Part shown: piece by piece, positions 1 to 64,000 of the stretch
How the letters are laid out: every line of letters begins with the position of its first letter
How positions within the stretch are numbered: position 1 is the first letter of the stretch
Assembly (NCBI RefSeq): GCF_024223415.1
Contig: NZ_CP100500.1
DNA length: 64,000 bases
Direction: 5' to 3' (one strand)
Source: Escherichia coli
GTDB lineage: Bacteria > Pseudomonadota > Gammaproteobacteria > Enterobacterales > Enterobacteriaceae
Program-made: the position numbers and the translations under genes
The notes under the pieces: model-generated
What the model was told of the DNA's origin: nothing
The model's input: the letters and a program-made list of their open reading frames with translations, nothing else
The model's database searches: none

Positions 1-18930: not shown

Positions 18931-21321
18931 ATGGCAATTAACAATACAGGCTCGCGACGATTACTCGTCACGCTAACAGCCCTTTTTGCAGCGCTTTGCG
19001 GGCTGTATCTACTCATTGGCGGAGGCTGGCTGGTCGCGATTGGCGGCTCCTGGTACTACCCTATCGCTGGCCTTGTGATGCTCGGCGTCGCCTGGATGCT
19101 GTGGCGCAGTAAACGTGCCGCGCTTTGGCTATACGCCGCCCTGCTGCTCGGCACCATGATTTGGGGCGTCTGGGAAGTTGGTTTCGACTTCTGGGCGCTG
19201 ACTCCGCGCAGCGATATTCTGGTCTTCTTCGGCATCTGGCTGATCCTGCCGTTTGTCTGGCGTCGCCTGGTCATTCCTGCCAGCGGCGCAGTTGCCGCAC
19301 TGGTGGTGGCACTGCTGATTAGCGGTAGTATCCTGACCTGGGCCGGATTTAACGATCCGCAGGAAATCAACGGCACCTTAAGCGCCGATGCCACACCTGC
19401 GGAAGCTATCTCACCCGTTGCCGATCAGGACTGGCCTGCCTATGGTCGCAATCAGGAAGGTCAACGCTTTTCACCTCTGAAACAAATTAACGCCGATAAC
19501 GTCCATAATCTGAAAGAAGCCTGGGTGTTCCGTACTGGCGATGTGAAGCAGCCGAACGATCCGGGCGAAATCACCAATGAAGTGACGCCGATTAAAGTGG
19601 GCGACACCCTTTACCTGTGTACCGCTCACCAGCGCCTGTTTGCGCTCGATGCCGCCAGCGGCAAAGAGAAATGGCATTACGATCCTGAGCTGAAAACTAA
19701 CGAGTCTTTCCAGCACGTAACCTGCCGTGGCGTCTCTTATCATGAAGCCAAAGCAGAAACGGCTTCGCCGGAAGTGATGGCGGATTGCCCGCGTCGTATC
19801 ATTCTTCCGGTCAATGATGGTCGACTGATTGCGATTAACGCTGAAAACGGCAAACTGTGCGAAACCTTCGCCAATAAAGGCGTGCTCAATCTGCAAAGCA
19901 ATATGCCAGACACCAAACCGGGTCTGTATGAACCGACTTCGCCACCGATTATCACCGATAAAACCATCGTGATGGCAGGTTCAGTTACCGATAACTTCTC
20001 AACCCGCGAAACGTCTGGCGTGATCCGTGGTTTTGATGTCAACACCGGGGAGCTGCTGTGGGCTTTTGATCCGGGCGCGAAAGATCCGAACGCAATCCCG
20101 TCTGACGAACACACCTTTACCTTTAACTCGCCAAACTCGTGGGCACCAGCGGCCTATGACGCGAAGCTGGATCTGGTGTATCTGCCGATGGGCGTGACCA
20201 CGCCGGATATCTGGGGCGGTAACCGCACACCGGAACAGGAACGTTATGCCAGCTCGATTCTGGCGCTGAATGCCACAACCGGGAAATTGGCGTGGAGCTA
20301 CCAGACCGTTCACCACGACCTGTGGGATATGGATCTTCCGGCACAGCCGACGCTGGCGGACATCACCGTTAATGGTCAGAAAGTGCCAGTTATTTACGCT
20401 CCGGCGAAAACCGGCAACATTTTTGTGCTCGATCGTCGTAATGGCGAACTGGTGGTTCCGGCACCGGAAAAACCGGTTCCCCAAGGTGCTGCCAAAGGCG
20501 ATTACGTTACCCCTACTCAACCATTCTCGGAACTGAGCTTCCGTCCGACGAAAGATTTGAGCGGTGCGGATATGTGGGGAGCCACCATGTTTGACCAACT
20601 GGTGTGCCGCGTGATGTTCCACCAGATGCGCTATGAAGGCATTTTCACGCCGCCATCTGAACAGGGCACGCTGGTCTTCCCGGGTAACCTGGGAATGTTT
20701 GAATGGGGCGGGATTTCCGTTGATCCAAATCGTGAAGTGGCAATTGCCAACCCAATGGCACTGCCGTTTGTTTCAAAACTGATCCCACGCGGTCCAGGTA
20801 ACCCGATGGAGCAGCCGAAAGATGCCAAAGGCACGGGTACGGAATCCGGCATTCAGCCACAGTACGGTGTACCGTATGGTGTCACGCTCAACCCGTTCCT
20901 CTCACCATTTGGTCTGCCATGTAAACAGCCAGCATGGGGTTATATCTCGGCGCTGGATCTGAAAACTAATGAAGTGGTGTGGAAGAAACGTATTGGTACG
21001 CCGCAGGACAGTATGCCGTTCCCGATGCCTGTACCGGTGCCGTTCAATATGGGTATGCCGATGCTGGGCGGGCCAATCTCCACGGCGGGTAACGTGCTGT
21101 TTATCGCCGCTACGGCAGATAACTACCTGCGCGCTTACAACATGAGCAACGGTGAAAAACTGTGGCAGGGTCGTTTACCAGCGGGTGGTCAGGCGACGCC
21201 AATGACCTATGAAGTGAATGGTAAGCAGTATGTGGTGATCTCCGCAGGCGGTCACGGTTCATTTGGTACGAAGATGGGCGACTATATTGTGGCTTATGCG
21301 CTGCCGGATGATGTGAAGTAA
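18931..21321 (+). CDS. gcd: membrane-bound PQQ-dependent glucose dehydrogenase
   Basis: 796 aa from MAINNTGSRRLLVTL..., N-terminal 5-TM anchor followed by PQQ beta-propeller domain. Confidence 0.9.
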   Translation: MAINNTGSRRLLVTLTALFAALCGLYLLIGGGWLVAIGGSWYYPIAGLVMLGVAWMLWRSKRAALWLYAALLLGTMIWGVWEVGFDFWALTPRSDILVFFGIWLILPFVWRRLVIPASGAVAALVVALLISGSILTWAGFNDPQEINGTLSADATPAEAISPVADQDWPAYGRNQEGQRFSPLKQINADNVHNLKEAWVFRTGDVKQPNDPGEITNEVTPIKVGDTLYLCTAHQRLFALDAASGKEKWHYDPELKTNESFQHVTCRGVSYHEAKAETASPEVMADCPRRIILPVNDGRLIAINAENGKLCETFANKGVLNLQSNMPDTKPGLYEPTSPPIITDKTIVMAGSVTDNFSTRETSGVIRGFDVNTGELLWAFDPGAKDPNAIPSDEHTFTFNSPNSWAPAAYDAKLDLVYLPMGVTTPDIWGGNRTPEQERYASSILALNATTGKLAWSYQTVHHDLWDMDLPAQPTLADITVNGQKVPVIYAPAKTGNIFVLDRRNGELVVPAPEKPVPQGAAKGDYVTPTQPFSELSFRPTKDLSGADMWGATMFDQLVCRVMFHQMRYEGIFTPPSEQGTLVFPGNLGMFEWGGISVDPNREVAIANPMALPFVSKLIPRGPGNPMEQPKDAKGTGTESGIQPQYGVPYGVTLNPFLSPFGLPCKQPAWGYISALDLKTNEVVWKKRIGTPQDSMPFPMPVPVPFNMGMPMLGGPISTAGNVLFIAATADNYLRAYNMSNGEKLWQGRLPAGGQATPMTYEVNGKQYVVISAGGHGSFGTKMGDYIVAYALPDDVK

Positions 21322-21354
21322 GACTTGCTCAGATTGCTGACAACGTGCGCGTTG

Positions 21355-21460
21355 TTCATGCCGGATGCGGCGCGAACGCCTTATCCAGCCTACAAAGTTG
21401 TGCAAAATCAATGGATTGCACAGGTAGCGTAGGCCTGATAAGCGTAGCGCATCAGGCAGA
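21355..21460. repeat. REP (repetitive extragenic palindromic) elements
   Basis: gccggatgcggcgcgaacgccttatccagcctac and gtaggcctgataagcgtagcgcatcaggca REP-type palindromes. Confidence 0.7.
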
Positions 21461-21481
21461 TTTGCGTTTGTCATCAGTTTA

Positions 21482-21503
21482 ATGCCCGGAGAGATCCGGG
21501 CAT
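21482..21503. terminator. terminator hairpin between convergent gcd and cueO
   Basis: atgcccgg-agagat-ccgggcat stem-loop. Confidence 0.45.
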
Positions 21504-21522
21504 ATTTCCGAATACGGTCTTT

Positions 21523-23073
21523 TTATACCGTAAACCCTAACATCATCCCCGTATCTTCATGCTCCAGCAGATGGCAGTGCGCCATATAAGCATGTTCTTT
21601 CGGTGCGTCGTGATTAAACTTCACCAGCACTTCACTGACATTGCCTTCTACCTTAACGGTATCTTTCCAGCCCGCGCGATGAGCCGCTGGCGGTTTGCCA
21701 TTTTCTGACAAGATACGGAACTGCGTGCCGTGAATATGGAACGGATGCAGCATCATGTCGCCCACGCCAGAGATAACCCAACGTTCGTACTGCCCTTTCG
21801 CCGCCGCAAACATCGGCTTATTCATATCAAACGCCTGACCGTTGATTTTATTGGCATGGTGGAAATCGAACTTCCCGCCGTGGTTCATATGATTCATATT
21901 GCCGTGCCCCATATGGCCCATCATCTGGCTGTGATCCATCCCGGCCATCGCCTGATCGCCATATTTCTCCATCAGCATCTGCATACCCATCATATCGAGC
22001 ATCGGGTCCATAGAAAGTTGCTGCTTACGTACCGTCAGCCCTTCCAGCGAAGGTAACGCAGGCAGGCTACTTAATGTGTCTGGCAAAGCACCGGAAGCAC
22101 TAATAGCAATCGGCTGAATCCGCATTACCGGATGAGGCTTATCAAACGGTGCAATCGCCATCCCCATCTGGCTGACCGGCAGCGTCACCAGGTCAAAGGG
22201 TTTGTTGTCGTTAACCTCCACCAGCACTTCAAAACGCTCGCCCATCAGCACCGGCAGCTCGTTCACCTTCACCGGTTCAGGTAGCAGACCACCGTCGCTG
22301 GCAATCACATAAAGCGGGCGATTGTCGCTGGTGGCGAAATTGAGCGAGCGGGCATTACAGCCATTGAGCAAACGCAGGCGCAGCCAACCACGCGGGGCAG
22401 CGTGTTGCGGGTAGATTGCACCGTTGGTCAGCAACGTATCGCCAAACCAGCCCACGGCGGCGGTCATCACATCCAGTTGATAATCAATCTGCCCGTCGGC
22501 GCTAAATTTCTTATCCTGAACGATCACCGGAACATCATCGATACCCCACTGTTTTGGCAGCATTAATTTCAGGATCTCGTCATCTTCAATCACCACCAGA
22601 CCAGCCAGCCCCATCGCCACCTGTCGCCCGGTCTTGCCATGTTGATGTGGATGGAACCAGCAGGTAGCGGCAGGTTGATCAACGTTCAACGTCACCGAGC
22701 GCTTGCCACCTGGCGGAATAATTCCCTGTGGGCCGCCGTCGACTTCACCCGGTACTTCCAGCCCGTGCCAGTGCAACGTCGTCTCTTCCGTCAGTTGGTT
22801 ATAGATATCAACCGTTACCGCTTTGCCGCGCTGTAATTTCACCGCCGGCCCCAGCAGATTGCCGTTATAGCCCCAGGTAGTTGCAGTTTTCTCGCCAAAG
22901 GTAGACTGACCTGCGCCAATAGTTAACTGAATGCGATTACGGGCATCGGTCGTGAGCAAATCAGGGATCGGTAACGTTGGGCGTTCCGCCGCAAAGACTG
23001 CACGGCTCCACAGTGGCAAGGCTGAAGCCACACCCAGTGCGACGGAATATTTCAAGAAATCACGACGTTGCAT
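21523..23073 (-). CDS. cueO: multicopper oxidase (cuprous oxidase), Tat-exported
   Basis: 516 aa from [28 protein letters not shown] (twin-arginine signal); copper-binding HxH motifs; methionine-rich insert ([46 protein letters not shown]). Confidence 0.9.
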
Positions 23074-23118
23074 AGTTATTTCCTTATTTTTAAGCAGGCG
23101 AAACAAAATCAAACGTTG

Positions 23119-23149
23119 AGCATAGTCCTTCCCCTTACGGGAAGGTCAA
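23119..23149 (-). promoter_or_regulatory. CueR/MerR-type promoter of cueO (-35 TTGACC, 19 bp spacer containing dyad, -10 TATGCT)
   Basis: minus-strand reading cTTGACCttcccgtaaggggaaggacTATGCT; spacer is 19 bp and contains dyad CCTTCCC-N5-GGGAAGG, the hallmark of MerR-family activated promoters. Confidence 0.6.
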
Positions 23150-23238
23150 GCCGCAGACACAATTTAATCGACAATAATGGTCGTCGCCTCGCTCGCAGTG
23201 TGCTAACGTTTATCTTCTTTAAGCCCCTGGTAGAAGCA

Positions 23239-23586
23239 ATGAAGACGTTTTTCAGAACAGTGTTATTCGGCAGCCTGATGGCCGTTTGCGCAAACAGTTA
23301 CGCGCTCAGCGAGTCTGAAGCCGAAGATATGGCCGATTTAACGGCAGTTTTTGTCTTTCTGAAGAACGATTGTGGTTACCAGAACTTACCTAACGGGCAA
23401 ATTCGTCGCGCACTGGTCTTTTTCGCCCAGCAAAACCAGTGGGATCTCAGTAACTACGACACCTTCGACATGAAAGCCCTCGGTGAAGACAGCTACCGCG
23501 ATCTCAGCGGCATTGGCATTCCCGTCGCTAAAAAATGCAAAGCCCTGGCCCGCGATTCCTTAAGCCTGCTTGCCTACGTCAAATAA
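23239..23586 (+). CDS. yacC: uncharacterized periplasmic protein YacC (PulS/OutS-like)
   Basis: 115 aa from MKTFFRTVLFGSLMAVCANSYA (signal peptide); position between cueO and speE. Confidence 0.7.
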   Translation: MKTFFRTVLFGSLMAVCANSYALSESEAEDMADLTAVFVFLKNDCGYQNLPNGQIRRALVFFAQQNQWDLSNYDTFDMKALGEDSYRDLSGIGIPVAKKCKALARDSLSLLAYVK

Positions 23587-23691
23587 TCCCTGATACCTTT
23601 TTGTAGAAATATTGACCGTGCATCCGCGGTCAATGTTAGCTATTATGTTGCGCCCTTTTTTTACGGGTGTTAACAAAGGAGGTATCAACCC

Positions 23692-24558
23692 ATGGCCGAA
23701 AAAAAACAGTGGCATGAAACGCTACACGACCAGTTTGGGCAGTACTTTGCGGTAGATAACGTTCTGTATCATGAAAAGACCGATCACCAGGATCTGATCA
23801 TTTTTGAGAACGCTGCATTTGGTCGCGTAATGGCGCTGGATGGCGTAGTACAAACCACCGAGCGCGACGAGTTTATCTATCATGAGATGATGACCCATGT
23901 TCCGCTACTGGCCCACGGTCACGCGAAACATGTGCTGATTATCGGCGGCGGCGACGGTGCCATGCTGCGTGAAGTAACCCGACATAAAAACGTTGAGTCA
24001 ATCACGATGGTGGAAATCGATGCGGGTGTCGTATCGTTCTGCCGTCAGTATCTACCCAACCATAACGCCGGTAGCTACGACGATCCGCGCTTTAAGCTGG
24101 TGATCGACGATGGCGTCAATTTCGTTAATCAAACCAGCCAGACCTTTGATGTCATTATCTCCGACTGCACCGATCCTATCGGTCCCGGCGAAAGCCTTTT
24201 CACTTCGGCATTTTATGAAGGCTGCAAACGTTGCCTGAATCCTGGCGGTATCTTCGTCGCACAAAACGGCGTCTGCTTTTTACAGCAGGAAGAAGCCATC
24301 GACAGCCATCGCAAACTCAGCCATTACTTCAGCGACGTTGGCTTTTATCAGGCGGCGATCCCGACCTATTACGGCGGTATCATGACTTTTGCATGGGCGA
24401 CAGATAACGACGCCTTACGCCATCTCTCAACCGAAATTATTCAGGCGCGTTTTCTCGCCTCTGGCCTGAAATGCCGTTATTACAATCCGGCAGTCCATAC
24501 GGCAGCTTTTGCCTTACCCCAGTATCTGCAAGACGCACTGGCTTCACAGCCGTCCTAA
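23692..24558 (+). CDS. speE: spermidine synthase
   Basis: 288 aa [19 protein letters not shown]...; AAGGAGG RBS; aminopropyltransferase motifs (IIGGGDG). Confidence 0.95.
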
Positions 24559-24573
24559 GGAGAAGATAAGAAA

Positions 24574-25368
24574 TTGAAAAAACTGAAACTGCATGGCTTT
24601 AATAATCTGACCAAAAGTCTGAGTTTTTGTATTTACGATATCTGCTACGCCAAAACTGCCGAAGAGCGCGACGGTTATATTGCTTATATCGATGAACTCT
24701 ATAATGCCAACCGTCTGACCGAAATCCTGTCAGAAACCTGTTCCATTATCGGGGCTAATATTCTTAACATCGCCCGCCAGGATTACGAACCACAGGGTGC
24801 CAGCGTCACTATTCTGGTGAGTGAAGAACCGGTTGACCCGAAACTCATCGACAAAACAGAACACCCCGGCCCACTGCCAGAAACGGTCGTTGCCCATCTC
24901 GATAAAAGTCATATTTGCGTACATACCTACCCGGAAAGTCATCCTGAAGGCGGTTTATGTACCTTCCGCGCCGATATTGAAGTCTCTACCTGCGGCGTGA
25001 TTTCTCCGCTGAAGGCGCTGAATTACCTGATCCACCAGCTTGAGTCCGATATCGTAACCATTGATTATCGCGTGCGCGGTTTTACCCGCGACATTAACGG
25101 TATGAAGCACTTTATCGACCATGAGATTAATTCGATTCAGAACTTTATGTCTGACGATATGAAGGCGCTGTATGACATGGTGGATGTAAACGTCTATCAG
25201 GAAAATATCTTCCATACCAAGATGTTGCTTAAAGAGTTCGACCTTAAGCACTACATGTTCCACACCAAACCGGAAGATTTAACCGACAGCGAGCGCCAGG
25301 AAATTACCGCTGCGCTGTGGAAAGAAATGCGCGAGATTTATTACGGGCGCAATATGCCAGCTGTTTAA
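24574..25368 (+). CDS. speD: S-adenosylmethionine decarboxylase proenzyme
   Basis: 264 aa; TTG start at 24574 preceded by [35 protein letters not shown]. Confidence 0.95.
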
Positions 25369-25372
25369 CGGC

Positions 25373-25407
25373 TCTGGCGGAGCTCCCAGGCTCCGCCAGA
25401 TTTATTT
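25373..25407 (+). terminator. intrinsic terminator after speD
   Basis: stem ctggcggagc / gctccgccag around loop tcccag followed by ATTTATTT. Confidence 0.5.
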
Positions 25408-25768
25408 ACTTCTGCTGCACGAAATTGCGGTAAGCCGCCACCACCTGCAGAAAATCCTCAACGCCGCATAGCGACAGGCTTTCTTCGTCGTAGTAGTTCA
25501 TCCCCTCTTCCATTTCATCGCCAGCGAATTCCAGTTGATTGGCGCGAACCATCACCTCTTCACCGTCCATCCACAGGGTGTATTCATGCCCTGCCCGTTG
25601 CCAGGACCGTTCGCTACCTTTCAGTGCGTGCGCTGCTTGTTCCACTTCATCAAGCAAGGCCAGGTTTTCTTTCACCTCTTCATTAAACCAGTGCCCGACC
25701 ACTTCATGCCCCATGGACATACGCACCTTTACCACTCCGGTAATATCGCGCAGAAATTCGTAATCCAT
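25406..25768 (-). CDS. yacL: UPF0231 family protein YacL
   Basis: 120 aa from [31 protein letters not shown]...; ORF-track extension to 25816 rejected. Confidence 0.8.
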
Positions 25769-25870
25769 AGTGTGTTCCTCTGCTCCCGGCAATGCGCCGA
25801 AATCGCATTGCGCCATTGATGTAATTATCGCAGCCTTACCGGAGAAAAACAGCGGAACGGCGATGGTTTA

Positions 25871-25909
25871 GAAATAAAAAATGCCCGGGAATCTCATTCA
25901 CCGGGCATT
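25871..25909 (-). terminator. intrinsic terminator after acnB
   Basis: stem aatgcccgg / ccgggcatt followed (on minus strand) by TTTTATTTC. Confidence 0.5.
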
Positions 25910-25942
25910 GTGTCGTTTATGCGCAGCGCGTGCGCTGACTTT

Positions 25943-28540
25943 TTAAACTGCAGTCTGGAAAATCACACCATCGGCTTTTTCAGTGTACTGAGAAAGCTGG
26001 TTGAAGTTCAGGTAACGGTAAGTATCAACGGCAGTTTTATCCACCTGCGCCACGTAGGTCTGGTACTCTTCCGGCGTCGGTAGTTTGCCAATCAGCGCCG
26101 CAACAGCAGCCAGTTCCGCAGAAGCCAGGAAGACATTCGCGCCAGTACCCAGACGGTTCGGGAAGTTACGGGTCGAGGTGGAAACCACCGTCGCACCGTC
26201 TGCCACACGCGCCTGGTTGCCCATACACAGGGAACAGCCAGGGATCTCGATACGCGCACCACTCTTACCGAAGACGCTGTAGTAGCCTTCTTCGGTCAAC
26301 TGTGCGGCGTCCATACGGGTTGGCGGTGCCACCCACAGGCGGGTCGGCAACTGGCCTTTATGCGCATCCAGCAGTTTACCCGCAGCACGGAAGTGACCGA
26401 TGTTGGTCATGCAGGAACCGATAAACACTTCGTCGATCTTCTCACCCTGTACCGCAGACAGCGGACGCGCGTCATCCGGGTCGTTCGGAGCACACAGGAT
26501 TGGCTCTTTAATATCCGCCAGATCGATGTCGATCACTGCCGCGTATTCCGCATCTGCATCGGCTTCCAGCAGCTCAGGATTCGCCAGCCATTTTTCCATG
26601 CCCTGAATACGACGTTCCAGGGTGCGACGATCGCCGTAACCTTCCGCGATCATCCACTTCAGCAGGACGATGTTAGAGTTCAGGTATTCGATGATCGGTT
26701 CTTTGTTCAGCTTGATGGTACAACCGGCAGCAGAACGCTCGGCGGACGCATCGGTCAGTTCAAATGCCTGCTCAACTTTCAGATCCGGCAGACCTTCAAT
26801 TTCCAGAATGCGACCTGAGAAGATGTTTTTCTTGCCTTTCTTCTCAACGGTCAGCAGACCTTGTTTGATCGCATACAGCGGAATAGCGTGTACCAGATCG
26901 CGCAGGGTGATGCCCGGCTGCATTTTGCCTTTGAAGCGCACCAGAACGGATTCCGGCATATCCAGCGGCATTACGCCTGTTGCGGCTGCAAATGCCACCA
27001 GACCAGAACCCGCCGGGAAAGAGATACCGATCGGGAAACGGGTATGGGAGTCACCACCGGTACCGACGGTATCCGGCAGCAGCATACGGTTCAGCCAGGA
27101 GTGGATTACGCCGTCACCCGGACGCAGCGACACACCGCCACGGTTCATAATGAAGTCCGGCAGCGTGTGGTGCGTGTTCACGTCAACTGGCTTCGGATAC
27201 GCCGCGGTGTGGCAGAAAGACTGCATCACCAGGTCAGCCGAGAAGCCCAGGCACGCCAGGTCTTTCAGTTCATCACGGGTCATCGGGCCTGTGGTGTCCT
27301 GAGAGCCTACAGAAGTCATTTTCGGTTCACAGTACGCGCCCGGACGAATGCCTTTCACGCCACAGGCACGGCCTACCATTTTCTGCGCCAGCGAGAAGCC
27401 GCGATCGCTCTCAGCGACATCTTTCGCCTGACGGAACACATCACTGTGCGGCAGACCAAGTGCTTCACGCGCTTTGGTGGTCAGGCCACGCCCGATAATC
27501 AGCGGAATACGGCCGCCAGCACGCACTTCATCAATCAGCACGTCGGTTTTCAGTTCGAAGGTCGCCAGCAGTTCGCCTGTTTCGTGGTTACGCACTTCGC
27601 CTTTGTACGGATAAACGTCAATTACGTCGCCCATGTTCAGGTTAGAGACGTCGACTTCGATTGGCAGTGCCCCCGCATCTTCCATCGTGTTAAAGAAGAT
27701 GGGTGCAATTTTACCGCCGAGGCACAAACCACCGCCGCGTTTGTTCGGCACATGTGGAATATCATCGCCCATAAACCACAGAACGGAGTTGGTGGCGGAT
27801 TTACGCGAAGACCCCGTACCCACAACGTCACCGACATATGCCAGCGGGAAACCTTTCTGTTGCAGAGCTTCGATTTGCTTGATCGGACCAACAACACCTG
27901 GCTGGTCTGGCTCGATGCCTTCACGGGCGTTTTTCAGCATCGCCAGCGCGTGCAGTGGGATATCCGGGCGTGACCACGCATCCGGTGCCGGAGAGAGGTC
28001 ATCGGTGTTGGTTTCGCCAGTGACTTTGAAGACGGTAACGGTCAGTTTTTCAGCCAGCGCCGGGCGATTCAGGAACCATTCGGCATCCGCCCAGGACTGC
28101 ATTACCTGCTTAGCATATTCATTGCCTGCTTTGGCTTTCTCTTCTACGTCATAGAAGTTATCGAACATCAGCAGCGTGTGAGACAGTGCTTTAGCAGCGA
28201 TCGGTGCCAGTTTGGCATCATCCAGCGCGTCGATCAGTGGATGAATGTTATAACCACCCTGCATAGTGCCCAGCAGTTCAATGGCTTTTTCTGGAGTCAG
28301 CAGTGGGGATTTGGCTTCGCCTTTGGCGACAGCAGCCAGGAAGCCTGCTTTAACATAGGCGGCTTCATCGACGCCTGGGGGAACACGGTTGGTTAACAGA
28401 TCTAACAGGAATTCTTCTTCGCCCGCGGGCGGGTTTTTCAGCAGCTCTACAAGTGCGGCCATTTGGTTTGCATCCAGGGGTTTGGGCGCAATCCCCTCAG
28501 CGGCACGCTCAGCTACGTGCTTACGGTATTCTTCTAGCAC
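25943..28540 (-). CDS. acnB: aconitate hydratase B (bifunctional aconitase / 2-methylisocitrate dehydratase)
   Basis: 865 aa; GTG start at 28540 giving [22 protein letters not shown]...; ORF track N-terminal extension rejected. Confidence 0.95.
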
Positions 28541-28894
28541 GACGGTTCTCCTCGCTCTCATTGTCATAGTGCGGCAGGCGATTCTCTTCACGCTCCTGTG
28601 AGACAGCAGTTTGTAGGGTAAATGCCCAGTACCGCAACGGGCAGAATAGCAGGATTTTGACGATGTGTTAATCTGTTTACAAAAAAGCAACATAAAAAAG
28701 TGGCTGAATCGTTAAGGATGGTCTAGAGATTGTTTCCCTCCGTAAAAACTTCGTTAATTCGCATAGTGATAATCACCTTTCTCAACGAATCCCAAGATTA
28801 GTCAAAATTTAAACTACCGCCTCTTTATACTCAGATTTACAGCACCTGCGGGTGGCAGTTCGCCGACCATTGCGATTTCCTTGAGATCCGAATT

Positions 28895-40012: not shown

Positions 40013-41419
40013 ATGAATAGCAGTAAATTATCAGTAAGAGAAAAGATCGGCTACGGGATGGGCGACGCAGGATGCAACATCATCTTTGGCGCTATCATGC
40101 TGTTTGTTAACTATTTTTATACGGATATTTTTGGTCTGGCCCCGGCACTCGTTGGCGTATTACTGCTCTCTGTACGGGTTATCGATGCCGTCACTGACCC
40201 TATTATGGGGGCCATTGCCGACCGCACCCAAAGCAAATATGGTCGTTTTCGCCCCTGGCTATTGTGGATTGCCTTCCCCTACGCGCTATTCAGCATCCTG
40301 ATGTTTACCACGCCAGAATGGAGCTATAGCAGCAAGGTTATCTATGCCTTTGTTACCTATTTCCTGCTCTCCCTGACCTATACCGCCATTAACATTCCTT
40401 ACTGCTCGTTAGGTGGCGTGATTACTAATGACCCACAAGAGCGCGTGGCCTGCCAGTCGTACCGTTTTGTGATGGTGGGCATCGCTACCCTTCTGCTCTC
40501 GCTGACGCTATTGCCGATGGTGGATCTATTTGGCGGCGGCGACAAAGCGAAAGGGTATCAGCTGGCTATGACCGTGCTGGCAATCATCGGTATGTGTATG
40601 TTTTTGTTCTGTTTCGCCACGGTTCGTGAGCGCATTCGCCCGGCGGTACAAACCCATGACGACATGAAGAACGATTTTAAAGATGTCTGGAAAAACGATC
40701 AGTGGGTGCGCATTCTGCTGCTCACCTTGTGCAACGTCTGCCCTGGATTTATCCGCATGGCGGCAACCATGTACTATGTCACCTGGGTAATGGGTGAGAG
40801 TACTCAGTTTGCAACCCTCTTTATTAGCCTCGGCGTTGTCGGAATGATGATCGGCAGTATGTTGGCGAAAGTGTTAACCGACCGCTGGTGCAAACTGAAA
40901 GTCTTTTTCTGGACCAACATCGCGCTGGCAATTTTCTCCTGCGCCTTTTATTTCTTTAATCCGCACGCCACGGTGATGATTGTGGTGCTCTACTTCCTGC
41001 TCAACGTTCTGCACCAGATCCCCTCCCCGCTGCACTGGTCGCTGATGGCAGACGTCGACGACTACGGCGAATGGAAAACCGGTAAACGCATCACCGGCAT
41101 CAGCTTCTCCGGTAACCTTTTCTTCCTCAAACTGGGCCTGGCCATTGCCGGGGCGATGGTGGGCTTTCTGCTCTCATGGTACGGCTACGATGCCGGTGCG
41201 AAAGCCCAAAGTGCCACGGCGATTAACGGTATTGTACTGCTCTTTACCGTCATTCCTGGGGTGGGCTATCTGATTACCGCAGGCGTCGTCCGCCTACTGA
41301 AAGTAGACCGCGAACTGATGAAACGCATCCAGACCGATCTGGAAAAACGTCGCACCAATTACCGCGAACTGAATGACTATCAGGAAATAAACGCTGTAGA
41401 AACAGTAAGGAAAGCCTAA
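40013..41419 (+). CDS. MFS transporter, glycoside-pentoside-hexuronide (GPH):cation symporter family
   Basis: 468 aa, 12 TM; GPH signatures GYGMGD and DxxTDPIMGxIADRT...GRFRPW; stop overlaps start of next gene (TAATG). Confidence 0.8.
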   Translation: MNSSKLSVREKIGYGMGDAGCNIIFGAIMLFVNYFYTDIFGLAPALVGVLLLSVRVIDAVTDPIMGAIADRTQSKYGRFRPWLLWIAFPYALFSILMFTTPEWSYSSKVIYAFVTYFLLSLTYTAINIPYCSLGGVITNDPQERVACQSYRFVMVGIATLLLSLTLLPMVDLFGGGDKAKGYQLAMTVLAIIGMCMFLFCFATVRERIRPAVQTHDDMKNDFKDVWKNDQWVRILLLTLCNVCPGFIRMAATMYYVTWVMGESTQFATLFISLGVVGMMIGSMLAKVLTDRWCKLKVFFWTNIALAIFSCAFYFFNPHATVMIVVLYFLLNVLHQIPSPLHWSLMADVDDYGEWKTGKRITGISFSGNLFFLKLGLAIAGAMVGFLLSWYGYDAGAKAQSATAINGIVLLFTVIPGVGYLITAGVVRLLKVDRELMKRIQTDLEKRRTNYRELNDYQEINAVETVRKA

Positions 41420-42369
41420 TGCAAGACTGGCCGAATCCATTTATCGAGCAACGCGCCGATCCCTTTATACTGCGCGATGGCAACCACTATTATTTTATCG
41501 CCTCGGTGCCGGAGTACGACCGGCTGGAAATTCGCCGGGCAGACTCGCTCGTCGGGCTGCGCAGCGCCACGCCTGTCGTGGTGTGGCGTAAACCGCAAAG
41601 CGGCCCCATGAGCGAACTTATCTGGGCGCCGGAGCTGCATCATATTGCAGGTCGGTGGTATATCTATTTTGCCGCCACCCATACTCAGGCGCTCGACAAA
41701 CTGGGGATGTTTCAGCACCGGATGTTTGCCCTTGAATGTTGTGATGCCGATCCGCTCAGCGGAACGTGGATTGAAAAAGGACAAGTTAAAACACCATTTG
41801 ATACTTTTGCCCTGGATGCCACCACTTTTCACCATCAGGGTAAACAGTGGTATTTGTGGGCGCAAAAAGCACCGGATATCGCCGGGAACTCCAATATTTA
41901 CCTGGCCGAAATGGAAAATCCGTGGACGATCAAAGGCGAGCCGGTGATGTTGAGCAAACCGGAGTATGACTGGGAATGTCGCGGATTCTGGGTCAATGAA
42001 GGTCCGGCTGTCGTGATGCATGGCGAGCGGTTATTCATCAGCTACTCAGCCAGCGCTACCGACGAGAACTACTGCATGGGGTTATTGTGGATAGACATCG
42101 ACGCTGACCCGAGAGTGCCTGAGAACTGGCATAAATCGCCGCGTCCGGTCTTTTCGACCAGCTATGAAAATCGCCAGTATGGCCCCGGACATAACAGTTT
42201 TACCCAAACGCCCGAGGGTGAGGATGTGCTGGTCTACCACGCACGTAATTACACCGAAATAGAAGGCGATCCACTGTACGATCCTAATCGCCATACGCGC
42301 TTAAAATTGATTCGCTGGGATGAAAGTGGGATGCCTGACTTTGGCATCCCTCCTGCGGAGACTTACTGA
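41419..42369 (+). CDS. glycoside hydrolase family 43 protein (putative beta-xylosidase / alpha-L-arabinofuranosidase)
   Basis: 316 aa cytoplasmic (no signal peptide); N-terminal ADPFIL motif with catalytic-base Asp typical of GH43 five-bladed propeller; translationally coupled to the upstream transporter. Confidence 0.75.
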   Translation: MQDWPNPFIEQRADPFILRDGNHYYFIASVPEYDRLEIRRADSLVGLRSATPVVVWRKPQSGPMSELIWAPELHHIAGRWYIYFAATHTQALDKLGMFQHRMFALECCDADPLSGTWIEKGQVKTPFDTFALDATTFHHQGKQWYLWAQKAPDIAGNSNIYLAEMENPWTIKGEPVMLSKPEYDWECRGFWVNEGPAVVMHGERLFISYSASATDENYCMGLLWIDIDADPRVPENWHKSPRPVFSTSYENRQYGPGHNSFTQTPEGEDVLVYHARNYTEIEGDPLYDPNRHTRLKLIRWDESGMPDFGIPPAETY

Positions 42370-42375
42370 TTACAA

Positions 42376-42398
42376 TGCCCGGTGTATATCGCCGGGCA
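42376..42398. terminator. hairpin in 29 bp convergent gap between GH43 gene and ampE
   Basis: tgcccgg-tgtatatcg-ccgggca stem-loop. Confidence 0.4.
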
Positions 42399-43253
42399 CT
42401 ACACCAACGCCCCGTAAATCGTCAGTAGCGCAATTACCACCACGACCACGAACGAGGTTTTCTTCGCCATTGAAACTGCTGCTTTCGGCGTCTCAACCTT
42501 ATCGACATGCGGTTCACGCGCCAGTGAGAACTGTGCCAGACGCGTTAATACCTGGTATTGCGATGTATGGAAATCGGTCAGTGAAGCAAACCAGGCTGGT
42601 AACGCTTTCTCACCGTGACCAATCAAGGCATAAACTACGCCCGCAAGGCGAACTGGTACCCAATCCAGTACATGAAGCACGGCGTCAATGCCGGACTGTA
42701 AACGATGATGCGGCGTCTGATATCGCGCCAGCCAGTATTGCCATGCACGCAAGAACGCATACCCCATCAGCGTAACGGGTCCCCAGGTTCCCCCCACAAT
42801 CAGCCAGAACAGCGGTGCAAGATAAAAACGAAAGTTAATCCACAGCAATGCATTTTGCAGCTCACGCAAATACTCACGTTCGTCGCAGCCTGCCGGGACG
42901 CCGTGAATCATGGTGAGTTCGCCAGCCATCGTGGCACGGGCATGGCTATCATTACGTGAAGCTGCTGTCAGATAAGCATGATAATGAAGACGAACTTTAC
43001 CTGCGCCAATACACAGCAAACCAATCAGCAGCCACACCAGCAGCGTGGGGACGTTGAACAATACTCCCTACAATGCGTGTAACAGTAAAAAAGTCACGCC
43101 CATCGCAATAATGGTCATGCCTAACGTGCGCCCGAGAGAAAAATGTTTCACCCGCCGAAAGAACGCTTCAAGACGATGATCAAGCTGCCAGTGCTCGCCC
43201 AACTTAAACAGGCGCTCGAAAATTAACACCAGTAAGGTTGTAAATAGCGTCAT
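42399..43253 (-). pseudogene. ampE: ampE (AmpD-associated inner membrane protein) interrupted by an in-frame TAG
   Basis: Two adjacent same-frame ORFs (43068-43253 then 42399-43061) together span a full-length 284-codon AmpE; an amber codon (CTA on plus strand, 43068-43070) sits where the reading frame is otherwise continuous (…[15 protein letters not shown]…). Confidence 0.6.
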
Positions 43254-43801
43254 GTTGTCTCCTTGCTGACCAGCGCACGAAACCGTGTCCAATCAAATGC
43301 AGGGCCGGGATCGGTTTTCCGATCCGGCGCAATATCACAATGGCCCGTCATGTTATTAGCGATATCCGGATAGCGATCAATCAGTGCCCGCGTAACCGCC
43401 GCAAGCTGTTGATACTGCGCATCGGTATACGCCAGCGTATCGGTGCCTTCAAGCTCAATCCCAATAGAAAAATCATTGCAGCGTTCGCGCCCCTGATACT
43501 GAGAGACTCCCGCATGCCAGGCACGTTTATCGAAAGGAACATACTGGACTATTTCACCATCACGGCGAATCAAACAGTGAGCGGAGACGCGCAAATGGGC
43601 GATCTCAGCAAAGAAAGGATGTGCCTGCGGATCAATAGTTCCAGTGAATAATGCGTCGATCCACGGACCGCCAAACTCGCCTGGCGGCAGGCTAATATTG
43701 TGCACCACCAGCAGGGTGGGTGTTTCGTCGTCCGGGCGGCAATCGTAATGTGGTGAGGGAACGCGGCGCGCGCCAACCAGCCACCCCTGTTCTAACAACA
43801 T
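43250..43801 (-). CDS. ampD: 1,6-anhydro-N-acetylmuramyl-L-alanine amidase
   Basis: 183 aa [45 protein letters not shown]...; stop overlaps ampE start. Confidence 0.95.
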
Positions 43802-43828
43802 GCAGGATCTCCTTATATGTGGTGCTAA

Positions 43829-44782
<954 letters not shown>

Positions 44783-44984
44783 TAGCTGACAGATTTATCC
44801 GCTCCATAGTGGGCGGATAATCTCCCCTTCCCCAACCTTCTTCGTAACGCCTCGCAAATTTCTTGTCTTTCGCTGCAACGAAATAAAAAACCTCGGAAGC
44901 AGCTTTCCCGTTTCGTTTTTTGCCCCTCGCCTGTGCTGATGGCGTTTGCCAAAGTAGCACCAACCAAATCAAGGAGCGAAACAG

Positions 44985-45425
44985 ATGGACAAGCAACGCG
45001 GTTTTACACTTATCGAACTGATGGTGGTTATTGGCATCATTGCCATTTTAAGCGCCATTGGTATTCCCGCTTATCAAAACTACCTGCGCAAAGCCGCACT
45101 CACCGACATGCTACAAACCTTTGTGCCTTACCGTACCGCCGTAGAGTTGTGCGCGCTGGAACATGGTGGATTAGATACCTGCGACGGTGGCAGCAATGGC
45201 ATTCCCTCGCCTACCACCACCCGCTATGTTTCAGCCATGAGTGTGGCAAAGGGCGTGGTGTCGCTGACCGGGCAAGAAAGTCTCAATGGGCTAAGCGTCG
45301 TCATGACGCCAGGTTGGGATAACGCAAACGGCGTCACCGGCTGGGCGCGCAACTGCAATATTCAAAGTGACAGCGCATTGCAGCAAGCCTGCGAAGATGT
45401 CTTCCGCTTTGATGACGCCAACTAA
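44985..45425 (+). CDS. ppdD: type IV prepilin (major pilin PpdD)
   Basis: 146 aa; prepilin peptidase site and N-methyl-Phe motif MDKQRG/FTLIELMVVIGIIAILSAIGIP. Confidence 0.9.
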   Translation: MDKQRGFTLIELMVVIGIIAILSAIGIPAYQNYLRKAALTDMLQTFVPYRTAVELCALEHGGLDTCDGGSNGIPSPTTTRYVSAMSVAKGVVSLTGQESLNGLSVVMTPGWDNANGVTGWARNCNIQSDSALQQACEDVFRFDDAN

Positions 45426-45434
45426 GGAGCGGCA

Positions 45435-46820
45435 ATGAATATTCCACAGCTCACGGCCCTGTGCCTGCGTTATCAGGGAGTCTTGCTGGATGCCAGCGAA
45501 GAAGTGGTTCATGTTGCGGTGGTCGATGCCCCCTCACATGAGTTGCTGGACGCATTGCATTTCGCTACCACCAAACGTATTGAGATCACCTGCTGGACGC
45601 GCCAACAAATGGAAGGTCACGCCAGTCGCACACAACAGACATTGCCCGTAGCTGTTCAGGAGAAGCATCAGCCCAAAGCAGAGTTGCTGACTCGAACGTT
45701 ACAATCTGCGCTGGAACAACGCGCGTCTGATATTCATATCGAACCAGCGGACAATGCCTACCGCATCCGCTTGCGTATCGACGGCGTATTGCATCCTTTA
45801 CCGGATGTTTCACCGGATGCCGGAGTCGCGTTAACCGCCAGATTAAAAGTGCTGGGAAACCTGGATATTGCGGAACATCGCCTGCCGCAGGATGGGCAAT
45901 TCACTGTCGAACTGGCAGGAAACGCCGTCTCATTTCGTATTGCGACCTTACCATGTCGGGGTGGTGAAAAGGTGGTATTAAGGTTGTTACAGCAGGTGAG
46001 CCAGGCACTGGATGTCAACACGCTTGGAATGCAGCCGTTACAACTGGCGGACTTTGCTCATGCCTTGCAACAACCACAGGGACTGGTGCTGGTAACTGGC
46101 CCTACAGGCAGCGGCAAAACGGTCACGCTTTATAGTGCCCTGCAAACGCTGAATACCGCTGACATTAATATTTGTAGCGTCGAAGATCCGGTTGAGATCC
46201 CCATAGCCGGACTAAACCAGACGCAAATCCATCCGCGTGCCGGGCTCACCTTTCAGGGCGTTTTGCGTGCGTTATTGCGCCAGGATCCTGACGTCATCAT
46301 GATCGGAGAGATCCGCGATGGCGAAACAGCAGAGATCGCTATTAAAGCCGCGCAAACCGGTCACCTGGTGTTGTCTACCCTACACACCAATTCCACCTGC
46401 GAAACGCTGGTACGTTTACAGCAAATGGGAGTCGCCCGCTGGATGCTCTCATCAGCGCTTACGCTGGTAATAGCCCAGCGTCTGGTACGTAAACTTTGCC
46501 CACATTGTCGCCAGCAGCAAGGGGAGCCCATCCATATTCCAGACAATGTATGGCCGTCGCCGCTGCCCCACTGGCAGGCACCCGGTTGTGTACATTGCTA
46601 CCACGGTTTTTATGGTCGCACGGCCTTATTTGAAGTTCTGCCCATAACACCGGTCATACGTCAGCTTATTTCCGCTAATACCGACGTTGAATCGCTGGAA
46701 ACTCACGCCCGACAGGCGGGTATGCGTACGCTTTTTGAAAACGGCTGCCTCGCCGTGGAGCAAGGCTTAACCACCTTTGAAGAGTTAATCCGCGTACTGG
46801 GGATGCCGCATGGCGAGTAA
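45435..46820 (+). CDS. hofB: type IV pilus assembly ATPase (PilB/GspE family)
   Basis: 461 aa; Walker A GPTGSGKT, CxxC…CxxC zinc tetracysteine motif. Confidence 0.9.
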
Positions 46821-48012
46821 GCAACTCTGGCGCTGGCATGGCATAACCGGCGACGGCAATGCGCAAGATGGGATGCTATGGGCAGAGAGCCGTACTTTAC
46901 TGCTTATGGCACTACAGCAACAGATGGTTACCCCACTAAGCCTGAAGCGAATCGCCATCAATTCTGCGCAGTGGCGAGGAGATAAAAGCGCGGAAGTCAT
47001 TCATCAACTGGCGACGCTACTCAAAGCCGGGTTAACGCTTTCTGAAGGGCTGGCACTGCTGGCGGAACAGCATCCCAGTAAGCAATGGCAAGCGTTGCTG
47101 CAATCGCTGGCGCACGATCTCGAACAGGGCATTGCCTTTTCCAATGCCTTATTACCCTGGTCAGAGGTATTTCCGCCGCTCTATCAGGCGATGATCCGCA
47201 CGGGTGAACTGACCGGTAAGCTGGATGAATGCTGCTTTGAACTGGCGCGTCAGCAAAAAGCCCAGCGTCAGTTGACCGACAAAGTGAAATCAGCGTTGCG
47301 TTATCCCATCATCATTTTAGCGATGGCAATCATGGTGGTTGTGGCAATGCTGCATTTTGTTCTGCCGGAGTTTGCCGCTATATATAAGACCTTCAACACC
47401 CCACTACCGGCACTAACGCAGGGGATCATGACGCTGGCAGACTTTAGTGGCGAATGGAGCTGGCTGCTGGTGTTGTTCGGCATTATGCTGACGATAGCCA
47501 ATAAGTTGCTGATGCGCCGCCCGACCTGGCTTATCGCGCGGCAGAAATTGCTGTTACGCATCCCGATTATGGGTTCACTGATGCGGGGACAAAAACTCAC
47601 GCAGATCTTTACGATTCTGGCGCTGACTCAAAGTGCAGGCATTACTTTTTTACAGGGCGTAGAGAGCGTCAGAGAAACAATGCGCTGCCCGTACTGGGTG
47701 CAACTTCTGACACAAATCCAGCACGATATCAGTAACGGTCATCCCATCTGGCTGGCGCTAAAAAATGCCGGTGAGTTTAGCCCGCTCTGTTTGCAATTAG
47801 TGAGAACGGGAGAGGCCTCCGGCTCGCTGGATCTCATGTTAGACAACCTCGCCCATCATCATCGGGATAACACAATGGCGCTGGCGGATAACCTAGCAGC
47901 CTTACTGGAACCGGCGTTGCTGATCATAACGGGAGGAATTATCGGTACGCTGGTGGTGGCGATGTATCTGCCAATTTTCCATTTAGGCGATGCGATGAGT
48001 GGGATGGGATAA
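46810..48012 (+). CDS. hofC: type IV pilus inner-membrane platform protein (PilC/GspF family)
   Basis: 400 aa, GspF-like duplicated domains; overlaps hofB stop. Confidence 0.9.
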   Translation: MASKQLWRWHGITGDGNAQDGMLWAESRTLLLMALQQQMVTPLSLKRIAINSAQWRGDKSAEVIHQLATLLKAGLTLSEGLALLAEQHPSKQWQALLQSLAHDLEQGIAFSNALLPWSEVFPPLYQAMIRTGELTGKLDECCFELARQQKAQRQLTDKVKSALRYPIIILAMAIMVVVAMLHFVLPEFAAIYKTFNTPLPALTQGIMTLADFSGEWSWLLVLFGIMLTIANKLLMRRPTWLIARQKLLLRIPIMGSLMRGQKLTQIFTILALTQSAGITFLQGVESVRETMRCPYWVQLLTQIQHDISNGHPIWLALKNAGEFSPLCLQLVRTGEASGSLDLMLDNLAHHHRDNTMALADNLAALLEPALLIITGGIIGTLVVAMYLPIFHLGDAMSGMG

Positions 48013-48040
48013 CGCTGGCGTGTTGCTCCACACCAGCGTT
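48011..48040. terminator. bidirectional terminator hairpin between convergent hofC and guaC
   Basis: aacgctgg...ccagcgtt inverted repeat spanning the convergent gap. Confidence 0.4.
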
Positions 48041-48046
48041 GGAAGA

Positions 48047-49090
48047 TTACAGGTTGTTGAAGATGCGGTTTTCTTGTTCCTGCACACGGATAAATGTGGT
48101 GCGCTTGGTCAGTTCTTTCAGGCGTGAAGCCCCAACGTATGTACAAGCTGAACGCAGGCCGCCCAAAATATCACGCGCGGTATTTTCAACCGGGCCTCGC
48201 AGCGGCAGCTTAACGGTTTTACCTTCTGCTGCGCGATATTCCGCAACGCCGCCAACGTGACGTTTCATCGCAGACTCGGAGCTCATGCCGTAGAACAGCA
48301 TAAATTTCTCGCCGTTCTCCTCAACGATGCGACCGCCGCTCTCTTCGTGGCCCGCCAGCATGCCGCCAAGCATGACGAAATCGGCACCGCCGCCAAAGGC
48401 TTTCGCGACATCGCCCGGCGTGGTGCAGCCACCATCGCTGACGATCATTCCGCCCAGACCGTGCGCAGCATCGGCACATTCGATTACCGCAGAAAGTTGC
48501 GGATAACCGACACCTGTTTTGACGCGAGTTGTACAAACAGAACCTGGGCCAATGCCAACTTTAACGATATCGGCACCTGAGAGGATAAGCTCCTCACACA
48601 TTTCACCAGTCACTACGTTACCAGCACAAATGGTTTTGGTCGGCCACGCTTCACGCGCTTTCGCAACGAACTGCACGAAGTGTTCGGAATAACCATTCGC
48701 CACGTCAATACAAACGAAGTTTAATGCCGGGTTCAGGTCGAGAATCTGTTTAGTTTTTTCGAAATCCGCATCAGACGTACCGGTAGAAACCATCACATGT
48801 TTCAGCACATCAGCGGAAGAATTGTTGATAAACGCTTGCCACTCTTCGACAGAATAGTGTTTATGCACAGCAGTCAAAATATCAAAAGAAGCCAGCGCAG
48901 AGGCCATAGAAAATGTGCCTACGGTGTCCATATTTGCGGCGATAATCGGCACGCCGGACCAGCTCTGACCTGAATGTTTGAAGGTGAATTGACGTTCCAG
49001 TTCAACATCGGAACGGCTTTTAAGAGTGGAGCGTTTAGGGCGGATGAGAACGTCTTTAAAACCTAACTTCAGATCTTCTTCAATACGCAT
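48047..49090 (-). CDS. guaC: GMP reductase
   Basis: 347 aa [35 protein letters not shown]... (IMPDH/GMPR TIM barrel). Confidence 0.95.
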
Positions 49091-49314
49091 GTGCGGATTC
49101 CTGGGGTTAATGGCTATAAGGGTAAGAGCGCAACTCCAGTGACGCTATCATACGCACTAATCAATGCGGCGCAAGACTGCGAAATTGTCTTTTTTTACGC
49201 TACAATCCCATAAATTTACCTGGTAAATAGTGAGCGAACGTTTCATCAATTTCGCTTTCGTGCGCTCATTTTTAACGTTTTGATAATCATGATGAATTCC
49301 CGGGAATATAAATT

Positions 49315-49935
49315 ATGAGGTATATAGTTGCCTTAACGGGAGGCATTGGCAGTGGCAAGAGTACCGTTGCCAATGCGTTTGCTGATCTCGGAATTAACGT
49401 CATTGATGCCGATATTATTGCGCGTCAGGTGGTTGAACCAGGTGCACCTGCGCTACATGCCATTGCTGATCACTTTGGCGCTAACATGATTGCTGCTGAT
49501 GGAACATTGCAGCGCCGGGCCTTGCGCGAGCGGATCTTCGCCAACCCAGAAGAGAAAAACTGGCTTAACGCCCTGCTGCATCCGCTGATTCAGCAAGAGA
49601 CGCAACACCAGATCCAGCAAGCTACTTCCCCCTATGTACTGTGGGTTGTGCCATTGCTGGTAGAAAACTCACTGTATAAAAAAGCGAATCGAGTGCTGGT
49701 GGTGGATGTCAGCCCAGAAACGCAACTTAAGCGCACCATGCAGCGCGATGATGTAACTCGCGAGCATGTCGAACAAATCCTTGCTGCTCAGGCAACGCGC
49801 GAAGCCCGCCTTGCCGTGGCAGATGACGTCATTGATAATAACGGCGCACCGGATGCTATCGCATCGGATGTTGCCCGCCTGCACGCACACTATTTGCAGC
49901 TTGCGTCGCAGTTTGTCTCACAGGAAAAACCGTAA
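49315..49935 (+). CDS. coaE: dephospho-CoA kinase
   Basis: 206 aa [22 protein letters not shown] (P-loop). Confidence 0.95.
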
Positions 49936-50678
49936 TGCAGACCCAGGTCCTTTTTGAACATCCACTAAATGAAAAAATGCGTACATGGCTGCGCATTGAG
50001 TTTTTGATTCAGCAACTCACCGTTAATTTACCCATCGTTGACCACGCTGGCGCGCTGCATTTCTTCCGTAATGTCAGTGAATTACTGGATGTTTTCGAGC
50101 GCGGCGAAGTCCGCACTGAGCTGTTGAAAGAACTTGACCGGCAGCAACGTAAACTCCAGACCTGGATTGGCGTGCCTGGCGTGGACCAGAGCCGTATTGA
50201 AGCATTAATTCAGCAGTTAAAAGCGGCGGGGAGCGTATTAATCTCCGCGCCGCGTATCGGGCAATTTCTACGTGAAGATCGTTTGATTGCTCTGGTGCGT
50301 CAGCGACTGAGCATCCCAGGCGGCTGTTGCAGCTTTGATTTACCAACATTGCACATTTGGCTGCATCTACCCCAGGCGCAGCGCGACAGCCAGGTAGAAA
50401 CCTGGATTGCCAGCCTGAACCCGCTCACCCAGGCACTTACCATGGTGCTGGATTTAATTCGCCAGTCGGCCCCCTTCCGTAAACAAACCAGCCTGAATGG
50501 TTTTTATCAGGATAACGGTGGCGATGCCGACTTGCTGCGCCTGAATCTGTCGCTCGATTCACAGCTTTATCCGCAAATTTCCGGACATAAGAGCCGTTTT
50601 GCCATTCGTTTTATGCCGCTGGACACTGAAAACGGACAGGTACCGGAACGTCTGGATTTCGAACTGGCCTGTTGCTAA
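49935..50678 (+). CDS. zapD: cell division protein ZapD
   Basis: 247 aa [27 protein letters not shown]...; TAATG overlap with coaE. Confidence 0.9.
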
Positions 50679-50687
50679 GGAGTAAAA

Positions 50688-50885
50688 ATGTCAGAAACTA
50701 TTACGGTGAATTGCCCAACCTGCGGGAAAACGGTGGTGTGGGGTGAAATCAGCCCGTTTCGGCCATTTTGCTCCAAACGTTGTCAGCTGATCGACCTCGG
50801 AGAATGGGCTGCTGAAGAAAAACGAATCCCCAGCAGTGGCGATCTTTCCGAAAGCGATGACTGGAGCGAAGAGCCAAAGCAGTGA
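50688..50885 (+). CDS. yacG: DNA gyrase inhibitor YacG (zinc ribbon)
   Basis: 65 aa with CPTCGK...CSKRC zinc-binding cysteines. Confidence 0.9.
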
Positions 50886-50889
50886 CATT

Positions 50890-51206
<317 letters not shown>

Positions 51207-51230
<24 letters not shown>

Positions 51231-51605
51231 CTTCGCAATTACCGGTTCATTGGCTGGCGGAAAATCATCGGCATTAAGACCGACTAGCGACATCCACTCA
51301 CCGGGTTGCCCTTCTTTACCCCACGGCTCCCCTTCCCAGCTTTCGACCAGCCAGAACCACAGAGTTATATGCCTGTCCGGGAATTCATATTCCAGTTTTT
51401 CAAATAGCGAAAAATGTTGTGGGGTAATCCCGACTTCTTCCTGAAGTTCACGCACCACCGCCTGTTCCGGCGTTTCGCCCATTTCAATTTTACCGCCGGG
51501 AAACTCCAGTTTATTCGCCATGTGCGCATCTGCTGCGCGACGCGTTATAAAGATTTCATTGTTCTCGTTGCGAATAATACCTACCGCAATTTGCAGCTTT
51601 TTCAT
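51207..51605 (-). CDS. mutT: 8-oxo-dGTP diphosphatase (Nudix)
   Basis: 132 aa MKKLQIAVGIIRNENNEIFITRRAADAHMANKLEFPGGKIEMGETPEQAVVRELQEEVG (Nudix box); last codons (…KRVYVG) lie inside REP-derived sequence. Confidence 0.9.
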
Positions 51606-51664
51606 TGTCTTAAACCTATAAAAAAGGCGCAGAATCCTGCGCCTTTTACTTCAACTGTTAGCTT

Positions 51665-54370
51665 TTATTGCAGGCGACCATGGCACTGCTTGTATTTTTT
51701 ACCAGAACCGCACGGGCAAGGATCGTTACGTCCTACTTTGCGCTCACCGGTTTGCGCCGCCAGTGCAGCTGCGGCTGCAGAGTCGTCATCCTGATGGCTA
51801 AGCTGCTGCATTTGCGCTAAACGCTCGGCTTCCATACGACGCTGTTGTTCCAGCTCCTCAACCTCTTCAGGCATACGTACCTGAACTTTGCTCAGCGTGC
51901 TGATAACTTCATATTTCAACGACTCCAGCATCGCTGCAAACATGGAGAACGATTCACGTTTGTATTCCTGCTTCGGATCTTTCTGTGCGTAGCCACGCAG
52001 GTGGATACCCTGACGCAGATAGTCCATCGCTGCCAGGTGCTCTTTCCACAGGGAGTCAAGCGTTTGCAGCATGACGCCTTTCTCGAAGTGACGCATCATC
52101 TCTGCACCAACCACTTCTTCTTTACGCTGATACACTTCGATGGACTGCGCCAGAATGCGCTCACGCAGCGTCTCTTCATGCAGTTCTGGTTCTTTATCCA
52201 GCCACTCAGCAATTGGTAAATCGAGGTCGAAATCGTTCTTCAGACGTTCCTGCAGCCCCGTAATATCCCACATTTCTTCCAGCGACTGTGGCGGAATGTA
52301 GGCATCAATGGTGGCTTTGAACACATCTTCACGAATGCTGTTAATGGTTTCGCTCACATCGCTGACATCCAGCAGTTCGTTACGCTGGGAGTAAATGGCG
52401 CGACGCTGATCGTTAGCCACGTCATCATATTCCAGCAGTTGCTTACGAATGTCGAAGTTACGGCTTTCAACTTTACGCTGGGCGTTAGCAATCGCTTTGG
52501 TCACCCACGGGTGTTCAATGGCTTCGCCTGGCTTCATACCCAGTTTACGCATCATGCCGGATACTCGGTCAGAAGCAAAAATACGCATCAGCGCATCTTC
52601 CATCGACAGGTAGAAACGGGAAGAACCAGCATCCCCCTGACGACCAGAACGACCGCGCAACTGGTTATCGATACGACGGGATTCGTGACGCTCGGTACCG
52701 ATGATATGCAGGCCACCTGCTGCCAGTACCGCATCGTGACGTACCTGCCAGTCGGCTTTAATTTTTTCAATTTGCTCTGCGGTCGGATTTTCCAGCGCGG
52801 CAACTTCTGCCTGCCAGCTACCACCGAGCACAATATCTGTACCACGACCCGCCATGTTGGTCGCGATAGTCACCGCAGCCGGATAACCTGCCTGAGCAAC
52901 AATCGCCGCTTCGTTGGCGTGGAATTTGGCGTTCAGGACATTGTGCTTAATACCGGCTTTGGTCAGTTCGTTTGACACCAGCTCCGATTTTTCGATGGAG
53001 ATAGTACCCACCAGCACCGGCTGGCCTTTCGCAGTACGTTCTTTGATATCTTCAATGATCGCCTGAATTTTTTCCGCTTCAGTCATGTAGACCAGGTCCG
53101 GCAGATCTTTACGAATCATTGGACGGTTGGTCGGAACAACGACGGTATCCAGTTTGTAGATGGAGCTAAATTCGAAAGCTTCGGTATCAGCAGTACCGGT
53201 CATCCCCGCCAGTTTTTCATACAGACGGAAGTAGTTCTGGAAGGTGATCGAAGCCAGCGTTTGGTTTTCGTTCTGGATCTGCACACCTTCTTTCGCTTCC
53301 ACAGCCTGGTGCAGACCATCGGACCAGCGACGGCCCTGCATGGTACGACCGGTGTGTTCGTCAACGATGATAACTTCACCATCTTTAACGATGTAGTCGA
53401 CGTCACGGGTAAACAGCGCATGAGCGCGCAGCGCCGCCGTTACGTGGTGCATCAGCATGATGTTGGCCGGAGAGTACAGAGACTCCCCTTCATCCATGAT
53501 GCCCTCTTTCACCAGCAGTTCTTCAATCAGGACCAGACCACGTTCGGTCAGGTTCACCTGGCGAGATTTTTCGTCCACCGAGAAGTGGCCTTCGCCCTGG
53601 AAGGTTTCGGAGTCTTCTTTTTCCTGGCGGATCAGGTGTGGAATAATTTTATTCACGCGTTTATACATTTCCGAGCTGTCTTCTGCCGGACCGGAAATGA
53701 TCAGCGGTGTACGCGCTTCATCGATCAGGATTGAGTCCACTTCGTCCACCAGCGCATAGTGCAGTTTACGCTGTACACGTTCTTCAGGGCTGAACGCCAT
53801 GTTGTCGCGCAGGTAGTCAAAGCCGTATTCGTTGTTCGTACCGTAAGTGATGTCAGCTGCGTAAGCTTCACGCTTTGCCGGTGCTGGCATGCCCGGCAGG
53901 TTGATACCGACAGTCAGGCCAAGGAATTCAAACAGCGGACGGTTGTTTTCGGCGTCACGTTGCGCCAGGTAGTCGTTGACGGTAACTACATGCACGCCTT
54001 TACCGGTTAGTGCGTTCAGGTAAGCAGGCAGCGTTGCGGTCAGGGTTTTACCTTCACCGGTACGCATTTCGGCGATGCAGCGTTCGTTAAGAACCATACC
54101 GCCGAGTAACTGAACGTCGAAGTGACGCATACCAAAGACGCGCTTACTTGCCTCACGTACCACGGCGAAAGCTTCCGGGATCAGATTTTCCAGCACTTCG
54201 CCTTTTTCCAGACGTGCACGAAATTCTGCGGTTTTCCCTTTCAGTTCTTCGTCGGAGAGTTTTTCCATCTCCGGTTCCATGGCATTGATGATGTTGACCA
54301 CTTTGCGCATCCGGCGCAGGGTGCGATCGTTACGACTACCGAAAACTTTAGTTAATAATTTGATTAGCAT
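51665..54370 (-). CDS. secA: preprotein translocase ATPase SecA
   Basis: 901 aa [38 protein letters not shown]...; C-terminal zinc-binding [14 protein letters not shown]. Confidence 0.95.
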
Positions 54371-54431
54371 AATAAAATCTCAAACGCCCCGCGTTGCGGA
54401 GTTAATAAAATGAAGTAAAGGTTTATTGTTG

Positions 54432-55112
<681 letters not shown>

Positions 55113-55174
55113 TCACCTGGCCGGAGAGAGTGCCAGATTTGCCAGTCGAATTTTATACGACAGTATAAATGTCG

Positions 55175-56113
<939 letters not shown>

Positions 56114-56192
56114 CTATCCAACCGAAGTGTACTATACATTCGGCGGGCCAGTTTAGCACAAAGAGCCTCGAAACCCAAATTCCAGTCAATTC

Positions 56193-57344
56193 TTAATCAG
56201 CTTGCTTACGCAGGAATGCTGGGATATCCAGATAATCCGGCTCTTTCGCAGTTTGCGGCGCATTGTCATTCACGACTTTAGCAACCGGCTTCTGCTCCTG
56301 GGTCAGCGGAGCCATCCCATGCTGCTGGTAGCGATCCATCACTGGCTGCTGAACCTGCTTATTGGTCACCAGAGTGATTTCAGGACGTTTGTCCATGCCG
56401 ATACCTGTCGCAACAACGGTTACGCGCAGCTCGTCATTCATATCCGGGTCAAGAGAAGTACCGATAACCACAGTCGCGTTGTCGGAAGCAAATGCACGGA
56501 TGGTGTTACCTACCGTTTCGAACTCATCCAGACGCAGGTCGAAGCCCGCCGTGATGTTAACCAGCACGCCGCGCGCGCCAGACAGGTCGATATCTTCCAG
56601 CAGCGGAGAAGAGATAGCCATTTCAGCAGCTTCTTCCGCACGGTCTTCACCGCTCGCCACGCCAGAACCCATCATTGCGTAGCCCATTTCAGACATTACG
56701 GTGCGTACGTCTGCAAAGTCCACGTTCATCAAACCCGGACGAGTAATCAGTTCAGCGATACCTTGCACAGCGCCTTTCAGTACATCGTTCGCTGCGCCAA
56801 ACGCATCCAGCAGGGAGATACCGCGGCCCAGAACTTTCAGCAGTTTGTCGTTCGGGATAGTGATCAGAGAGTCCACATGCTTGGACAGTTCAGTGATCCC
56901 CTGCTCGGCGAATGCCATACGCTTCTTGCCTTCAAAGTTGAAAGGCTTAGTGACGACAGCAACGGTCAGGATACCCAAATCTTTTGCCACTTCAGCGACG
57001 ACTGGTGCTGCACCTGTACCGGTACCACCACCCATACCCGCAGCAATAAAGACCATGTCTGCACCTTCCAGCGCCGCACGCAGTGCATCGCGATCCTCAT
57101 CAGCCGCATTGCGGCCAACTTCTGGATTAGCGCCAGCGCCCAATCCTTTGGTGATACCGCTACCGATTTGAATCGTCTGTCCAACCGCTGTTTTACGCAG
57201 CGCTTGTGCATCGGTATTTACCGCGAAGAATTCAACACCTTCAATGCGCTCGCGCACCATGTGTTCAACAGCATTACCGCCGCCGCCGCCGACGCCGATG
57301 ACTTTAATCACCGCGTCATTGGTAAGTTCCATTGGTTCAAACAT
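56193..57344 (-). CDS. ftsZ: cell division GTPase FtsZ
   Basis: 383 aa; tubulin signature GGGTGTG; C-terminal [14 protein letters not shown]. Confidence 0.97.
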
Positions 57345-57404
57345 AGTTTCTCTCCGATTTGTGCCTGTCGCCTGAGGCCGTAATCATCGTCGGCCTCATA
57401 AAAA

Positions 57405-58667
57405 TTAAAACTCTTTTCGCAGCCAACTATTGAGTCGCTTGATCCACGAGCCAACTGATGCTGTAACACGTTTTTCTACTTCAGCTTCACCGTTAAGATG
57501 TGACTCTTTCCCATAGTGAAGCAATCCCACCGCCGTCGAATAATACGGCTCCTGAGCATAATCCGTTAAACCGGTAATGTTCAGCGGCGCGCCGATACGC
57601 ACTTGCGTATGAAACACGCGCTGAGCACAGGCTGCAAGACCTTCGATCTGCGCTGCGCCACCAGTTAATACAATGCCTGCCGCCAGGTGATGTTTAACCC
57701 CTTGTTGGCGAAGCTTTTCCTGCAACTGCAATATCTCTTCGTTGACCAGGTTGAGCAGCTCGGTATAGCGCGGCTCGATCACCTCTGCCAGGGTCTGACG
57801 TTGCAGACTCCGCGGCGGACGACCGCCTACGCTCGGCACTTCCACGCTCTCATCTTTTCCAACGATGGAACCCAGCGCACAACCGTGGCGAACTTTAATC
57901 GCTTCGGCGTCGCTTGGCGGCGTGCCAAAGGCGTAAGCGATATCACTGGTCACGACATTGCCAGCATAAGGAATTACCTTAGTGTGGCGCAATGCCCCAC
58001 CGGTATAAACGGCGATATCCATTGTACCACCACCGATATCGACGACGCAGACACCCAGTTCACGTTCATCTTCCGTCAATACCGAATAACTTGATGCCAG
58101 ACCGGCAAATATCAGTTGGTCAACTTTCAGCCCACAACGTTCAACCGCTTTGACGATGTTTTTCGCCATATCGTTGTGACATGTGATCAGGTGCACTTTT
58201 GCCTGCATCCGCACGCCCGAAAGTCCTACCGGATTCTTGATCCCTTCCTGATAGTCAATCGCATACTCTTGCGGGATCACATGCAGCACACGATGCTCAT
58301 CGCGCACACGCACCGATTTCGCGGTATGGACGACGTTTTCCACATCTTCTTGCGTCACTTCTTCTTCAGAAATAGGCACCATACCAATTTCATTCTGGCA
58401 GCTGATGTGCTTACCAGAAAGCGCCAGATATACCGAAGAGATCTGACAATCTGCCATCAATTCTGCCTGGTCAATGGCACGTTGTACGCACTTGACCACG
58501 GATTCGAGGTCGTTCACCCCGCCTTTATCCATACCACGCGACGGGCAGCTGCCCACGCCAATGATATTGACCATACCGTCGGGCAGAACTTCCCCTACTA
58601 AAGCGGCAACCTTCGCGGTACCAATCTCCAGTCCTACTACCAGTTTTCTGTCCGTCGCCTTGATCAT
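57405..58667 (-). CDS. ftsA: cell division protein FtsA (actin-like ATPase)
   Basis: 420 aa [27 protein letters not shown]... Confidence 0.95.
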
Positions 58668-59494
58668 TGTTGTTCTGCCTGTGCCTGATTTTGTTGCTGA
58701 GTAGATTCCTCTGGCGGCAATGGCGCCCAGCCTACTGCCGCTCCAGAGTCATAACGCAAATCAACGTAGCTAATCCGTTTGCCATCGGTTTGCGCCTGCT
58801 GCTGTAAAACCGGATAAAGTTCTACAAAGCGAGCCAAACGTTTCATCGTATCGCCCCGGCCAAGATTGAGCTTAATATCGTTATTCAGCGTCAACTGCCA
58901 GGAACGCCGCGCGGTCATCGCCGCTTCCTTCAGAGTAAATCTGTCCTTTGCCAGCATCTGCCCCATTTCGCGATAGCCCTGCAACACTTCATTGGCGCTG
59001 CCTTCCGGGCCATACAGCATTGGAAGCACCTGCTTGCTGGTGCGATCTGGCGGCACGCTGAAGGTGTTTCCTTCCGCGTCTACCATATGTTGATCATTCC
59101 ACCGCGCAATCGGCACATATTCAACCAGATGAATCTTCAATTCATCAGGCCACTGCTTTCTGACGCTCACCTGCTTAATCCACGGCAGGCGTTGTTCTAT
59201 TTGCGTCTGGATGATGTTGACATCCTGGGTCATAAAGGTACCTGGCTCACCCAATGCCAGGATCGACTGCCGGATATCGTCATTACGCGTGTAATGCCGT
59301 TCACCGGTCAACACCAGCTTTGAGAGCGGCAGGCGTTGCGCATCTTCCATCCAGCCCAACACGACCCAGCCGCTCACCAACACTGTCGTTAAAACGGTCA
59401 GCAGGAAAAGGATCCCCGCCAGACGCGTTCCATTATTGCGGCGAGAAGAAACCTCTTCTTCGCTATTTCGCGTGTTCAGAGCAGCCTGCGACAT
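58664..59494 (-). CDS. ftsQ: cell division protein FtsQ
   Basis: 276 aa, single TM then POTRA domain; overlaps ftsA start. Confidence 0.9.
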
Positions 59495-59495
59495 A

Positions 59496-61884
<2,389 letters not shown>

Positions 61885-61937
61885 TCTTTACGCCATTAAC
61901 TTCTTAAATTCATACGATGCAAAAGGCATCGCTACAA

Positions 61938-63005
61938 TTACGCCCGGGCAGCCCGGCTCACTTCATTTGCCACTCGCTCGGTGGCATCCGGAATGGATGC
62001 AGCGCGGGCGCGTTCTGCCATGGTTAATAAGGTTTCTCGCGACCACCCGGCCAGGGTGTTGGCGACAGCATCCACGCTAAGCTGTGGCTGCTCGATAATT
62101 TTGGCTGCGCCCGCTTTTTCCAGCGGTAGCGCATTCCAGTATTGCTGGCGGTCTTTATGTTGAAACGGCACAAACAACGCCGGTAGTCCTGCCGCGGCGA
62201 TTTCACTCACCGTTAAAGCACCGGAGCGGCAAACGACGACATCCGCCCACGCATACGCCGCCGCCATATCATCAATAAATTCAGTCACTTTATGCTGCGG
62301 TTGCCCCGCTTCGGCATACGCCTGTTCAACGGATTGTTGCGAACCTTTGCCGCTCTGATGCCAGATAGTGACTGAATCACCCAGTTTCGCAGCAACCTGC
62401 GGCATTGTCTGGTTAAGAATGCGTGCGCCCTGGGAACCACCCACTACCAGCACACGAACCGGACCTTCACGTCCAGCCAAACGTTGCTGCGGCAACGGTA
62501 GCGCCAACACATCGGTACGCACCGGGTTACCCACCACTTCCGCATTGGGGAAAGCACCTGGAAACGCCTGCATTACTTTGGTGGCAATCTTTGCCAGCCA
62601 TTTATTGGTTAAGCCCGCAATACCGTTTTGTTCATGAAGTACAACCGGAATACCTAACGACCACGCGGCCAGACCACCAGGACCTGATACGTAGCCGCCC
62701 ATACCGAGCACCACGTCAGGTTTGTACGCTTTCATAATCGCCCGCGCCTGACGCCAGGCATTGAAGATACGCAGCGGCGCAGCTATCAGTGCTTTTATAC
62801 CTTTTCCACGCAGACCAGAGATACGAATGAAATCAATTTCGATGCCATGTTTTGGCACTAAGTCCGCTTCCATACGGTCGGCAGTCCCCAGCCAGCGAAC
62901 TTGCCAACCCTGAGCCATTAGATGGTGCGCAACCGCCAGTCCCGGGAATACATGTCCACCGGTTCCGCCTGCCATCACCATTAATCGCTTTCCTTGACCA
63001 CTCAT
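61938..63005 (-). CDS. murG: UDP-GlcNAc:undecaprenyl-PP-MurNAc-pentapeptide GlcNAc transferase
   Basis: 355 aa [40 protein letters not shown]... Confidence 0.95.
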
Positions 63006-64000
63006 CGTGAACCTCGTACAAACGCCTGCGCTTTCTCCAGACGCGTTTCATAATCAATACGCAACAGCATCATGATGGCTGTCGACATAATCAGTAAGCT
63101 CGAACCACCGTAACTGATCAGCGGCAATGTCAGACCTTTGGTCGGTAACATCCCCGCCGCCGCGCCTACGTTAACCAGCGCCTGGAAGCTAAACCAGATG
63201 CCAATAGAACAGGCGAGAAAACCGGAAAAACGGTGGTCAATTTCTAATGCTTTACGGCCAATCGACATCGCGCGAAAAGCGACGAAGAATACCATTAAAA
63301 GTGCCAGCACCACACCGACATACCCCAGTTCTTCGCCGATAATGGCGAAAATAAAGTCAGTGTGCGCTTCCGGCAGATACTCCAGTTTTTGTACCGAGTT
63401 ACCTAAACCTTGCCCCCAAAGTTCGCCGCGACCAAACGCCATCAGCGATTGCGTTAACTGATAGCCGCTGCCAAAGGGATCTTCCCACGGGTTCCAGAAT
63501 GCGGTAACACGGCGGATACGGTACGGTTCGGCGAGTATCAGCAACACAACCGCTGAAATGCCCATACCGATAATGGCAATGAACTGCCACAATTTCGCTC
63601 CCGCCAGGAACAACATCGCCAGCGTAGTCACAAACAACACCACCACCGTACCAAGGTCTGGCTGTGCCAGCAGTAACACTGCCAACACCAGAATCACGCC
63701 CATCGGTTTCAGGAAGCCGCGCAGGTTATTACGTACTTCGTCGCCTTTACGCACCAGATAGTTGGCGATATAGCAAAACAGCGACAGTTTTGTCAGCTCC
63801 GCAGGCTGGATACGCAGCAAACCGAGATCGATCCAACGCGATGCCCCTTTAACCGAGCTCCCCACTACCAGCACGATCATCAGCAGGATGATAGATCCGA
63901 GCAGCATCGTGGCACTGTAGCGTTGCCAGAACTCCATCGGCAGACGCAGCGTAATGATCGCCAGAATAAACGCCAAAATCAGATAGACACCATCACGCTT
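63002..64000 (-). CDS. ftsW: peptidoglycan glycosyltransferase FtsW (SEDS family), 3' portion only; gene continues past window end
   Basis: multi-TM SEDS sequence ending ...[19 protein letters not shown]; reading frame open to position 64000; overlaps murG start. Confidence 0.85.

Follow-up and report, generated by a model that had tools for sequence, protein, structure and literature searches.

The element upstream of cueO in the Escherichia coli sequence analysed here is almost certainly PcueO, the CueR-dependent sigma-70 promoter of the gene for the periplasmic multicopper oxidase CueO. This promoter is already known, is present unchanged and is textbook biology. A first-pass annotation of the 64-kb stretch of DNA under study (the window) had proposed a MerR-type, CueR-like promoter at this place. 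Its proposal is supported by the operator box, by the register of that box, by a mapped transcription start, by orthologous loci and by published ChIP-chip and reporter data, and no observation speaks against it.

We re-read the promoter directly from the sequence. On the minus strand it is cTTGACCttcccgtaaggggaaggacTATGCTcaacg, and a longer minus-strand read of 22800-23500 includes gcggcTTGACCttcccgtaaggggaaggacTATGCTcaacgtttgattttgtttcgcctgcttaaaaataaggaaataactATGcaacgtcgtgat. The first-pass annotation had placed the element at 23119-23149 on the minus strand, and these coordinates, both hexamers and the 19-nt spacer were all found to be exact (Table 1). The arrangement TTGACC-19 nt-TATGCT stands 46 nt upstream of the cueO start codon, and the exact composite TTGACC-N19-TATGCT occurs once in the window. 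MerR-type promoters combine sigma-70 hexamers at a supra-optimal spacing of 19-20 bp with a palindromic operator that lies between and overlaps the hexamers; PcueO shows both features, with a spacing of 19 bp. Spacers of 19 bp are also found in published MerR and CueR promoters (PMC8169799, PMC9909328, PMC1526738).

Table 1. Features of the cueO promoter region and other mapped elements, in window coordinates.
Feature	Position	Strand	Details
-35 hexamer TTGACC	23144..23149	-	direct read; -36 to -31 relative to the Cappable-seq start
Spacer ttcccgtaaggggaaggac	23125..23143	-	19 nt; 2 bp over the sigma-70 optimum
-10 hexamer TATGCT	23119..23124	-	direct read
CueR operator	23127..23145		core CCTTCC-N7-GGAAGG, extended to CCTTCCC-N5-GGGAAGG; centre 23136
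Operator arm CCTTCCC	23139-23145		
Operator arm GGGAAGG	23127-23133		
cueO transcription start	23113	-	U00096.2 137043 (+); Cappable-seq, relative read score 6.37 (PMC4782308)
cueO 5' untranslated leader	23074..23112	-	40 nt counting the start; Shine-Dalgarno AAGGA 23085-23081
cueO coding sequence	21523..23073	-	516 aa; Tat signal MQRRDFLK...; gene downstream of the promoter
yacC coding sequence	23239-23586	+	divergent from cueO; YacC, NF037975, 197 bits
Rfam matches	50908-51216; 51620-51689; 37018-37131; 57336-57425	-; -; +; -	Rfam scan

A sigma-70 scan of 22900-23700, in which spacers of 16-18 nt were allowed, returned no promoter, including in the yacC-cueO intergenic region. The scan is blank at PcueO because the 19-nt spacer falls outside its rule, and this blank is not evidence of absence. 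There is no conventional alternative promoter for cueO in the scanned region.

The operator was recovered by a repeat finder as an inverted repeat with arms of 7 nt, which are 100% complementary and 5 nt apart. The first-pass annotation gave the sequence of this dyad correctly but not its position, as it had described the dyad as contained in the spacer. The first two bases of the left arm (CC) are in fact the final two of the -35 hexamer, so that the operator overlaps this hexamer by 2 bp, and the operator ends 2 bp before the -10 hexamer. The CueR box at PcopA likewise overlaps the -35 hexamer (PMC8169799). All 12 core positions of the PcueO box match the published CueR core CCTTCC-N7-GGAAGG, the consensus quoted in two studies (PMC8169799, PMC1526738). 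There is a single copy of the exact core in the window, and 100 dinucleotide-preserving shuffles produced no copy. When up to two mismatches were allowed, five matches were obtained against 1.9 expected, which is not significant, so only the exact match is informative.

The first-pass annotation had suggested a comparison with the CueR box of copA, which yielded the same -35 hexamer, spacer length and box register. The K-12 copA upstream region is ttcTTGACCttccccttgctggaaggttTAACCTttatcac, in which PcopA is TTGACC-ttccccttgctggaaggtt-TAACCT. Both promoters have the -35 hexamer TTGACC, a 19-nt spacer, a CCTTCC half-site beginning at base 5 of the -35 hexamer, and a 2-bp gap between GGAAGG and the -10 hexamer. 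In a pairwise alignment, CTTGACCTTCCC...GGAAGG..TA..CT is in register and the flanks are unalignable. The two promoters differ in the -10 hexamer (TAACCT in PcopA, TATGCT in PcueO) and in the central 7 bp (CCTTGCT against CGTAAGG), and their dyads are extended in opposite directions, outward in PcopA (ACCTTCC/GGAAGGT) and inward in PcueO (CCTTCCC/GGGAAGG). The cryo-EM structure of CueR-RNAP-PcopA shows the same layout, with a 19-bp spacer, a CCTTCC-N7-GGAAGG core, a repeat overlapping the -35 hexamer and a 2-bp gap to the -10 hexamer, and PcopA was activated poorly or not at all in vitro when its box was displaced by 1 bp (PMC8169799). The register of the PcueO box is that of PcopA, as expected of a promoter in the CueR regulon.

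Other MerR-family promoters, namely Tn21/Tn501 Pmer, PzntA, PsoxS and Bacillus Pbmr, likewise place a palindromic operator between -35 and -10 hexamers that are set apart by an over-long spacer of 19-20 bp, and they too are activated by kinking and under-twisting of the DNA rather than by recruitment (PMC9909328, PMC1526738). They differ in their operator sequences and in their effectors (Hg, Zn, redox and drugs). Because its box is an exact CueR box, PcueO lies outside the regulons to which these promoters belong. Compared with K-12 PcueO (yacK), the 31-bp promoter, the box and the flanks in the window are identical, as are gene order and orientation. The K-12 MG1655 coordinates are 137007-137012 for the -35 hexamer, 137032-137037 for the -10 hexamer and 137083 for the cueO ATG. 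The sole nearby difference lies outside the promoter, in the cueO leader, where K-12 has G and the window has A at 23089 (cueO strand).

The public Cappable-seq start of cueO, obtained from MG1655 in M9-glucose with a clustering cutoff of 5 (PMC4782308), agrees with this promoter and does not place the start elsewhere. Mapped via the K-12 sequence, it sits 6 nt past the last base of TATGCT. Plus-strand starts are listed at 137043 (score 6.37) and 137002 (1.80), and no further one before 138877 (PMC4782308). The cueO start is a T with a 5-nt discriminator, which is slightly unusual. The ±1 accuracy of its placement in the window depends on U00096.2 and NC_000913.3 having the same coordinates at 137 kb, which we take to be the case, the two versions presumably first differing near 258 kb.

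The product of the downstream gene scored 981 bits against NCBIfam NF008205, 'multicopper oxidase CueO' (cutoff 525). The promoter thus serves a copper homeostasis gene, as expected of the CueR regulon and in agreement with the earlier description of cueO as an established regulon member. The gene order is acnB-yacL-speD-speE-yacC-cueO-gcd, according to the annotation of a 100%-identical E. coli strain. A 501-nt yacC-cueO query (22900-23400) was present in 5424 of 5426 complete E. coli genomes, and 61 nt centred on the promoter were found at ≥99% identity, that is, identical, in 5197 of those 5424. Ten of the 5442 places matched by the longer query in complete E. coli genomes, and three places matched by the 61-nt query, were on records labelled plasmid; these could be mislabelled replicons or plasmid-borne chromosomal segments. 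Elsewhere in the window, matches above the Rfam gathering score were three tandem naRNA4 (REP-type) copies, STnc40, tp2 and PssrA, all unrelated to PcueO.

Published work places CueR at this promoter. ChIP-chip with tagged CueR gave exactly two chromosomal peaks, upstream of copA and cueO, and CuSO4 induces PcueO-lux (bioRxiv 10.1101/2020.08.17.251918). A review of the MerR family names copA and cueO as the targets that CueR activates and describes the kink and under-twist mechanism (PMC9909328); in reviews, induction of cueO is described as dependent on Cu(I) and on cueR. In addition, comparative genomics described a yacC-yacK(cueO) divergon with a CueR site and a promoter with a 19-nt spacer (PMC1526738). 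One study employs a PcueO-lacZ fusion to report on CueR and deleted the cueO promoter region from -74 to -1 as a CueR operator (PMC9396075); PcueO is treated as a CueR operator site elsewhere as well (PMC4507017). We take CueR binding and CueR dependence at PcueO from secondary citations and one ChIP-chip preprint. Primer extension and footprinting of cueO are reportedly to be found in Outten et al., JBC, 2000, and in Yamamoto and Ishihama, 2005. A search of the literature for input from CusR or HprR gave no report relevant to the cueO promoter.

We then examined conservation in one genome per species (GTDB), locating orthologues through a pattern of degenerate codons that encodes the N-terminal CueO sequence MQRRDFLKY, so that the search was blind to the promoter. 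This probe gave 89 matches, comprising 82 cueO orthologues and seven unrelated Tat-signal proteins. The orthologues came from about 14 enterobacterial genera: Escherichia, Citrobacter, Enterobacter, Kosakonia, Lelliottia, Leclercia, Buttiauxella, Superficieibacter, Silvania, Phytobacter, Franconibacter, Pseudescherichia, Pseudenterobacter and Morganella. An exact-box search upstream of these genes found only about 11 loci, which gave a first impression of poor conservation. That impression was discarded after a mismatch-tolerant, hexamer-anchored search, in which the architecture was kept almost everywhere: TTGAC[C/G]-19 nt-TAnnCT stood upstream of cueO in 80 of the 82 loci. One of the two exceptions, Leclercia adecarboxylata NCTC13032 (L071), has a 20-nt spacer, TTGACC-ttccggcaagggggagggtt-TATGCT, with an extra G in the G-run, which may be genuine or may have arisen from misassembly of the homopolymer. 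The other, L075, has 56 nt of upstream sequence only and gave no meaningful box match.

At the 12 core positions, scored in 81 loci, mismatches to the box numbered zero in 10 loci, one in 50, two in nine, three in nine and four in two; 60 of the 81 loci thus had at most one. Among 36 unique 31-mers, the invariant positions were TTGAC, the left half-site's TT, the GG that precedes the right half-site and the TA..CT of the -10 hexamer, and position 6 of the -35 hexamer was C in 34. When 79 unique 200-nt regions were aligned with MAFFT, their mean identity to the window was 0.84 over 23149-23119 but fell to about 0.1-0.3 in the adjoining 20-25 nt (23170-23150 upstream and 23110-23090 in the leader), so that the promoter appears as a clean phylogenetic footprint. 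The leader is poorly conserved save for its Shine-Dalgarno block, where identity is 0.8-0.9.

The two half-sites are not conserved equally. The -10-proximal half-site is GGAGGG, not GGAAGG, in most Enterobacter, Kosakonia, Lelliottia, Leclercia and related loci (L004-L092). The perfect palindrome is largely limited to Escherichia and Citrobacter, with one more exact core in Franconibacter (L072), and both arms are altered in Pseudescherichia (CCTTGCC..GGCAGGG) and Morganella. We looked at palindromic covariation of the two arms. A few cases agreed with it, such as G at position 9 together with C at position 19 in Pseudescherichia and Morganella psychrotolerans; misfits were equally numerous, and no claim is made.

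These features are consistent with the following mechanism. With its hexamers 19 bp apart, PcueO holds them 2 bp too far apart and out of helical phase for sigma-70, and the promoter is expected to be weak alone because sigma-70 cannot engage both hexamers across 19 bp. A dimer of the MerR-family regulator CueR would bind the CCTTCC-N7-GGAAGG box that fills the spacer. The cueR gene lies outside the window, at another place on the chromosome, which in the K-12 annotation is 513,993-514,400. Bound but metal-free, CueR would hold the promoter off, in a repressed shape. With Cu(I), or with Ag(I) or Au(I), it would kink and under-twist the spacer, a distortion predicted to shorten and re-phase the -35/-10 separation to a distance of about 17 bp and so to let sigma-70 engage both hexamers. 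RNA polymerase would then form the open complex and begin transcription at the mapped start, yielding cueO mRNA with the 40-nt leader. This distortion mechanism was solved structurally on PcopA, where the literature describes the CueR dimer as gripping the half-sites from the face opposite RNA polymerase. We infer by analogy that it transfers unchanged to PcueO, since the box sequence and register are identical.

The site may also have a further role, although we consider this unlikely: the single CueR box could control the divergent yacC as well, or a start near 23154 could yield a transcript that carries a hairpin and is occluded by CueR. The weaker Cappable-seq start, 137002, corresponds to window position 23154 on the cueO strand, where it precedes the -35 hexamer by 5 nt. 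RNA initiated there would traverse the CueR box and so include the dyad, which could fold into a hairpin. As to yacC, its start codon is 103 bp from the dyad centre, and its upstream region has conserved blocks of its own. The intergenic region contains a second strongly conserved block, 23169-23243 (+), which reaches into yacC and is probably the yacC promoter and leader. Within it, GTGTGCTAACGTTTATC (23198-23214, +) resembles an extended -10 element (TGnTAACGT) for yacC, and TCGACAAT..GGTCGTCGC (23169-23187) is also kept across genera. If true, yacC control or the 23154 transcript would be a second output for a site thought to have one.

A regulator-independent sigma-70 promoter, with a coincidental dyad and with copper control of cueO located elsewhere, is very improbable as an account of this element. 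The start was seen in M9-glucose without added copper; basal transcription is, however, expected from the zeptomolar sensitivity of CueR (PMC8169799). Perfect 7-bp dyads are not rare if any sequence is allowed, and simple arithmetic predicts a few per 64-kb window at a given spacing, but the dyad found here contains the full CueR core, unique in the window and absent from the shuffles, and has the same register as that of PcopA. Also against coincidence are the fixed 19-nt spacer in orthologous loci whose flanks drift, the CueR ChIP-chip peak at cueO, and literature reports that copper induction is lost in a cueR deletion or in box mutants.

It is equally improbable that the dyad is not a protein operator but acts as a nucleic-acid hairpin, for example a terminator or a leader structure in a read-through transcript. 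The single-stranded dyad does fold, to -7.4 kcal/mol (z = -2.8 against shuffles), and initiation at the weak 137002 start would put it in RNA. It nevertheless lies upstream of the main start and is consequently absent from the main cueO mRNA, and no gene ends here, as yacC and cueO diverge. The stem is not followed by a T-run, a terminator scan does not flag the dyad, and the locus has no Rfam match. Arm changes among orthologues often break pairing (for example T opposite G, A opposite C) at a fixed spacing, which fits a protein site better. The only terminator-like match in the scan of 22900-23700, at 23490-23476, lies inside yacC and is irrelevant.

Service by ZntR, SoxR or another MerR paralogue in place of CueR has next to no likelihood: a 19-20 bp spacer with an embedded dyad is common to all MerR-family promoters, and the GGAGGG right half-site of most non-Escherichia genera means that the box is not always a perfect consensus, but the E. 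coli box equals the CueR core and the PcopA box exactly, comparative genomics assigns the site to CueR (PMC1526738), the ChIP-chip was performed with tagged CueR, and the downstream gene encodes a copper oxidase.

The CueR-dependent promoter PcueO thus leaves existing knowledge unchanged, and its value is as a control on strand, coordinates and gene identity, all of which were placed correctly, in keeping with the first-pass annotation's own description of the element as known biology and an internal check. A MerR-type promoter with a 19-bp spacer can be recognised from raw sequence, although standard -35/-10 scanners, which allow 16-18 bp, miss such promoters. What the comparison adds is a small footnote: in Enterobacterales cueO, the 19-bp spacing and the -35-proximal half-site are near-invariant, whereas outside Escherichia and Citrobacter the -10-proximal half-site is under looser constraint, and its GGAGGG form might be a lineage-specific adjustment of CueR affinity or basal repression.

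Follow-up and report, generated by a model that had tools for sequence, protein, structure and literature searches.

Does the interrupted ampE frame in this stretch of Escherichia coli DNA represent a genuine, inherited nonsense allele, or is it a sequencing artifact or a gene that still yields a working product in spite of its stop codon? In the window, which is the whole stretch of 64,000 nucleotides that was analyzed, the complete ampE frame occupies positions 42399..43253 on the minus strand, as indicated by translation, the match to the family model NF008219, and the annotated ampE genes of strains KV7 and AR_0085. Translation of 43253..42399 gave 284 codons with one internal stop, followed by the natural stop, likewise a TAG, at 42401..42399. 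The internal stop is an amber codon, TAG, at 43070..43068 of the minus strand, in frame within the context TTA CTG TTA CAC GCA TTG TAG GGA GTA TTG TTC. The ORF list and the translation both confirmed what had been predicted from the sequence, an in-frame amber codon at 43068-43070 inside an otherwise full 284-codon ampE. The numbering had to be corrected. The premature stop begins at gene nucleotide 184 and is codon 62 rather than codon 61, and the N-terminal product comprises 61 and not 60 amino acid residues. Since the stop is in frame inside a conserved gene, chance is no issue.

The ORF list contains the gene as two pieces on the minus strand. The N-terminal fragment, 61 codons plus the TAG at 43068..43253, has an exact counterpart among the recorded protein products, matches PF17113, and spans the first hydrophobic segments of AmpE according to its hydropathy profile. 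The C-terminal ORF of 220 amino acids at 42399..43061 lies in the same frame and begins with a TTG (codon 65) located 6 nt past the TAG. With Gln62 restored, the protein reached 422.7 bits against the NCBIfam AmpE equivalog NF008219 (cutoff of 238), with residues 1-284 aligned to model positions 1-285. As encoded, the 61-aa piece scored 65.4 bits, which is below the cutoff of 238, and the 220-aa piece scored 340.8 bits over model positions 68-285. The locus thus possesses a full-length AmpE family match once Gln62 is restored, as well as the position of the second gene of ampDE, and lacks the uninterrupted frame due to the TAG at codon 62. Because of this in-frame TAG, it is an ampE pseudogene or nonsense allele and not an intact member of the family.

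The surroundings of the gene agree with those of wild-type E. coli ampE (NF008219/PF17113), the second gene of ampDE, which has the same locus, length, and overlap with ampD. The gene ampD (43250..43801, minus strand) is intact, with 310 bits to NCBIfam NF008758 AmpD and zero differences from KV7 within the gene. The TGA that ends it and the ATG of ampE overlap in the sequence ATGA at 43253..43250, so the expectation that the overlap was kept and ampD was untouched held. Gene order is as in the wild type, nadC / ampD-ampE / (GH43 island) / aroP, and synteny is identical to that of the annotated relatives. The gene downstream of ampE, encoding a glycoside hydrolase of family 43 (GH43; 41419..42369, plus strand; an ORF annotated in AR_0085 and KV7), is convergent, which leaves no co-transcribed gene behind ampE, and no polar effect of the nonsense codon is therefore expected. 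Compared to the wild-type ampE of AR_0085 and KV7, 854 of the 855 nucleotides are identical, with TAG instead of CAG at codon 62, and the annotated product consists of the 61-aa and 220-aa pieces, unlike that of the wild-type gene.

The region between ampE and aroP is variable. The GH43 gene is part of a two-gene insert at 40013..42369, which encodes a GPH:cation symporter and the glycoside hydrolase family 43 protein. This insert is missing from the common K-12-like arrangement, in which aroP follows directly after ampE, for instance on the public contig L006. In a comparison of L006 with contig L004, which carries the window haplotype, the ampE allele of the window diverged from the common allele by about 4.6% between codon 59 and the end of the gene, and the 3 kb upstream by about 1.3%. 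Most of the divergence within ampE was located in the last 350 bp or so, adjoining the GH43 insert (window 42399..42750, corresponding to positions 3501..3855 of the L004 and L006 comparison). This distribution suggests that the 3' segment of ampE may have been recombined or may have hitch-hiked, arriving together with the insert. An inverted repeat, GCCCGG...CCGGGC, is positioned at 42373..42398 of the minus strand, just past the ampE stop, where 29 bp separate ampE from the convergent GH43 gene. The repeat is without a T-run and may form a terminator hairpin shared by both genes. On contig L029 (SRR10231889), this locus contained another variable insert. The usual place of pdhR beyond aroP is occupied there by an ORF of 130 aa and by the gene for a protein of 408 aa that has T6SS Hcp and pyocin-S domains (10482..12094).

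Evaluation of the amber codon needs to consider the ancestral state of this position. When 5,426 complete E. coli genomes were searched by megablast with ampE, 5,424 of them contained the gene with at least 80% coverage, and none gave a 100% match. The seven nearest genomes, AR_0085, SCU-316, O78 strain 3, GPEC1446, NCTC10444, NCTC9112, and KV7, are one base off (99.9% identity). This base is the one in the TAG, the single ampE difference from these seven, all of which have CAG (Gln). Direct comparison gave a single mismatch with AR_0085 in 855 bp and likewise with KV7 within ampE. The change is a C-to-T transition on the coding strand, from CAG (Gln62) to TAG, and a G-to-A transition on the plus strand at position 43070. 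This result bears out the original prediction that a nonsense mutation rather than a deletion had occurred and that it was a single C-to-T change from CAG, the codon found in all these relatives and in K-12.

The distribution of the allele was determined with a 41-mer centered on the TAG, designed in such a way that any 28-nt megablast seed must cover the mutated base. On the allele of the window, which has a His at codon 59, the TAG 41-mer was found in 0 of the 5,426 complete genomes, and the same 41-mer with CAG was found in 12. The His59 allele is uncommon, so the test was repeated on the common Arg59 allele. Again, 0 of the 5,426 complete genomes contained the TAG version, and 4,570 contained the CAG version, including K-12, for which Gln had been predicted, and O157:H7. 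Taken together, the CAG 41-mers of both alleles accounted for 4,582 of the 5,426 genomes, while about 840 genomes with other flanking variants fall outside the reach of this test. The 41-mer was single copy per genome.

An allele that differs by one base from the nearest complete genomes and is present in 0 of the 5,426 could be the product of a sequencing or assembly error, with CAG as the true codon. The assembly itself is not error-prone, with no indels compared to KV7 and ampE as the only broken frame. The window is colinear with KV7 over its whole length of 64,000 bases and differs from it by 10 substitutions and 0 indels, and among the 55 KV7-annotated genes that are fully inside the window and were checked, ampE was the only one disrupted. 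Seven of the 10 differences were G:C-to-A:T changes in the direction from KV7 to the window. Besides the ampE stop, two of them were nonsynonymous, at positions 803 (gluQRS E268K) and 39726 (aroP V416L).

The decisive evidence against an error came from other isolates of the same lineage, a comparison the original prediction had proposed. A look-up of the exact 61-aa product returned seven contigs, including those from the Logan assemblies of ERR3437215 and SRR19977217, which matched the window with 100% identity across 6.2 and 3.5 kb, respectively, ampE and its TAG included. The 61-aa and 220-aa products are also on record at NCBI as SRA03137.1 and SRA03138.1, respectively. Both records go by the name "AmpE protein [Escherichia coli]", and both products are encoded on contig UDHK01000002.1 of assembly GCA_900482235.1. 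A second look-up, with the 456-aa AroP variant carrying the private V416L exchange, returned SRR19977205 and again SRR19977217. Over 15,976 bp, the SRR19977205 contig showed 100% identity to the window, and these bases include the TAG and both private SNPs of the window, at 39726 (aroP V416L) and at 48512 (guaC, synonymous). Assembly GCA_900482235.1 and ERR3437215 share with the window the TAG and the derived SNPs at 37566 and 39920 and are without these two private SNPs. All five differences between the window and KV7 in the region 36399..49250 also differ from AR_0085, and these differences are derived on the branch of the window for this reason.

Consequently, an independent NCBI assembly, GCA_900482235.1, and no fewer than three independent read sets (ERR3437215, SRR19977205, and SRR19977217) have the TAG on this derived haplotype, and they are distributed over at least two sub-lineages. 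Because two sub-lineages that differ by other SNPs both have it, the TAG was inherited. What the data show directly is that the mutation is real, derived, and inherited, and the probability that the true codon is CAG has become negligible, so that a sequencing error was dismissed as an explanation. As expected of a simple nonsense pseudogene, the locus has one substitution and no other lesion, and the mutation is real and heritable. A literature search returned no paper on GCA_900482235, UDHK01, ERR3437215, SRR19977217, or ERR11507464, and nothing relevant on an ampE pseudogene.

The Logan contigs of this lineage break at two positions of the window, 33879 and 50955, both of which coincide with repeats. 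The first is in a pair of internal repeats of about 560 bp with 80% identity (33454..34316) in aceF, which represent its lipoyl domains, and the second is in overlapping direct repeats of about 200 bp with 95.5% identity (50905..51220) in the yacG-mutT intergenic region.

With respect to the cause of the mutation, a hotspot due to 5-methylcytosine at a Dcm site was considered. The classical amber hotspots in lacI are Dcm sites, at which CCAGG changes to CTAGG. The mutation in ampE is the same C-to-T change from CAG to TAG in a different context because the mutated C resides in GCAGG and not in CCWGG, and hundreds of bases separate it from the closest Dcm sites in ampDE. Since the mutated C is outside a Dcm site, deamination of 5-methylcytosine does not explain the event, and this candidate was rejected.

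What the stop codon means for the gene product depends on the fate of the ribosomes that reach it. The ATGA overlap couples the normal ampE start to the ampD stop, and translation initiated at this start would end after 61 residues. According to the hydropathy profile, the stop is in a short turn between the hydrophobic segments of residues ~44-61 and ~63-85. Termination in this tight turn would mean that the last 223 of the 284 residues (about 78%) are not made from that start. The function of AmpE, an inner-membrane protein, would thereby be lost, ampD would be unaffected, and a polar effect would not arise. Loss of AmpE is tolerated in E. coli, so that the allele would behave as a young, near-neutral pseudogene. 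The 220 codons downstream of the TAG are still identical to those of the intact relatives, which fits a very recent mutation and equally well a continued use of these codons via readthrough or restart.

Readthrough by an amber-suppressor tRNA, or at a low level by a near-cognate tRNA-Gln, would restore the full-length AmpE, and the perfectly intact frame downstream of the TAG would be in agreement with this. Amber suppressors have been described in some natural coliforms, and when UAG is read through by a near-cognate tRNA, the residue inserted tends to be Gln, as was originally encoded at this position. Basal readthrough of UAG, however, is normally in the order of 1% or less. The premature TAG is followed by a G, as read from the sequence context. 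The natural stop of ampE is also a TAG, as are many stops in E. coli, so that a strong suppressor would be costly. A search for tRNA genes within the 64-kb window found none and therefore nothing in this region that would support the presence of a suppressor. Amber suppression in the carrier lineage is unlikely, and restoration of full-length AmpE by either kind of readthrough has a very low probability.

Alternatively, translation may restart at the TTG of codon 65 (43061..43059), and the pieces of 61 and 220 residues may assemble in the membrane into a working AmpE. Reinitiation by ribosomes that have terminated at a nonsense codon happens in E. coli, and co-assembly is known for membrane proteins that are split in loops. 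The TTG is in frame and is preceded by a Shine-Dalgarno-like GGGAG, for which a pairing energy of −8.4 kcal/mol was calculated, compared to −8.5 for the native Shine-Dalgarno sequence of ampE. The break is located between two hydrophobic segments, in their short connecting turn, and gene callers predict the 220-aa ORF (SRA03138.1), which has the 340.8 bits to the AmpE model mentioned above. On the other hand, the spacer between the Shine-Dalgarno-like motif and the start would be just 1 to 2 nt long, TTG is a weak start codon, and a restart would drop residues 62-64 within a tight hairpin. A selection signal for a split arrangement was also missing, with a single recent SNP and 0 occurrences in 5,426 complete genomes. 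A restart product of 220 aa is possible but unsupported as a prediction from the sequence, and a functional two-piece AmpE is quite improbable, marginally less so than readthrough.

Loss of AmpE function is the most likely outcome, judged from the missing 223 of the 284 residues. Of the three options in the original prediction, a loss-of-function allele, a sequencing error, and readthrough, a genuine loss-of-function allele is the best supported.

Other disrupted ampE alleles were found among public contigs. The same CAG-to-TAG change at Q62 was also present on the common Arg59 allele in contigs L006 to L008 (gene at 3001..3186). Haplotype L006 has 70 differences from the window haplotype (L004) in 3,855 bp and is without the GH43 island. 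In contig L012 (3001..3189), a GGA-to-TGA change at codon 63 generated G63-TGA, and in contig L026 (51..278), 1 bp of the neighboring GGG run of ampE was deleted. These disruptions are all within 4 nt of the window site in unrelated backgrounds, which is probably a matter of ascertainment by the exact-product look-ups. Long contigs, including one from Shigella flexneri, also encoded truncated AmpE products of 90 to 100 aa. Like the allele of the window, each of these alleles from E. coli and Shigella assemblies has a simple inactivating lesion and is intact in the rest of the gene. They arose independently, on other haplotypes, and none of them is from the lineage of the window. These cases show that ampE has been knocked out repeatedly and that such alleles persist, in agreement with weak selection on the gene.

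Codons 62 and 63 have been struck repeatedly in unrelated lineages, with Q62-TAG twice, G63-TGA once, and the 1-bp deletion in the GGG run. This could mean that selection favors an AmpE truncated or split at the very turn between the membrane segments, with the TTG65 restart then possibly leading to a two-piece AmpE of altered or retained activity. Moreover, many public short-read contigs (L009-L011, L013-L023, and L030-L038) end at ampE nucleotides 185 to 197, in codons 62 to 66. The design of the search has to be taken into account here. The look-ups used only products of 61 to 65 aa, which means that only events at codons 62 to 66 could be retrieved. Because the look-ups could return only breaks at that spot, the clustering probably represents ascertainment bias, and a mutational or structural hotspot at codons 62 to 66 was rejected on the same grounds. 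An insertion of an IS element or a prophage, or an att site, at nucleotides 185 to 197 was rejected as well since the contigs ended without foreign sequence. The left ends of the contigs stopping in ampE varied or fell into a known repeat. Among the 5,426 complete genomes, none had an ampE split into separate places, and the at least 80% coverage in 5,424 of them was in one place. As a rough estimate, the tens to about 100 contigs per truncated length would correspond to random contig breaks over very many E. coli assemblies. The contig ends at codons 62 to 66 are most likely such random breaks picked out by the search design, and selection for a split or truncated AmpE is about as improbable as readthrough of the TAG.

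A genuine, vertically inherited nonsense allele that probably abolished AmpE function and represents a young, near-neutral pseudogene in one small E. coli lineage is thus the reading in which high confidence can be placed. Its near-neutrality is inferred from the fact that deletion of ampE in E. coli is viable with small shifts in the MIC. The ampE deletion in strain BW25113 changed the MICs at most 2-fold (PMC8772759). In Pseudomonas aeruginosa PAO1, a knockout of ampE alone had no significant effect, and the function of the protein "still needs to be elucidated" (PMC2654508). In nature, ampE is nevertheless not generally dispensable, as 5,424 of 5,426 complete genomes retain it with at least 80% coverage, and carriers of the allele may pay some cost.

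Concerning its biological meaning, the locus is most likely an ordinary nonsense pseudogene, derived from a gene that is well known and implying no new mechanism, and it is already in GenBank as two CDSs. The annotation should name it an ampE pseudogene instead of two "AmpE protein" CDSs. A small E. coli lineage can be recognized by this allele, which also lengthens by one the list of natural knockouts of a gene with an unclear role. Strains with the allele could serve as natural ampE-null backgrounds for work on peptidoglycan recycling or the response to beta-lactams.
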